A stretch of 64,000 bases of DNA from Anaerolineales bacterium (GTDB taxonomy: Bacteria > Chloroflexota > Anaerolineae > Anaerolineales > E44-bin32). This document shows, in pieces, positions 1 to 64,000 of this stretch (position 1 is the first letter of the stretch; each line of letters begins with the position of its first letter). The stretch spans positions 11,991 to 75,990 of the forward strand of contig JARGGH010000009.1 in NCBI GenBank assembly GCA_029210945.1, in the 5' to 3' direction. A program made the translations under genes and the position numbers. Under the pieces are notes generated by a model. It made no database searches, was not told the DNA's origin, and worked only from the letters and a program-made list of their open reading frames with translations.

Positions 1-225
1 ACGGTAATTGGCAAATAGATCGGGGCTAAGGCCTATGCCCATCCCGCCCCCAGGACCGCCCATCATATCGTTCATCATCGCACCCATCGCTGCGAGGTGC
101 CGCTGAAACGAGTTTGGTATGGTCAGTTCTGCTGCCGTGGCGAGCACGATCACGCCGATCAAGATCACGATCATGTAGGACAGGAACAATTTCCAGGCCA
201 GGCGTTTCCTGAGCGCAGCAATCAT
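1..225 (-). CDS. sensor histidine kinase, N-terminal fragment (continues beyond window start)
   Basis: Open at the window edge, so absent from the ORF track. The ATG at 225 overlaps the TGA of the upstream response regulator (ATGA at 222-225). Hand translation: MIAALRKRLAWKLFLSYMIVILIGVIVLATAAELTIPNSFQRHLAAMGAMMNDMMGGPGGGMGIGLSPDLFANYR. This gives a short N-terminus, a TM helix, then a Met/Gly-rich loop. Its position after an OmpR-type regulator fits a cognate kinase. It replaces track ORF 26..262, which is in another frame. Confidence 0.6.
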   Translation of the reverse strand, partial: MIAALRKRLAWKLFLSYMIVILIGVIVLATAAELTIPNSFQRHLAAMGAMMNDMMGGPGGGMGIGLSPDLFANYR

Positions 226-937
226 GATATCCCTCCGCCATCTCTAAAACGGTAGCCGACACTCGGCATGGTGCCGATTAGATCCTCATCACCGAGTTTC
301 TGTCTGATATGCCCGATATAGACATCGACGACCCTGATCTCACCGAAATAATCGCAGCCCCAGACCTTTTCGAGCACTTGTTCGCGGCTTAGAACGCCGC
401 CGGGCTTCTCGGCCAGTGCAAGGAGCAGGTCGAATTCTGTGGCCGTCGACTCGATTTCATCTTCATCGACCCACACTCGGCGGCCGCCTGTGTCGATACG
501 CACGTGCTCAAATGCGAGCACTTTGTCTTCCGGCACACCCGCCCCGCCCTTCAATCTGCGCAGCGCGGCTTTGACGCGGCCGACAAGCTCACGCGATCTG
601 AACGGTTTGGTGAGGCACCACCGACACCAACCGACAGGCCGATAATCTTATCTGTCTCCTCGGCTTTGGCGGTGAGCATATTCACGCAGATGTCCGATTC
701 GCGCCGCAGACGGGTCAATACTTCGACATCGTCGATGCCCGGCAGCATGATGTCCAGAATGAGTAGATCAGTCTTATACACACGGGCCGATTTCAGCGCG
801 GCCTCACCTTGCAGTGCGGTGATCACCTGGTAGCCCTCTTTCTCAAGAAAAGCTTTCACGATGTCCAGAATGGACTGTTCGTCGTCAACAACGAGTATTT
901 TCGAATGACCGGCATCAGGTGGTCGAGGGCTGACCAT
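222..937 (-). pseudogene. OmpR/PhoB-family response regulator with one reading-frame break
   Basis: Track ORF 551..937 is the receiver domain (KILVVDDE, LLILDIMLPGIDD, MLTAKAEETDKIIGLSVG). Track ORF 222..554 is the winged-helix output domain (TEFDLLLALAEKPGGVLSREQVLEKVWG...VDVYIGHIRQKL...GYRF). The halves lie in different frames. The switch is needed at about 610-630, where the usual GADDYLTKPF reads GVGG-(shift)-LTKPFRSRELVGRVKAALRR. Confidence 0.7.
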
Positions 938-1192
938 GCCTCTGTTCCTTTCAATAGCCTACAGAAGCTCCTGCCTTCGGATTCAGCATCTCGCCTTCCT
1001 GTAGCGCATCCACTTTAATGAAGACTCGCTGAGGTGGACCGTATCGGGATCGGTTATGGGAGGATGCACGGGGCAGAATCTCACCGCAGTGTTCTTGTGG
1101 TTCCTTGTATCAAGTTCCTCCTGCCAGAACGCATCAGACAGAAAGTAGTGACTTCTTCGTATGGCGTTTTAATCAAGCGATGCTTGCCAGGA

Positions 1193-1227
1193 GCGGCGCC
1201 TCCCGTCAGAAAAGCGGGAGGCGCCGC
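1193..1227 (-). terminator. GC-rich hairpin downstream of the DUF302 gene (terminator-like, no clear U tract)
   Basis: Perfect 13-bp inverted repeat: GCGGCGCCTCCCG (1193-1205), 9-nt loop, CGGGAGGCGCCGC (1215-1227). It starts about 15 nt after the stop at 1242. Confidence 0.45.
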
Positions 1228-1241
1228 CAGGCGAGTGGATA

Positions 1242-1649
1242 CTACCCGGTCAACGCTTCAAAGACCCGGCGCAGGCGGGACCGGGCTTCGTCCGCAACCG
1301 ACTGAAGTCCGGGGCTTTCCACAATGCCAAGCATCGATATTGGATCGATGATTGAAATCACGCTGCCGCCGTTATTGGACCCGTAGACGATGACGTTGCA
1401 GGGAAGCAGCAAGCCAATCTCCAGTTCTTCCTGCAGCGCCTTGTGCGCCAGCAGCGGATTGCAGGCTCCCAGGATTGAGTACTTGCGGAAATCCGCGTCC
1501 AGCTTCTTCTTCAAAGTCGCCTTCACATCGATCTCCGTCAAAACGCCGAACCCTTCAGATCGCAGCGCTTCCGTCACGCGCTCCACAGCCTCTTCATAGG
1601 GCAGCGGCACTTCCGTGCGGTATGCGATCTCTCTTATTTCACTACTCAT
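1242..1649 (-). CDS. DUF302 domain protein
   Basis: MSSEIREIAYRTEVPLPYEEAVERVTEALRSEGFGVLTEIDVKATLKKKLDADFRKYSILGACNP...LLLPCNVIVY matches my memory of the DUF302 pattern. Start moved to the ATG at 1649, preceded by GGAGG. Confidence 0.8.
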   Translation of the reverse strand: MSSEIREIAYRTEVPLPYEEAVERVTEALRSEGFGVLTEIDVKATLKKKLDADFRKYSILGACNPLLAHKALQEELEIGLLLPCNVIVYGSNNGGSVISIIDPISMLGIVESPGLQSVADEARSRLRRVFEALTG

Positions 1650-1721
1650 ATCGTTTCCTCCATTGGTCTGATCTGTAGGCAAATCCTGCTTGGGTGAGAA
1701 TTACTCTTGGGTATCAACGTT

Positions 1722-2546
1722 TCATTCAATCTCGCCAGCCTCGCCTGACATCTCGATCAAATCGCCGTGCCAGGTGTGCAGGAATACGCTGCGGGAGTAG
1801 CCGTTCACGCTCAACATGCCGACTGTCTCGCCATCACGGTTGATGTGCAGTGTATAGTAGCCGTAGAACGGATCGGCGTGCTCATCTGCCTCAGCACCAG
1901 GAAGGTAGGCATCAAGGTAGCGCTGAGCGATTTCGACCGCTTCGCTTTCTGAAATGTTTAGCTCCTCATTTGAAGAAGGCAGGTAGGAGGCGCCCATCAT
2001 GCCGGATCCAGCCATCGGGCTATACTTCAGGTTCCACATCATATTGGGACCATATTCGGGGAACACTGTGCCCGTGACAGGGTCAACCAAAACCTCCATC
2101 GCCCCGATGCCCGTACTCTTCTCGACGATCTGGACATAGGCGTGGTTGTCAAAGACCATGATTTCCCCCACTTCGAGGTCATTGTCGTCGAATGCGTCAA
2201 GATAGTCATTGATGGCTTCTTCAACTTGCTCAAGGGAGAGTGGTTCAACACCCAGCAGCGAGTTCGAGCCGGAGGATCCCATCATGCCAGAGCCCATCAT
2301 CATGCCCCCGTTCATCATCCCGCCAAAATATCCACCGGGGGCAGATTGGTTGTAGCCCATCATTCCGGGCCCCCTGCCGTATCCCTGATCCCAATCGTCG
2401 AAGCCTGAGCTGCCCATCATGCTCCAGGGCGCGTATCCTGCGGGACCCCACCACCTGCTCCCGAAGTTGACTCCAACGAGCACCAGCGCCGCTGCGGCGA
2501 TGACCGTAACCAGAGCGATTAACGTGTTGCGTAAACCTTTATTCAT
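1722..2546 (-). CDS. membrane-anchored Met/Gly-rich protein with two PepSY-like repeats
   Basis: N-terminal TM anchor (LIALVTVIAAAALVLVGV). Then a low-complexity run: GPGMMGYNQSAPGGYFGGMMNGGMMMGSGMMGSSGS. Then two repeats of PepSY-like shape (LSLEQVEEAINDYL...; ISESEAVEIAQRYL...YYTLHINRDGETVGMLSVNGYS). It is a paralogue of 7423..8082. Confidence 0.7.
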   Translation of the reverse strand: MNKGLRNTLIALVTVIAAAALVLVGVNFGSRWWGPAGYAPWSMMGSSGFDDWDQGYGRGPGMMGYNQSAPGGYFGGMMNGGMMMGSGMMGSSGSNSLLGVEPLSLEQVEEAINDYLDAFDDNDLEVGEIMVFDNHAYVQIVEKSTGIGAMEVLVDPVTGTVFPEYGPNMMWNLKYSPMAGSGMMGASYLPSSNEELNISESEAVEIAQRYLDAYLPGAEADEHADPFYGYYTLHINRDGETVGMLSVNGYSRSVFLHTWHGDLIEMSGEAGEIE

Positions 2547-2901
2547 TGCGTAAACCTCCGTTAGAAATGGGGCTCATCGATGCCCCGCTTTGATTATCCA
2601 AAGTCTAAACGGAGACATTGAAGCACCGGTGTGCTCTCATTAAAGGTTCGGTAAAGAATAGCCCCGCTTCCTTCGGAATTTGAGTGACTTCCGATTGAGC
2701 CGCTGATGGTTTGCAGGAGCCGCACCCAGGGGAGTGCGCATCGGAGCGGCAATGTGACATATGACTTCAACACCATCCAGGCGCATCACAGGCAATTGTG
2801 CTCAGATCACACCCCGCGATTTACCTCTAGCTTAAGGACCTCCTGGAACAGAGAATTAGGGCGCATCATGGACAATACTCTGCCGGAGCGGAGGTGCGCA
2901 C

Positions 2902-3279
2902 ATGGGTTTTGGCGAGAGACTCCTCGCAACAAATATTCATGCTCATGAGCTCGTGCCTGTGATCATGCTTTCGTTGCAAGAAAAGGGGCTGAGTGTTTTC
3001 AAGACCTTCAGCCTCGATTCCGCCTGTGCGCCTCTAAACACCCCCTGCCCTCATCACGGCACAACCCCCTGCAGCTGCAGGCTCGTTATCCTCATATTGG
3101 TTACCGAACAAGACGTCTGTCACAGTCTCATCGTCCACGGTAGCGACGGGGAGAGTGAGATTGCCATCTTAGATGCTGATAACGAACTCGTCGAGGAAGT
3201 GAGACGAATCGTATTGGACGGCATAGACCTCTTGGGCTTGCCTGGTGAGGAAACCAATCAGGCGCTTGTGAGAGGTTGA
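2902..3279 (+). CDS. hypothetical small protein with a Cys/His cluster (CPHHGTTPCSC)
   Basis: Only the ORF and a dense C-x-HH-x4-C-x-C cluster support this. The start is uncertain (an alternative Met lies at 2965). I recognise no family, and no convincing RBS was seen. Confidence 0.35.
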   Translation: MGFGERLLATNIHAHELVPVIMLSLQEKGLSVFKTFSLDSACAPLNTPCPHHGTTPCSCRLVILILVTEQDVCHSLIVHGSDGESEIAILDADNELVEEVRRIVLDGIDLLGLPGEETNQALVRG

Positions 3280-3596
3280 GTTGCGAATAGGACGTGCTAT
3301 CGATTTGAATTAATGACCCAAGATTGCTGGTTCCAGCTTTCAAATAATAGATAGATGATCTCTCGAATGCCTGGCTGATCTGGTGAGCCAATACCCATGG
3401 ACTAAAGCGATAGGCGATGGGAAGCTTCTCGGCAGCAATAATCGACGAATAGATATTTCCTATTTCATTCGAGCGAGAGTATGCATGTTTAGATAGGCCA
3501 TATAGCCCTTGTATTCGGACCATGATTGTCCAAATTAATTTAATCATGGGAGAGGGTCTCGTTTCCCCGGTCAACTGTCCAGAAGAGAGGTCTTAA

Positions 3597-6296
3597 ATGA
3601 TGAAAGATCCCGTGTGTGGAATGACAATCGACCCTGCCAAGGCAGCGGCCACCCGCAGGGTTAAAGGGCAGACCTATTACTTCTGCTCTGATACTTGTGT
3701 GGAGAAGTTCGATCTGGATCCGGCTATATATATAAATCCCTCAGAGAGCAATTCCAGCCTCCTTGTGGAACGTGCGACTCCAATATCTTTAACGACGGGT
3801 GTTTCAGACGGCACGGGTGAGCACGTCCGGGTCGAACTCCCCGTGGCTGGGCTGGACTGCGCGATGTGTGTTCAAACGATTGAACGTTCACTTGAAAACG
3901 TCGAAGGCGTGCAGGACGTACACGTAAATTTCGCCCTTGGAAAGGCCCATGTTGTGTATGATCAGGATCTCGTCGGGCTCCCTGAGCTCACTGAAACCAT
4001 AAAGCGCGCAGGCTATGAGGTCGGGTTAGCTGAGACACAGTTGCGAATAGTAGAGGGACTGCATTGCGCCTCCTGTGTGCGAACGATCGAGAAGGCAGTT
4101 TCCAGGGTCCCCGGAGTGCTCGATGTCACTTTGAACCCCGCCACTGACAAAGCGTCCGTCCGGTACATACCAGGAGAGACAAACCTACAGGCAGTTCGGT
4201 CAGCTGTAGAATCGACGGGTTATTCCGTCGTCCGGTCTGCTGAAGAACCCGAGGGCATCGATGAAGAAACCGCCGCTCACCAGCGTGAATACCGGGGTCT
4301 TATGCGGAAGTTCTGGTTTGCGGCCGCTATCTCGCTGCCAGTAATGCTTGTTGCATACCCTGAAATTCCCTGGCTGTATCTTCCGAACCGTTTCCTGAAT
4401 GAGGTTTCCGAATCGCTTATAAGGTTGCTGTTCGCTCTTTCCGCGGTGGCTACGCTGCCAGTAATGGCCTACTCAGGCCGGCAATTTTTCACCGGCGCCT
4501 GGGCTGCGTTCAAGCACCACTCTGCCGACATGAACACTTTGATCGCACTGGGCACCAGCGCGGCGTGGATCTACTCCACGGTAGCCATGATCGCGCCCAA
4601 GGTCTTCCCAGAGGGTACCGCGACGCCTTTCTATGATGTCGCCGCGGTCGTTACGGCTCTTGTCGTGCTTGGACAGGCACTCGAAGTACGGGCAAAAGGT
4701 CAGACCAGTCAGGCCATCCGTAAACTTCTTGATTTGCAAGCCAAGACTGCACGAGTCCTGCGCGACGGGCGCGAATTGGAGATCCCTGTCGAAGAAGTCT
4801 TGGTGGGCGATGTGATCCTCGTCCGTCCTGGCGATAAGATCCCTGTGGACGGCGAGATCATCGACGGACGTTCTGCAGTTGATGAGTCGATGGTGACGGG
4901 CGAAAGTCTTCCGGTGGATAAGAACGTCGGCGATGAGGTCATTGGTGCAACCGTCAACACAACGGGCAGCTTTAGATTTAAGGCGACAAAGGTGGGCAAA
5001 GATACTGCTCTCGCCCAGATCGTCAAAATGGTTCAGGACGCGATGGGCTCTAAAGCGCCGATCGCACGCTTGGTTGATGTAGTATCCAGCTACTTCGTCC
5101 CGATCGTGATGATTATCGCGATCCTGACCTTCCTAATATGGTTCAATTTCGGTTCTAGCCAGGCATTGGCATTTGCGGTTGTGACCGCGGTTACCGTTCT
5201 GATCATAGCCTGCCCATGTGCTGTGGGCATGGCTGTTCCGATGAGCCTGGTCGCAGGTGTAGGCAAGGGTGCCGAACACGGTGTACTGATCCGCAACGGC
5301 GAAGCGTTGCAGACAGCCTCCGGATTGAAAACTATCGTGCTTGACAAAACCGGAACCATAACCAAGGGAAAACCTGAACTAACCGATATCGTCCCGGCAG
5401 AAGGTTTCGATGCCAACACTCTACTGCAATACGCAGCGAGTGCGGATTTACTCAGCGAACACCCGCTGGCACAAGCTATCGTCATCGGAGCTAAAGAGCG
5501 GGCTATCGATCTAATCGAACCGTCCGATTTCAATGCAGTTCCCGGGCATGGTGTGGAGACGGTGATTGATGACCATGAAGTGTATATCGGCAATCTCAAA
5601 CTGATGCGCCGTCACAAGATTGATTTGATCGAGATTTCGGTCGACGCAGAAAGACTGCAAGCCGCTGGAAAGACCGCTATGTTCGTTGCCATCGATGGTA
5701 AACCGGCCGGTGTCGTGGCGGTCGCCGACACGATCAAAGAGGATTCGGTTCACGCGATACAGGTTATGCACCACCTCGGTTTGGAGGTCATCATGCTGAC
5801 CGGCGATAACGAGCGCACCGCCCAGGCGATCGCTCGTCAGGTCGGGATTGACCGCGTGCTCGCCGAAGTCCTTCCCGAGGACAAGGCTAGAGAGGTCCAC
5901 ATGATGAAAGCCCGGGGAGAAAAAGTGGGCATGGTGGGTGACGGCATCAACGACGCACCGGCACTGGTCGAGGCAGATGTCGGATTCGCTATTGGCACCG
6001 GGACGGATGTCGCCATTGAAGCCGCCGATATCACGCTAATGAGCGGAAGCCTAAGGGGCGTGGCCTACGCGATCGAGATCTCGCGGGCAACGATGCGAAA
6101 CGCCAAGCAAAACCTGGTCGGCGCGTTCGTTTATAACACCATTGGTATTCCGATTGCCGCCGGTGTGCTCTATCCGTTCTTTGGGCTGCTGCTCTCACCC
6201 ATCATCGCCGGCGCAGCAATGGCTGCTTCGAGCGTGACGGTTGTCACGAACGCCAATCGCTTGCGCTTCTACAAGGCCAAAGAGTTTTCGGCCTAG
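3597..6296 (+). CDS. copA: copper-translocating P1B-type ATPase with N-terminal YHS/TRASH domain plus two HMA domains
   Basis: YHS/TRASH: [10 protein letters not shown]...[15 protein letters not shown] 1: [11 protein letters not shown] 2: [13 protein letters not shown] motif: [12 protein letters not shown]. Also DKTGTIT and GDGINDAP. Confidence 0.95.
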
Positions 6297-6382
6297 CAGC
6301 ATCATGATGGTATTGACGCATCGAAAGCGCTCCGCTCGCCCCATGATAACCAATTGAGGATACGATCGAAGGAGGTTTCGAA

Positions 6383-6757
6383 ATGGATCTATCGACAGCA
6401 ATTGTCAACCTGATCGGTTTGGCGCTGATCGGCTGGATCGCATGGTACTTCTGGATCTACCAGAAGCAAGGCATTCAAGTGGCCGAAGTGGCCGGAGTCC
6501 AGGAGGTGCCCATAACTGTCAAAGGAGGCTATGATCCCGATGTGATCGTCGTCAAACGTGGGAAACCTGTCCGGCTGCTGTTCAACCGGCAGGAATCGGC
6601 GCTGTGCAGCGAGATGGTCCTGTTCGACAAGATCGACCAGTCAGCCACGCTCCCTGAAGGAGAGACTGTCAGAATCGAGTTCACTCCCGAACAGGCGGGC
6701 GAGATTAACTTCCAATGCCAGATGGGGATGCTGCGCGGCAAGGTCGTTGTGGAGTAA
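6383..6757 (+). CDS. membrane-anchored cupredoxin-like domain protein (type often found after copA)
   Basis: N-terminal TM (IVNLIGLALIGWIAWYFWIY), then ITVKGGYDPDVIVVKRGKPVRLLFNRQESALCSEMVLFDK...IEFTPEQAGEINFQCQMGMLRGKVVVE. This matches the remembered cupredoxin_1-type pattern. Confidence 0.8.
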   Translation: MDLSTAIVNLIGLALIGWIAWYFWIYQKQGIQVAEVAGVQEVPITVKGGYDPDVIVVKRGKPVRLLFNRQESALCSEMVLFDKIDQSATLPEGETVRIEFTPEQAGEINFQCQMGMLRGKVVVE

Positions 6758-6926
6758 GCTCTGCAGATCTTAGTGAGCTCAAACATGACGCTTCCAAAAG
6801 CTTTCAAACGTACTGGGACGGTGCTGCTGGCCTGGGCTTTATTCTCTCTACATCGTACTCCTCACCCAGGATGTCCTGCGGCGAACCCCTGCGCGTGAAA
6901 TTACGACTGAACTCCCAGGCATCGGA

Positions 6927-7250
6927 ATGGTCACCATGCAATTGACAACGGCCCCCTATCCTCCTTTACCGACAGGAATAGTGCGTCTGTACTTCGAACT
7001 ACGCCTGACGGGCAGTTCAAAATTCCTTGAATTGGAGCGCTTGAGCTACAGATACGGCCGAGAGGACACTGACAGCCCCGATGGCTGCGGAGAAGCGTCC
7101 CTGATCCCGGATCGCAGAGGAACTTACCAGGCGGGTATTACTTTCGGTGCTGCTGGACGCTGGTGGGTACGCACGACACTGGAGCGGAACAGACAGCAAG
7201 CAGAGATGGAATTCACTGTCGTCGTTGAGCCAGCACAGCGAGATCCTTGA
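6927..7250 (+). CDS. YtkA/FixH-like domain protein, probably missing its signal anchor through a frameshift
   Basis: ELPGIGMVTMQLTTAPYPPLPTGIVRLYFEL...EMEFTVVV has the shape of a YtkA-like Ig-fold domain. A signal-anchor-like ORF (ATG 6785, MTLPKAFKRTGTVLLAWALFSL...) lies just upstream in another frame. The frames could join near the TCTCTC run at about 6843-6850. Confidence 0.5.
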   Translation: MVTMQLTTAPYPPLPTGIVRLYFELRLTGSSKFLELERLSYRYGREDTDSPDGCGEASLIPDRRGTYQAGITFGAAGRWWVRTTLERNRQQAEMEFTVVVEPAQRDP

Positions 7251-7422
7251 TGTGATGCAGCTTCGATTGAAAACAGCGTTATCGGTTCTCGGGTTCTTGG
7301 GGCATTATCCCCAACGTTGAAGAGCATAGAGTTACATCCAGCCCTCATCCTCATGTGAAGAGGGTTCCCGTCTCTTACCCAATTTACGCCAAGCTAGATA
7401 AGCCTCACCACTGCTTGGTAGA

Positions 7423-8082
7423 GTGTCGATGGATACTACCTCTCCCGGATCTGCGAACACACGAGCATACAGTCTTGCCGAAGGTTCGATGGGAATGTTC
7501 GGGGCTTCCGGAGGCTATCTCTACGGATTCGATGTCTCCAGTCCAACGCCACGCGAGGAGGTCGTGAATGCCGTGCGCATCTTTCTCGATCGATGGGATA
7601 ACCCCGACCTGCAAATTGGGCGCACCCGTGAATTTAAATTTGCATATCGGGTCGATGTTATCGAGCGCAGCACCGGTCGCTTCGCTTTTGGACTCATGTT
7701 CGGAAAAGCGACCTGGCAAGTATCTCCAGAGGCCGGGCCGAACATCCTCTGGAATACGAAGTACGGGACTTCAATCGCGGAAGTTGGTGGAGGCTATGGC
7801 ATGATTGGGCGTATGCTGACAACCAGAGATACAGATGCGCCGATGCCTATCACCGAAAAATCCGCCAGAGAGATCGCCATCAGGGCTGTTGATGAGTTCG
7901 GCGAGGATCTTGCATTAGGGGAGGCAGTGGACATGTATTACGGATTCTACGAGTTTTATCTCACCGATAGTAACGCGGAGCCTGTGGGCGAGCTGGATGT
8001 CAACGGTTACAGCGGGCAGGTTTGGTTCAAAGACTGGGGAGCCCCGCAACGAACCGCTCAAGAATTGCTGCCTGGCGAATGA
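7423..8082 (+). CDS. PepSY-like repeat protein, paralogue of 1722..2546 without anchor or Met-rich tract
   Basis: Shared blocks with 1722..2546: EAGPNILWNTKYG vs EYGPNMMWNLKYS; ITEKSAREIAIRAV vs ISESEAVEIAQRYL; YYGFYEFYL...VGELDVNGYSGQVWF vs FYGYYTLHI...VGMLSVNGYSRSVFL. The start codon is uncertain. Confidence 0.6.
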   Translation: MSMDTTSPGSANTRAYSLAEGSMGMFGASGGYLYGFDVSSPTPREEVVNAVRIFLDRWDNPDLQIGRTREFKFAYRVDVIERSTGRFAFGLMFGKATWQVSPEAGPNILWNTKYGTSIAEVGGGYGMIGRMLTTRDTDAPMPITEKSAREIAIRAVDEFGEDLALGEAVDMYYGFYEFYLTDSNAEPVGELDVNGYSGQVWFKDWGAPQRTAQELLPGE

Positions 8083-8206
8083 ATCCGAATACAGACCCCT
8101 GCCGGTTGGGCAATCAATCTCAAAGCAGTATTGTTCCAGGGATGGCTTGTCAGCTTCCGGTGGGTTTGCGAGTGACCACTAGAAACACAGCCAATAGGGG
8201 CGCAGC

Positions 8207-9388
8207 ATGAAAATACCCTCACGTCAGAGCCGGGTGTCCACACCCGGGTTTTCTCGTATCGATGCGATTCTTGCATTGTCCGTAGTGTTTCTGTGGGCAC
8301 TATGTTTTCCTTTAATCAGCGCCGGCCTGGAAATGGCTCCTCCGTTGTTGTTCGGTGCATTAAGATCCGTCATCGCGGGGGCCGCCATCCTGCTGCCCGC
8401 GTTCATCCTTCGAATACGACTGCCGACTGACTGGAGAGTCTGGTTGGGCATCTCAGGGGTCGGGATTGCCTATTCAAGTCTGGGGTTTGCAGGGATGTTC
8501 ATGGCTGGTGGAAGCATCAGCCCTGGCCTGGCAACGGTCCTCGCAAATACACAACCGCTCATCGCTGCCGGGCTTGCATATTTCGCCTTGAACGAACACT
8601 TGGGACCACGCCGGAAGACCGCTCTCTTGATTGGTTTTGTCGGTATTTTGGTCATTGCTGCACCTGGCTTTGGTGCAGGGACCACCAATGTGAGCCTCGC
8701 CGGGGTGGGCTTCGTCCTTATCGGTGCGCTTGGTGTAGCACTCGGTAATGTTCTGCTGAAGCGCCTGGCAACGAATGTGGATCTGCTCATGCTGGTGGGA
8801 TGGCAGTTCGTGTTGGGTTCGTTGCCGCTATTTGTCTTCTCCTGGGCCATAGAGACAGATCGCACGATCATTACAGGAGGACCATTCTGGATTGTCCTGC
8901 TCACACTCGCCTTGCCTGGCACAGCATTGGCATTTCTGGTCTGGGCATACCTTCTTCGCCGGCATAGCCTCACGAGATTAAATACATTTACCTTCCTTAC
9001 GCCTGTGGTTGCGCTCGTCATTGGTGCAGTAGGGTTTTCCGAGAAACTTACCTTCGTGGAGGGCATTGGTATCGCGACGACCATGGCCGGTGCCTGGTGG
9101 GCGGCCCGGGCGATGGCTATTGAAATCTCACCTGAAGCACGATCCAGTACACCCACGTCTCCTTATACACAAGTCAAGACGACCGCTGTCAACACTCGGC
9201 ATGGTAGACAGGTTGATATGGTAAGAAGGGAAGCCGTGAGCATCAGGGCAGTTGACTATCCTCAAGCGATACATATCGATCCCGACCCAGCTGGCCTGGC
9301 CAAAGGAGATCACCGGGGCGCCGATAAGGGTTCAGGCGCGTGCTACGCACAGCCGATTTCTGTGGATGCTCAAGCAGGTGATCCTTGA
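8207..9388 (+). CDS. EamA/DMT-family transporter with an unusual ~90-aa C-terminal tail
   Basis: About ten hydrophobic helices in two EamA-like halves up to about 9120. The hydrophilic tail (9120-9388) overlaps the IS remnant region. Confidence 0.8.
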   Translation: MKIPSRQSRVSTPGFSRIDAILALSVVFLWALCFPLISAGLEMAPPLLFGALRSVIAGAAILLPAFILRIRLPTDWRVWLGISGVGIAYSSLGFAGMFMAGGSISPGLATVLANTQPLIAAGLAYFALNEHLGPRRKTALLIGFVGILVIAAPGFGAGTTNVSLAGVGFVLIGALGVALGNVLLKRLATNVDLLMLVGWQFVLGSLPLFVFSWAIETDRTIITGGPFWIVLLTLALPGTALAFLVWAYLLRRHSLTRLNTFTFLTPVVALVIGAVGFSEKLTFVEGIGIATTMAGAWWAARAMAIEISPEARSSTPTSPYTQVKTTAVNTRHGRQVDMVRREAVSIRAVDYPQAIHIDPDPAGLAKGDHRGADKGSGACYAQPISVDAQAGDP

Positions 9389-9394
9389 TACCCT

Positions 9395-9947
9395 TCCTCA
9401 TACGCACTGACCACCTCCCGCGGCCACGGCTGGCCGGGCGGCGCCCTGCCCCTGTAGACCCGCCTGCGGCTGCTCGAGGGGCGTTACCTGCCAGAGCTTC
9501 AATCCAGTCAGCGCCGTCTCCGGCCAGCAGGTATGCAGCCTGTCGATAGGGGATACGCGTGGCCAGAGCCACGGCCTGCCCGGTGATCCATCGGCTGGCG
9601 TGCTGTCGCGGCTGCAGATCCAGAGCCTGATCCATGGGATACAAGAAGCCTCCATGAGCATCCCGCATCTGCCAGCGGGAAAGCCGGATCCATCCGAAGC
9701 GGGTCAGCAGGTGCAGCCCCCGCAGCTAACTGCGACGCAATGTCTTCGGTGCGTCCAGCACCTGTGCTTCTACATGCTGACGGGCCTCGCGAAGAAGTTC
9801 TCTGCCTGCTTGTTGAAGCGCTCCGCCGATTTTGGCTTCAAGCTCTTCCAGGGTATCGCCTTCCTGGTCTATCCGGAACGACACCGGACAGGTGTACTTA
9901 CGGCGACCGTTGTTTCCCTGGACTGCAGGGCAGGCTACGGTGGTCAT
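9395..9947 (-). pseudogene. transposase remnant (ISKra4-like N-terminal region), interrupted and internally deleted
   Basis: MTTVACPAVQGNNGRRKYTCPVSFRID...DAPKTLRRS*, then LLTRFGWIRLSRWQMRDAHGGFLYPMDQALDLQP...IPYRQAAYLLAGDGADWI. The R-x-L-x-T-x-G-x-I-x-L-x-R ... P-x-D-x-x-L-x-L pattern and the DGA-WI block recall ISKra4-type transposases. There is an in-frame stop at 9726, a frame change, and most of the catalytic region is missing. Confidence 0.5.
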
Positions 9948-10281
9948 AGTAGGCTCGCCTTTCCTCTCCCCGGCAATTATGTGACGCATCCCGCCAAATG
10001 GCGCTTGTTCACCTTGAATTATATATCCTACAATTAGCATATCGCACTCGAATTGTCCGTAATCCATTCCCCGATTGGAAGGATTGCCTGTTTGATGTCG
10101 AGTTACTGGAAACAACTCAACTGCCCGAACTGCGGCGGCGCGCGGGCTTTGGGGGAGGCAGGGTTATGATGTCTGTCGAGGGTATTTCGTCAGATCTAAA
10201 CCAGTAACGCTGAAGGCATCAAACAGGTCTCTTGCAGATCTCTCTTGCGTGTAACATCACATCATTTTGGAGGAACTAAAC

Positions 10282-11502
10282 ATGAACGAACCGAAAGAGA
10301 CGATTTTAATTACAGGCACCAGCGGCAGGCTCGGCTACCCGCTGGCCCAGCGTTTGGCCGAATCGTATAACGTCGTCGGTTTTGACCGGCGCGCCCCATC
10401 CCATCCGCCGCCCAGCGCCGAATGCCTGTACGTGGACTTAACGCTCGATGAAAGCCTACGCCGCGGGCTGCAAGCCATCCGCGAACTGCACGGTAACCGC
10501 ATCGTTTCAGTGATTCATCTCGCCGCCTATTACGATTTTTCCGGCGCGCCGAGTCCGCTCTATGATGAAGTCACGGTGCGCGGCACCGAGCGTCTGCTGC
10601 GCATGCTGCAGGATTTTGAAGTCGAGCAGTTTATTTTTTCCAGCACCGACCTGGTATACGCACCCTCTGCGCCCGGACAGCGCATCAACGAAGATTCGCC
10701 GCTTCAGCCCAAGTGGCCCTATCCGGAGTCGAAGGTCAAGACCGAGCAGGTAATCCACGCTGAACGCGGCAAGATCCCTGCTGTCATCCTGCGCATTGCC
10801 GGCGTCTACAATGACCTGTGCGATTCCATTCCCTTGGCGCAACAGATACAGCGCATTTATGAGCACGACATCACTGCCTATCTCTTTCCCGGCGAGGTCT
10901 CCGCCGGTCGCCAGGCGTTCGTGCATAACGAAGACGTGCTGGATTCGATCATGCGTACGATCGCGCGTCGCAAGGATCTAACGCCCGAAGTAACGCTGCT
11001 GATCGGCGAGGCTGAGTCACCTAGTTATGATGAACTACAGCGCATGTTCGGACGTCTAATCCACGGCTCAGCATGGAAAACGTACGCTCTCCCCAAGTTA
11101 GTAGCCAAAGCGGGAGCGTGGGCGCAGGAGAAACTGCCCCTGAACCGACCGCCCTTTATAAAACCGTGGATGATCGACCTCGCCACCGACAATTTCGAAC
11201 TTGACATTACGCGTGCCCACACGATCCTGGGCTGGGAGCCCAAGCATTCGGTGCGCGATACACTGCCGAAAATGATACCGGCTCTCAAAGCTGATCCGCT
11301 TGCATGGTACCGTGAGAATGACATCAAGCCGCCGCTGTGGCTGCGCGAACTGGCACCTTCAGTCGATCAGGCGAAAGAGATTGAGCCTCATGAATTGATG
11401 CGGTTGGGCAAAGAGGTGCGGCGCGCAATCGCGATGCCCGGTCCAATGGTGATGCCCGGACCAGCGGAGCACATGAAAGGATCGGAACATGGCAAAGCAT
11501 GA
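10282..11502 (+). CDS. NAD-dependent epimerase/dehydratase (extended SDR) family protein
   Basis: ILITGTSGRLGYPLAQRL Rossmann motif and Y-P-E-S-K catalytic pair. Start moved to the ATG at 10282, behind GGAGG. Confidence 0.85.
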   Translation: MNEPKETILITGTSGRLGYPLAQRLAESYNVVGFDRRAPSHPPPSAECLYVDLTLDESLRRGLQAIRELHGNRIVSVIHLAAYYDFSGAPSPLYDEVTVRGTERLLRMLQDFEVEQFIFSSTDLVYAPSAPGQRINEDSPLQPKWPYPESKVKTEQVIHAERGKIPAVILRIAGVYNDLCDSIPLAQQIQRIYEHDITAYLFPGEVSAGRQAFVHNEDVLDSIMRTIARRKDLTPEVTLLIGEAESPSYDELQRMFGRLIHGSAWKTYALPKLVAKAGAWAQEKLPLNRPPFIKPWMIDLATDNFELDITRAHTILGWEPKHSVRDTLPKMIPALKADPLAWYRENDIKPPLWLRELAPSVDQAKEIEPHELMRLGKEVRRAIAMPGPMVMPGPAEHMKGSEHGKA

Positions 11503-13153
11503 TATGAAAAACATGGACAATTCGAATGCAGGCAAGAATGACTCAATGGCAATGAGTATGAGCGAGCCTGAACAAGGCAATGATGGCGTGCGTGCTATAG
11601 AGTTGCAACTCGAACAGATGCGCGCCCTGCAAAGACAGTTGGATCAGGCGTACCAACACGAAGTGGCCGCGCAGAAAGAAGAAGACTCCAGAGCGCGCGA
11701 GCTGATGGAGAGCGACCCGCGCGGGCATATCCAGATGATGAAAATGGAGCAAGAGCATCGTCAGTTGGCCCTCGAACTTCCACGCCTGCTGCTGCAACAC
11801 GAAGCGCAAGTTTACCAAGAATTGCAGAGTGCGCAGGCTACCGCCCAATCCAAAATGCCCGAGACCGGCAAGATGATGGGACAAATGCTGTCCATGGCAC
11901 GTTGGTCGCAGATTCCTCTGCTCGTGTTGGGCTTATGGCTGATCGTCAGCCCATTCTCACTTGGCTATCGCAGTGTGCCATTGATCTGGAGCGACCTGAT
12001 CAGCGGCATTCTAGTGACGGCGCTGGCGGTGATTGCCTTTCGCACGAAGCGTGTCTGGGCTGCCTGGGCGAATGCATTCGTGGGCTTATGGCTGGCTTTC
12101 GCCCCGATCGCCTTCTGGGCGCCGGATGCCGCCGCGTACGCAAACGATACTTGGGTGGGCATGCTCGTGATTACATTTGCCGTGCTGATCCCAATGATGA
12201 TGAAAATGCCGGGTCCCGAATTTCCACTCGGATGGTCGTACAACCCGTCAAGCTGGTTACAGCGCGCACCCATTCTGGCGCTTGCCCTCCTGAGTTTTTT
12301 CCTGGCGCGCTATATGACTGCATTCCAATTGGGTCATATCTCCTGGGTATGGGATCCGATTTTTGGCAATGGCACAGTTCTGGTTCTCGGTTCTGAACTC
12401 TCAAAATCATTTCCCATCTCAGATGCAGGCTTGGGCGCTTTCACGTATCTTGTCGAACTTCTGTCGGGTTTTATGGGCGACCCGCGCCGCTGGCGCACGA
12501 TGCCGTGGATGGTAGCCCTCTTTGGCTTTATGGTGGTGCCGCTCGGCATCGTCAGTGTCGTGTTGATTATGTTGCAGCCGGTCGTCGTTGGTTCGTGGTG
12601 CACGGCGTGTCTGCTCTCCGCGCTGTTTATGCTGATTATGGTCGCGCTCTCGCTCGACGAAGTGATTGCCATGCTTCAGTTCCTGGTGCAGACTCGCCGC
12701 GCGGGCAAATCGGTTTGGCGCGCATTCTGGCTCGGCGGCGACGCTCTGGGAGACAACCTGACACCGCGCCGCCCCGGGACAGAACGTCCAAGCCAAATGT
12801 TCTGGGGGGTGACGCTTCCGTGGAATCTGCTCGTAACCGCAGTGCTGGGCGCGTGGCTGATGATTGCGCCCTCCGTCTTTCAAACCCAGGGACAGGCGGC
12901 AGACAGCGATCACATCCTCGGCGCTTTGGTCGTCACGGTCGCCATCGTCGCCTTTGCGGAAGTGACCCGTGCTGCCCGTTTTATCAATATCGCGCTGGCG
13001 CTCGGTATTATCGTGCTGCCTTGGGTATTCGGTGGAGCGACGCTCGCATCAAGCATCAACGATGTGATCACTGGTGTGCTGATCATCGCTTTGAGCATCC
13101 CGCCGGGCAAGATCAGGAACACGTACGAGAGTTGGAATCCGCTGATCGTGTAG
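11489..13153 (+). CDS. VKOR-like membrane protein flanked by SPW-repeat-like membrane segments, with a Met-rich coiled N-terminus
   Basis: Central 4-helix block ending in VVGSWCTACLLSALFML (CXXC in a TM helix, preceded by SKSFPISDAGLGAFTYL), as in the vitamin K epoxide reductase family. LIVSPF and LMIAPSVF segments on both sides resemble SPW repeats. The only two Cys in the protein are the CTAC pair. It overlaps the upstream SDR gene by 14 nt. Confidence 0.7.
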   Translation: MAKHDMKNMDNSNAGKNDSMAMSMSEPEQGNDGVRAIELQLEQMRALQRQLDQAYQHEVAAQKEEDSRARELMESDPRGHIQMMKMEQEHRQLALELPRLLLQHEAQVYQELQSAQATAQSKMPETGKMMGQMLSMARWSQIPLLVLGLWLIVSPFSLGYRSVPLIWSDLISGILVTALAVIAFRTKRVWAAWANAFVGLWLAFAPIAFWAPDAAAYANDTWVGMLVITFAVLIPMMMKMPGPEFPLGWSYNPSSWLQRAPILALALLSFFLARYMTAFQLGHISWVWDPIFGNGTVLVLGSELSKSFPISDAGLGAFTYLVELLSGFMGDPRRWRTMPWMVALFGFMVVPLGIVSVVLIMLQPVVVGSWCTACLLSALFMLIMVALSLDEVIAMLQFLVQTRRAGKSVWRAFWLGGDALGDNLTPRRPGTERPSQMFWGVTLPWNLLVTAVLGAWLMIAPSVFQTQGQAADSDHILGALVVTVAIVAFAEVTRAARFINIALALGIIVLPWVFGGATLASSINDVITGVLIIALSIPPGKIRNTYESWNPLIV

Positions 13154-13207
13154 ATGTTTGAATGGGCGCTCGCCGCTCTATCGAAACCAAGCCAAAAGGA
13201 GTTACCC

Positions 13208-13603
13208 ATGCTAGAACAACACGTTGTTCCCGTTCGCGTCGAGGAGCGCCTGGATGCACTCCCCCCAGAAATCCACGACATGCCGGTGAATCTCTACCAC
13301 ACCGACGATTATCTGGTCATCAATGCCGGCCTGCCCCGCTGCCTGCCGGATCGAGTCCACGTCTCCGTGGCTCCTGGCAAGATGCTGATCCGGGCCGAAC
13401 GCCATCCGGGCGAACCCGTCCGCGAGGAGCGCACCTACATTCTTTCGGAACTTCCGGAAGGTGCTGTTGGCCGCGTGCTTGACCTGCCGCAAGGGGAGTG
13501 GGCGTACGACGACGCCGAGGCCCACTTCGCCAATGGCCTGCTCACCGTCTCCATTCCCACACAGACGCGTGCCGAATATCTGCGTCAGATGAACGCGGCA
13601 TAA
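13208..13603 (+). CDS. Hsp20/alpha-crystallin family small heat-shock protein
   Basis: DDYLVINAGLPRCLPDRVHVSV...AEAHFANGLLTVSIP. ATG at 13208 preceded by AAAGGAG. Confidence 0.85.
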   Translation: MLEQHVVPVRVEERLDALPPEIHDMPVNLYHTDDYLVINAGLPRCLPDRVHVSVAPGKMLIRAERHPGEPVREERTYILSELPEGAVGRVLDLPQGEWAYDDAEAHFANGLLTVSIPTQTRAEYLRQMNAA

Positions 13604-13626
13604 GCAGCAAGGAGAAGTGCAGGCCA

Positions 13627-13836
13627 ATGTCTGCCACGAACATCTGGACACAAGGGAACCGCGGACACGGTGCGGAAATGTATATTAAGGCACTGGAGAT
13701 CCCCCTCAAGCAGATCGTGACCGTCGGAGACATGCCGAGCGATGAGCTGATGTTCCGGAAAAGCGGCGTCAGCATCGCGATATGGAACGCTAGAAACCCG
13801 GCCGAAAAGTTCACGTTAATTGGCAGCGCATGCTAA
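13627..13836 (+). pseudogene. C-terminal fragment of a HAD (Cof-type) phosphatase
   Basis: KALEIPLKQIVTVGDMPSDELMFRKSGVSIAIWNARNPAEK corresponds to the GD-x-x-ND-x-x-M ... G-x-AM-x-NA end of HAD-IIB enzymes. The whole N-terminal core is missing. Confidence 0.45.
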
Positions 13837-13867
13837 GCCCCTCTCTATGTAGCTGGAGGAGGCCGAG

Positions 13868-14045
13868 ATGCTTGGAAAGCGCTCTCCGCAGCGGGGTATG
13901 TTCGAAGCGGATCATATGTACCTGGATTTTGTGGGCTCGCATACCATCTATCTATGGTTTTTTTGCCCGCCACCGGCATGAGCTCTTCAAGGACGAGGAC
14001 TTCGCCATGCTGTATTGCCCGGACAACGGGCGCGACAGCGGCTAG
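13868..14045 (+). mobile_element. N-terminal fragment of an IS5/IS1182-type (DUF772) transposase, frameshifted and truncated
   Basis: MLGKRSPQRGMFEADHMYLDFVGSHTIY, then in another frame YGFFARHRHELFKDEDFAMLYCPDNGRDS. This reproduces the remembered N-terminus of this transposase group. It ends abruptly at 14045. Confidence 0.55.
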
Positions 14046-14054
14046 CTTGCGCTC

Positions 14055-14537
14055 ATGTCGGGTATCGCTGGTGGAGCTGAAGCAGTTGTCATCCCCGAAG
14101 CCGAGGTTAACTTGGAGAAACTGGCCGAGGATGTGCGCACAGCCTATGAGCGAGGGAAAGCACATGCCATCATTGTCGTTGCTGAAGGCGTGTCATCGCA
14201 TGAAAAGGATACCCATGGCGGCAGCAACAATTCTCTCGCTCGAGGCGCGGAAGGCATCGCACGCCACTTCCGAGAGCATCATGAAAGGCTGGGATTCGAT
14301 CTGCGTGTCACAACCCTGGGTCGTGTGCAGCGCGGCGGTGCCCCTGGAGCCTTCGATCGACTGCTTGCGACACGGTTAGGCGCCGCGGCTACAGAGCATT
14401 TTGCGCGCGGAGAGCAAGGCGTACTAATGGGACTCCTGGGCGGAGAAATCGTAGCAACGCCGCTAGCCGAAGTCATCAAACATCAAAAAGAGCCGGATTT
14501 GCAGGGACTAGAACTGGCGCACGCACTATCACTATAG
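14055..14537 (+). pseudogene. pfkA: 6-phosphofructokinase, C-terminal half only
   Basis: GIAGGAEAVVIPE...RGKAHAIIVVAEG...RVTTLGRVQRGGAPGAFDRLLATRLG aligns with roughly the last 160 residues of PfkA. The N-terminal ATP-binding half is absent, and the break abuts the IS fragment. Confidence 0.75.
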
Positions 14538-14608
14538 GTTGTAAGTAATGCTTGAAGGTCGATAAAACCACCGGAATGAATGTTGGAAGCAATAAGAGGA
14601 GGTAGATC

Positions 14609-15685
14609 ATGACAGAAGATAAAGTCAAGGTAAAGGTAGCAGTCAACGGTTACGGAGTTATCGGAAAACGAGTGGCCGACGCGGTCCGGCTCCAGCCGGA
14701 CATGGAGCTTGTCGGCGTCGGCGACGTCGTCAGCGACTACAGGGTGAAGACGGCCGTCGAGCTGGGCATCCCGGTCTACGCCTCGCTTTCCGAGAAGGCA
14801 GGCGAGATGGAGGAGGCCGGCATCCCCCTCCAGGGGGACTTGAACGATTTGCTCGCTCAGGCAGACATCGTTGTGGACTGCACGCCGAAAGGAATTGGTG
14901 CTAAAAACCTCGATCTCTACAAAGACCTCGGCATCAAGGTTGTGTACCAGGGCGGGGAGAAGCACAGCTTGACGGGTCACTCGTTCGTCGCGCAGGCCAA
15001 CTATGAAAGCGCGCTGGGCAGGGCCTCCACGCGCATAGTTTCGTGCAACACGACGAGCACTGTGCGGACACTGCTCGCGCTGCGTCAGGCCGGTCTGCTC
15101 AAGAAGGCACGCGGGGTGCTCATAAGACGGGCCACGGATCCCTGGGAATCGGACCACGGCGGCATTATGAACACCGTCGTGCCCGAGCCACACATCCCCA
15201 GCCATCAAGGACCGGATGCGAAGACGGTTGTGCCCGATCTTGATGTGGTCACGATCGCAGCGAAGGCTGCACACACGCAGACCCACAACCACTACTGGAT
15301 TGTCGAGCTATCACGCGAAGCCAGCCGGGAAGAGGCGCTGGAGGCTTTCCGGGCTGCCCCCAGGATCGCGTTCATCCGTATACAGGACGGGATCGTCGCG
15401 CTCAACAGCACCATCGAGTTGATGAAAGATCTCGGGCGGCCGCGCGGCGATATGTGGGAGGTCGCCCTCTGGGAAGATATCTTGAAAGTCAATGGCAACG
15501 AGCTCTATTACACCTACCAGGTTTACAACGAGGCGATCGTCGTGCCCGAGAACATCGATGCCATCCGTGCTTTAGCGGGCACTGTCGAGATAGGTGAAAT
15601 CTCAATTCGAATGACGGATGAAGCGCTGGGCATGCGACAAGATTTCCTGTCGCGAGCGACGATCAGTGATTCAGCGAAGGGATAG
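14609..15685 (+). CDS. gap: type II (archaeal-type) glyceraldehyde-3-phosphate dehydrogenase
   Basis: KVAVNGYGVIGKRVADAV, DIVVDCTPKGIGAKN, YQGGEK, active-site SCNTT, IPSHQGPD. This pattern belongs to the archaeal phosphorylating GAPDH family, not bacterial GapA. Confidence 0.85.
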   Translation: MTEDKVKVKVAVNGYGVIGKRVADAVRLQPDMELVGVGDVVSDYRVKTAVELGIPVYASLSEKAGEMEEAGIPLQGDLNDLLAQADIVVDCTPKGIGAKNLDLYKDLGIKVVYQGGEKHSLTGHSFVAQANYESALGRASTRIVSCNTTSTVRTLLALRQAGLLKKARGVLIRRATDPWESDHGGIMNTVVPEPHIPSHQGPDAKTVVPDLDVVTIAAKAAHTQTHNHYWIVELSREASREEALEAFRAAPRIAFIRIQDGIVALNSTIELMKDLGRPRGDMWEVALWEDILKVNGNELYYTYQVYNEAIVVPENIDAIRALAGTVEIGEISIRMTDEALGMRQDFLSRATISDSAKG

Positions 15686-15689
15686 GTCA

Positions 15690-16131
15690 ATGCAAGAGAA
15701 AGTATCTAATCAGAAATCGATGGGGCCGGGTGAAGCCGCCGATCACCATGAAATGGAGCACGGCCCGAGTGTAGAGGACTACGAACCGCTCGTCGGAGCT
15801 GAAATGGTGGAGCGCAGCACCTTCGAAATCACCATATGGTGAACGTCAGTTCAACATATTATGGCGGAGGTGTCGCTGAACTGCTCTCCTCAGAGACGCT
15901 GCTCTTTAACAGCCTCGGCATCAAAACCGGCTGGCGCATCATCCAGGGGGCATTGTCCAGGAAGCCGCCGATCGCATCGTCAAACTGCTTAAGGATGAGG
16001 CTCTCCGCCGTTCGGCGGGTTCTAGAGCCCATGAGCGGGTGAAGGAGCGTTCTCTCATGATCCGAGCGATTGAGGAGCACCTCAATATATGCTCCGGCTT
16101 TAACACAATCTATCGGTTTGAAGGATCATGA
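15690..16131 (+). pseudogene. remnant of a GT4 glycosyltransferase (trehalose-synthase-like) with a large internal deletion
   Basis: N-terminal piece ...VEDYEPLVGAEMVE...; next frame VNVSSTYYGGGVAELL...LGIKTGWRIIQG; then directly, in a third frame, EAADRIVKLLKDEALRRSAGSRAHERVKERSLMIRAIEEHL, a typical GT4 C-terminus. The catalytic middle is absent. Confidence 0.5.
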
Positions 16132-16229
16132 ATCCGGGATTGTGAAACACGCGATGTCGCCAGCCCATCGAGCCGCAAGTATGTGCCAGACTGGGGGTTA
16201 AGCCAGCATGCACTATGCTTGTTGCACGA

Positions 16230-16760
16230 TTATCGGCTCTTCGCGAAGGGTTCCTCGGCATGGAACCTGATTAGCCCAGTTGCAGCCATAGTACCGGCGA
16301 TCACCACAAAGAGCATAAGTCCCCAGAAGCTGGTGTAGAGCCAGCGACCAAAACGGCTTGTGGGGATGTAGTAGTCCCGCGGTGAGCTAGCTGCCACATA
16401 AGACTCCGACGCAATCTCCCAGAGAGCATGGTTGGCCAGTAGCCCGGCCAGCACGCGCGGCCAGCGCTGACTGGACGATTCCCTTCGCCCGATGTGCAGC
16501 ATGAGAGCCAGATGGATCAGCGGTATAAGCAGCACCTGAAGGTGAGCGAATTCATGTTGCTCGGTCAGCCTTAGCCTCGCTTCCACCGGCATCTCCCAGC
16601 GCGAGATGAAGTTCACCAATCCTGGATGAGGGAGTGGAACGCCAGCAACTGTCACGCGATGCCAGTTCTCGCTGGACACCTCAATCTCAACCGGCACCCC
16701 ACACCACGTACGTTTAGTAAGCCTGGTTATCTTGGCCTTTTCCTTTTCACTGGCTGTCAT
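16230..16760 (-). CDS. hypothetical membrane protein with an HExxH motif (HEFAH)
   Basis: LTEQHEFAHLQVLLIPLIHLALML followed by further hydrophobic helices. It has the shape of a membrane-embedded zincin-like protein. The family is not recognised with certainty. Confidence 0.5.
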   Translation of the reverse strand: MTASEKEKAKITRLTKRTWCGVPVEIEVSSENWHRVTVAGVPLPHPGLVNFISRWEMPVEARLRLTEQHEFAHLQVLLIPLIHLALMLHIGRRESSSQRWPRVLAGLLANHALWEIASESYVAASSPRDYYIPTSRFGRWLYTSFWGLMLFVVIAGTMAATGLIRFHAEEPFAKSR

Positions 16761-17245
16761 CGGAATGCATCTCCCTCTGCAATACCCGCTTGCTGATCAT
16801 CTCCTTTATCTCATATCCTACCTTATTCCCTATGCATGATTACATGCACTTAGTTCAGTAACAGATGCGCCCTTTCCCGGGACGCAGTCCAATGCCACGA
16901 GCAGATAACTGAGTGGCCGGCATCGCGGCATACTTCACTCGTTTCACAGACCAGCGTGGGTGCAGGGAATCGTCTGTCGGCTTCCAAGACCAGTCGGTGT
17001 GCGGAGAACGGCCCATGCTCTGTTGGCATCCGGAATTGTGGATTATGCCCAGTCCATACTGAGCCAAACAGCTTATGGAGAGGTTGTGCGAGCAGATACA
17101 ATCTAATATTGACGACAATGAGTCTTTTGTATGGACAATATGCCCGAAAGGTCGCCTGCGTTCATAAGGCACCCACCCGTGGCAATGTGCTATGCTCTAG
17201 CTGTATCGGGTTATGGAAATCAGCTGTTAGGTGGAAGGAGTGAAG

Positions 17246-19345
17246 ATGGCTGCAACACACGATCATAACGAGCATATTCATGAGGATATGCCCGAAACGT
17301 CGCAACACGAAGCGACGCATGACCATTCGATGCATGAGGGGAACGAGCAACACGGCGATGGTCACGCTGCGCATGTAGACCACACCGGTCACGAGCAAAT
17401 GTTCCGCAGGCGGTTTTGGATCAGCACATTAATATCGATCCCGGTCCTCTTGTTCAGCCCGTTCGTCCAGGAGACACTCGGGTTCACAATGCCGACCTTT
17501 CCAGGGAGCGAGTGGATCACGCCGGTCTTTGCGATCGTCATCTTCTTCTACGGAGGTTTGCCGTTCCTGCAAATGGCTGTGCCGGAGGTGAAAGAGCGTC
17601 GACCCGGGATGATGATGCTGATCTCCCTGGCCATCAGTGTGGCTTTTGTCTACAGTGTCGCAGCACTTTTCCTCCCGACAAGCGCTACCTTCTTTTGGGA
17701 GCTGGTCACGTTGATCGACATCATGCTTCTCGGTCACTGGCTGGAGATGCGCAGCGTGCGCCAGGCTTCTGGTGCGCTCGACGAGCTGGCAAAGCTCATG
17801 CCAGACACCGCGGAGCGGATCGGCTCGGACGGGGGAGTGGAGGAAGTCAAGACGGCCGATCTCGTGACGGGAGATCTCCTCCTGGTACGGCCCGGCGCTA
17901 GCATCCCAGCCGATGGCACAGTTGAAGAGGGCAACTCTGATGTAAACGAAGCCATGATCACCGGCGAATCCAAACCCGTATCCAAAGACCCGGGGGATCA
18001 AGTCATTGGTGGTTCCATCAACGGCGATGGTAGTTTGCGCGTCCGAGTACAGGCAACCGGGGATGAGACCGCGCTGGCTGGAATTATGCGCCTGGTGGAG
18101 GAAGCGCAGCAAAGCAAATCCAGCACACAGATCCTGGCGGATAAGGCCGCCGGATGGCTTTTCTATATCGCCATCGGGGTCGCGGTTCTCACCGCCATCG
18201 CGTGGACGATTGCCGTGGGCTTCGAAGTGGAGGTCATCGCCCGCGTGGCGACCGTGCTGGTGATCGCTTGCCCGCACGCCCTTGGCTTAGCTGTGCCGCT
18301 CGTTGTTGCCATCACGACCGCGATGGGGGCGAATAACGGCATCCTTGTCCGCGACCGTCTCGCGCTCGAAGATGCACGTAAGATTGACACTGTGATCTTC
18401 GACAAGACCGGTACGCTCACGAAGGGTGAATTTGGTGTCGTCGACATCACCACCGCGGATGCGCTCCCAGAAGACGAGGCGCTCGCGCTGGCCGCGGCGA
18501 TCGAGGGCGATTCGGAGCACACCATCGCCAGAGGGATCAGGATCTCCGCTGAGGAGCGCGGGCTTTCGCTGCCCAAGGTGTCTGATTTCGAGGCGCTCAA
18601 AGGGCGAGGCGTTCAAGCCAGCGTCGATGGACGCACCGTCTATATCGGTGGACCGAGACTGCTCGAGATGCTGGGGCTTACTCTGAAGGACGAACTGGAA
18701 GATTTCGTAGAGGGCGTTAACATCAAAGGTCAGAGCGTGGTGCATCTTGTTCGAGAAGACACGGTGCTTGCGAGCTTCGCTCTTGCCGATGTCATCCGCC
18801 CCGAGAGCAAGAAAGCTATCGATCGGCTCCACGAGATGGGCATCGAGGTCGCGATGCTCACCGGTGACAGCGAGGCCGTCGCTAAAACTGTGGCGGACGA
18901 ACTGGGCATCGATCAGTACTTCGCCGAGGTGCTCCCTGAACACAAGGATCAGAAAGTCTCCGCCCTCCAGAGCCAGGGACGTAAAGTGGCCATGGTCGGC
19001 GATGGCGTCAACGACGCCCCCGCGCTGACACGCGCGGATGTCGGGATTGCCATTGGCAGCGGGACGGATGTGGCGATCGAGTCGGCCGGCATCATCCTAG
19101 TGAGGAGCAATCCGCTCGATGTAGTCAAGATCTTCTCGCTGAGCAGGGCAAGCTACCGCAAGATGATCCAGAACTTGATCTGGGCCACCGGCTACAACGT
19201 CGTAGCGCTCCCGCTCGCTGCAGGCGTGCTCGCCCCCATAGGCATCCTGCTCTCCCCGGCGGTAGGCGCGCTGTTCATGTCGCTTAGTACGATCATCGTG
19301 GCAATCAACGCGCAGTTGATGCGCAGGCAGGATATCGCTGCCTGA
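17246..19345 (+). CDS. copB: CopB-type (P1B-3-like) heavy-metal P-type ATPase with His-rich N-terminus
   Basis: N-terminus: [48 protein letters not shown] motif [12 protein letters not shown] (CPH instead of CPC). DKTGTLT and [11 protein letters not shown] at 17246 after GGAAGGAG. Confidence 0.92.
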
Positions 19346-19373
19346 GCTGTCACGCGCATAGGTAGATTTAGGT

Positions 19374-19404
19374 GGGTCCGCTGGCCTCTCGGGTTAGCGG
19401 ACCC
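19374..19404 (+). terminator. hairpin after copB followed by an A/T-rich stretch
   Basis: GGGTCCGCT (19374-19382), 13-nt loop, AGCGGACCC (19396-19404), then ATATTAATTTCAT. Confidence 0.55.
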
Positions 19405-19594
19405 ATATTAATTTCATCGCCGCGTCGCTGCACCCGCATCGAACGATGGAAAATCGATCAGCGCTGGAGCCCGAGGCTTCAAAGTATCCATTCCGATAGG
19501 GAAAATGCCTATTCTCGCCAGGCAAGATGGCGCTTTTCGCTGCCGGGAATTTCCCCAAAAATATAATTAGCACATCGAGTAGCAGGAGCGAACG

Positions 19595-20083
19595 ATGACT
19601 CAGCACAGACCCAAGAACAATCTCACAAGGCGAGGTTTCGTGACCGCTGTCGTCGGGTTCCTCGGCAGTGTCATCTCGGCCTTCATTACGCTTCCGGGCA
19701 TCAGCTACCTGATCTCACCTGGGTTGAAGAAAAGTGACACTGCCTTCTGGATGCCTCTCGGCCCGGTGGATGACCTCGTCGAAGGGATCCCAAAACTATA
19801 CACATTTACAAAGACGAAGCGCATCGGCTGGGAAGCTACCGGGATCAGCTACGGCGTTTATGTCATTCAGAAGCCCTCCGGTGAACTGGACGTCTTTTCG
19901 AACGTGTGCACCCATTTGAGCTGTAGGTACACTTTCCGCGAGGACCTCGATCACTTCTTTTGCGCATGTCATGGTGGGCACTTCGCCAAGGATGGCGCGG
20001 TGCTCGCCGGACCACCCCCGCGCCCGCTCGACCGTTACGAGCACAAGGTTGAGGACGGAATCATATCGGTGCATATCGTGTGA
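19595..20083 (+). CDS. Rieske [2Fe-2S] protein with Tat-type signal anchor (R1)
   Basis: LTRRGFVTAVVGFLG, CTHLSC and CACHGGHF boxes, GPPPRPLD. Confidence 0.9.
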   Translation: MTQHRPKNNLTRRGFVTAVVGFLGSVISAFITLPGISYLISPGLKKSDTAFWMPLGPVDDLVEGIPKLYTFTKTKRIGWEATGISYGVYVIQKPSGELDVFSNVCTHLSCRYTFREDLDHFFCACHGGHFAKDGAVLAGPPPRPLDRYEHKVEDGIISVHIV

Positions 20084-20112
20084 CCCGATCTCTGCAGAAC
20101 CTCCACGGGCGA

Positions 20113-20136
20113 GGCAGGGCATCAAGCTGCCCTGCC
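20113..20136 (+). terminator. hairpin after Rieske R1 (no U tract)
   Basis: GGCAGGGCA (20113-20121), 6-nt loop, TGCCCTGCC (20128-20136). Confidence 0.4.
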
Positions 20137-20330
20137 AACGTGCGGGCAAAGATCCGTGATGGCTGACAAACGCAAGCCTCCAGGATGCTTTTTGTCGGGG
20201 AATACGCCAATATGCTGTCATCAGGTCGGGCGAAGGTGCGCTTCCATCCCCGGGGTGGCGCATGAGAGAATTGAATCAACATTAATGAGTGCAAAGCTCA
20301 ACCGGTAAGTCCAATAGCAAGGGAATAACA

Positions 20331-21719
20331 ATGTCGACATGGCTCTCTTTCCTCGGTGCAGCTAGAACAGTCACAGGATCCCGATTCCTGCTCCAGAATG
20401 ATACGGAACGGGTCTTGGTCGATTGTGGACTCTTCCAAGGCGGTAGGAAAATGAAAGCCTTGAATTGGGAGCCGTTCCCAGCAGAGCCCGCCTCACTTGA
20501 TGCGATCCTCCTTACGCATGCCCATATCGATCACACGGGCTACCTTCCGCGACTGGTATCAGAGGGTTTCGACGGGCCCATATACGCCACTCAGGCAACT
20601 TGTGCTCTGCTGGAGTTGCTGTTACCGGACGCCGCGTACCTGCAGGAGCAGGACGCTGCCTACGCCAACAAAACCGGATACAGCCGGCACAAACCTGCGT
20701 TGCCCCTTTTCACGTCGATCGACGCCAGGGACACCTTGGAACTGCTCCATCCAGTGGACGATGACGAATCTATAAACATAGGAACTTTAAGCGCGTCCTG
20801 GATGCGATCCGGCCATATCCTCGGCGCAGGAATTTTGCAACTCGATGTCAATGGCCAAAGCGAGAGTCGGCGGATCGTATTCTCTGGAGATCTGGGGCGC
20901 TACGACAGCGAAATCATGAAGCCACCCGAGCAGGTCGGTAGGGCAGACATCCTGCTCGTTGAATCAACCTATGGCGGTCGACTTCATACTGACGATTCGA
21001 TACGCTCGGTGCTTATCGATTTTCTCAACGACGTCGCTGATGAGAAGAGTGTATTGCTTATCCCTGCTTTCGCGATCGGGAGGACTCAGCAGATTCTCTT
21101 CTGGATCCGCAAGTTGCAGGATGAAGGATCGGTTCCAGACCTTCCGGTCTTCATCGACAGCCCGATGGCCGTCGAGGCAAGCCACATCTACTGCCAGTTT
21201 GGAGATGACCATAATCTGGACGTTAATTTGCTGATGGATGAGCGCCAGTGCCCGCTACGTTGTAAAGAAACCCACTTCATCAAAGAAGTCGAGGAATCCA
21301 AAGAGTTGAACACGCGCCCGGGGCCGGCAATCATCATTTCCGCCAGCGGGATGTGCACGGGCGGACGCATATTACACCACCTGAAATGGCGCCTACCAGA
21401 CCGCAGGAACCGTGTGCTCTTCATCGGCTACCAGGCCGAGGGGACACGCGGCCGTCATCTGCTGAATGGTAAAAGGTCGATCCGGATTCACGGAAAAAGT
21501 GTGCCCGTTCATGCTGGGATCGCCCAGCTAGACGCACTTTCTGCCCATGCCGACATGAACGAGCTCATCACGTGGATTACTGGATTCCAGCACCAGCCTT
21601 CTGACATATTCATTGTCCATGGTGAACTCGAGTCCAGCCGGGCGCTACAGGAAGAATTGGGTAGACGTCTTGGCTGGGGGGCGAAGCTGCCGAATCAATT
21701 TGAGACCATCCAGCTCTAG
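20331..21719 (+). CDS. MBL-fold beta-CASP family hydrolase (RNA-specificity-domain type)
   Basis: LLTHAHIDHTGYLPRL (HxHxDH), VESTYG, LSAHAD, and C-terminal IVHGE. Overall length and order resemble bacterial CPSF73/RNase J-like beta-CASP proteins. ATG at 20331. Confidence 0.85.
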   Translation: MSTWLSFLGAARTVTGSRFLLQNDTERVLVDCGLFQGGRKMKALNWEPFPAEPASLDAILLTHAHIDHTGYLPRLVSEGFDGPIYATQATCALLELLLPDAAYLQEQDAAYANKTGYSRHKPALPLFTSIDARDTLELLHPVDDDESINIGTLSASWMRSGHILGAGILQLDVNGQSESRRIVFSGDLGRYDSEIMKPPEQVGRADILLVESTYGGRLHTDDSIRSVLIDFLNDVADEKSVLLIPAFAIGRTQQILFWIRKLQDEGSVPDLPVFIDSPMAVEASHIYCQFGDDHNLDVNLLMDERQCPLRCKETHFIKEVEESKELNTRPGPAIIISASGMCTGGRILHHLKWRLPDRRNRVLFIGYQAEGTRGRHLLNGKRSIRIHGKSVPVHAGIAQLDALSAHADMNELITWITGFQHQPSDIFIVHGELESSRALQEELGRRLGWGAKLPNQFETIQL

Positions 21720-21745
21720 ATGTCCATTGGGGCATTAAAAGACAG

Positions 21746-22825
21746 GTGTCACTGATGAATGACCAAAACAAGGAAGCTTTTTCTCTTGACGTCCAGAGGA
21801 ATCCGAGCGCACATGCAGATCTCGAGCGGCGTGGTTTAAAGGCATTTGCCGAGTCGCTCGCCAGAATCGACATCCCGTATCGCCGGTGTGTAGAGTATTG
21901 GGTCACGCTCAAATCGGTCCCAAAGATTCTCTTCTACGGTTCACCGCAGGAAAGCGGCACAGTACTGGCGACCAGGATCGCATCTGCTGTTGCCGGGTCT
22001 GACAATATTCAACATTTCCAGGGCCATCCATGGTGGGCTGTTCCAACGAGGAACGGGAGCACCCTTGCAATGGCGCAGCAGCGTCTAACAGCGCAGCGTC
22101 TCCGCTATTTCATGCATGACGCGGCATCCTCAGATGCGGGTGAAGCGCTGAGCTTCGCGGTTATTTCCAGGCTTAGTCGGGCTGAATTGGCCCATTTATT
22201 CTCCACATACATGCCCGGCATCGAAATACCTGACTTGCGCTTTCCATCTGGATTTGAGCCCGCCTCCATCCCATTCCCATCAAACGTATACCTGCTTGGA
22301 ACCACGGATTTGGAATACCCATTCAACGACATTTCGCTAGACGAACATTCTTGCTTGATGGAGATAGACCAAAGACTCACCACCGAGAAATCTCTTGAGG
22401 GTGCTCATACAATCGATCAGAAACTTATCCAAGCTGCGCTGAGGCATACACGGTGTTTTGACCCCATGGGTGCCCTGTCCAAAATACCACCCTCTGAAAA
22501 CCCTTTCGGACCTCTTCAGTTTTTTTGGGAGCTCAACAATCTGCTTGCCGACGAGGTTAATCCAAGCCTTGTCAGGGGCGCTTACATTATCAACGGCAAT
22601 GCATGGGATGGATCAGGGAAGGGGTTATGGAGTGCAGACCAGGACGAAAACACGAGGGCGGCTTTTGACTTCTGGCTTTCACACTTTGCTGTCCCATACA
22701 TTGCTCAAGAAGTTCAGGAGGGTGTTATTAAGCAGCCAGATGCATTAAAGCTGTTGGAAAGGCATTCGCAACATGCGGCGTCCAAGATGGCGTATATCCT
22801 GGAGTACTCTGCCCGAGCCGCTTGA
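21746..22825 (+). CDS. hypothetical protein with a degenerate McrB/AAA_5-like core
   Basis: ILFYGSPQESGTVLATRIASAVAG sits where GPPGTGKT would be (Lys lost). FAVISRLSRAELAHLF sits where the IDEINR Walker B block would be. PFPSNVYLLGTTDLEYPFNDISLDEHSCLMEI resembles the lP-N-iiGTMN-aD...RRF-fiei block. This is a by-eye analogy only. The start could be the ATG at 21755. Confidence 0.55.
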   Translation: MSLMNDQNKEAFSLDVQRNPSAHADLERRGLKAFAESLARIDIPYRRCVEYWVTLKSVPKILFYGSPQESGTVLATRIASAVAGSDNIQHFQGHPWWAVPTRNGSTLAMAQQRLTAQRLRYFMHDAASSDAGEALSFAVISRLSRAELAHLFSTYMPGIEIPDLRFPSGFEPASIPFPSNVYLLGTTDLEYPFNDISLDEHSCLMEIDQRLTTEKSLEGAHTIDQKLIQAALRHTRCFDPMGALSKIPPSENPFGPLQFFWELNNLLADEVNPSLVRGAYIINGNAWDGSGKGLWSADQDENTRAAFDFWLSHFAVPYIAQEVQEGVIKQPDALKLLERHSQHAASKMAYILEYSARAA

Positions 22826-23084
22826 CCTGCATATACCTATCTCGCTGAGGCTTGGAGACACATTTCTTAATTTCGAGGAACCGAATGCGGAATGGAGGGC
22901 GGATCGATATTGTGAGACAACCTTCGCTCAGCCATAATGCAACACCGGACCGCATCAAGAAATAAAGGTCTGTTTACTGCCGGAGGCTCAGAAGCCTACT
23001 CCGACCCATCCTATTGATCTGGGTGCCTGCAACTTCGCTACGTTCGAAGGGGCAACATCATATCGTCGCGATCTCAGGTCATGG

Positions 23085-23765
23085 GTGAAAAGCGCTGGTA
23101 GTTATGCACCAATCGAAGGGCAGTATACCGTGAGTCCCAACCGCGAGGGCCTTCAGGATAAACCATACGTTCCCCTCAGCCGCAGGGAATTCCTCTACTA
23201 TACCTGGGGATTCTCGATCGCTGTATTCATGGCTGGAACTGGAGGAGCTCTCATCTGGTTTGCATTGCCCCGTTTCCGAGAAGGCGAATTCGGCGGGGTT
23301 TTCGCCATTCCAGTTGATGAGGTTCCTGGGCCAGATGCAATACCTAAGGAATATCCTGAAGGTCGCTATTGGCTCGTGAATATCGGCCCTGGGATCATCG
23401 CAGATCCCCGGCAGCCGGATGACTATCGCGTCCAACCCGGTATCCGAGCGCTCTATAAGGTGTGTACGCATTTAGGCTGCCTGTACAAATGGGCGCCGAC
23501 GAATGACCGCTTCGAATGCCCCTGTCACGGTTCCAAATTCCTGAAAACGGGTGCGAGGATCGACGGCCCAGCCCGGCGAAATCTGGATGTGTTTATGGTT
23601 GAAGCCCTGAACGAGGCCGACGAAGTCCTGGCTCGCACCGAACCTTCGCTGAACAGCAGGGAAGGTGCCCCGATTAACCTTCCGGAAGGAACTGTACGGC
23701 TCCGAATCGATACGGGCCGCCGAATCCTTGGTGGCCAGAATACAAAGCCCGGGGGAGGGCTTTAA
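23085..23765 (+). CDS. Rieske [2Fe-2S] protein, PetC/QcrA-like (R2)
   Basis: SRREFLYYTWGFSIAVFMAG anchor. CTHLGCLYKW and CPCHGSKF boxes. GPARRNLD. Confidence 0.85.
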   Translation: MKSAGSYAPIEGQYTVSPNREGLQDKPYVPLSRREFLYYTWGFSIAVFMAGTGGALIWFALPRFREGEFGGVFAIPVDEVPGPDAIPKEYPEGRYWLVNIGPGIIADPRQPDDYRVQPGIRALYKVCTHLGCLYKWAPTNDRFECPCHGSKFLKTGARIDGPARRNLDVFMVEALNEADEVLARTEPSLNSREGAPINLPEGTVRLRIDTGRRILGGQNTKPGGGL

Positions 23766-24072
23766 ATAGCAGGTAATTCAGAGCACTACGTCACGTCTCG
23801 TCATCAGCTGCTAGAACACGAGAACGATGATCTGTACGGTGGGTGAAATCAGGACGGTTCAGGCAGAGAAGTGGTGATTGGCCTAATGACAAAGGACCAG
23901 GAAGGACGTTCATCCCATGCGCCGTTTGGCCTATCCTGCGGTCCGCGAGTCGGCTCTTGGAGAGCGCGCGGCCGGCAGGTAGGATGGGATTAGTGACAGG
24001 GAAACTTCGACTCCAAAGCTGAAAACATGATCGTGCTTACCTGTCAGTCGAGTAAAGGAAAGTTGGTTTCTA

Positions 24073-24276
24073 ATGGACGGAGGGACGATTTTACTGATCA
24101 TCGTTGGGGTCGTACTGCTCTGGCTGCTCGTTGATTTGCTTTTTGCCGGCGGTGCGATGACCGGCGGCATGATGGCCGGGATGATGATGGCCGCGGGCAA
24201 CCCCATTGGCGCTGCGATCTTGCTGGTACTGCTGGCTGTCATCGCATTCTTTGTCTATGTCGCAGTCTACGCCTGA
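24073..24276 (+). CDS. small two-helix membrane protein with a Met/Gly-rich loop
   Basis: ILLIIVGVVLLWLLVDLLF - GGAMTGGMMAGMMMAAGNP - IGAAILLVLLAVIAFFVYVAV. It lies 43 nt upstream of a YHS gene. Confidence 0.55.
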   Translation: MDGGTILLIIVGVVLLWLLVDLLFAGGAMTGGMMAGMMMAAGNPIGAAILLVLLAVIAFFVYVAVYA

Positions 24277-24319
24277 TTGAGCATCGAACATTAAGTCGGT
24301 GAAGTGAAAGGATAAGAAA

Positions 24320-24505
24320 ATGGCGATCGATCCCGTTTGCGGAATGGAAGTGGATGAGGCTACCGCCGAATGGAAGTCGGAGCATATGGGGAAGACGTTT
24401 TACTTCTGTGCTCCTGGCTGTAAGAAAACCTTCGATGAAAATCCGATGAAGTATATGGAGTCAGACTCCCACGGAGGGCATCAGGAAGAGCACCATCATC
24501 ACTAA
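24320..24505 (+). CDS. YHS/TRASH domain protein with a His-rich tail
   Basis: IDPVCGMEVDE...FYFCAPGCKKTFDENP, and the tail DSHGGHQEEHHHH. Confidence 0.85.
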   Translation: MAIDPVCGMEVDEATAEWKSEHMGKTFYFCAPGCKKTFDENPMKYMESDSHGGHQEEHHHH

Positions 24506-24585
24506 ATCCACATCAGTGTTGGCTTGAGACTGGCTCAGGCAAAGAGTGAGCCCTCCTTCCAACATCATAGCTGCTCCCCACTCCA

Positions 24586-24623
24586 AAGCGACCACTTGCG
24601 TGCTTTCCTGCAAGTGGTCGCTT
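24586..24623. terminator. bidirectional terminator-like hairpin between convergent genes
   Basis: Perfect 14-bp inverted repeat: AAGCGACCACTTGC (24586-24599), 10-nt loop, GCAAGTGGTCGCTT (24610-24623). Confidence 0.55.
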
Positions 24624-24705
24624 GCTTTAGCGATATCCATCCGAATGCTTTATTCTGTCGTCCGTAGTTCAACGGAGAAGGCAGATGCCTTTTGCCTAGA
24701 ACGTG

Positions 24706-25902
24706 TCATTCCAGCCAATCCGATTCGGGCGCAGTCTCATCGATCTCCTGATCTTCAGTTGGTCCTCCCCCGCTCTTCGTAAATATCCATATCCCTGTGC
24801 CAATCAGAGCCAACCCGAGTATGGAGGATCCAATCATGATGCCTGTTCCCGTGGATCGCGTCACTTCCGTTGACTGCGTGTTGTTCTCAATATCGTAGCC
24901 ATCCACCGGCGGTGAGCCCGTCACGGTGAACATGACTTGCCCCCCTCCCTCGATTGGACCGAGAGCATAGACCTCATACTCCTGGGAACTTTGACCGAAC
25001 TCTTCCACCCCAAGGTATTCCCCTCCCTGAACCTCAAATTCAAGGGTGCCCAGTTGATGCGGAAAGAGAATCCGAATCTCCTCCACATCGAGCGGGACGG
25101 GGCGGTCCAATTTCAGCGAGTCCTCGTATGGCAGGACGTAGCTGGCGATGACCTGCGCAGTCCCCTCCCCCGGGACGAGCGGCTGTGTATCAGCGTAGCC
25201 CCCGTGGATCTGGATAAAACGCTCCGGAGATGAGGATGGAAATGAGAGATTGGCCGCCGTCGCAGGTATCGAATATATCGCCGTCGCTTTGCGGCCATCG
25301 TCGAGGACAACCGCGTCGGTGATAGTGCGTTCTCCCATGTTAGATAGGCTGAAGATCTCCGCGACGGAAAGCCCGCCTTGCGCCCATCCAAACACAATGT
25401 GATATAGCCCAGCATACATCCCGCTGTCGTCAGGCGTCGATTCATAGATTTCCACCAAGAAATCTCTGAGCGAGCCGGATCCGTTGGCTTGGGTCGCTTC
25501 GGAATAATAGGCTGCCCCTTCATAGATGGCCATCACCGCATAGTAGAGTCCCGGTTGGATCTCCACCCCTTCCATCTCGAACCGACCATTGGGTTGTGAC
25601 GTCCCGTGAATCATGTCTGATGCCGCGCCGCTCGGATCCCAGGCATGCAGCATGATCTCAAGCCCTTCTGGTCCGTACTCGCCAGTAGTAGCATTCACGA
25701 TCTGTCCCTGGACGCTAGTGTCGCTTGTCGACGTCGGCGTGTCCTCCTGCGCGCTTGCTGTCGGTGGGTTCCGTAGAAACAAGATTACGCCAAACAAAGC
25801 GAGAATATTCCAAACAAATGATTTCACCTTGCGAATTCGGGTACGATTAAGTCTCCACACAAGCCTCGGTTTATCCATATTTTCTCTTATCATGCCTTTC
25901 AC
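24706..25902 (-). CDS. exported protein with a carboxypeptidase-regulatory-like domain and a C-terminal TM anchor
   Basis: Signal anchor, then VQGQIVNATTGEYGPEGLEIMLHAWD...GTSQPNGRFEMEGV (CarboxypepD_reg-like beta-sandwich shape). C-terminal IMIGSSILGLALIGTGIWIF. The GTG start overlaps the upstream TGA (GTGA). Confidence 0.6.
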   Translation of the reverse strand: MKGMIRENMDKPRLVWRLNRTRIRKVKSFVWNILALFGVILFLRNPPTASAQEDTPTSTSDTSVQGQIVNATTGEYGPEGLEIMLHAWDPSGAASDMIHGTSQPNGRFEMEGVEIQPGLYYAVMAIYEGAAYYSEATQANGSGSLRDFLVEIYESTPDDSGMYAGLYHIVFGWAQGGLSVAEIFSLSNMGERTITDAVVLDDGRKATAIYSIPATAANLSFPSSSPERFIQIHGGYADTQPLVPGEGTAQVIASYVLPYEDSLKLDRPVPLDVEEIRILFPHQLGTLEFEVQGGEYLGVEEFGQSSQEYEVYALGPIEGGGQVMFTVTGSPPVDGYDIENNTQSTEVTRSTGTGIMIGSSILGLALIGTGIWIFTKSGGGPTEDQEIDETAPESDWLE

Positions 25903-26342
25903 TCTGAGAGCGTCTCTGCCATCTTGAACTCAACTCCACAGGCGGTGCAGAAGCGATCATCTTGTTCACGGGCTTGTCCACATTGATGGCAATAACGACC
26001 ACTTTCTCTTGCCGTCCTGCGCAGATTACGAACTTCTTCCTCAATGTTGGCCTCCACGGCGGCCTCGTCCTTCTCGATCTCTTCAAGCGCTGCTGCGGTT
26101 TCCTGTAGGATTTGAGCTCTTGTGACCTTATAATCTTGTTCGGAAACCTTCCCAAGCTCGTGGTCAAAATCCAGATCACGAAGAGCCCATAGGCCCGTTC
26201 GCTTCTTCATCCTGGCTGATAACCCTCTCTTACTTTGGTACGCACGTTGCCCGCCATCGCTCGATTTCACGAAAGGATCGGCAAGCACCACGACCGTAAC
26301 CACCAGCATGGCGAGTCCTACAAGCACAGCGCCGAGATCCAT
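25899..26342 (-). CDS. membrane-anchored coiled-coil protein with a C-terminal zinc ribbon
   Basis: N-terminal TM (AVLVGLAMLVVTVVVL), a charged helical middle, then CHQCGQ...FCTACG (CxxC-x13-CxxC). Confidence 0.6.
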   Translation of the reverse strand: MDLGAVLVGLAMLVVTVVVLADPFVKSSDGGQRAYQSKRGLSARMKKRTGLWALRDLDFDHELGKVSEQDYKVTRAQILQETAAALEEIEKDEAAVEANIEEEVRNLRRTARESGRYCHQCGQAREQDDRFCTACGVEFKMAETLSE

Positions 26343-26391
26343 AGCGATCCTTCTCCTTGTCTAAACAACAATATCGGGCCAGGATCAACCC

Positions 26392-26883
26392 TCATCTAAT
26401 TTCGTCCAGTTCCCGTTCGATGCGTTCAAGCGCTTTTGCATCGACCGGTATTTGATCGGGGGGAGACGCTCCTTCCCGATCATTTCTTCTCCGCCACAAT
26501 CGGAGGACCTGCCACGCTGCCCCTGCTCCAACAGCTGCGGCGATCAAGGGTAAAATCCAAACCAGGGATGTGAACCCTGCTCGTCTTGGTTCGGCAAGGA
26601 CCCGTTCTCCGTATTCGACTACAAAGTAATCGATAATTTCGTCTTCGGTCCAGCCTTCTTCCAGTTGATCTCGTATTTGGGCGCGCCAATCCTGGCAAGC
26701 TTTGGTCTCACAAACATCAAGCGGCGTGTTGGGGCAGACAGGACAGTAAAGCTGCTTGGCGATTGCGTTTACATCATTGTCTGTGGGAAAGCCTTCTCCG
26801 CCCTCCTGGGCAATCGCGCTCGAGTATGTGGAAAGCACAAGCATGAGTAAAAGCGAAAGGCTCCCCAGCAATATACGTCTCAT
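26392..26883 (-). CDS. ccmH: cytochrome c-type biogenesis protein CcmH/NrfF family
   Basis: Signal peptide, LYCPVCPNTPLDVCETKACQDWRAQIRDQLEEGWTEDEIIDYFVVEYGERVL, and a C-terminal TM. Confidence 0.85.
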   Translation of the reverse strand: MRRILLGSLSLLLMLVLSTYSSAIAQEGGEGFPTDNDVNAIAKQLYCPVCPNTPLDVCETKACQDWRAQIRDQLEEGWTEDEIIDYFVVEYGERVLAEPRRAGFTSLVWILPLIAAAVGAGAAWQVLRLWRRRNDREGASPPDQIPVDAKALERIERELDEIR

Positions 26884-26886
26884 GGA

Positions 26887-28965
26887 TCAATCCCCCGCAG
26901 CCGCTCTAGATTCGACCGATCGAGGTCTAATGGCGTAGCTTCTTTGCAGCGCAATACATCCGCCAGGCCAGGCCGCGATGATCGCACCCACCGCCAGGAG
27001 CAGACCGCCAATCCAGGTCCAGTTGATGAGCGGGTTGATATAGACTTTGAAGGTGGACGAGTCCATGCCGATCTCTTCCCAACCGACGAGCAGGACGTAC
27101 ACATCCTCTTTGAAGGAACTATAAACTCCAGGAATCGTGACCGGTTGACGTTGGACGACAAAGTAATCCCGTCGTGGGGAAAGCACTTTGACAAACTCAT
27201 CCCCGTTGAAGAGTGAAACCGAGGCTTCCAGAACTTCACGGCCGTCCTCTCCCATGTATTGAGAAAGTCCATCGTAGCGCAGCTTATAACCCTCAATTTG
27301 GATCTGCTCACCAACACTCACAGTCCCCTGTGTTTCAACCTTGAAGAAGGCATCCCCGATAAAGCCCATGCCAATCATGATGACCGCGAGATGGATTAAA
27401 TAGCCTCCGTAGCGACGTCGATCACGGCCGACCAGCCGGCCGATCGCTGTAAAGACACCCTCCCCCCGGGACTTTACACGCGCCCGGACACCCCGCCCGA
27501 TCTCGTAGAGGATTGAAACGACGACGAATGATACGACCCAGAGAGCGAAGAATGAATCCGGATGTTGTCGGTGAGATATCCACCAGGCGCTTGCCACAGT
27601 GATCGAGCCGAGCGCCGGGAAAAGCAACTTGGAATCCAGGGCCCGGAGGGGCTGTTTCCGCCAGGCGATGAAAGGGGCTATCGCCATGAGAATGACCAGG
27701 GCTGCAAAGAGAGGGCCGGTCACGCGTGTATAGAACGGTGGCCCGACGGTTATTCTCGTCCCTGTTATCAATTCCGAGATCATCGGGAACACCGTGCCCC
27801 AGAATACTGCAAAGGTGATCGAAAGGAAGAGAACATTTTGTAGCAGGAAGATGGATTCCCTCGAAAGCAAGCTTTCTACCTCGTGCTCTGCCCTGAGAGT
27901 CCCCATCCGCCGGAACAGCAGAGACAGTGACCAGATGAAAGTCAGGCCGATAAAGGCAAAGAAGACTGGGCCCAGCGCAGACTTCGCGAAGGAATGTACC
28001 GAGCTGATCACCCCTGTTCGAGTGATGAACGTGCCGAAAAGTATCAAGGCATAGGTGAGGATGATCAGGATCATATTCCAGATTTTCAACATCCCCCGCT
28101 TCTCCTGGATCATCACAGAGTGCAGGAAAGCCGTGCCGGTTAGCCACGGCATGAGCATCGCATTCTCTACCGGATCCCATCCCCAGAAACCACCCCACCC
28201 CAGCACATCGTACGCCCAGCGCCCGCCCAGAACGAGCCCAATGCTGAGAAACGACCATGCCACGATCGTCCAGCGGCGCGTGGCGCGAATCCAGGCATCT
28301 TCATTGGATTTCCCGGTGATCAGCGCGGCCATAGCGAAGGCATAGGGGATCACAAAACCCGTGAACCCGATATAGGTTGTGGGAGGGTGACCAATCATGC
28401 CGAAATGACGGAGCAGCGGGTTAAGCCCCTGACCATCCTTCGGAATGTAGGGCATCGCCCCGGTGGATCTGAAGAAAGCACGTGTCAGTTCTTCAGCGCC
28501 GGGAACGTGCCAGAGCCGATCGAAGGGGTTTGAAATGAAGAGTGAAAGACCAATAAAAAACACAGTCGTGCCCAATGCAACCGCCAGCACATAGGGCATC
28601 AATTCCCGGTTTTGTTCCCATTTACGGATCACCAGTGCAGCAACGAAGCCAGACATCAACCAGCCCCAGAAGAGGATCGACCCGGCCTGACCGCCCCAGA
28701 GAGCCGTCAGTCTAAGGAAAGGGGACATCGATCGGCTCGTGACATCGGCGACATAGGCCAATGAAAAATCCATCTTCACTAAGCTGTAGGTCAGAGTGAG
28801 CACGGAGACCGTGAGCAGGGCGAATGTGAGCAGTGCTCCATTTCTGCCGCTCACGACAAGCTGGTGTCGACCCTCGTCACCGCCGCGGAAGGCAGCGATC
28901 GTCGAATAGGCTGACACGATGAAGGCAAGCACTAACGCGATCCAGCCAATTTCTGCCAGCATCAA
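26887..28965 (-). CDS. ccmF: cytochrome c-type biogenesis heme lyase CcmF/NrfE family
   Basis: 692-aa polytopic protein with the Trp-rich motif WGGFWGWDPVENAMLMPWL and the C-terminal periplasmic region typical of CcmF. Confidence 0.92.
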   Translation of the reverse strand: MMLAEIGWIALVLAFIVSAYSTIAAFRGGDEGRHQLVVSGRNGALLTFALLTVSVLTLTYSLVKMDFSLAYVADVTSRSMSPFLRLTALWGGQAGSILFWGWLMSGFVAALVIRKWEQNRELMPYVLAVALGTTVFFIGLSLFISNPFDRLWHVPGAEELTRAFFRSTGAMPYIPKDGQGLNPLLRHFGMIGHPPTTYIGFTGFVIPYAFAMAALITGKSNEDAWIRATRRWTIVAWSFLSIGLVLGGRWAYDVLGWGGFWGWDPVENAMLMPWLTGTAFLHSVMIQEKRGMLKIWNMILIILTYALILFGTFITRTGVISSVHSFAKSALGPVFFAFIGLTFIWSLSLLFRRMGTLRAEHEVESLLSRESIFLLQNVLFLSITFAVFWGTVFPMISELITGTRITVGPPFYTRVTGPLFAALVILMAIAPFIAWRKQPLRALDSKLLFPALGSITVASAWWISHRQHPDSFFALWVVSFVVVSILYEIGRGVRARVKSRGEGVFTAIGRLVGRDRRRYGGYLIHLAVIMIGMGFIGDAFFKVETQGTVSVGEQIQIEGYKLRYDGLSQYMGEDGREVLEASVSLFNGDEFVKVLSPRRDYFVVQRQPVTIPGVYSSFKEDVYVLLVGWEEIGMDSSTFKVYINPLINWTWIGGLLLAVGAIIAAWPGGCIALQRSYAIRPRSVESRAAAGD

Positions 28966-29208
28966 TCACTCCTGTTTTTTATCCAGTTTTATATTCATCG
29001 AAGACATCTCCCCGTGTCTGTTCCCGATCGTGTGCCGGTGATCTCCCTCTGACAGAGACATCATCAGCAGGTGGCTCAGCGGACAGAACAAGATCAGCGC
29101 GAACAAAAGGGCAGTACTGACCTGCACCTGGAATAGGAAGATCGCCGCAAGAGCAGCCAGAGGGACCAGACAACAGAGCAGCATGAGTGTCCAGTGTCGT
29201 TTGTTCAT
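28966..29208 (-). CDS. DUF2933-like small membrane protein
   Basis: MNKRHWTLMLLCCLVPLAALAAIFLF...LILFCPLSHLLMMSLSEGDHRH matches my memory of the DUF2933 pattern (CC in helix 1, CPL-H-LMM, His-rich tail). It abuts ccmF with no gap. Confidence 0.6.
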   Translation of the reverse strand: MNKRHWTLMLLCCLVPLAALAAIFLFQVQVSTALLFALILFCPLSHLLMMSLSEGDHRHTIGNRHGEMSSMNIKLDKKQE

Positions 29209-29750
29209 GGGTAGAATTCCAACGCCTCCTTTAGTGCGATTGGGGCAACAGAGGATTCCGCCGCCAACCAGACCAGATACGGGCCGGCGATGAAGTAATA
29301 ATGTCGCTGTCCCATACCTTCCAATTCATATACCGACCGGCCTTCGATCATCCGCTCTCCAAGTGGGGTGAAGGGTGAATTTCCGTCGGAGATGGCTTCG
29401 TTCATCGCCAGCGTCATTCGCCGGGCCATCCATCCAATCCCAGTACCTGCTGTCCAGATTTGAATCTCAGCGGACATCCCATACGAGCCCACAGCTGCTG
29501 AGGTGAGCGGAAAGTCTGATCCGTGCAATCGTGCGATCTCAGCGACAGCCTGGGTTCCGTAGCGCGAGACCTGAAGCTGCCGTCCGGCAAGGCTGGCCGG
29601 CAGCGGCGCCTCGCGCGGCGCGGACAGGATCTGCATATAACGCCCGGCCACTCCGCCAAGTACAATGACGGCAACGCCGACTGCCAGAAGCGTGAGAGGC
29701 AGCAACCGTCTCGCGCGTACATTCGGGGACATCCTGCTGCTCCTACGCAA
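29205..29750 (-). CDS. hypothetical membrane-anchored exported protein
   Basis: Signal anchor LLPLTLLAVGVAVIVLGGV and a soluble domain of unrecognised family. It overlaps both neighbours by 4-8 nt. Confidence 0.5.
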   Translation of the reverse strand: MRRSSRMSPNVRARRLLPLTLLAVGVAVIVLGGVAGRYMQILSAPREAPLPASLAGRQLQVSRYGTQAVAEIARLHGSDFPLTSAAVGSYGMSAEIQIWTAGTGIGWMARRMTLAMNEAISDGNSPFTPLGERMIEGRSVYELEGMGQRHYYFIAGPYLVWLAAESSVAPIALKEALEFYP

Positions 29751-30999
29751 TCACCCAGACCAGCATACCCGCCCCGAGCGCAACCATGGCCAGCCCATAC
29801 CACAGTCGGATCCTCCGGGCATTTTCCCGCTCCCAGCGCGCCCAGCGCTTGGCAACCAGACGGTTGCCTGCGGCGAGCAGGATCACGACGAGGGGCAGGA
29901 CGAAGAGCACGTTGTAAAGTGCAAGATAGCTGACACCCCAGGCTAATGTTGTCCTGGCGTTCAGCAGCGTGATGATCGACACATACACCCCTCCCGAGCA
30001 CGGGAAGGTGCACAAGCCTACGAGCAGCCCCGCTCCAATCGTCGCCGGCAAGGTCGCCTGTTTCAGAAGCTCGTTGGTTTTCTGTCCGGCGATCATCGGC
30101 ATGTGCAGCTTGATCGGAAACTCCGGGAAGAAATATTCGATCAGATTAATGACCCCAAGCGAGATGAGAATCCAGCTGCCTGCTCGGGCGACAAAATGCG
30201 GGTCGTTTGAGAAGCGCACCGCCTGCAAGATCCCGAGACCAATCGCAAAGTACACGATGAAGATCATCCCGATGTAGACAAAACCGAGCTTCAGAATATG
30301 CCGGCGGGACTTGCGAATGGTGAAGAGAAATGCGAGCAGCAGCAGGATCACCGCGAAGGCGCAGGGGTTAACTGAGTCCAGGAGCCCTGTTACGATCACC
30401 GCCGGTAGGAGTTCGCCGAGATTGGCAAGCCCAACGGGCAGGGGCCCCGATGACGCCATCGCGGCGGGAAGCGCCTCCTCAAACGGGGTTGTGATGTCGA
30501 ACGTCATGACGTCGCCGGTCCACGCCCACAGCCGGTATTCCGTCGGCTCGCCGTGCATCTCGGGTTGCCAGACCACCAGGCGCGCTGGCCGATCCGGATA
30601 TTCGAGCACAGCCTGGATCAGATCCGGGGGCACATGGCCGAGGATGACGAGATCGCCTCCATCTGAGGGGACAAAGGCATACAATGAATCGGCGATCGAC
30701 CGGGGCAACTCGATCCCATCCGCCATCTCGCGCAACCGTTTGCGTTCTTCGGGAACGGTGTAGTCATGGATCTCAAAGGGCGCCTCCACTCCCCCGGTTT
30801 GCAAAGCTGGAAGCATGACATCTTCAACGTAGGGCCAGCAATCAACACAGCCCGCGCTGAAGAAGATGTGCACGACCTCAGCCTCGTCGCTTCCAGCGGA
30901 GGCGTCCGACCAGGGCGTGAAGAGCAATCCAAGCGCGGCCAGGAGAGCCAACAGAAGCAAGCCTGATCGCAGAGCTATTGAATTTCTGTTATTTGCCAC
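29743..30999 (-). CDS. DsbD_2/CcdA-superfamily membrane protein fused to an N-terminal DUF411(CopG)-like CxxC domain
   Basis: The membrane half has LDSVNPCAFAV and GLCTFPCSGGVY (Cys-in-helix pair of DsbD_2-type proteins). The N-terminal exported domain is VVHIFFSAGCVDCWPYVED...GIELPRSIADSLYAFVPSDGGDLVILGHVPPDLIQAVLEYPDRP. This parallels the DUF411 layout (Cys motif ... GIP..L..CHT....GY.VEGHVP...I..LL). Confidence 0.7.
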   Translation of the reverse strand: MANNRNSIALRSGLLLLALLAALGLLFTPWSDASAGSDEAEVVHIFFSAGCVDCWPYVEDVMLPALQTGGVEAPFEIHDYTVPEERKRLREMADGIELPRSIADSLYAFVPSDGGDLVILGHVPPDLIQAVLEYPDRPARLVVWQPEMHGEPTEYRLWAWTGDVMTFDITTPFEEALPAAMASSGPLPVGLANLGELLPAVIVTGLLDSVNPCAFAVILLLLAFLFTIRKSRRHILKLGFVYIGMIFIVYFAIGLGILQAVRFSNDPHFVARAGSWILISLGVINLIEYFFPEFPIKLHMPMIAGQKTNELLKQATLPATIGAGLLVGLCTFPCSGGVYVSIITLLNARTTLAWGVSYLALYNVLFVLPLVVILLAAGNRLVAKRWARWERENARRIRLWYGLAMVALGAGMLVWVIA

Positions 31000-31589
31000 G
31001 TAAAGACCCTTTCATCAGCATCCACGCCGCGGATGGTTAGCGTTAACTGGCCTATCCCGTCGACAGCGGCGGCGCTCTCGGAGAACTGGTTTGGAAATCC
31101 AAGCTGGCCAGCGACATGGTGACCACTGCCTCCACTCCAGTAGACGGCAGGTATCCGAACCCCATCGCCAATCTCGAGGGTGGAGAGCCCGGCAAGATCC
31201 ATCGAAAGATCCACGGAATGCGTGTTCATGCTGACTTCGAAGAAAAGGAGAGCGCCAGCTTCCGCAAGTGTACTGGTAGGGCTGATCACGACCTCCACAG
31301 CGCCCTGGCTATCCACCCGCCTGAGGTCTCTCTCGGGCACCTCCGCTGTGTCATTATCGACTGCGTCCTTGCTCTCTCCCTGCTCCTGCTTTATTGCGGC
31401 TGGGGATTCCTGCCGAACTTCAGTCTGGCTCGAATTATCACCGACGATCCGCGCTGATCCTGTACATGCGCTCAGAAGCCATCCAGCCGCGACGATCAGC
31501 ACAACTGCCACAATTCGCCGTGGCGTCAGGCAGCTGACCTTGAACAGACTCTCGACTTTCAAATGAATATATTCCAGAGTAGTTTTCAT
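30975..31589 (-). CDS. putative lipoprotein with THS/GHH motifs
   Basis: The ATG at 31589 overlaps the upstream TGA (ATGA). Lipobox-like LLSAC. C-terminal domain: AVEVVISP...LFFEVSMNTHSVDLSMDL...YWSGGSGHHVAGQLGFP. The longer track ORF (to 31787) was rejected. Confidence 0.55.
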   Translation of the reverse strand: MKTTLEYIHLKVESLFKVSCLTPRRIVAVVLIVAAGWLLSACTGSARIVGDNSSQTEVRQESPAAIKQEQGESKDAVDNDTAEVPERDLRRVDSQGAVEVVISPTSTLAEAGALLFFEVSMNTHSVDLSMDLAGLSTLEIGDGVRIPAVYWSGGSGHHVAGQLGFPNQFSESAAAVDGIGQLTLTIRGVDADERVFTWQITEIQ

Positions 31590-32077
31590 ACGGTCTCCAT
31601 ACCGGAAGCCATGAGTTGGATCGCTCTGCGTCGCTCCCTGAAGAGGACGGTCAGCATCACGAGGATCCCCAGGACAGTAGTGCCCAAACCGATCAGCATG
31701 AAGGCGAGCCGGTACTCCGCGAGAAATGTCGCCGCAGCAGTGAGTCCGATCAACGGAAGCACATCGGTGACGTGGTGGGCGCAGCATGCAACCATCGCCG
31801 TCGCAGATACTCCTCCACCTGCACCGGTCAGGGCTCCGCTCGGGCCCAGATCAGAAACAGGTATGAATAGCCGCTTCTTCAGGACAACGTATAAACCCAC
31901 CTGGATACCAAACCCAATGATGATCGGGATGACGATCCAGCGGTCCTCCCAGAAAAGCTCTAAAGCATGTTCTGGGCTTTCAGCCAGAGAAACAATGCCA
32001 AAATAAATGCCGCTCAGGGCAATCATTGCAATCAACCCTGCCGCCGCGGGGAACAACAGCTTCTTTAAAGCTTGCAT
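31586..32077 (-). CDS. polytopic membrane protein with an intramembrane CC-x-HH motif
   Basis: Four to five hydrophobic helices. TAMVACCAHHVTDVLPLIGL recalls the Cys-pair helices of MerT/MerF-type metal transporters. The family is not recognised. Confidence 0.6.
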   Translation of the reverse strand: MQALKKLLFPAAAGLIAMIALSGIYFGIVSLAESPEHALELFWEDRWIVIPIIIGFGIQVGLYVVLKKRLFIPVSDLGPSGALTGAGGGVSATAMVACCAHHVTDVLPLIGLTAAATFLAEYRLAFMLIGLGTTVLGILVMLTVLFRERRRAIQLMASGMETV

Positions 32078-32169
32078 ACCAACACTCTCCTAAAAAGAGT
32101 TAGATCTCCCAAAGCATATTGGAGCGCATCGGTCTGGAATAGGGCCAAATGGCGCATCATATGAAAATA

Positions 32170-32183
32170 GTGACAGGTGTCAC
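32170..32183. promoter_or_regulatory. palindrome GTGACA-GG-TGTCAC upstream of 31586..32077 (possible operator)
   Basis: Perfect 6-2-6 palindrome, extendable to about 8/10 matches per arm as AATAGTGACA-GG-TGTCACATTT. It lies about 95 nt upstream of the start at 32077, in the only sizeable gap of the long minus-strand gene string. Confidence 0.25.
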
Positions 32184-32260
32184 ATTTAACACGGCGGATT
32201 GATGGAATGGTGACCGGACTACACGGATTGGTCCCTGTAAAGCCGGATGCCCAACACTTT

Positions 32261-32707
32261 TCACGATGAGCGGAGTATGATCTGCCCGTTGTCGGTGGAG
32301 ACCCTATACACTGGAAGTGGAGACGGCGGTGGTCCGGAGATCACCGAGCCGTCAAGAGGATCATAGAAGCCGGCATGACACGGACACTCAATCATTCCGC
32401 TTTCGGGATTCCAGGAGACGATGCAAGCAAAGTGTGTACAGACGGCGCTGTATGCGACCAACCCCTTCTCCTGTGTATTGATAACGATGGCGGGGTAGCG
32501 CCCGAATCGGACCACCTTTGATTCAAGGGGCGGTATCGCACCTTCAGGTCCGATGACAACCGGCTTGGTGGGCGTCTCCTCAAGCACATTCGGCCAGAAG
32601 AAGCTGATGACCGGACCGAAGAAAGCTGCCAATCCAGAGGCGATCAATATCCTTTTTGCCAGTGTCAGGAATCCTCTGCGTTCCAGCCGAGAATCGCTTT
32701 CTTCCAT
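32261..32707 (-). CDS. Rieske [2Fe-2S] protein with Tat-type signal anchor (R3)
   Basis: LERRGFLTLAKRIL, CTHFACIVSW, CPCHAGFY, GPPPSPL. ATG at 32707. Confidence 0.88.
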   Translation of the reverse strand: MEESDSRLERRGFLTLAKRILIASGLAAFFGPVISFFWPNVLEETPTKPVVIGPEGAIPPLESKVVRFGRYPAIVINTQEKGLVAYSAVCTHFACIVSWNPESGMIECPCHAGFYDPLDGSVISGPPPSPLPVYRVSTDNGQIILRSS

Positions 32708-32764
32708 GGTCACACCCTCCCTTACTTGACCCAGATCATCCACACCCCCCACACAATAGCAATT

Positions 32765-33799
32765 TTAAACTCCGCAGCTGCTGCCGCCCTCCGGAGCTTG
32801 TTCAAGAAATCCATTCTCACCAAGCCAACGGTGAACGCTTGCGAAACCGGATCCTGAGAAGGCTTCTGGCCCGACAGCCATTTTCGCATCAACTTCGTCG
32901 AATGGTTGCTCAAGAACTGCATTGAAAAACATGGCTAATTCGACCGTTTGGGCTGGAAACCAGAACATGTTGGCAACTTTCGCCGCCTCATACATCTCGG
33001 CTTCCGAGGCATCTTCTGCCGCTAACACCTGCAGAAGCCCCAGCATCGCCATGCCATGATTACAATCCGGGAAGAGAGTCGGGTTGTTGCAGCATGGGCG
33101 ATATACGTTTGCTGCCACTGTCTCCAACCGCGCTTGCTGAGCCGGAGTCAGCACCACGATAGGGGCGCTCGCGTAGAGCTCGGTTACCGGCACTTCTGCA
33201 AGCGTCCAGCCGCCGGTGGAGGCAAACCGCTCGATGGCTCCCTCAGACGAGGTCCACATCGGTCCTTCAGTCAGGATCGCGTTTTGGTTGGTCAAACCAA
33301 GCGCCCAGAAAAAGTGCAGCAGGAACCGCGCGTTCCCACGTGTCAGGACAATTCCCTCCGCACTGGATTCGGCCAGCACGCGCTCCTGACTCGAAGTGAG
33401 CGGAGCCGCGCTTTCCAGGTAGACCGAACGGAGTGCATCAACGTCGATCGCGCCTGCTTCGACCAATTGAGGGCCAAGATCGCCAAACGCAGAGCCCAGG
33501 TCATAGCTTTGAGGGTAGACTTCATCGATAGATAAAGCTGCATCGGGTCGGTTTGTCGTGTTCCCCTGTATGCCCGATCCAAGCTTTGCGTTTGGACCCG
33601 ACGGTCGAGGGTTGCTTGAAACCCCTCCATCCAACGGTGTGAACAGAACTAGCACTAAGGATACTGACAGGACGACATTCAGAATGAGGCTGGCGACCAA
33701 CCACAATTTCTGCCGGCCTGACACAGCACGTGTTTCTGTTCCTCCCTGTGCTTCATTCTCAGGCTGGTTTGCCTCAGCGGCTATCTCGTCTGATTCCAT
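32765..33799 (-). CDS. membrane-anchored exported protein with a conserved-looking CC-x8-C-x-H cluster
   Basis: TM anchor (LWLVASLILNVVLSVSLVLVLF), a Pro/Gly/Ser linker, then a large domain with VYRPCCNNPTLFPDCNHGMAMLGLL and C-terminal ...GGSSCGV. ATG at 33799 after GAGGAG. It lies 57 nt upstream of Rieske R3. Confidence 0.65.
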   Translation of the reverse strand: MESDEIAAEANQPENEAQGGTETRAVSGRQKLWLVASLILNVVLSVSLVLVLFTPLDGGVSSNPRPSGPNAKLGSGIQGNTTNRPDAALSIDEVYPQSYDLGSAFGDLGPQLVEAGAIDVDALRSVYLESAAPLTSSQERVLAESSAEGIVLTRGNARFLLHFFWALGLTNQNAILTEGPMWTSSEGAIERFASTGGWTLAEVPVTELYASAPIVVLTPAQQARLETVAANVYRPCCNNPTLFPDCNHGMAMLGLLQVLAAEDASEAEMYEAAKVANMFWFPAQTVELAMFFNAVLEQPFDEVDAKMAVGPEAFSGSGFASVHRWLGENGFLEQAPEGGSSCGV

Positions 33800-34111
33800 C
33801 GACCGACTCCTCAAATAAGGATAACTGCAAACCACAGCTGGTTTGCAGGTTTCGATTTTCTACACGGTAACCGAATTGAGGGGCGCGTATAAGGGCAAAA
33901 TGGCCCATGAACTAGAAATCACGCCATTACAACATCCTGGTCTCAATTTTAAGATCACACCCATCCAATGATATGGCGCAGATGTGCTTGCGCCCATTTA
34001 CGCCAAAATGCCCTTGGAATGAGGGGCAACAACTGGCACATTTAATGAAACGGATCGAATTATGCCAGCGACAGAAAACCGTCGGTGGAATCCATATAAA
34101 GGGAAGTCGAA

Positions 34112-35257
34112 ATGGTCAAATCGTTTCCTCTTGTGAAAGTATTCGGCATCGAGATTCGCGTAGATCTAACGTGGGCGTTCGCTTTCGGGGTCATCCTCTG
34201 GTCACTGGGAACGTATTATTTTCCGAATGAATATGACACCATGAGCGTCCTGGATGCCTGGACGCTCGCCCTGGCCGTGACGGTTTTTCTCTATTTCTCG
34301 ATTGTGGCTCACGAACTTGGCCACAGCCTGGTCTCCAAGAAATTAGGTGTTGATGTCAAGGTGATCACACTCTTCATCGTCGGAGGGTTGGCACATTTAG
34401 AACAGGAACCGGATAAAGCACGCAACGAACTGGCCATCGCCCTCACTGGACCGCTCGTCAGCCTGGGGCTGGCATTGTTGTTTGGTGTTTTGGTTCTGGC
34501 TGGTGAAGCGAACGTAGGTGTAAAGCTTGTGGCATTTGGTCGCTGGTTGGCATTGGCCAATCTCTCGCTGGCACTTTTTAATCTGCTCCCTGGTTTCCCT
34601 TTGGACGGGGGACGTGCGCTGCGAGCAGTCATCTGGAGCCTTACAGGAAGTTTCGAGCGGGCCACTAAAGTCGCCGGATTTATGGGCCAAGCTGTCGCGT
34701 TCGGTTTAATGAGTTGGGGCGGACTGCAGATCTTCGATGGGCACATTGCCAATGGTTTCTGGGTTGTGTTGATTGGATGGTTTTTGTATCGCGCTTCGAT
34801 TCAGAGCATGGCGAACGCCGCCTTAAAAAGCGGTCTTGCCGATCTGACTGTCCGGGAGATCATACGCTCCAATGGACACGTCGTCCCCCCTACGATGAGC
34901 CTGGAGCAGCTCCTGAGAGAGGTTGCTCTACCCACAGGGGAAAAGTGGTTTCCTGTATCGGGTGGAGGGAAAATTATCGGGGTCATCACACTGGAGGAGG
35001 TCCAATCCATTGATCGTGTTCGTCGGGGAAGTACGACTGTAGGACAGACGATGAAGATGATCCATGAGCTCCCGGCGATTTCTCCAGATGAGGGTGTATA
35101 CAAAGCTTTCGAAAGAATGGTCAAAGAAAATCTCAGCCTGCTGCAAGTGGCGGAGGACGGGATCTGGCTGGGGTCCGTCACAAAGGAACGGATTCTCACC
35201 ACCTGGAGCGTCCAATCGAGCCTGCAACCATTGAAAGGCAAGATGCAAAAAAGGTAA
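34112..35257 (+). CDS. site-2 protease (M50) family zinc metalloprotease with a CBS pair
   Basis: VAHELGHSLV (HExxH), NLLPGFPLDGGR, and a C-terminal tandem CBS-like region. Confidence 0.88.
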   Translation: MVKSFPLVKVFGIEIRVDLTWAFAFGVILWSLGTYYFPNEYDTMSVLDAWTLALAVTVFLYFSIVAHELGHSLVSKKLGVDVKVITLFIVGGLAHLEQEPDKARNELAIALTGPLVSLGLALLFGVLVLAGEANVGVKLVAFGRWLALANLSLALFNLLPGFPLDGGRALRAVIWSLTGSFERATKVAGFMGQAVAFGLMSWGGLQIFDGHIANGFWVVLIGWFLYRASIQSMANAALKSGLADLTVREIIRSNGHVVPPTMSLEQLLREVALPTGEKWFPVSGGGKIIGVITLEEVQSIDRVRRGSTTVGQTMKMIHELPAISPDEGVYKAFERMVKENLSLLQVAEDGIWLGSVTKERILTTWSVQSSLQPLKGKMQKR

Positions 35258-35310
35258 GTATCACTTTCGATGACTTCTTAGGCCAACGGGTATTGATTAA
35301 GGAGGATAAG

Positions 35311-35577
35311 ATGAAACCCCTTCGATTTTGGCCAGTTGCATGGTCGCTCGCGTTCTTCCTGGCGATCATCTTTACACTTGATGTGGTCTTCGGCTTGCTC
35401 TTTCCAGATTGGTACGTGATGCAGAGTTTCTGGGAACTCATCCTTCCCGACTACACCTTTATAAGCTGGAGCAGCTATCTGCTGGGCGTCCTGGAGGCGT
35501 TCCTTTCCGGACTCTTCACGGCGGTGATTTTCGTGCCGCTTTACAACTTTTTCGCGACGCGCAGGATCAGCCGCTGA
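35311..35577 (+). CDS. DUF5676-like small membrane protein
   Basis: FWPVAWSLAFFLAIIFTLDVVFGLLFPDWYVMQSFWELILPDYTFISWSSYLLGVLEAFLSGLFTAVIFVPLYNFF. It is a paralogue of 54507..54785. The family name is from memory. ATG after AAGGAGG. Confidence 0.55.
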   Translation: MKPLRFWPVAWSLAFFLAIIFTLDVVFGLLFPDWYVMQSFWELILPDYTFISWSSYLLGVLEAFLSGLFTAVIFVPLYNFFATRRISR

Positions 35578-35787
35578 CACCAATTTGTGACTCCTTTCAA
35601 TCTCTCGGCTTGGCAACGGCTGTTTTCAGGCCGAAGATGGCAGTGCCTCGATCAAGAAGTTCGCCAAGCAGATTCGGTGGTCCATCCATCCGCGCGGAGC
35701 GAGTAGCACCCGAATCGGCGTGGGCAGGAGCAGCGATCGCGTCGGCAAGGTCAGAACAACTCATCTTGATAGGATGGGAAGGAATTA

Positions 35788-36273
35788 ATGATGGAAGAAA
35801 AACCCCGGAAAATAATCGGTAGGCGTCCTTTTCTCGGTTGGATCACGGCCACGATCTCAAGCCTCATCGCGGCTGCCTACACTATCCCTGCAGTGAGGTT
35901 TATTCTTGGTTCCTCTCTCGAGCAGGAATCCGAACAATGGCTGACGCTTGGCTCTACATCCAAGATCCCTCTCGGAACGCCTACATTGTCTAAAACCAAC
36001 GTTGAACGCAGAACTGGATGGGTAACTTCCACTGAAGACGTATCGGTGTACATACTCACGAACAACGGCCGCGATTATGTAGCGATGTCGAATATCTGCA
36101 CCCACCTTGGCTGCCGGGTACGCTGGGTGGCGAAGAGGGAGCAGTTCTTTTGCCCATGTCATAATGGGGTCTTCGGTAAGGATGGGACCGTGGTTTCTGG
36201 CCCACCCCCAAGACCGCTTGATCGGTACCCGGTGAATGTGGAGGCCGATCAGATATCTATCCTCGCCACTTGA
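35788..36273 (+). CDS. Rieske [2Fe-2S] protein with Tat-type signal anchor (R4)
   Basis: IGRRPFLGWITATI, CTHLGCRVRW, CPCHNGVF, GPPPRPLD. Confidence 0.88.
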   Translation: MMEEKPRKIIGRRPFLGWITATISSLIAAAYTIPAVRFILGSSLEQESEQWLTLGSTSKIPLGTPTLSKTNVERRTGWVTSTEDVSVYILTNNGRDYVAMSNICTHLGCRVRWVAKREQFFCPCHNGVFGKDGTVVSGPPPRPLDRYPVNVEADQISILAT

Positions 36274-36901
36274 TATTCACAAATGACCGGGCACCGGCGA
36301 TCTGCGATCGCGTCAAAGCACACTTAAAGAACTTGGCGCGGTCTCTCCGCTCCAATCCTTGAGCCTTCTCTGGCCCGTCTGTAGGTGCTCCTGGAAAAAG
36401 TACCCTCACAACCCGAGCAGGACGAACTTAGCTGCAACGGCCCTTCGTGAGGACGTGAGATTAAGCTTCCACAGCTCTGGCTCGATGCCCACAAGTACCA
36501 TGTCGCATCCCCCATACGATCAAAGGGAACATCCCGCTGGGCAACCTACAATCCCGGTACCATGTGCATGCCAACAGTCGATTGTGCACGGCACGATCGG
36601 CTTTACAAGATCCGTCGTTAATAATCAGCCGCGAATCCGGCCTCGATCGCAGGGTTGACGTTCTCGTTTGCAGGCCTGGAACGCCGTGCTTGTGCGTGCG
36701 GATCCCTCCGAGCCAATGATGGAGCCCGGTCCTGCAATGGAAAACGAAGGCGGAGGGGCACGAGCCAGCCGATGGAGACGGTCGATTAATGAGCGGAGAC
36801 AAGCAAATTCGCCTATCGGTCCATCCGCCAAATGCAGCTTACCTCCAGCCTGCTCATTCAATAGAATGCCTTTTAATCTTATTCACATGGAGGCAAGCAG
36901 A

Positions 36902-37513
36902 ATGGCAACCTTAACAACGCGTGCAGGTTCAATCATTCAGAACCCGCCTTTTGTGCAGAAACTGTTGAACGATAAACGTTCGACATGGCTCTGGCTTCTC
37001 CCACGATTGTGGCTGGGCTACAAGTGGATCGACGCCGCACTCCACAAGGTGGGTAACCCTGCCTGGGTATCAGGCGGCGAAGCGCTCAAAGGATACTGGC
37101 TGGGCGCGATTGCGATCCCTGAAGCCGGGCGGCCGGCAATCGCATTCGACTGGGATCGTTCATTCCTCCAGATACTGCTCGATGCACAAACCTATACATG
37201 GTTTGCGAAGCTCGTGGCGTATGGCGAACTGCTCGTTGGCATTGCGCTGATCCTGGGTACCTTTACCGGAATCGCGGCTTTCTTCGGCGCTCTTATGAAC
37301 TGGAATTTCATGCTGGCCGGATCAGCAAGCACGAATCCTGTGCTCTTTATCGTAGCAGTTGGCCTGATTCTCGCCTGGAAGGTCTCCGGGTATATCGGCG
37401 CAGACTACTTCCTGCTTCCCTGGATCGGCACGCCTTGGACACCTGGGGCGTCAACTTCTCAAAGTGTTCGTACTCTCGAACCGTCACCCGTGAGGGTAAC
37501 TGTTGATGAGTGA
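36902..37513 (+). CDS. DoxX/DoxD-like membrane protein
   Basis: WLWLLPRLWLGYKWIDAALHK...FAKLVAYGELLVGIALILGTFTGIAAFFGALMNWNFMLAG. ATG at 36902 after GGAGG. The longer track ORF from 36668 was rejected. Confidence 0.75.
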   Translation: MATLTTRAGSIIQNPPFVQKLLNDKRSTWLWLLPRLWLGYKWIDAALHKVGNPAWVSGGEALKGYWLGAIAIPEAGRPAIAFDWDRSFLQILLDAQTYTWFAKLVAYGELLVGIALILGTFTGIAAFFGALMNWNFMLAGSASTNPVLFIVAVGLILAWKVSGYIGADYFLLPWIGTPWTPGASTSQSVRTLEPSPVRVTVDE

Positions 37514-37607
37514 TTGGAATAGTTAAAGGCTTGATGGATAAGTATCTCGGGGGGTTAGGATGGTGGGACCCTAATCCCCCGATACTGCTAACAACGGAAA
37601 GGTTGAG

Positions 37608-37838
37608 ATGGGGAAAGCAATAGACCCGGTTTGCGGCATGGATGTAGATCTCTCAAGGGCAATCTGGAAGAAGGACGTGGGCACTCGCACGTTTTATTTC
37701 TGTAGCCGGGTTTGCAGGCATACCTTCCTGGAAAATCTTGATGAAATGATTTTCTTGGAGTCTATGAAAGTCGCCAAACCTAGATCTCGGTCCGGGCCGG
37801 TTTCCAATGAAACCGCTAAGGAAGGATACGAATCATGA
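37608..37838 (+). CDS. YHS/TRASH domain protein
   Basis: IDPVCGMDVDLSRA...FYFCSRVCRHTFLEN. Confidence 0.85.
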   Translation: MGKAIDPVCGMDVDLSRAIWKKDVGTRTFYFCSRVCRHTFLENLDEMIFLESMKVAKPRSRSGPVSNETAKEGYES

Positions 37839-38134
37839 AGAATTGTCATGTTGAGACAATGAACAAACAAATCACGCCGGAGGAACGCGAGAATCTGACT
37901 GGCGCGACGCTTGAGATTATGGGCATGGGCTGTGGCAATTGCGCAAATCGAGTCCGAAACAGCCTGCTTCAGCTGCATGGCGTGGTTGCTGCGCAGGTTG
38001 ACCACATCTCTGGCCTTGGGCTAGTGCAATTTAATCCAACCATGGTATCCCCTCGACAGCTCACTCAGGCTGTCTCGGCCGCGGGCGGTGATGGTAAACA
38101 TGAATATGCCGCCAGGCTCCTTTCGAGAGCCTGA
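37835..38134 (+). CDS. heavy-metal-associated (HMA) domain protein, CopZ-like
   Basis: LEIMGMGCGNCANRVRNSLLQLHGVVAAQVD. The ATG overlaps the TGA of the YHS gene (ATGA). Confidence 0.8.
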   Translation: MKNCHVETMNKQITPEERENLTGATLEIMGMGCGNCANRVRNSLLQLHGVVAAQVDHISGLGLVQFNPTMVSPRQLTQAVSAAGGDGKHEYAARLLSRA

Positions 38135-38140
38135 CAGGCA

Positions 38141-38181
38141 CCCACCGGCGGGCCGCTCGGTTGCCCGGGCAAAGCGGTGGG
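38141..38181 (+). terminator. compound GC-rich hairpin after the HMA gene (no U tract)
   Basis: CCCACCG (38141-38147) pairs with CGGTGGG (38175-38181), with an inner CGGGC/GCCCG stem. Confidence 0.35.
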
Positions 38182-38289
38182 TAGAAGCTAGGACTCCTGG
38201 ACATTGTTCTCGAAAACCGGATATGTACATTTTGTGATCCGCTGGAGCTCCCCCCTTTAAATAACTACTCGAAAACGATGAGGTGACGT

Positions 38290-39114
38290 ATGGCTTTTCA
38301 TCTTGGTCCTCTGACAATCCGCATTTATGGTGTCATCATCATGCTTGGCGCACTCGCGGGAGCATTCCTGGCACAGCGCCTTGCCCAAAAGCAGGGCGAG
38401 AATCCCGAACTTGTCTGGGACGGCCTGATCTGGGTGCTTCTCGGCGGGATCCTGGGTGCCCGCATCTGGCATATTCTCACCCCACCCCCTTCGATGGTTG
38501 AGCGTGGGATAACGACAGCATATTACCTGTCCCATCCGCTCGATGCGCTCGCCATTTGGAAGGGTGGTCTGGGAATCCCTGGGGCTGTTGTCGGCGGCGT
38601 GATCGCCTTATTTCTTTTCTCCAGAAGGCAGAAACTTCCCTTCTTAACCTGGTTGGATATCTCCGCCCCAGCACTCGCTTTAGGCCAGGCTATTGGGCGT
38701 TGGGGAAATTTTGTCAACCAGGAACTGTATGGCGCTCCAACCGACCTGCCGTGGGCGATCTTCATCGAGCCGCGCTTTCGGCTTCCGGAGTTCATCGACC
38801 AAGGGTTCTACCATCCATTGTTCTTATACGAATCCCTATGGAATCTTGCGAACGTGGTCCTGCTCATTTGGTTGGGCAGGCGCTTTTCAAAGCAGCTCCG
38901 TACGGGGGATATCTTCCTCGTCTACCTCGTCGTATATCCCGTGGGACGGTTCTTGCTCGAATTTCTCCGTTTGGATGCCTCCCAGGTTGCCGGGCTGAAT
39001 ATCAATCAGACCCTTATGGCTTTTGTAGGTACGTTCGCGCTCCTGGCCTTCATTCTGCGGCGCATTCTCGACAGATCGCGCCAGAAGCGACCAGAGGTTG
39101 TGACCGTTGAGTAA
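38290..39114 (+). CDS. lgt: prolipoprotein diacylglyceryl transferase
   Basis: IWKGGLGIPGAVVGG, GQAIGRWGNFVNQELYGAPTDLPWAI, and seven hydrophobic helices. Confidence 0.9.
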   Translation: MAFHLGPLTIRIYGVIIMLGALAGAFLAQRLAQKQGENPELVWDGLIWVLLGGILGARIWHILTPPPSMVERGITTAYYLSHPLDALAIWKGGLGIPGAVVGGVIALFLFSRRQKLPFLTWLDISAPALALGQAIGRWGNFVNQELYGAPTDLPWAIFIEPRFRLPEFIDQGFYHPLFLYESLWNLANVVLLIWLGRRFSKQLRTGDIFLVYLVVYPVGRFLLEFLRLDASQVAGLNINQTLMAFVGTFALLAFILRRILDRSRQKRPEVVTVE

Positions 39115-39192
39115 GAAGCAACATACAGGATTCAGGGAAAAGGGTTTCATCAAGCCCCCACGCGAGTACCAGAACATCAAAGCGTTTGTTTG

Positions 39193-39861
39193 ATGCGCAA
39201 CCGCCTATCGCCAGAGGGCAAAGCATCACGATCTGTTCTGCGATGGCTTGGGTTCTACGTAGCTGTATTTGCCGGTGTCTTGGTTGGGTGGCGTCTCTTT
39301 CTCTCAGCACCTCCGGACCGTGAACCTGAGCCTACACCGACCAGGGAGGTCGGGCGCCAGGCACCTGCGTTGGAGGTAGATCTCCCCGAGACCGGCAAGA
39401 CTTCACAGAATTTAGGTCAAGCGGTCAGGGTAGGATCCATTGCCCCGGATTTCACGTTGCCCGAACTCGATGGTTCTGAGATAACCCTGAGCGCCCTGCG
39501 CGGGAATGTCGTGTTGATTAACTTCTGGACGACCTGGTGCCCGCCGTGTAGATACGAGATGCCTGCACTCCAGGAAACATACAGGCGGTTCAAAGATGAC
39601 GGATTCATCGTTCTCGCAGTGAATTGGACCCAGCTTGATGAGCGAGAAGCGGTGGCTCCATATGTGCAGGAGCTGGGCTTAAGCTTTCCAATCCTGCTGG
39701 ACGAGAACGGGCAGATTTCAGATAATCTATATAATGTCATCGGCCTTCCAACCAGCATCTTCGTAGATGGGGATGGAGTCGTGCAGGAGATCGTTGTGGG
39801 ACCGCTCTCGCTTGGTGATTTGGACACAAAAGTCCAATCGTTGCTCCAGAGAAATTTATGA
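39193..39861 (+). CDS. TlpA/ResA-type membrane-anchored thioredoxin
   Basis: TM anchor, then VVLINFWTTWCPPCRYEMPAL (WCPPC). Confidence 0.88.
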   Translation: MRNRLSPEGKASRSVLRWLGFYVAVFAGVLVGWRLFLSAPPDREPEPTPTREVGRQAPALEVDLPETGKTSQNLGQAVRVGSIAPDFTLPELDGSEITLSALRGNVVLINFWTTWCPPCRYEMPALQETYRRFKDDGFIVLAVNWTQLDEREAVAPYVQELGLSFPILLDENGQISDNLYNVIGLPTSIFVDGDGVVQEIVVGPLSLGDLDTKVQSLLQRNL

Positions 39862-40628
39862 ATACATCCATTCCGGATTCTGACCGAAAAACCTCCCGCC
39901 TCTCCACGCTGGGACATGCGCTCTTCTTCGTAGGAGGGTTTTCACTGGTTTTCATCCTCGGTTGGGGCGGAGGAGCCACGGTGTTCGGGCAGCTCTTCAG
40001 CCAATACAAGTATGTTCTGGGTCGGATCGGGGGAGTCGTCGTCATCCTCTTCGGATTGGTCACCCTTGGTGTTTTGAAGGTTCCGTGGCTGATGGCGGAT
40101 ACACGCCCTCAGATGAAGCGCTGGGGGTCCAACCAACTGCTCAATTCAGGCCTCTTCGGAATTCTATTCGCAGCGGGTTGGACGCCCTGTGTGGGGGCGA
40201 CGCTCGGTGCAATCCTCACTCTCGGATTCAGCCAGGACACTGCTGGGCAGGCGATGATCCTCTCTTCAGGTTACGCCCTGGGACTGGGTCTTCCGTTTCT
40301 CGGCCTCTCATTGATCCTGGACCGGGCCCTTGGCGTCATCCGGCGATTTCAGCGACATATCCGGACGTTTCAGTGGATCAGCGGTCTGCTCATCATCGCC
40401 ATAGGGGTGCTGATGGTCACCAATCGCATTACCTACATCGCGATTTGGGCGCAGCGAAATGGTTTCTTCCTTGACCTGCCCCTCGGTGGCGCATCTGCAC
40501 CAACCTACCTGGCATCCGTCGCGGCAGGGACGCTGTCATTCCTCAGCCCGTGTGTCCTGCCCCTCGTTCCAGCTTACCTGGGCTACCTGAGCGGTCAGGG
40601 TACTCTAGGTACCATGCAGTCCTCGTAA
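39858..40628 (+). CDS. ccdA: CcdA-type cytochrome c biogenesis thiol-disulfide transporter with permuted helix order
   Basis: ILFAAGWTPCVGATLGAIL (canonical helix-4 motif) lies in the middle. TLSFLSPCVLPLVPAYLGYLSG (canonical helix-1 motif) lies at the extreme C-terminus. The ATG overlaps the TGA of the TlpA gene (ATGA). Confidence 0.85.
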   Translation: MNTSIPDSDRKTSRLSTLGHALFFVGGFSLVFILGWGGGATVFGQLFSQYKYVLGRIGGVVVILFGLVTLGVLKVPWLMADTRPQMKRWGSNQLLNSGLFGILFAAGWTPCVGATLGAILTLGFSQDTAGQAMILSSGYALGLGLPFLGLSLILDRALGVIRRFQRHIRTFQWISGLLIIAIGVLMVTNRITYIAIWAQRNGFFLDLPLGGASAPTYLASVAAGTLSFLSPCVLPLVPAYLGYLSGQGTLGTMQSS

Positions 40629-40719
40629 AGGAGCCCTGGAAAATACCCCGCATAGGGATTGCTTAGATAATCCTGCCCGCCCTGAGTTCGTGTGAGAGAG
40701 TCCGGACATACACGCATAT

Positions 40720-41961
40720 TTGCGCATTGATTCGCAGGAAGCGAGCCGTTATTCTCTCGGCATGCAATGTGATGAAAATGCATCAAGTGCTGAAGATGTG
40801 AAGATCGAGATCGAATCCTATCGAACAATCCTCAACCGTATTCGGTGCTGGCTGTCCCAATTCCTCAATCATCTGTCGGCCAGCAAAGCCGTTCGGAAAC
40901 GAGTCTTAATGGTTGCTGCGTTTGCTGTGTTGGGATCCGTGTTCGCAATCGGCTCACAGACAGGTTGGATTTCCGTTAGAGCGGAAGGGTCCACTCATGA
41001 TGTAGTAGAAGAGCAACAGGCAACAGACCCGGAAGAGCAAAACTTGAACACCACCCTCCTGCCTGCCTTCCAACCAGAGACGAGAGATTTTTCGGGAGTG
41101 CAGAGATCTATTGACATCCACACGGAGATCCCCGATCGTCCCAGGATGGACGTAATTACCTATTCCGTAAGTGTTGGAGACACGATTTTTGGCATCGCTG
41201 ACCGCTTTGGCCTCAAGCCTGAGACTGTTCTCTGGGGAAACTATGATGTTCTGCAAGACGATCCCCATAGTCTCCGGCCCGGCCAGGAGCTCAACATCCT
41301 CCCCGTCGATGGAACTTATTATGTGTGGTCCGAAGGCGACAGACTGGAAGTGGTCGCAGCGTTTTTTGGCGTTGATCCACAGGAGATCATCGATTGGCCA
41401 GGCAACGAGCTCAGCCCGGACATAGATTTCGACAATCCTGAAATCGCTGCCGGGACCGCACTGGTCGTCCCGGATGGCCGCAGAGAGTTCGTCAGCTGGC
41501 AGGCGCCCAGAATCACCCGCAGCAACCCTGCTGTAGCTCGAATTGCAGGACCGGGCGCTTGTGGCTCGATTTACGATGGGCCGGTTGGTGAGGGCTTCTT
41601 CGTCTGGCCAACCACGGCAACATTCCTGTCCGGGAACAATTATTCAAGCTTCCATCCCGGGATTGATATCGCCGGAAGCATGGGCAACGCGATCTTTGCA
41701 TCGGCGAGCGGAGTGGTTGTCTATGCTGGCTGGAACGATTACGGCTATGGATACATGGCGGTCATAGACCATGGCGATGGTTGGCAGACACTCTACGCAC
41801 ATATGAGTCAGGTGAATGTCTCCTGCGGGCAGGGCGTGTTCCAGGGTTCGGTCATCGGTGGCGTGGGGTCATCGGGAAATTCCACTGGCGCGCATCTGCA
41901 CTTCGAGATGCAGAGCGACGTCTATGGCAAGGTTAACCCATATGACTTCGTATCCCCCTAG
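40720..41961 (+). CDS. LysM-domain M23 family metallopeptidase
   Basis: YSVSVGDTIFGIADRFG and YYVWSEGDRLEVVAAFFG (LysM-like). HPGIDIAG...DHGDGWQTLYAHMS...GAHLHFEM (M23). The exact start is uncertain. Confidence 0.85.
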   Translation: MRIDSQEASRYSLGMQCDENASSAEDVKIEIESYRTILNRIRCWLSQFLNHLSASKAVRKRVLMVAAFAVLGSVFAIGSQTGWISVRAEGSTHDVVEEQQATDPEEQNLNTTLLPAFQPETRDFSGVQRSIDIHTEIPDRPRMDVITYSVSVGDTIFGIADRFGLKPETVLWGNYDVLQDDPHSLRPGQELNILPVDGTYYVWSEGDRLEVVAAFFGVDPQEIIDWPGNELSPDIDFDNPEIAAGTALVVPDGRREFVSWQAPRITRSNPAVARIAGPGACGSIYDGPVGEGFFVWPTTATFLSGNNYSSFHPGIDIAGSMGNAIFASASGVVVYAGWNDYGYGYMAVIDHGDGWQTLYAHMSQVNVSCGQGVFQGSVIGGVGSSGNSTGAHLHFEMQSDVYGKVNPYDFVSP

Positions 41962-42047
41962 GAAAGCACAATGCAGTCCAGAATAGTCGACGAGCAATCC
42001 CGTTTTGCCGCCCTCGCGCCGCTCTGATTGACACGCACACGTACGTC

Positions 42048-42290
42048 CTACTCCAAATCCAGCAATTGTTTGAGTTTATCTTTGTCGAAACCCACCACCA
42101 CTTCACCGTCTATCAGGGTGACAGGGATAGTGGAGAAATACCCCAATTCCTCAAGTTCATTAATTGCCTCAGGATCACTCGTTACATCACGATCTTCGTA
42201 TTCAATGCCCTTCTCAGAAAGCCACGCTTTCTCAAGTCCACAGAAGTGTCAGCCGGGTTGAGAATAGACGATTACTTTTGGAGCGTTCAT
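42048..42290 (-). CDS. glutaredoxin-like (NrdH/YruB-type) protein with in-frame TGA at the first active-site Cys; candidate selenoprotein or fresh pseudogene
   Basis: Not in the ORF track. GGAGGG lies 7 nt before the ATG at 42290. Hand translation: MNAPKVIVYSQPG[TGA]HFCGLEKAWLSEKGIEYEDRDVTSDPEAINELEELGYFSTIPVTLIDGEVVVGFDKDKLKQLLDLE, then TAG (42050-42048). The TGA is at 42251-42249. Confidence 0.6.
42210..42246 (-). promoter_or_regulatory. candidate bacterial SECIS-like hairpin just 3' of the in-frame UGA
   Basis: mRNA sense: UGA-CA-CUUCU-GUGGACUUG-AGAAAGC-GUG-GCUUUCU-G-AGAAG. This gives a 5-bp outer stem and a 7-bp inner stem, with the apical loop about 23 nt after the UGA. Drawn by hand, not energy-evaluated. 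Confidence 0.3.
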
Positions 42291-42553
42291 CGTTGGGCCC
42301 TCCATATCCAAATAGATCATTCGAATTTATTCACCGGGGGTACGGTACGGTGCGCAATCGCCTGGCGGCGTTGATGAGATATGCGATAAGGGGCCCTTAC
42401 ACTATCACACAGCTCTTGAGATTTCACTGTGCCTGCTGTGAAGCTTGCTGGCTTTCGTCGTCTGCTATATTCAGGTTCTTGCTCTCTTCAAGGGTGAAAA
42501 CGCTGCTTTTATAGCTATCACAGATGCAGGAGCCGTGCAGCCATCGCCCACGG

Positions 42554-43285
42554 TCATGAGGAACCCTGAACATACCGTAAGCGCAAACCAATCAATGCGA
42601 GAATTAAGATCAGCAGGCTGACGATCTGTCCAAGCCTGTAAACGTCGAGAACGATCACGCTGTCCCCCCGAAAAGCCTCCAGGAAAAGTCGTGCGGCAGA
42701 GGCCATGCTCAGCCACAGGAAGAACGTCGTTCCTGAGGGGATCCTGGTTTTCCTCAGCCGCCACAGCGCGAGCAGAATCAGCGCTCCCAACACGATCTCA
42801 TACATCTGGGTTGGGTGGCGCCTGGCGCCCCAGAGCTCGATCGCCCACGGAAGATCGCTCACCGCGCCAAACGCATCGCCGCTAGACAGGTTGGCAAGAC
42901 CGATTGCCACAGCCATGGAGTTGAACGGGATGGCAAGGGCATCCAAAGTCGCCCAGAGAGGCATCGACTTTCGCTGGCCGTAGATGACGGCCGCGATAAC
43001 CGCCGTGAGAATACCTTCAAGCGGCGCGATTGTGGAGGGGTTTAGCGCAAAAAGACTGAGCGGTTCTTGGAGATAGACATCGAGGTAGCGCACAGCATAC
43101 CAGATTCGGGCGCCGAGTATCCCGGCGATCAAACCGAGGAACACCATGTTGTTCAGCTTCGTCGCGGAGACGTTGTGCCGTGGAGCGACGCGATCGATCA
43201 GCCAGGTGGCAACCCAGACCCCGGCGAGCAGGAAGAGGCCGGGAAGTTGAATCGCCAGCGGTCCGAGTTGCAGCAGCGGGAACAT
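42554..43285 (-). CDS. divergent Lgt-like paralogue
   Basis: It shares LGPLAIQLPG, ILGARIWY, DLPWAIELW, RRHPTQMYE and LFLEAFRGD with Lgt. It lacks the GRWGNF-N-E box (reads GLANLSSGDAFG) and the W-GG box. It starts immediately after the TlpA stop. Confidence 0.7.
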   Translation of the reverse strand: MFPLLQLGPLAIQLPGLFLLAGVWVATWLIDRVAPRHNVSATKLNNMVFLGLIAGILGARIWYAVRYLDVYLQEPLSLFALNPSTIAPLEGILTAVIAAVIYGQRKSMPLWATLDALAIPFNSMAVAIGLANLSSGDAFGAVSDLPWAIELWGARRHPTQMYEIVLGALILLALWRLRKTRIPSGTTFFLWLSMASAARLFLEAFRGDSVIVLDVYRLGQIVSLLILILALIGLRLRYVQGSS

Positions 43286-43840
43286 TCAGGAGCCCTCCTC
43301 AAGGATCTCTTCCACGGCCGTTTGAATCGTGGTCTCGCTCATCGGCCCGCCGAAAACAACCTTGCGGATGATGCCATCCCGGTCGACGAAGAAGGTTGAT
43401 GGGAGGGCGCGCAGTTGGTACTGCCTGGATACGCCGCCATCCCTATCCATAGGTATCGGGAAAGTCAACCCATATTCCTGTACGAAAGCCTGTGCGTCAC
43501 GCTCGCTGTCCTGGTATGTAGTGTTTACCGCCAGCACTTCTAAACCCCGATCGCGATTTTTTTCATACACAGCCTGGATGGCAGGCATTTCAGCCCGGCA
43601 AGGCGGGCACCATGAGGCCCAGATGTTAATAAGCACCGCTTGGCCTCGAAGCTCGGAAAGCGTCACCTCGCCTCCGGCCAATGTCCCAAGTGTGAAATCT
43701 GGGGCTGCAAACCCTTCGCGAGGGCTCGGGATCGCTCCACCTGTCGTCGCAGCTACCGGGACAGCGGACATCTGAATCCAGGCAAGCCCGATGATGAGGG
43801 TAAGTGTCAAGACCCCCATCCACCGGTTACGATTCTTCAT
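43286..43840 (-). CDS. TlpA/ResA-type membrane-anchored thioredoxin
   Basis: TM anchor (WMGVLTLTLIIGLAWIQ), then AVLINIWASWCPPCRAEMPAI. ATG at 43840. Confidence 0.88.
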   Translation of the reverse strand: MKNRNRWMGVLTLTLIIGLAWIQMSAVPVAATTGGAIPSPREGFAAPDFTLGTLAGGEVTLSELRGQAVLINIWASWCPPCRAEMPAIQAVYEKNRDRGLEVLAVNTTYQDSERDAQAFVQEYGLTFPIPMDRDGGVSRQYQLRALPSTFFVDRDGIIRKVVFGGPMSETTIQTAVEEILEEGS

Positions 43841-44008
43841 CTGAATGAGTATTTTTTCAATCACACCTTTGGACCTTTGACTGGCCTTGAACCCCATATG
43901 TGGCCTCTCGATAATGAAGTTCAGTGGACCTCTTCTGCTTGTTCAAAGTACCGTGTATGAATTTCAATCTATTAGATCGTCTACACGGGCGAAGACCTCT
44001 ATAAGCGT

Positions 44009-45154
44009 TCATCTATCCCAGATAAAGCCGTCATCTTGAAGATCATCAAGGAAAAATCCGGCGTCAATTAATTGTTCGATATGGAACACTCCTGACGGGA
44101 GTTGATTCCTGAACGCGAGGGCAGCTACCTTAGCCGCGACAATGCCCGTGGATCGTCCCTCTCCCCTTCCCATGATCGCAGTTTCATAGTCAGGTTCCCC
44201 ATTGTTCATTTCCCTACCAACCTTAACTTGCAAGACAAAGAGGTCAGCACCAATGTGAATAGATTTCATCAGTTTGACAAGAGCTCGTTGCATCCAGGAG
44301 GTTTGAAGCAACCTGCGCGTTACGCTCCGGGTTGATGCAGCTATCATCCGGGTTGCAGGCGCCGAATCAAAGCAAAGCCAGGTTGAGGCCGAATCAAAAT
44401 TCAAAGTCTTCATCAACGTGTGTTGATCAGAGAAGTTAAACCGGTAGGCCCTTCTCGCTCCAATAGCACCGGGAAAGATAGTTTCCCGATATTCTTCGAA
44501 ATTGCGACGCTTGTGCACTTTCCCGTTTTCTTGTTTCCAGAAATCAGCAAAGAGGTTCTTAACCGTCCATTGGATCGCGTCATCACCATGGCGATCTCCC
44601 AGTCCTAAGAGAATAAAGATATCAAGGAGGTTCGCGTCCCGGGACCTCGTTTGTGCATAGCTTGCTAGTAGATTCGTCAACCCGGGGGAAAGACCAACAC
44701 TCAGCAATACCGTGCTCCCGCTTAGTCTAGCTTCATTATCCAGCGCTTCTAACTGTTCCAGGAGGTCAATGCTCGCTGTGATATCAATATAGTCGATCCC
44801 GTATTCTATACATTTGTAAACGAAATCGGTGCCTTGTTGGTCCACGCACATAACGACAAGACCAACCTCGTCCAGGACATCGTCCAGCGAATCCGGTTTG
44901 TGGACATCCAGTGTCATGGGGATGATTTCCAATTCCACGTCACGGACGAAGTCCCTAGCCGTCTGGATGTTTCTTCCAGCGACAATTACCCTTCCGGGGA
45001 ATTCTGTCCCTAGGCGTTTGGTGATTGTCCTGCCCACATTTCCATACCCCCCGACGACAAGGATGTTCCTTGCTGCTCGAGCTTGAGTTGAGGTCTTATC
45101 CAGATCCCGCTTGACTTGTTTACCGACTGAACTCTCTTGATGCTTGTTATCCAT
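44009..45154 (-). CDS. saccharopine dehydrogenase-like NAD(P)-binding protein
   Basis: ILVVGGYGNVGRTITKRL Rossmann motif, with length and layout of the Sacchrp_dh family. Confidence 0.75.
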   Translation of the reverse strand: MDNKHQESSVGKQVKRDLDKTSTQARAARNILVVGGYGNVGRTITKRLGTEFPGRVIVAGRNIQTARDFVRDVELEIIPMTLDVHKPDSLDDVLDEVGLVVMCVDQQGTDFVYKCIEYGIDYIDITASIDLLEQLEALDNEARLSGSTVLLSVGLSPGLTNLLASYAQTRSRDANLLDIFILLGLGDRHGDDAIQWTVKNLFADFWKQENGKVHKRRNFEEYRETIFPGAIGARRAYRFNFSDQHTLMKTLNFDSASTWLCFDSAPATRMIAASTRSVTRRLLQTSWMQRALVKLMKSIHIGADLFVLQVKVGREMNNGEPDYETAIMGRGEGRSTGIVAAKVAALAFRNQLPSGVFHIEQLIDAGFFLDDLQDDGFIWDR

Positions 45155-45206
45155 GCGTTTCCTTAATCACCGGAAGACTCGAAATGTTGTCACGAATCCG
45201 CAGCCT

Positions 45207-46280
45207 TCAATGTTCGATGACCTCGACAATAGTCCCTCCAGGCATGCTCACGGTCACATCTCCGGGGTCATATGGGACGACCGGTTCGAGCCAGCGGAAG
45301 ATCCACTTGGCATCCTCTGGCCTGGCATTAACGCAGCCGCGTGAACGAGGCACGCCGAAATCGTTATGCCAGAATGTGGAATGGATCGCGACTCCATTAC
45401 CCACGAAGAGCGAGGTCCAGCCGACCCCGGGCAGATCCCAGCCCCCACCGGTCGTGCCCCCCACCATGTGGACCGAGATCAACTTGCGCCACACTGGGTG
45501 TGGTCCCGGAGGTGTAGCCCACTCCTCCGAGGGGTTGTCCTCGACATCGAACTTTACGCCTGTCGAGACCCTGCAGTAATAAACTTCACGCTGCCCCTCG
45601 AAACAGGAAAGCGACTGGCGGCCTATGTTCACGATGACACGTTTCTCCTCCGCTTCTGGACGGATCGGTGCGACATCGTCAACGCTGAGGGGCCGAAATC
45701 CAGTTGCGTCCGCCCATAATCGGTCGCCGAACCCGAAACGTTCGTTGATCCGGTAGTACACGTTTCCCTCACCGTCGTCTTTAACCTGGTCAATCCACAC
45801 GACCTGGCTGTAGTAGAGGCGGGGGTTCGCTGTGTTCGCCAACCAGGGCGCCCGTGCCGGGGGATTCTCCAGCGTAACATTCACCCAGGGGATCGTGACT
45901 TCCGCCCATATCCCCTTTCCCAGGGAGCTATCTGGCAAATTGGGTAGTGCCTGATTGGGCTTATTCGCCACAGGTTGGAGCGCAGGCGCATACACATAGC
46001 CCCCGTCCGTCTCGACCCAGCGTTGATTAATACGATAAGGGTGAACGCCGACAACCTCTCGGTACCAGGGTATGACGTCATCCTGAACGAGTGTGCCAGC
46101 CGATGGGCTTTCAACATCCGGGCTCGCTCTTAAGTTGAGCCTGTTTTCAACGACGCGTGCCAAACGCCGGGTTTCCTGAACCTGCAAGTGGCGTGGCAGC
46201 CCTCCAGACGATTCAAGGAGGGTGCCGGCGATTCCGAAAGCATTCAGTTTAAGAAAGTCCCTTCGGGTTATGCGATCCAT
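45207..46280 (-). CDS. L,D-transpeptidase (YkuD) with Tat signal
   Basis: MDRITRRDFLKLNAFGIAG. Catalytic block: AIHSTFWHNDFGVPRSRGCVNARPEDAKWIF. Confidence 0.88.
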   Translation of the reverse strand: MDRITRRDFLKLNAFGIAGTLLESSGGLPRHLQVQETRRLARVVENRLNLRASPDVESPSAGTLVQDDVIPWYREVVGVHPYRINQRWVETDGGYVYAPALQPVANKPNQALPNLPDSSLGKGIWAEVTIPWVNVTLENPPARAPWLANTANPRLYYSQVVWIDQVKDDGEGNVYYRINERFGFGDRLWADATGFRPLSVDDVAPIRPEAEEKRVIVNIGRQSLSCFEGQREVYYCRVSTGVKFDVEDNPSEEWATPPGPHPVWRKLISVHMVGGTTGGGWDLPGVGWTSLFVGNGVAIHSTFWHNDFGVPRSRGCVNARPEDAKWIFRWLEPVVPYDPGDVTVSMPGGTIVEVIEH

Positions 46281-46551
46281 TCAATGCCCGCCAATCACCA
46301 CTATATTCCCGTGTTGGAATAAAAGGATATCAGAGAGCAGCCATGCATTGCATACGCCAAATTGCCCATCAACACTTAACAACAGGTCAGAAAGTCAGGC
46401 TTGAGAATCGAGTCTGGTGGATCATGGAGCGTCAATCGAGATAGGAAAAAATCACCTAAGAAGAATTCCCTTACAGGCTTGGATGTCTTCCGGCAATGGT
46501 TGAAGAACAGGCAAAATTGCGGGTCATTACTCCTCGGCTCTCTCTCCTATA

Positions 46552-47757
46552 ATGATTCAAGATCCTTGGAGTGGGAGAACGAGGCCTGTGGAATCTAAAC
46601 GTTTACAATCTCTAACCGGGCTGGTGGTGAGTTTAGGGCTGGGTATTGCAGCCGCTATTGTTTCCTGGGTCAGCGGATATGCAAACCCAATTAAACAACC
46701 CATTGGGGAGCTGTTGTGCCCCAGGGACTTCATGTTCAGGTTCCCTGCGAAATGCGCATATCCTTCATCAGATGAATATCCCTCGCGGCAAAACTCTTCA
46801 TCGCTTTATTTATACGAGAGCCCACTTCCTCTGGAGCCTAAAGATCCCACACTGCGCTACTTTCCGTTCAATTACCTGCGTGTTGGCAGCAAGAGGGTCG
46901 GCATTTACGAATCACAAGAAGCTGCGAAGCGCGGTGGTGGCGCAGGAAGCAGCACCCCTCCGGGTTTTGTTTATTTGTCCTATCGCGATGGTGCGCGGTA
47001 CGAGGATCAAAACACGGTTGTGTACGCAACTGAGCGCGGCTATGTGCGCGGCGATAACGTTTCACGTCTTTCGCCCTCACCTTTCCAGGGAGTGGCATTC
47101 AAACAAACCCCGGCGCGGCCATTTGGCTGGGTAATTTCTGGGGGAAGTTGTCCTGTTCGCACGCCCGATGGAGAACGCGATGAATCCGCCCCCTGCCTTA
47201 CCCGCTATGAAATCATACAGGTTTACGACCAACGGCACGTGGATGACATCACATGGTACTTGATCGGCCCAAATCGCTGGCTGCCGAAGGAATCCCTATC
47301 CATCGTCGATCCTGATCCATCCAGACCAGAAGGTGTTGAAAGTGACCGCTGGATCTCAGTAAATCTCGAGCAGCAGAACGTCGCAGGTTACGATTCAGGC
47401 GAATTGGTTTACGCCACATTAAGCTCCACGGGGCGAGACGGTACGTGGACACAGCCCGGTGCATTTCAGGTCTGGGCCAGGCTCGAGCGTGACGACATGA
47501 GCGGCGGGGTCGACGAGGGTTATTATGCCCTCGATGACGTTCCTTGGGTGTTGTACTTCGATCAAGCGCGCGCGCTGCACGGGACGTACTGGCACGACCG
47601 CTTCGGAACGCCCCAATCGCGAGGTTGCGTCAATCTCTCCATTGCAGACGCACGCTGGTTCTTCAATTTTGCGCAGGAGGGGAGCTGGGTGTATGTCTGG
47701 GACCCATCTGGAGAAACGCCCACGGATCCTACCCTCTATACGGCCGGGGGTGCCTGA
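46552..47757 (+). CDS. L,D-transpeptidase (YkuD), membrane-anchored
   Basis: ALHGTYWHDRFGTPQSRGCVNLSIADARWFF. The start is probably downstream of 46552, because a TATAAT box overlaps the listed start. Confidence 0.85.
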   Translation: MIQDPWSGRTRPVESKRLQSLTGLVVSLGLGIAAAIVSWVSGYANPIKQPIGELLCPRDFMFRFPAKCAYPSSDEYPSRQNSSSLYLYESPLPLEPKDPTLRYFPFNYLRVGSKRVGIYESQEAAKRGGGAGSSTPPGFVYLSYRDGARYEDQNTVVYATERGYVRGDNVSRLSPSPFQGVAFKQTPARPFGWVISGGSCPVRTPDGERDESAPCLTRYEIIQVYDQRHVDDITWYLIGPNRWLPKESLSIVDPDPSRPEGVESDRWISVNLEQQNVAGYDSGELVYATLSSTGRDGTWTQPGAFQVWARLERDDMSGGVDEGYYALDDVPWVLYFDQARALHGTYWHDRFGTPQSRGCVNLSIADARWFFNFAQEGSWVYVWDPSGETPTDPTLYTAGGA

Positions 47758-47787
47758 TGAAAGGTTTCCTCGAAACTAACGTCAACC

Positions 47788-48717
47788 TTGCATGGAGCGC
47801 CTCGCATTATGGATGATAGGAGGACCGGGGAAGAGCTCTCCATCGTTGAGTTGAAGGCGCTTCTCAAGCGCAAGAAGTTAGAGGCCCAAAGAGAGAGGCT
47901 CCTGCATTTTGAAAAGCAGGGTCGGATTGTACACAATGACTGTTCTAGGCCAGGTTGGAGGTCTTCCGGAGTGACTCCGGAAAGGGATCAGCTGCAAAGC
48001 TATCCTGCTACCGCTCCCGCCGACAGCTCGCGTCTAAGGCATACCGCTGGGCGCATTTTGTCCTTGCTTGAAATATCTGCAGTCCTCTTTTTCGTCTTTA
48101 TCTTCATCAGCGGTATGGTCTCCTTTCGAAAGCTCAATTCGATCTCGCTTACGAACTTCTCGGCGCTTTCAGCCTCACCCACCCCTCTCATCCGCGCCGT
48201 CGTGCTGCCTTCAGGGCATACACCGCCTACGTCGCCAGGTGGTGCCCGCTTCAACGAGGAAGAGATCCCGCAACATCTGCGGCCAGTGGCGCAATCCTAC
48301 GCATCCGTAGCCATCCCGACGCCCGGTCCCGAACAAGCCCGCAGTATCTTCATTCCAGCGCTCTGGGATGTCCCTGCTCCTGTCGTGCAGGGTGACGGAT
48401 GGGAACAGCTCAAGAGAGGCGTCGCCCAGCATCTTGGAACCGCCAACCCGGGCGAAAGAGGCAATCTGGTCCTCTCTGCCCACAACGACATCTACGGTGA
48501 GCTCTTCCGTGATCTTGACCAATTGCAGCCAGGCGATGAGATCCGGGTTTATACGGTGAGTGGGGAGTATCTCTACCGCGTAACGGGGACTCTCATTATC
48601 GAACCCACCGAGGTCTCGGTCATGGATCCTACGGAAAAACCCACCATTACCCTAATATCCTGTTACCCCTATCTGGTCGATACGGAACGAATCATCATCA
48701 CAGGAGATCTGACCTAA
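47788..48717 (+). CDS. sortase family transpeptidase
   Basis: TM anchor, NLVLSAHNDIYGELFRDLDQLQPGDEI (catalytic His), and ITLISCYPY (TL-x-x-C). Confidence 0.8.
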   Translation: MHGAPRIMDDRRTGEELSIVELKALLKRKKLEAQRERLLHFEKQGRIVHNDCSRPGWRSSGVTPERDQLQSYPATAPADSSRLRHTAGRILSLLEISAVLFFVFIFISGMVSFRKLNSISLTNFSALSASPTPLIRAVVLPSGHTPPTSPGGARFNEEEIPQHLRPVAQSYASVAIPTPGPEQARSIFIPALWDVPAPVVQGDGWEQLKRGVAQHLGTANPGERGNLVLSAHNDIYGELFRDLDQLQPGDEIRVYTVSGEYLYRVTGTLIIEPTEVSVMDPTEKPTITLISCYPYLVDTERIIITGDLT

Positions 48718-48808
48718 GCGCGCAAGTTTCCGTTTTCCGGGTCGAGGTCTAAAACCCGAGAGGCCCATCCAAGCGGGGGGAAACCGCCCCGAACAAAGGC
48801 ACTCACTG

Positions 48809-49651
48809 TCACTTCTCGAAAATATAGGTGGGCTCTTCATAATAGCGCCCTTGATGTATGTTGATGCTCTCCAACCACCAGGTCTTAAAATGGTCCGACC
48901 GGTCACCCAGAGTCCCTTCGCTTCTCAGAAATTCGAGCGGAAGATTTACCTGCAGCACCCGCACCGAAAGCACAACTCGTGTTGTCCCAGCCGGCAGTCG
49001 CATCCCTCTCGCCACTAATTCTCGGATCTCCTCCAACTTCAACGGTGTGATCTGGATCCACCCAGCCATCCCGTCGTACGTCTTGGGCGGTTGATTGTGA
49101 TCTGTGATTGGGATGCGCTCAACAGAACCAACCAGCTTGCAAGCATTAAAAAGCACATGTAGGCCTTCTACCCGACGATTTAAATCCCACAAACGTGGCC
49201 TGATGTCCAAGTTCTTCCTGTCTGGGAGATATAGGCGCGCGAGCAATGGAGATCCTGATTGATCGTTCAGCATTCGGTCGTGTGATCTCAAGTCAAGTTT
49301 GTTTTTCAAGTTTGTGCGTATGACATCATAGAGTTGGGCTGGAGCACATTCGGTAATGGCATGCGCCCATGTCCCAAACCTTGAAACATCTCGATCAGGA
49401 TGGGCAACTTGGATCATCACAGACGAACAGCCCATCATCCTCAACGCCATGCAGCGGTGTGCTCCATCGAGGACGACATAGTTCTTATCGTTATGGAGCG
49501 GCATCGCAATGACCGGATTCAACAGCAATGGATGCGTTTGCATGGTCTGAAAGATCTCTTTGGCACGCCGCTCAACAATCTCCTCATGGAAATAGACTCT
49601 CTCCAGAGGGACGATGGTCATCTCGGGAAAATACGGATGGCTAACCTTCAT
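48809..49651 (-). CDS. ParB/sulfiredoxin-fold domain protein (possible serine-kinase-like)
   Basis: IVPLERVYFHEEIVERRAKEI...NPVIAMPL...YVVLDGAHRCMALRMMG is the generic ParB/Srx N-terminal signature. It overlaps the upstream PLP enzyme gene by 11 nt. Confidence 0.6.
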   Translation of the reverse strand: MKVSHPYFPEMTIVPLERVYFHEEIVERRAKEIFQTMQTHPLLLNPVIAMPLHNDKNYVVLDGAHRCMALRMMGCSSVMIQVAHPDRDVSRFGTWAHAITECAPAQLYDVIRTNLKNKLDLRSHDRMLNDQSGSPLLARLYLPDRKNLDIRPRLWDLNRRVEGLHVLFNACKLVGSVERIPITDHNQPPKTYDGMAGWIQITPLKLEEIRELVARGMRLPAGTTRVVLSVRVLQVNLPLEFLRSEGTLGDRSDHFKTWWLESINIHQGRYYEEPTYIFEK

Positions 49652-51074
49652 CGGGACCTCTCGACATCACAAATTCAAGACCGTCGATCAAGGTGAGAAT
49701 GTCGACAGGGCAACCATCGTTATCGACCAGTAAAATTGCTTCCCTCTCAAGAAGCTCTGGAAGGACATCTTCAAATGCATCCTCGGCACATACGGTCGCC
49801 ACGTTCTCTGTTACCAGTTCTGCAATCGTCTCATCCGTCATGTGTTTGTGTCCTCCATACAGCAGATGATTGAGTAAACTCACCTCGGAGACCATTCCCA
49901 GAAGTTCCCCGTCCTTGCCGATCACTGGAAGTTGAGATATCCCATACTCACGCATCATTGCGATCACATCAGACTGCAGGTCCTGGTAACTGGCCGTGAT
50001 TAAAGCCCTTGACCCTCTTGTTTTGGCGACTTCCAACACCGAAGGACGCCGCTGTTTGATCGGCAGGAAGCCGTGCTCCCGCATCCAGTCGTCATCGTAC
50101 AATTTGGTCAGGTACCTCGACCCGCTATCCGGGAAGACCACAACCACCAATCGTTCTGGTCCATACTCGCAGGCCGCTTTGACGGCGCCCGCAAGTGCTG
50201 ATCCTGACGATCCTCCACAAAAGATTCCCTCCTCTCGGACCAGACGCCGAGCCCATTGAAACGATTCGAAATCATCCACCTGGACGACCTGGTCCACGAG
50301 ACTCAAATCTAGAGTAGATGGGATGAAATCTTCGCCAATCCCCTCTACTTTATAGGTATGCGCCTGCAAGCTATCCGCAATGCCTCCCCGTTGCCATGCG
50401 TCGAATAAAAGAGAACCTACTGGATCCACGCCAATCATGCGCACGGGATGGTCGTTTTCTCGCATATAACGCCCTATACCGCTGATCGTACCGCCCGTTC
50501 CTATTCCCACGACGATGTCTGTTACCCTTCCGGCCGTCTGTTCCCAGATTTCTGGACCGGTCGTCAGGTAGTGACTCTCGGGGTTATGCGGATTGTGATA
50601 CTGATTAGCGAGGATCGCATTGGGGGTATCCGCTACGATTTGCCTGGCTACAGAATAATAGGAGCGGGGGTCCTCGGGCGGAACCGACGTCGGCGTAATG
50701 ACGACTCGTGCCCCATATGCCCGCAGCAAGCGCACTTTATCCTCGCTCATCTTGTCTGGCATCACAAAGATGGCATGATAGCCTTTCATCGCACAGGCTA
50801 GAGCTAAACCAACACCTGTGTTGCCCGAGGTCGCTTCAACAACGGTTCCTCCGGGCTTCAGAGTTCCGTCCCGTTCATAGGCTTCCAGCATCGGGAAGGC
50901 AATGCGGTCCTTAACGGATCCGCCGGGGTTGAACATCTCAAGTTTCGCATATACTTCACAATTAAGATCCTGTGTCACTTGATTCAACCGCACGAGCGGC
51001 GTATTCCCGATCGTTCCTGCGAGATCCTCATAAACACGGGATTCTGTCCTATTAAACTCGTCTAAAACTTTCAT
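49641..51074 (-). CDS. PLP-dependent cysteine synthase/cystathionine beta-synthase family enzyme with a C-terminal CBS pair
   Basis: IGNTPLVRL, NPGGSVKDR (PLP Lys), TSGNTGVGLA, GIGTGGTISG, then a tandem CBS-domain region. Confidence 0.9.
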   Translation of the reverse strand: MKVLDEFNRTESRVYEDLAGTIGNTPLVRLNQVTQDLNCEVYAKLEMFNPGGSVKDRIAFPMLEAYERDGTLKPGGTVVEATSGNTGVGLALACAMKGYHAIFVMPDKMSEDKVRLLRAYGARVVITPTSVPPEDPRSYYSVARQIVADTPNAILANQYHNPHNPESHYLTTGPEIWEQTAGRVTDIVVGIGTGGTISGIGRYMRENDHPVRMIGVDPVGSLLFDAWQRGGIADSLQAHTYKVEGIGEDFIPSTLDLSLVDQVVQVDDFESFQWARRLVREEGIFCGGSSGSALAGAVKAACEYGPERLVVVVFPDSGSRYLTKLYDDDWMREHGFLPIKQRRPSVLEVAKTRGSRALITASYQDLQSDVIAMMREYGISQLPVIGKDGELLGMVSEVSLLNHLLYGGHKHMTDETIAELVTENVATVCAEDAFEDVLPELLEREAILLVDNDGCPVDILTLIDGLEFVMSRGPDEG

Positions 51075-51300
51075 CCTTGCGTTCCTCCATCAAGGGCATG
51101 GATACAGCTTCGAACAACACAACTCCGTGGACGATCTCATGATTCTTGCGGAGCGGCCGTTTCAGAAAAGTCTGCACTTCCTCTATCCTCTTGCTGACAC
51201 CACATGGATGCGCAAGAAGGCTGCGTGTTGTCTCCTTCGATTTTCAATAATCTTGGCGTCTTCGTAATGAAGATCTAAATAATCCGTGGACGCGGGTGGA

Positions 51301-51326
51301 GGATATTTACCTGATTGTAAATATCC
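51301..51326. repeat. perfect 10-bp A/T-rich inverted repeat in a 474-bp intergenic region
   Basis: GGATATTTAC (51301-51310), CTGATT, GTAAATATCC (51317-51326). It is followed by a second small hairpin, CCGCT-AAAGAC-AGCGG (51331-51346). Confidence 0.5.
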
Positions 51327-51548
51327 TAACCCGCTAAAGACAGCGGCAGTTTGAGGGGGATACTCCAACCACGTGTCCCGTACCACAGCGTTTTGCTCGG
51401 CGGGGACCTGTCGGGTGGAACGAGGTAGGGTTCCTGTCGGTTTTCATCGTTCCCAGCATAGAATAATTTTACTAAAGACGTCAATCCGCAAAACGGCGTA
51501 TTCGCTCCGATGTCTTGCATCACAAAGCGGAATACTCAAAGCGGTTGG

Positions 51549-52061
51549 CTACTTACTGTGCATTCCCTTCATGGCATTACCCATCTCGCCACATAGCATG
51601 GCATTCTTGGTTGGCTGCAGCTTGCTGATGAGCATGGGTTTATATGGCGTGTCGTTCATCTCGCGGGCCATCCTGCACTGGAAAACAATATCATCTCCAG
51701 ATTTGAACGGAAATTCCTGGCTCCCAAGGTGAAAGATCCCGTCTCGGGTACACCGGTAAACCGTCGGAAAAGGGCTCGCGTACCAGTAGGACCCTTTATC
51801 TTCGACCGCACCAAGCCTCAACAGTCTTTGGATCTCGTGCTTGTACAGTAGCTCCTCCTCGAGCCAACCCTCCCCGCGCATAACCTCGAAGCGGATGTCC
51901 CACTCCAGGTCTCGAAGTCTGCCCTCTCTTTCATACCGATCTCTCGCATCTGGGTCAGTGAATGCCCACACATCCTCTGGATCGGTCTCGGGGCCATCAG
52001 GTATAGTGTCGGCGCGAGAGACATATTCGGACGTTCCAAACAACGATTTCAGGATATCCAT
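51549..52061 (-). CDS. hypothetical protein, tandem paralogue A (unknown family)
   Basis: ATG at 52061 after GGAAGGAG. It shares EDVW-x-TDP-x-AR-x-RYE-x-EG...DIR-x-EVMRG-x-GW...LCGEM-x-NAM-x-G with 52121..52675. Confidence 0.6.
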   Translation of the reverse strand: MDILKSLFGTSEYVSRADTIPDGPETDPEDVWAFTDPDARDRYEREGRLRDLEWDIRFEVMRGEGWLEEELLYKHEIQRLLRLGAVEDKGSYWYASPFPTVYRCTRDGIFHLGSQEFPFKSGDDIVFQCRMAREMNDTPYKPMLISKLQPTKNAMLCGEMGNAMKGMHSK

Positions 52062-52120
52062 ATCAATCTCCTTCCCCTTGTAAACCGAAACAACCTTGCT
52101 CTCTAAAGCCACAAATGCCG

Positions 52121-52675
52121 CTACGTAGATGAGGGCATGCGACCCTGCATCGCATTGACCATCTCCCCGCAAAGGCGCTGCGTCGTCTCGTCCTGCAAAT
52201 CACCTATCAGCACTGGCGAGTTAAGGCCAAAACGATCACGTGTCATCGGGCACGCCCAAACGATCTCCTCATCACGATGGAATGTGCACAGCGACTCACC
52301 GAGGCGGAGTACGCCATCTTGCATTGCTACGTAGATCGGCGGATGTGGGCTGACTGCCCAGAAAGAAGCGGCTTTCCGGACGATACCTTCTCTCTCCAAT
52401 TTTTGCACCTCTGCTACATACGCTCGGTCACGATCCGACCAGCCCTGACCTCGCATGACCTCATAACGTATATCGTGCTCCAGCCCCCCGAGGTTTCCCT
52501 CAAACTCATATCGGGCGCGAGCAACCGGATCGGTCATGAGCCACACATCTTCGAGCGCTGTGGCCGCCGGCAGGAACGTGCTTCCGCAGTAGGAGCAGGT
52601 CACCGTCTTTCCATAGGTTCCATCCCATTCGACGGTAGCCCCACAATTGCTGCAGACTACCTCTTGTAATTGCAC
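52121..52675 (-). CDS. hypothetical protein, tandem paralogue B with an N-terminal zinc ribbon
   Basis: GTG at 52675 after AAGGAG. CSNCGATVEWDGTYGKTVTCSYCGS, then the same conserved blocks as paralogue A. Confidence 0.6.
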   Translation of the reverse strand: MQLQEVVCSNCGATVEWDGTYGKTVTCSYCGSTFLPAATALEDVWLMTDPVARARYEFEGNLGGLEHDIRYEVMRGQGWSDRDRAYVAEVQKLEREGIVRKAASFWAVSPHPPIYVAMQDGVLRLGESLCTFHRDEEIVWACPMTRDRFGLNSPVLIGDLQDETTQRLCGEMVNAMQGRMPSST

Positions 52676-52791
52676 ATGGACTCCTTATTCCCATCGCGAA
52701 GGGAACGCTAGATAGGCTCTTTGAAGTTCTCCAATCCCCAGTCTAGGTCCCCAATGATGTAAGACCCAGAGGATGTATTACGAAAAGTCGC

Positions 52792-53259
52792 TCATGTACG
52801 CTCATTCTGCTGCCCTGACCGATCAACCTCGAGGGTATATTTGCAAACCGGATCCCCTTTCGACAATGTGCAGGGAATCTCATACTGGAAACCGATGTCT
52901 GGTGCATACGCATTGAACGCGGCGACTCCCATGGCTACACCTAATCGAGTGCAGAACTGAGGAATGGCTTTCAGCCGCTCGGCATGTGGGCACGAAGTAA
53001 TCTCCTTCACTGCCCATCCCGGACCCCTCTCAATCCACTTGCCTTGCACAGATATCAGCCCGTCGGCCCAATCGACGATGCTCATCATGCCCCCGATAGG
53101 ATCGCTTCCCGGAGGAACGCGGAAGCGCTTAAGTTTACCGACCAACGATCCCGAACGACTGATCAGCCCGTCCCAGAATCGCCATGCGTCATCGCCGGCG
53201 AGGCGGACAGATGCTTTCATCATGGGGATCAGGATTGCTCGAAAACTCCAATTCAGCAT
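52792..53259 (-). CDS. hypothetical Cys-containing protein (V4R or ATC-hydrolase-like C-terminus)
   Basis: ITSCPHAERLKAIPQFCTRLGVAMGVAAFNAYAPDIGFQYEIPCTLSKGDPVCKYTLEV resembles the Cys-rich C-terminal pattern of those families. This is a weak assignment from memory. Confidence 0.4.
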   Translation of the reverse strand: MLNWSFRAILIPMMKASVRLAGDDAWRFWDGLISRSGSLVGKLKRFRVPPGSDPIGGMMSIVDWADGLISVQGKWIERGPGWAVKEITSCPHAERLKAIPQFCTRLGVAMGVAAFNAYAPDIGFQYEIPCTLSKGDPVCKYTLEVDRSGQQNERT

Positions 53260-53383
53260 GTCTTTATGCGCTCAACTCTCATGGATTCAGACATCCGCTT
53301 CCATGGATCCCGGCACAAGGTATGCTGTGCCTCTCAAAGAGCGAAAAACCGGGCACACCCATAGTTCACGAAACACCCTGTTC

Positions 53384-54445
53384 TCATGCCGGACCTATCT
53401 CCCAAGGATCTGTCAATCCCCAGTAGGTTTCGAATAGCCAGGGGCGCCAGCGCTCCTGGCTTAGCGTCCCAGCAATCCATTCAACGACCCGGACGGGCAA
53501 GCGCGTAAGAATGACTTGTGCTGCTGTAAAGACGTTAAAGAACTTCCTGCGGGATCGTACAAAATCCGAATACTCCCCCAAGCACTCATCGAGAGTAAGC
53601 CCGTTCTCAAGGCCTCGCCGGATGATTCGCCCACATGCCTCTCCGAAAAACATTGCCGGACGAATTCCCTCACCAGTCAGGGCGATGCACATCCCTGCAG
53701 CATCGCCTACTGTGAACACGTTTTCTACGATAGGATCTGAAAGCCGGTAGGGGAAGTAAGTGCCGTGGACGCCCGTGGGTTTGCCGCCCAGCCGGCCCGT
53801 CATCCGCGAGATGGGCTCATGGAGCGCTCTAGAACGGCCATACGAGCCCACGCCGACACTGACCACACCGTCTCGGGGAAATGCCCACCCTACCCCACCA
53901 GGGAGAATCTCTCGGTCATACCAGAAGTGCAGCGCGCTGCGGTCAATGCCCGAAACCTGGGCCGTTGGAAGCATACACTCCATGCCAAAATTCAAACCCA
54001 TAGGAGCTCTAGGTTCTTCCCTTTTTACCCCCGTGGAGAGAGCCCCCCTCCAACCCGTAGCGTCGATGATGAATTTACCCTTGTAGCTCCCGCGCGAGGT
54101 CATCACACGATTGCCATCGACCCCTTTGACAGTGGTTTCAATGAAATCTACTGAGGTCCGGTCATACATCGAATTGCACAAGACTTCATAATCAAATGTG
54201 CACCATGGGTAGGGGCTTGGAAAGGAAAAAGCCGCGCCCGGGGTGTGGAGTATGAGTCGGTCGTGAATCTGCAGGACCGCATCCTGCAAACCCCAGTACT
54301 CGATCAGAGGAAAGGTCGTCCCGCACGCCGATGTCTGGCCGGTGCCAAGAGGTTTCCGGTCCAAGAGCAGCACGCGGTAGCCATTAAGCTGACTGGCCAC
54401 AGCCAATCCAGCAAAGCTAGCGCCGGCGATGATGACGTCATACAT
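53384..54445 (-). CDS. FAD-dependent oxidoreductase, geranylgeranyl-reductase-like
   Basis: MYDVIIAGASFAGLAVASQL dinucleotide-binding motif and FTVGDAAGM later in the protein. Confidence 0.8.
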   Translation of the reverse strand: MYDVIIAGASFAGLAVASQLNGYRVLLLDRKPLGTGQTSACGTTFPLIEYWGLQDAVLQIHDRLILHTPGAAFSFPSPYPWCTFDYEVLCNSMYDRTSVDFIETTVKGVDGNRVMTSRGSYKGKFIIDATGWRGALSTGVKREEPRAPMGLNFGMECMLPTAQVSGIDRSALHFWYDREILPGGVGWAFPRDGVVSVGVGSYGRSRALHEPISRMTGRLGGKPTGVHGTYFPYRLSDPIVENVFTVGDAAGMCIALTGEGIRPAMFFGEACGRIIRRGLENGLTLDECLGEYSDFVRSRRKFFNVFTAAQVILTRLPVRVVEWIAGTLSQERWRPWLFETYWGLTDPWEIGPA

Positions 54446-54506
54446 CTTTATACCGCCTGCGATTCCATGGGCGAGCCTTCAGATGGGCTCGCCCATGGAA
54501 ATGCGG

Positions 54507-54785
54507 TCACACTCCTTCATTTTGCGCCTCTGATCGGCGGAAAAAGTAATTGTACGGAAGGACGAATACGAGGGGGATATAGATGCTGTAAAGGATCAAC
54601 CACACCAGGCCGATCAGGAAACCCCCGGCTGTCAGCGGCCAGGTGAAGCCTGGCAGCAGAGGCGTCCAGACCTCGTACATCGTCCACCCCAACAACAAGT
54701 CCCCGGCGATGCAAATCACGTAGCTGACGGTCAGCGCAACTAGAGTTCCAAAGACAGATGCTTTGAAATTGAGCGTTTTCATCAT
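54507..54785 (-). CDS. DUF5676-like small membrane protein downstream of copA
   Basis: LNFKASVFGTLVALTVSYVICIAGDLLLGWTMYEVWTPLLPGFTWPLTAGGFLIGLVWLILYSIYIPLVFVLPYNYF. It is a paralogue of 35311..35577. Confidence 0.55.
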   Translation of the reverse strand: MMKTLNFKASVFGTLVALTVSYVICIAGDLLLGWTMYEVWTPLLPGFTWPLTAGGFLIGLVWLILYSIYIPLVFVLPYNYFFRRSEAQNEGV

Positions 54786-54797
54786 TTGCTCCTTTGC

Positions 54798-57311
54798 TTA
54801 GACGGCAATACCCGCTTTCACCGGAAGCGAACCAGGCTCGGTTGCCTCGGCCTCGAGTTTGTATGCTGGTCGGATCTCGACGTTCCGCAGACGGTTGGCA
54901 TTGCTCACGACCGTGATCGAGCTGGTCGCCATGGCGATCTCAGCCAGCACCGGGTGCATCCAACCTATGATCGCCAACGGGATCATGGCTACGTTGTAGA
55001 AGAACGCCCAGAAAAGATTCTGCTTGATCTTGCGGAACGTCGCCCGGCTGAGGTTGATCGCCTCCACGACGCCGCTGATTTCACCGCGCACCAGCGTGAT
55101 ATCGCTGGCTTCGATGGCGATATCCGTTCCGGTCCCGATGGCAATGCCGACGTTCGCCTGGGTCAGCGCCGGGGCATCGTTGATCCCATCCCCGACAAAA
55201 GCGATCAGACCGAAACGCTCCTGCATTTTCTGCACTTCCTGTACTTTGCCATCCGGCAAAACTTCAGCCAGCACGTGATCGATTCCTACTTTCCGCGCAA
55301 TTGCTTCTGCTGTTCGTTGATTGTCACCTGTGATCATCGCTGTTTGCAGACCCGTTTGATGCAGTGCCCGAATGGCATCCTCCGAATCGTCTTTGAGCGT
55401 ATCTGCAACCGCGATCGCGCCCAGCAAACGTCCGTCGGCGGCCACGAGCATGGCCGTCTTCGCTTCGTCCTCCAACCTGCGCATGCTTCCTTCGAGAGGC
55501 TGTGGATCGATACCGTTCTCGCGCATCAAGCGCCGGGATCCAACCAGAACCTGTCGGTCTCCAATGACCGCACTAACGCCCTTGCCGCGTACTGCCTGAA
55601 AGTTCTTGGGCTCCTCGAGCACGCCTCCCTGTGCTTCAGCCTTCTCGACAATCGAGCGACCCAGAGGGTGCTCGCTGCCGCGTTCGGCAGAGCCGGCGAG
55701 GCGGAGCATTTCGGCCTCTGAGGCTTCCTTCACGCTGATGACGTCCGTCACCTCGGGCCGACCTTTTGTGAGCGTGCCGGTCTTGTCGAACATAACTACT
55801 TTCACATCCTTCATTGTCTGAATGGCTTCACCCGTGCGGATCAAGATGCCATTCTCGGCGCCCTTACCGCTGCCGACCATCAGCGCGGTAGGAGTCGCCA
55901 GGCCGAGCGCACACGGGCAGGCGATCACGAGCACGGCCACCATGGAGACGATCGCCAGTGTAACGACTCCCAATCCGGGGTCGACCCACGGCAGGAAAGA
56001 GCCCAGGCCGACAAGGCCTTGCATCGGACCGGAGATGAACAACCAGGCCAGAATTGTCAGGACGGCGATTCCGATCACGACGGGCACAAAGACGCCCGTC
56101 ACGCGGTCGGCGAATTCCTGTATGGGAACCTTGGAGCCCTGGCACTCCTCCACCAGCTTGATGACCTGCGAGAGGAAGGTGTCCTTTCCGATCTTAGAAG
56201 CCTCCACTTTCAGCAAGCCCTCCTGATTAACCGTGGCTCCGATGACTTCGTCTCCAGGGCGCTTGTTGATCGGCATCGATTCGCCCGTGGCCATGGACTC
56301 GTCTACCGCACTTTCACCCTCAAGCACAACGCCGTCGGTGGGAACCTTCTCGCCCGGCCGTACAACCATTGTGTCTCCAACCTGAACCTCCTCAATCAGG
56401 ACCTCAACCTCCTGTCCGTCCCTGAGGATGGTCGCTGTCTTCGCACCCAGCTCGAGAAGCTTGCGAATCGCCTGGGAGGCGCGTCCCTTGGCCGCCTCTT
56501 CGACGTAGCGACCGGTCAGGTGAAAGGCCATGATCATCGCTGCCACCCCGGCATAATTCGCCACCGGGAAGAAAAACGACGCGGGTCCAGTAAGCAGTGA
56601 AACGCCCGTGCCCAACGCGATCAGCGTGTCCATATTGGCGTGACCGTGACGGACTGCCGTAAACCCTCCATTGTACGTTCTGCGGCCCACCCAGAAGAGG
56701 ACGGGTAGTGAAAGCACGATCATGCCCAGATTGAAGACCAACGCATTTGGCCACACAATCCCGAAGAACATCTCGGCGAACATCCAGACGATGATAGGGA
56801 TTGTGAACCCCCAGGCCACTTTCATCCGGAAGGACGCCTGCTGCATCTTGCGTTCGGCCTCATCAGCTACATCGGCTTGTTCGATTTCATCCGTTTCCAG
56901 CACCTGGTAGCCCGTCTTCGCAACAGAAGCCTTGAAATCTTCAATTGAGGCGACACCGGGAACGTAAGTTACGTTTGCTCTTTCCGTGGCCAGGTTGACG
57001 GTGACATCAATGACCCCAGGGGTGTCCCGCAGGGCACCTTCTACATGCGCAACGCACGAAGCACATGTCATGCCGCCAATGGGAAGCACAACTTTCTCCT
57101 GCGCGATGTCATATCCAACCTCGCGGACTGCCCGGACCAACTCTGCCGTTTCCAGATCCCCGTTCGCGAATTGGACAGTAGCTTTTTCCGTCGCCAGATT
57201 AACGCTGGCCTTTGAAACACCCTCTACACTAGAGAGAGCATGTTCGACGTGACCCACGCACGATGCGCAGGTCATTCCGCGCACAGGTAATATGATTTGT
57301 CGATTTTCCAC
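54798..57311 (-). CDS. copA: copper-translocating P1B-1-type ATPase with two HMA domains
   Basis: GMTCASCV twice, [27 protein letters not shown]. Confidence 0.95.
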
Positions 57312-57371
57312 ATCAACCTCCTTGAAACCCGGATTTTTCCTTCACTAAATAGCAAGTTCTCTCAACAAAAC

Positions 57372-57644
57372 TCATTCGGCACTATTCAATAGTTTTGCAA
57401 CTTGCCCCAAGATGTACGCATGATCATCTGGCCCTTTTCTATCAAGCGCGATGGGCAGTTGCCTGGCTAGATAATCCTCGATCAGAAGCGCCTTGACCTT
57501 CCTCAAAGATCCCTGAATGGCGCTGATTTGATGCACGATATCCATGCAGTCGGCTTCCGTCTCGACCATGCGATACACACCACGGGCGTGTCCTTCTATA
57601 CACTGGAGACGCCTTCGGATATCGGACTTCTTTGCAGTTTCCAT
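57372..57644 (-). CDS. csoR: CsoR/RcnR-family metal-sensing repressor with an atypical ligand pattern
   Basis: RRRLQCIEGHARGVYRMVETEADCMDIVHQISAIQGSLRKV fits the family helix 1-2 signature. It lies directly upstream of copA. Confidence 0.8.
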   Translation of the reverse strand: METAKKSDIRRRLQCIEGHARGVYRMVETEADCMDIVHQISAIQGSLRKVKALLIEDYLARQLPIALDRKGPDDHAYILGQVAKLLNSAE

Positions 57645-57677
57645 CTCGCTATCTCGACCTCGTATACTCGGTCAGCC

Positions 57678-57695
57678 TCCCCTGCCCGGAGGGGA
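57678..57695. promoter_or_regulatory. C/G-tract inverted repeat upstream of csoR (operator candidate 1)
   Basis: TCCCCT-GCCCGG-AGGGGA, 34-51 nt upstream of the csoR ATG. CsoR operators described in the literature are GC-rich C-tract/G-tract inverted repeats. Confidence 0.3.
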
Positions 57696-57806
57696 CCCCT
57701 GCTTACAATCTTAGGACCCGGCGGTTCCTTGATGAAGGTCACAATGGCGTACTCGGAAATAGGCATTATGGACGGTATTAGCACACCCTTTCATTACGCC
57801 TAATGG

Positions 57807-57819
57807 ACCCAATTTGGGT
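57807..57819. promoter_or_regulatory. ACCCAA-T-TTGGGT palindrome upstream of csoR (operator candidate 2)
   Basis: Perfect 6-1-6 palindrome with an ACCC...GGGT core flanked by TAT. It lies about 165 nt upstream of the csoR ATG. Confidence 0.25.
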
Positions 57820-57848
57820 ATGTCACCTAATCCAAAAATCCGGGCGAT

Positions 57849-59136
57849 CTAAGAGATCATTCGTGTAGTTTCGTGCGGAGGGAAGAGTGGAAGATATCGG
57901 ATCGCAAGTGTTAGTGCGAGCATTGCGTACCCCAGGATTCCAAGGGCTACTCCCCATTCGGCCAGGCTTGGCCAATAGGCAGCTACCTCCGGCTGATAGA
58001 GAACCCCGGGAGAGAAGTCTGGAGGAACGGTCAGGCCCGAGACAGTAACATTCCAACGATGCACCAGGATGCCAATGCCAGCAGCGAAAGCGCCCAGTAC
58101 CAGGTTTGGCAGGTTGCGATTGAATCGCGGTATGAGGAAGATGGCCACAGGAAGCACAATTCCGACAGCGACCTCCCCGACCCAGAATCCAAAGCCATAG
58201 GGGGAAGTTTGATACAAGAGGGAGAATGCTTTCTCTGTCCCGGGCGTTCGACCATAGTAGCTGATGACCGCAAGGTCCCAGAATTTAAAGTAGGCATACG
58301 CCATGAGTGTAAACCCGCTGAAGCGCGCGATAGTTCGCAGGGCTTTCACTGGAACGGTTCGCCTGCCAGTTGCCCAGCACACCACGATTGCCAACCCCAT
58401 AGTGACCGCAGGCCCAACGGCGACTGCTGAGAGCACGAACAGGATCGGCATGCTCGGTTTAAACCAGACCGGTCGCGATTTCAGGATCCCGTATGTGGCC
58501 CCAAGCGATGATTGGTGAATCAGTGAGATCAGTATACCGATCAATGCCAATATCGGAGCGGCTCGATGCAAACTATGACCAACCCTGCGAATTAGAGGGA
58601 CACGCTTAAAAACGGGAGTTCAGCGATCACCGGTGCGAATTCTGTCAACATTACTAATAAGTAGAGAGAGATAGCCCAGGTGATTTCCCGAAGCACTGAA
58701 TGCACGTTCCAATACACCCAGGGGTGCCAGAACCGGTCGGGCCTTCCAATGTCGAGCACTAGGATCAGCATTGCGGATGTATAGCCAATTATTCCGATGA
58801 GCACCGCCAGGCGAGCGATGGGCCTGAAGGAATGCAAGCGAAACAGATAACAACCGCGCTCATCGTAAAAGCTCCCGCTCCAAGGGCGATGGCGGACAAA
58901 TCGATTGTGATCCACAAACCCCAGAGGACACTGTCGGTCAGATTGGTGATCGACCGCCCCTTGATAATCACTTGATAGGCTGCGGTGATCCCAGCGATGA
59001 TGCTTATGCTCAAGAGCGCCAGCCAGGCCAAATAACCGGGTGTGAGCGCAAACGGTGCGTAAGAGCTACCGTCAATCCTTTCACAATCCCTCCTTGGGAG
59101 GTATGTAGTAAACGCTGGTTTCGGTCCCCAGATCAT
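57849..59136 (-). pseudogene. NrfD/PsrC-family polytopic quinol-interacting membrane subunit, broken by two frameshifts
   Basis: Three consecutive track ORFs (58789..59136, 58592..58915, 57849..58571) together read as one NrfD-like protein: ...WGLWITIDLSAIALGAGAFTMSAVV / YLFRLHSFRPIARLAVLIGIIGYTSAMLILVLDIGRPDRFWHPW... / ...LIGILISLIHQSSLGATYGILKSRPVWFKPSMPILFVLSA.... Frame switches lie near 58843-58860 and at the A5/T5 run 58608-58612. Confidence 0.75.
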
Positions 59137-59908
59137 TACGCAGCCGCTGGGTTGGGTTCCCGGCGATCGTCCTGGAGGCCGGACTGTCGGGATCCCTCAG
59201 ATCCCCGAAGGTCCGAGCACCAACCGGACAGATGTTGACGCAGGCGGGCGTTGCCTCACGATCCACTCCCGGAATCATGCCGCGCTCTAATCCATCATCT
59301 ATGCGCTGCACGCAGAAAGTGCATTTTTCAACGACACCACGGGAACGCCGCTCGATCTCTGAAATCCCCCAGGTGGGGATAAATTCGTTCTCGTCGGTAC
59401 GCTCCTCCCAGTTGAACTTCCGGGCGTCATAGGGACATGCCACCTCGCAGTAGCGACATCCGATGCAGCGGTCGTAGTCCATCATCACAATCCCATCTTC
59501 GCGGACCCACGTGGCCTGCACCGGGCAAACTTCCACACATGGCGCTTCCTGGCAGTGAAGGCAAGGACGACTGAAGAAGAACTTATGCCCGGCGGAAGTA
59601 CGCTCATCGACTACGATGTTCCAGGTCTTGTCGGGATAGACATCATTCACCGCGTTGCATGCCCAAGTGCAGTAGCTGCAGCCGATGCACGCATCAAGAT
59701 CGATCACCATTCCCCAGTGTCCCTCGCCGGAGGGATGCTCCTTCAGCTGGTCGCCATTGACCTGCTGTTGCTGGAGTTCACTAAAGGGAGATAGCGGCCC
59801 TGTAGTCAATGCTTTCGCAGTGACGGCAGAACCAGCTACCGTTGCCGCTACCGTAATGAAGTCACGCCGGGTCAAGTCCACTTTAACTTTCCTTTTTCTC
59901 TCGGTCAT
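59081..59908 (-). CDS. 4Fe-4S cluster subunit of NrfC/PsrB/DmsB type with Tat signal
   Basis: LTRRDFITVAATVAGSAV. Four Cys clusters: CIGCSYCTWAC, CLHCQEAPC, CIGCRYCEVAC, CTFC...CVNIC. Confidence 0.88.
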   Translation of the reverse strand: MTERKRKVKVDLTRRDFITVAATVAGSAVTAKALTTGPLSPFSELQQQQVNGDQLKEHPSGEGHWGMVIDLDACIGCSYCTWACNAVNDVYPDKTWNIVVDERTSAGHKFFFSRPCLHCQEAPCVEVCPVQATWVREDGIVMMDYDRCIGCRYCEVACPYDARKFNWEERTDENEFIPTWGISEIERRSRGVVEKCTFCVQRIDDGLERGMIPGVDREATPACVNICPVGARTFGDLRDPDSPASRTIAGNPTQRLRNDLGTETSVYYIPPKEGL

Positions 59909-60132
59909 GAAAGATGCTCCTAAGACTTCCACAGTTGTGCTCTCACGACGACATCCCAGCCCATGCAGAAAAGCAATATGAGCGCATCAAATGTCAAACT
60001 ACTTACATCGTATATTTGTGTTTTATTTCACAAAAGGTAGGATAAGCCTACGGGGATGTAGGCAACTTCGCCTAGGAGGGATCCGATCATCATCCGGCTA
60101 GCGATGGCCTGGGGGGATGTGTTGATCGCAGG

Positions 60133-60840
<708 letters not shown>

Positions 60841-60917
60841 GTTTCCAATCCTTGTCTGTAGGGACGTATGAAACTCCCGCTCCAAAAATGGTGTTGCTTG
60901 CTATTTTTTCTCGCTGG

Positions 60918-62030
60918 TCACCCCTTGAATACTGTCATGGGGTCCAGGCGTATTATGCGCCCAAGCGGCAGCAGAGATGCTGCCGCGGTGATCGCGAGGA
61001 GCACCGGGACCTGCCCTAGCAGATTGTCGGGTTCGATAACGATGAGCATCTCTGGAAGCAGGGTCGTGATCAGGGCACCTATTCCATAGGCGAGCGGAAT
61101 ACCCACCAGAAATCCAAAGCCGCTGCTGATGAACGCCTGCGCAGCGACCACCCTCATCAGCAGCGCGGTGTCCGCCCCAATCGCCTTCAACACACCGTAC
61201 TCACGGGCGCGCTCAACGGTGGCGGTATAGACTGTCAGCGCGATCACCAGCAGCCCTACGACGTAAGCCACGCTGTTCATCGCTCGAATGACATCGGCGC
61301 CCATCTGGCGGATCATTTCCTGGTCGCTGGCAACGAACGCTTCGCGAGTCATCAAGTTGGCTTCTGGAATCGCTTCCTTCAGCCGATCGGCGACTTGAAC
61401 TCTATCCGCGTCTGACTCGGGTCGAATGAGCACATAGCTGGCCGCATCCGGGGGCACTCCCATAAGCCCCGCCAGTGTCTGCTTGTTGACGAATGTGATG
61501 CTGGTGGCGATGCCGAAAGTCCCCTCGCTCAGGCCTGCGATGCGCAGCTGCTTCCCGAGCAGATCTACCGTGTCTCCGAGCCCCAGGCCATACCTGGCCG
61601 CCAGGTCACTGTCGAGGATCACTTCATCAATTCCAGGAGACCCGGCACCCTCCATCAGATCCCACGGTCCACCAAAGGGAGCGCCCTTCTCCACGGCGAA
61701 GATGTAGCTGTAAACCTCGGTCTCCCCAAGGTCCACTGCGCCGGTGGAATAGAGCAGTCCGACCGCTTGATACACCCCCGCGATCCCGCGCACATCCTCG
61801 ACAACCTGCGGGGGAAGCAGCGACGAAGACATGTGAAGATTTTCGACCCCATCCTGCATCAGCCACAGGTCAGCCGGCTGTCGCTTGATGTACGCCACCG
61901 CGTGCTCCTCGGATCCGGCAAAGATTCCCGCCATGAGCAGGATGAGCATAACCGCCAGGGCCACACCACCTACGCTGATGATGAGCCGTGCTCTCTCATG
62001 TAGCAGATTTCTCCAGGCTAATTTGAACAT
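60918..62030 (-). CDS. ABC transporter permease, FtsX/MacB-like
   Basis: MFKLAWRNLLHERARL N-terminus, a large outside loop, and a C-terminal three-helix FtsX-type bundle (REYGVLKAIGA). Confidence 0.85.
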   Translation of the reverse strand: MFKLAWRNLLHERARLIISVGGVALAVMLILLMAGIFAGSEEHAVAYIKRQPADLWLMQDGVENLHMSSSLLPPQVVEDVRGIAGVYQAVGLLYSTGAVDLGETEVYSYIFAVEKGAPFGGPWDLMEGAGSPGIDEVILDSDLAARYGLGLGDTVDLLGKQLRIAGLSEGTFGIATSITFVNKQTLAGLMGVPPDAASYVLIRPESDADRVQVADRLKEAIPEANLMTREAFVASDQEMIRQMGADVIRAMNSVAYVVGLLVIALTVYTATVERAREYGVLKAIGADTALLMRVVAAQAFISSGFGFLVGIPLAYGIGALITTLLPEMLIVIEPDNLLGQVPVLLAITAAASLLPLGRIIRLDPMTVFKG

Positions 62031-62080
62031 GAATAACCTCTCTTGCAGGCCGCGTGATTCACACAATATCTAAAGAACCC

Positions 62081-63193
62081 TCACGCCTGAAAGACCTCCA
62101 CGGGATCAATGCGTTTTAACCGCTGCATAGGCAGCAGCGCCGCCGGGACGGTCATAAGCAGGGTAAGTGCCGCTGTGAGGACCAGATCTTTCGTCTGGAT
62201 TACGATATTGAACTGGGGCCAGAGCGTCATGATCGCTTCAGCGGCAAGGAAAGCGAAGCCGGCACCCAACACGAATCCAGAAACAGCTCGAAAAAGGGTC
62301 TCTCGAGCCACCAGCCAATTCAGCCACCATCCACCCGCCCCAATCGCCTTCAACACGCCGTACTCCCGCTTGTGATCGATAATGGAGGTATAGCTGGTGA
62401 GTCCCATCACCGCGGCGCCGATCACGCTTCCAATGGCCAGCATAACGTTGAGAGGTGTATCCATGACCGTCGCCATTACCCGGCGATCAGCATCGGCGAT
62501 ATCCTCGGGCGTCAAGGCCTGCACGCCTGGAATTTGGTTCTCAATGCTTCGGATGGACTGGGACGTGTTTGCGCTGTCTGGAAGCCGCAGCAGATGGAAG
62601 CTCACAAGACCGTGCAATGCCAGAGCCTGTTCCGCGGCAGGGAGTGTGATGAAGATGTATGGACTCATCCATGACGAGGTTCCCCGCGTGAGTCCAACGA
62701 CGCTAAACGACTCGCCAAGCACCTCGGCGCGGTCGCCTACTTGCAGATCAGATCTTTTGGCAAGCCATGTATCCAGCATGATCTCATCGTCCGCTTGCAG
62801 AAAACGTCCGTCTCCAAGCTCCCAAGGCGCTCCAAAAGTCGTTTCCGGTTCGTAACCAACAAGAAGTACGGGGGTCTTTGCATCGTTCTGGGTAAAGATG
62901 ATATCCGCCAGGAGAATATGACCTGCCTCCTCCGCCCCTGACAGACGGACGCTATCATCGTGGATTGCCATGGGCACGGCCGAATCAGAGGAAAGGATTC
63001 CCTTCACGCCATCCTGGGCTACGATAAGATCCGCGCCGATGTTGTCAGCAAAGGCCGTCAGTGTGGCATACAAGCCCTGCCGAAATCCCAACAAGAGCAG
63101 GATCAGAGCGAGCGCAGCGCCCACGCCGGAGACGCTCAAGATCAGTTTTCCGCCTTCGTGGAATAGATTTCGACGGACAAGAGGGACGCTCAC
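62081..63193 (-). CDS. ABC transporter permease, FtsX/MacB-like (second copy)
   Basis: LVRRNLFHEGGKL N-terminus and the same architecture (REYGVLKAIGA). Confidence 0.85.
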   Translation of the reverse strand: MSVPLVRRNLFHEGGKLILSVSGVGAALALILLLLGFRQGLYATLTAFADNIGADLIVAQDGVKGILSSDSAVPMAIHDDSVRLSGAEEAGHILLADIIFTQNDAKTPVLLVGYEPETTFGAPWELGDGRFLQADDEIMLDTWLAKRSDLQVGDRAEVLGESFSVVGLTRGTSSWMSPYIFITLPAAEQALALHGLVSFHLLRLPDSANTSQSIRSIENQIPGVQALTPEDIADADRRVMATVMDTPLNVMLAIGSVIGAAVMGLTSYTSIIDHKREYGVLKAIGAGGWWLNWLVARETLFRAVSGFVLGAGFAFLAAEAIMTLWPQFNIVIQTKDLVLTAALTLLMTVPAALLPMQRLKRIDPVEVFQA

Positions 63194-63934
63194 GAGCTGT
63201 TGTCTCCAGTGTGTCTCAGATCGATTTAGTTAAAATTCATCATTTGCGCTCAACGAACGGTTGTCAATCCACGCCAATCATGGACGAGACCACAATCATC
63301 AGATCTCCCGGTAATCCACAAATCATGGTTTGCTAGATCGACGACCACTCGAAGCCGGGCCAGGTCTTAAGCTGCCATCTTAAAGTGCAGATCCCCGACC
63401 GTCGCCAACACGGGCAGCTGCGATCTTGTGGCCTCGTTCATATCCATAAGGTATCAAATGCTGGAGACAGGGAAGAAGAGCGGACTGGCGGGGCGCAGGC
63501 AGGCAGAATCACCTGTTTCTTGAAGTCAAGCCCCTCGTACGGGTCAGTTAAGCCGCCTCGGTACGGCTACAACACAAAACTCCTTATAGAGATTGAGAAT
63601 ATGCCCTTCAACGATCCGAACGCCCAAATAGATGTGGTCTGGGATGGCTTTGTCGTTGGAGCCCTTGTCTGTTAATGCTCAGGCCCTTCCGTTTGTTCAC
63701 CGAAGTCTTCCCCGCCTTGATGAAGGATCCTAAACGCATGGAGCGTCAAGTCTGTGGAAAGAAATTTTCGCCCGAGGCCCCCTGGCGAATGCGCTGGCTC
63801 AAATCTGAGGGCGGATTGCTGTCTCTCCATACAGCCGCTGGTCTCCTTATATCCTCCACGTTCTCGTCTAAAGCGGAGAGTTGTGCTTTGCCATGAGGAT
63901 TTTGGGAACGCCCGAGAACTCCTTATGCAGCGAA

Positions 63935-63990
63935 ATGAGATCCAGGCCCCCCGAGTCCAGATCTCATAGGATCACCCGGGGGGCCTGGAT
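63935..63990. repeat. two interleaved, mutually exclusive inverted repeats at the window edge
   Basis: ATGAGATC (63935-42) pairs with GATCTCAT (63960-67). ATCCAGGCCCCCCG (63940-53) pairs with CGGGGGGCCTGGAT (63977-90), a perfect 14-bp repeat. Confidence 0.6.
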
Positions 63991-64000
63991 GGTGCCCCGT

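What the first reader, a model, noticed from the sequence alone, without database searches (positions are those of the whole stretch)
39858..40628. CcdA with its Cys-bearing first helix moved to the C-terminus (apparent circular permutation)
In canonical CcdA (from memory of B. subtilis CcdA), helix 1 carries F-L-S-F-x-SPC-x-LP-L-x-P-x-x-L-S-Y and helix 4 carries AAGWTPC-x-GP-x-L. Here the protein starts, with an ATGA overlap on the upstream TlpA gene, at a segment that matches the loop after helix 1 and helix 2 (TLGHALFFVGGFSLVFILGWGG). It continues through helices 3, 4 (ILFAAGWTPCVGATLGAIL), 5 and 6. It then ends with a sixth helix, TYLASVAAGTLSFLSPCVLPLVPAYLGYLSGQGT, that carries the full helix-1 signature. 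The order is therefore 2-3-4-5-6-1. If canonical CcdA has both termini on the outside face, as I recall, a helix appended after helix 6 would cross in the same direction as the original helix 1. The permutation would then be topologically permissible. The usual route to this is tandem duplication followed by loss of both ends. I do not know of a described permuted CcdA or DsbD.
Basis: partly seen in the sequence, partly recalled or inferred. Interest (0 to 1): 0.7.

Follow-up and report, generated by a model that had tools for sequence, protein, structure and literature searches.

The report
Circularly permuted CcdA membrane reductase
This gene encodes a CcdA-type membrane protein that carries reducing power out of the cell, but its first, cysteine-bearing helix has moved to the end of the chain; hundreds of relatives in several bacterial phyla share this order, making it a rare sequence-level natural circular permutation of a multi-helix membrane protein.

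Summary
ORF 39858-40628 (+, 256 aa) overlaps the upstream TlpA/ResA-like gene by ATGA. It matches solved T. thermophilus CcdA (5VKV) in two pieces in swapped order: residues 18-194 match CcdA 40-206 (TM2-TM6), and residues 219-247 match CcdA 7-35 (TM1). Moving the C-terminal helix to the front in silico gives one collinear alignment (110.7 bits, E 7.5e-31).

It is not an assembly artefact. 117 of the 120 best homologues (62-98% identity, independent assemblies) have the same order, as do all 119 listed members of a second family in Trueperaceae/Deinococcota, some on multi-megabase contigs. Dehalococcoidia and Eremiobacterota proteins share it too.

Both active-site cysteines and their motifs are invariant. 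Charge distribution fits the canonical orientation. The two halves still align as a 3+3 repeat in a shifted register.

The protein most likely still passes reducing equivalents from cytoplasmic thioredoxin to the co-translated TlpA-like partner. I found no published description, and databases call these proteins plain "CcdA".

Two points stay open: whether the permutation arose once or several times, and direct structural proof that TM1' sits where TM1 does. Verdict: a real new variant of a known kind, of moderately high interest.

The parts
39190..39861 (+). TlpA/ResA-like membrane-anchored thiol:disulfide oxidoreductase (223 aa). Its active site WCPPC is at codons 116-120 (Cys codons 39538-39540 and 39547-39549). 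It is the predicted extracytoplasmic electron acceptor of the permuted CcdA.
   Evidence: Pfam AhpC-TSA 3.3e-29 and Redoxin 3.5e-25. NCBIfam ResA subfamily 1.7e-37 and TlpA 2.3e-22. The sequence was read.
39858..39861 (+). ATGA stop/start overlap between tlpA and the permuted ccdA, implying translational coupling.
   Evidence: The same 4-bp overlap between a Redoxin gene and a permuted ccdA occurs in a Trueperaceae chromosome (L083/L084) and in L001.
39858..40628 (+). Circularly permuted ccdA, 256 aa, helix order TM2-TM3-TM4-TM5-TM6-TM1'.
39909..39983 (+). TM2 (residues 18-42). It is now the first helix and is predicted to cross from inside to outside, after a K/R-rich N-tail (residues 1-17).
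   Evidence: Alignment to 5VKV residues 40 onward, hydropathy and K+R counts.
40017..40079 (+). TM3 (residues 54-74).
40143..40223 (+). TM4 (residues 96-122) with the motif AAGWTPCVG. Active-site Cys111 is at 40188-40190.
   Evidence: Aligned to the GWTPCIGP motif of 5VKV. G107, W108, P110, C111 and G113 are invariant in 89 sequences.
40251..40319 (+). TM5 (residues 132-154).
40371..40445 (+). TM6 (residues 172-196).
40446..40499 (+). New extracytoplasmic linker (residues 197-214, WAQRNGFFLDLPLGGASA) joining TM6 to the relocated helix. It has no counterpart as a loop in canonical CcdA.
   Evidence: It lies between the two phmmer stretches. AF2 pLDDT is low at 203-206. G202 and P215 are at least 90% conserved across two permuted families.
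40500..40586 (+). TM1' (residues 215-243): the relocated first helix with the motif LSFLSPCVLPLVP. Active-site Cys232 is at 40551-40553. It is predicted to cross from outside to inside and is followed by a 13-residue cytoplasmic tail.
   Evidence: phmmer stretch 219-247 to 5VKV 7-35. G224, S227, S230, P231, C232, V233, L234, P235 and P238 are invariant across 89 sequences. AF2 predicts a broken helix, 217-228 and 236-249. hhalign places C232 over C111.
37608..39114 (+). Same-strand upstream neighbours: a YHS-domain protein (37608-37838), an HMA copper-chaperone-like protein (37835-38134) and Lgt (38290-39114). They may be co-transcribed, and the context recurs in relatives.
   Evidence: Pfam. 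The same genes lie next to the permuted ccdA in L001, L002 and L003. No promoter or terminator signal exceeded the shuffles.

Best explanation
The gene encodes a genuine, conserved, circularly permuted member of the CcdA/DsbD family of membrane thiol-disulfide transporters. All six helices of CcdA are present, but the chain starts in what is normally the cytoplasmic TM1-TM2 loop. It runs through TM2-TM6 and then, via a new outside linker of about 18 residues, ends with the Cys-bearing TM1.

Because canonical CcdA has both termini outside, the appended helix crosses in its original direction and both new termini are cytoplasmic. The protein is still a 3+3 inverted repeat, with the register shifted from Cys-scaffold-scaffold to scaffold-scaffold-Cys.

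Inferred mechanism: Cys111 (TM4) and Cys232 (TM1') form the redox pair. The pair is reduced by cytoplasmic thioredoxin and reoxidised by the membrane-anchored TlpA/ResA-like protein encoded immediately upstream and translationally coupled to it. TlpA then reduces extracytoplasmic targets; these are not identified, and copper-handling proteins or apocytochromes are suggested only by gene context.

Shown here: homology, order, conservation, charge-based topology and gene pairing. Inferred: catalytic activity, the placement of TM1' in the fold, and origin by tandem duplication followed by truncation.
For: Swapped two-piece match to solved CcdA, which becomes a single collinear match of 110.7 bits, E 7.5e-31, after un-permutation. 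Pfam coverage grows from profile positions 35-216 to 7-216.

117 of 120 closest homologues are permuted, with exactly 2 Cys and a Cys-Cys spacing of 121. All 119 listed homologues of the divergent P0191 are permuted; the named ones are Trueperaceae/Deinococcota, on contigs up to 5.8 Mb.

A junction-spanning query finds 65 clusters at 50% identity with E<=1e-10 among 1.84 billion representatives. About 20 full-length and about 40 fragment clusters carry TM6-linker-TM1' at the C-terminus. Named members include Eremiobacterota and Dehalococcoidia.

Both Cys motifs are invariant at 30-98% identity. The positive-inside pattern fits. The halves align with C111 over C232 (hhalign prob 88%, E 3e-6).

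The AF2 model (pLDDT 74) has CcdA 5VKV as its only meaningful PDB match (prob 1.00, TM 0.45-0.50, 201 columns). A TlpA-like gene overlaps by ATGA both here and in Trueperaceae.
Against: There is no biochemical or genetic test. The AF2 models are only moderate (pLDDT 66 and 74), and they show TM2-TM3 as one continuous helix. Foldseek aligns sequentially, so the position of TM1' next to TM4 was not verified.

TlpA adjacency holds in only 4 of 12 permuted loci examined, so the partner is not universal. No duplication intermediates were found. The physiological substrate is unknown.
Confidence: 0.85

Rival explanations
1. Assembly, frameshift or gene-calling artefact: a canonical ccdA whose 5' end was misplaced, or a chimeric join.
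For: The window is of unknown, probably metagenomic, origin, and reads cannot be inspected.
Against: The same order occurs in about 240 listed cluster representatives from four independent data sources, and in chromosome-scale contigs. An in-frame stop lies 13 codons upstream, and the upstream space is filled by a complete TlpA gene. The window holds only one TM1-like segment.
Confidence: 0.01
2. The order did not arise by permutation of a six-helix CcdA. Instead the family arose by independent duplication of a three-helix unit in a different register (scaffold-scaffold-Cys), or by gene fission in which TM1 became a separate gene and later re-fused downstream.
For: The halves align collinearly in the new register. 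No tandem-duplication intermediates were seen.
Against: After un-permutation all six helices align to Thermus CcdA in one piece at 110.7 bits. The core is 32-45% identical to canonical CcdAs from many phyla, which is far closer than the two halves are to each other (19% identity). That points to derivation from a complete CcdA. A fission and re-fusion route cannot be told apart from duplication and truncation with these data.
Confidence: 0.1
3. The permuted chain does not fold as a monomeric CcdA. TM1' inserts into the scaffold of a neighbouring protomer, giving a domain-swapped dimer.
For: The relocated helix is on a flexible linker with low pLDDT. The monomer models are only moderately confident.
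Against: A linker of 18 or more residues is long enough to span the outer face of a six-helix bundle. The Cys-Cys spacing is tightly conserved within each family: 121 in 116 of 119 sequences, and 115-117 in most Trueperaceae-type sequences. Neither point excludes swapping.
Confidence: 0.08
4. The family has changed function, for example to a metal (copper) transporter like other LysE/DsbD-superfamily members, and no longer moves reducing equivalents.
For: Copper-related neighbours recur: YHS, HMA, CopZ, Cu-ATPase, CsoR and multicopper oxidase. The best NCBIfam hits are weak matches to transporters (ArsG, Ni/Co efflux) far below their cutoffs.
Against: Both CcdA redox motifs (WTPCxG and SPCVLP) are invariant. 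A thioredoxin-fold CxxC partner is translationally coupled in two phyla. One permuted locus sits next to a CcmC-like gene. Canonical ccdA loci show TlpA-like neighbours at a similar rate, 38 of 72.
Confidence: 0.05

Closest known systems
CcdA (T. thermophilus PDB 5VKV/2N4X; B. subtilis and R. capsulatus CcdA), the CcdA class of the DsbD superfamily, Pfam PF02683 DsbD_TM
   Same: Six TM helices, two Cys-bearing half-helices with the SPCxxP and TPCxG motifs, a 3+3 inverted repeat and a thioredoxin-fold extracytoplasmic partner gene next door. The match is 35% identity over 201 structural columns and 110.7 bits after un-permutation.
   Different: The helix order is 2-3-4-5-6-1 instead of 1-2-3-4-5-6. 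Both termini are predicted to be cytoplasmic instead of outside. TM1 is tethered to TM6 by a new outside linker instead of to TM2 by the inside loop. In the proposed elevator model, TM1 and TM4 are the mobile pair inside a TM2/3/5/6 scaffold (PMC7329351), so the tether of a mobile element has changed.
DsbD-beta and ScsB-beta (eight-TM members of the same superfamily)
   Same: Homologous Cys-bearing TM1 and TM4, and electron flow from thioredoxin to a periplasmic thioredoxin-like domain (PMC3322552).
   Different: Those proteins add TM7-8 and fused periplasmic alpha and gamma domains while keeping the canonical order. [quoted passage not shown]
Proposed one-helix circular permutation between bacterial CysZ/YihY and mitochondrial ADP/ATP carriers (bioRxiv 10.64898/2026.03.31.715626)
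   Same: A six-TM bundle in which one terminal helix has moved to the other end of the chain.
   Different: That relation is inferred from structure at TM about 0.4-0.5 between different families. Here the permuted and canonical forms belong to the same family and are recognisable by sequence, with hundreds of members on each side.
Engineered circular permutants of helical membrane proteins, e.g. rhodopsin (cited in PMC7162841 and PMC3879442)
   Same: They show that helix order can be permuted without losing fold or function.
   Different: Those are laboratory constructs; this is a natural, widespread lineage. [quoted passage not shown]

Membership tests
CcdA / DsbD_TM (PF02683) | Significant match to the family profile above the curated threshold | tested here: met
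   DsbD_TM scores 33.4 bits against a cutoff of 27.1, E 3.6e-8. phmmer to CcdA 5VKV gives E 6.3e-26.
CcdA / DsbD_TM (PF02683) | Two conserved membrane-embedded cysteines in the TM1-type (SPCxxP) and TM4-type (TPCxG) motifs | tested here: met
   C232 lies in LSFLSPCVLPLVP and C111 in GWTPCVG. Both are invariant in 89 sequences, and nearly all members have exactly 2 Cys.
CcdA / DsbD_TM (PF02683) | Six TM helices forming a 3+3 inverted repeat | tested here: met
   Six hydrophobic segments, AF2 helices, hhalign of the halves at prob 88% with C111 over C232, and alternating K+R loop pattern.
CcdA / DsbD_TM (PF02683) | Collinear helix order TM1 to TM6, with the first Cys helix at the N-terminus and termini outside | tested here: not met
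   The order is TM2-3-4-5-6-1 and the termini are predicted to be cytoplasmic. The protein is therefore a homologue by descent but an architectural variant, not a canonical member.
CcdA / DsbD_TM (PF02683) | Genomic association with an exported thioredoxin-fold CxxC acceptor (ResA/TlpA/CcmG-like) | tested here: met
   The upstream TlpA/ResA-like WCPPC gene overlaps by ATGA. The same pairing occurs in L001, L003 and L083/L084, but not in every permuted locus (4 of 12).
CcdA / DsbD_TM (PF02683) | Thioredoxin-dependent transfer of reducing equivalents across the membrane | not testable with these tools
   This needs complementation or redox-state assays.
CcdA fold (5VKV) | TM1 and TM4 packed centrally with the two Cys within disulfide distance | tested here: inconclusive
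   The AF2 model (pLDDT 74.2) hits 5VKV at TM 0.45-0.50 over 201 columns.
NCBIfam curated CcdA/DsbD/ArsG models | Score above the curated cutoff of any equivalog or subfamily model | tested here: not met
   The best hit is ArsG at 33.9 bits against a cutoff of 200; DsbD PRK00293 scores 8.2 against 330. No curated model captures this architecture.

The most novel reading that the evidence does not exclude
The permutation may have arisen more than once, independently, at the same TM1|TM2 loop in different phyla (Chloroflexota, Deinococcota, Eremiobacterota). That would imply that the Cys-bearing TM1 is an autonomously inserting, mobile 'elevator' helix whose tether to the scaffold is interchangeable, and that starting the chain with an N-in helix is selectively advantageous in these lineages. 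The NJ tree never recovers the permuted proteins as one clade (largest pure clade 9-18 of 32 in 100 bootstraps). An HMM classifier shows only partial affinity of the other permuted groups to the main clade. Against this, the shared TlpA-ATGA-ccdA module and the enriched Pro at Cys-17 fit a single origin.
Probability: 0.3. Interest if true: 0.75.

Novelty: new variant of a known kind. Interest (0 to 1): 0.62.

Why it matters
Natural circular permutations are well documented for soluble proteins. [quoted passage not shown]

Here the permuted and canonical forms belong to one family with a solved structure and are recognisable by sequence. Each form has hundreds of natural members. This offers three things:

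1. A clean natural system for asking how helix order affects membrane insertion and folding. An N-out first helix is replaced by an N-in one, and the proline-rich, weakly hydrophobic half-helix is inserted last.

2. A natural test of the proposed CcdA/DsbD elevator mechanism, because one of the two mobile Cys helices is re-tethered from the inside loop to an outside linker.

3. A practical annotation warning. Profile searches cover only TM2-TM6, so these proteins look like N-terminally truncated CcdAs and could be dismissed as fragments or as lacking the first catalytic cysteine.

Tried and rejected
1. The first AF2 run, with 64 close homologues, gave pLDDT 66 and pTM 0.59. TM2 and TM3 were fused into one helix and Foldseek returned only noise, so I discarded it.

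2. The second AF2 run, with 89 sequences from two families, improved to pLDDT 74 and recovered 5VKV. It still cannot show where TM1' sits.

3. An NJ phylogeny of 32 un-permuted and 49 canonical sequences (234 columns, 100 bootstraps) was star-like and did not resolve one origin from several. The first attempt timed out.

4. An HMM log-odds classifier shifted the other permuted groups towards the main clade (Mann-Whitney p 1.7e-5), but several groups fell within the canonical null. This is suggestive, not decisive.

5. I looked for duplication intermediates (7-TM, 12-TM or other cut points) among the top 150 junction hits and about 240 family members and found none. P0142's long tail looks like frameshift noise, and P0158 is a canonical CcdA-TlpA fusion.

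6. The promoter and terminator scan of 37300-42100 found nothing above the shuffles.

7. The CcdA structure papers and review (PMC5805637, PMC7485265) are not held. Canonical topology was therefore taken from the DsbD domain logic in PMC3322552 and from the charge analysis.

8. The idea that the TlpA pairing is specific to permuted forms was rejected: 38 of 72 canonical loci also have a TlpA-like gene nearby.

Full report
**Observation.** The ORF at 39858-40628 (+) encodes 256 aa. Its ATG overlaps the TGA of the upstream ORF 39190-39861 in an ATGA. The upstream protein is a membrane-anchored AhpC-TSA/Redoxin-fold protein with a WCPPC site, and its best matches are the ResA and TlpA models. An in-frame stop lies 13 codons upstream of the ATG, so the protein cannot be longer at its N-terminus. 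tblastn with the TM1-like segment finds only one copy in the window, at 40485-40625.

**Profile test.** phmmer against all PDB sequences hits only T. thermophilus CcdA (5vkv_A, E 6.3e-26). The match comes as two stretches in swapped order: query 219-247 to CcdA 7-35 (the SPC helix TM1; 27.3 bits) and query 18-194 to CcdA 40-206 (TM2-TM6; 73.4 bits). Pfam DsbD_TM passes its threshold but covers only profile positions 35-216 of 219.

I then moved residues 210-250 to the front and trimmed the new termini. That construct aligns to CcdA 7-206 in one collinear stretch of 110.7 bits, E 7.5e-31, and Pfam coverage becomes 7-216 in one stretch. The join falls exactly in the TM1-TM2 loop: YLGYLSGQGT|SRLSTLGHALFF aligns with YLFYLGG-ARGRPLFNALFF. 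This is what a circular permutation should look like.

**Not an artefact; a family.** Of the 120 best homologues (62-98% identity; JGI, NCBI, ENA, Logan), 117 have the TM4-type motif near residue 109 and the TM1-type motif near 230, with exactly two cysteines. The Cys-Cys spacing is 121 in 116 of 119 sequences.

A query spanning only TM6-linker-TM1' (residues 150-256), run against 1.84 billion representatives, found 65 clusters at E<=1e-10. About 20 full-length and about 40 fragmentary 50%-identity clusters carry the junction in one piece at their C-terminus. Canonical CcdAs match instead in separate pieces, with TM1 at their N-terminus.

In a scan of GTDB species genomes, 8 of the best 80 loci were permuted: Chloroflexota/Anaerolineaceae, Dehalococcoidia, a Trueperaceae MAG and two unnamed MAGs. 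The other 72 were canonical, including several Chloroflexi.

Cluster names add Candidatus Eremiobacteraeota and Dehalococcoidia. A second homologue search, with the divergent P0191 (34% identical to the window protein), returned 119 relatives that are all permuted. The named ones are Trueperaceae or Deinococcota, and some lie on contigs of 3-5.8 Mb. Sources label these proteins 'cytochrome c biogenesis protein CcdA', 'TauE/SafE family' or 'hypothetical'. No NCBIfam model reaches its cutoff.

**Selection on the relocated helix.** Across 89 sequences from the two big families (30-98% identity to the window protein), the invariant columns cluster in TM4 (G107, W108, P110, C111, G113) and in TM1' (G224, S227, S230, P231, C232, V233, L234, P235, P238). 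The relocated helix is the best conserved block of the protein.

**Topology.** In DsbD, periplasmic domains precede TM1 and follow the last helix (PMC3322552), so TM1 runs from outside to inside. CcdA is described as six TM helices in two inverted repeats (PMC7329351). In 64 relatives the mean K+R counts are 2.2 (N-tail), 3.3 (loop 3-4), 5.3 (loop 5-6) and 1.0 (C-tail). The corresponding counts are 1.1 (loop 2-3), 0.0 (loop 4-5) and 0.9 (new linker). The core therefore keeps the canonical orientation. The linker is outside, TM1' crosses from outside to inside as TM1 does, and both termini are cytoplasmic.

**Repeat logic.** hhalign of residues 12-127 against 128-250 (profiles from A2) gives probability 88%, E 3e-6. 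TM3-TM4 aligns to TM6-TM1', and Cys111 sits over Cys232. The protein is thus still two homologous three-helix units, now phased scaffold-scaffold-Cys instead of Cys-scaffold-scaffold.

**Structure.** AF2 with close homologues was poor (pLDDT 66; Foldseek noise). With the two-family alignment it reached pLDDT 74.2 and pTM 0.67, and TM1' was predicted as a broken helix around SPCVLPL. The only meaningful PDB match is CcdA 5VKV (prob 1.00, TM 0.45/0.50, 201 columns, 35% identity).

**Context and function.** On the same strand upstream lie a YHS protein, an HMA protein and Lgt. Downstream is a LysM/M23 peptidase, and on the other strand a second Lgt and a second TlpA. Further upstream are CcmF and a 417-aa protein that fuses a CVDC thioredoxin-like domain to a canonical-order DsbD-like membrane domain. 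L001 has the same synteny plus CcmH, a Cu-ATPase and CsoR. L002 has a rhodanese upstream and multicopper oxidase, CopZ, YHS, Lgt and a Cu-ATPase nearby.

In a complete Trueperaceae chromosome the permuted gene occurs twice. Each copy is preceded by a Redoxin gene overlapping by ATGA, and one copy lies near MsrA. Other permuted loci lack an adjacent TlpA (4 of 12 have one). One sits next to a CcmC-like gene. Canonical loci have TlpA-like neighbours in 38 of 72 cases.

The simplest reading is ordinary CcdA chemistry: thioredoxin, then the Cys111/Cys232 pair, then the co-translated TlpA-like protein, then extracytoplasmic targets. In this lineage the targets may be linked to copper handling or lipoprotein maturation; that last point is inference from context only.

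**Origin.** An NJ tree of un-permuted plus canonical sequences is star-like. The permuted proteins never form one clade (largest pure clade 16 of 32; 9-18 in bootstraps). An HMM classifier places the other permuted groups closer to the main permuted clade than held-out canonical proteins are (mean -20.9 against -49.8 bits, p 1.7e-5), but several groups fall within the null.

Three shared features fit a single origin: the same cut site, the TlpA-ATGA-ccdA module in two phyla, and a Pro at Cys-17 (88% of 279 permuted against 17% of 29 canonical). They do not prove it. No 7-TM or tandem intermediates were seen. The number of origins is unresolved.

**Literature.** Full-text searches for CcdA, DsbD, ScsB or LysE together with permutation terms found nothing relevant. 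[quoted passage not shown] A 2026 preprint proposes a one-helix permutation between CysZ/YihY and the ADP/ATP carrier from structural similarity alone. The library does not cover most subscription journals, so absence of a prior report is not proven.

**Verdict.** The observation and the interpretation are both supported. This is a real, widespread, apparently undescribed circularly permuted variant of CcdA. Its function is probably unchanged, so the interest is structural and evolutionary, plus a mechanistic handle on the elevator model.

Noticed in passing
window 29743-30999 (-), next to CcmF 26887-28965 (-): A 417-aa protein with a signal/anchor, an N-terminal thioredoxin-like domain (CVDC) and a canonical-order DsbD_TM/SfLAP-like membrane domain (NPC in TM1, FPCSGG in TM4). 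The organism therefore has a second, non-permuted DsbD-superfamily transporter beside its System I cytochrome c maturation genes. L001 shows the same synteny.
   Followed up: partly
window 37608-39114 (+) and 42554-43897 (-): Duplicated Lgt (38290-39114 and 42554-43285) and TlpA-like (39190-39861 and 43286-43897) genes flank the permuted ccdA, with small YHS and HMA metal-binding proteins upstream. Relatives sit near a Cu-ATPase, CsoR, CopZ and a multicopper oxidase, which suggests a link between copper handling and envelope thiol redox.
   Followed up: partly
L083 and L084 (Trueperaceae chromosome CP070651.1, 3257278-3270081 and 1921030-1933833): The Redoxin / permuted ccdA / 233-aa (faint Rad52/22-like hit) block is present twice with identical protein sequence, about 1.3 Mb apart. 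This could be a recent segmental duplication or a mobile block.
   Followed up: no
P0158 (461 aa, from the representative search): A canonical-order CcdA fused through two extra TM helices to a C-terminal TlpA-like WCEPC domain. It is a natural CcdA-TlpA fusion and supports the functional pairing.
   Followed up: no
P0170 (360 aa) and P0129 (305 aa): Permuted CcdAs with large insertions. P0170 has about 100 extra hydrophobic residues between TM3 and TM4, and P0129 has a longer N-tail and loop. The permuted scaffold evidently tolerates further elaboration.
   Followed up: no
L006 5027-5767 (+), immediately upstream of its permuted ccdA: A CcmC/CcsA-like protein (contains ...QRIFYFHF...), seen only as a motif in the ORF translation. 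This suggests that in this lineage the permuted CcdA serves cytochrome c maturation.
   Followed up: no
window 40720-41961 (+): A LysM + M23 peptidase gene lies 91 bp downstream of the permuted ccdA on the same strand. L,D-transpeptidase (YkuD) genes and a sortase gene lie further on (45207-48717), so this is a neighbourhood rich in envelope genes.
   Followed up: no
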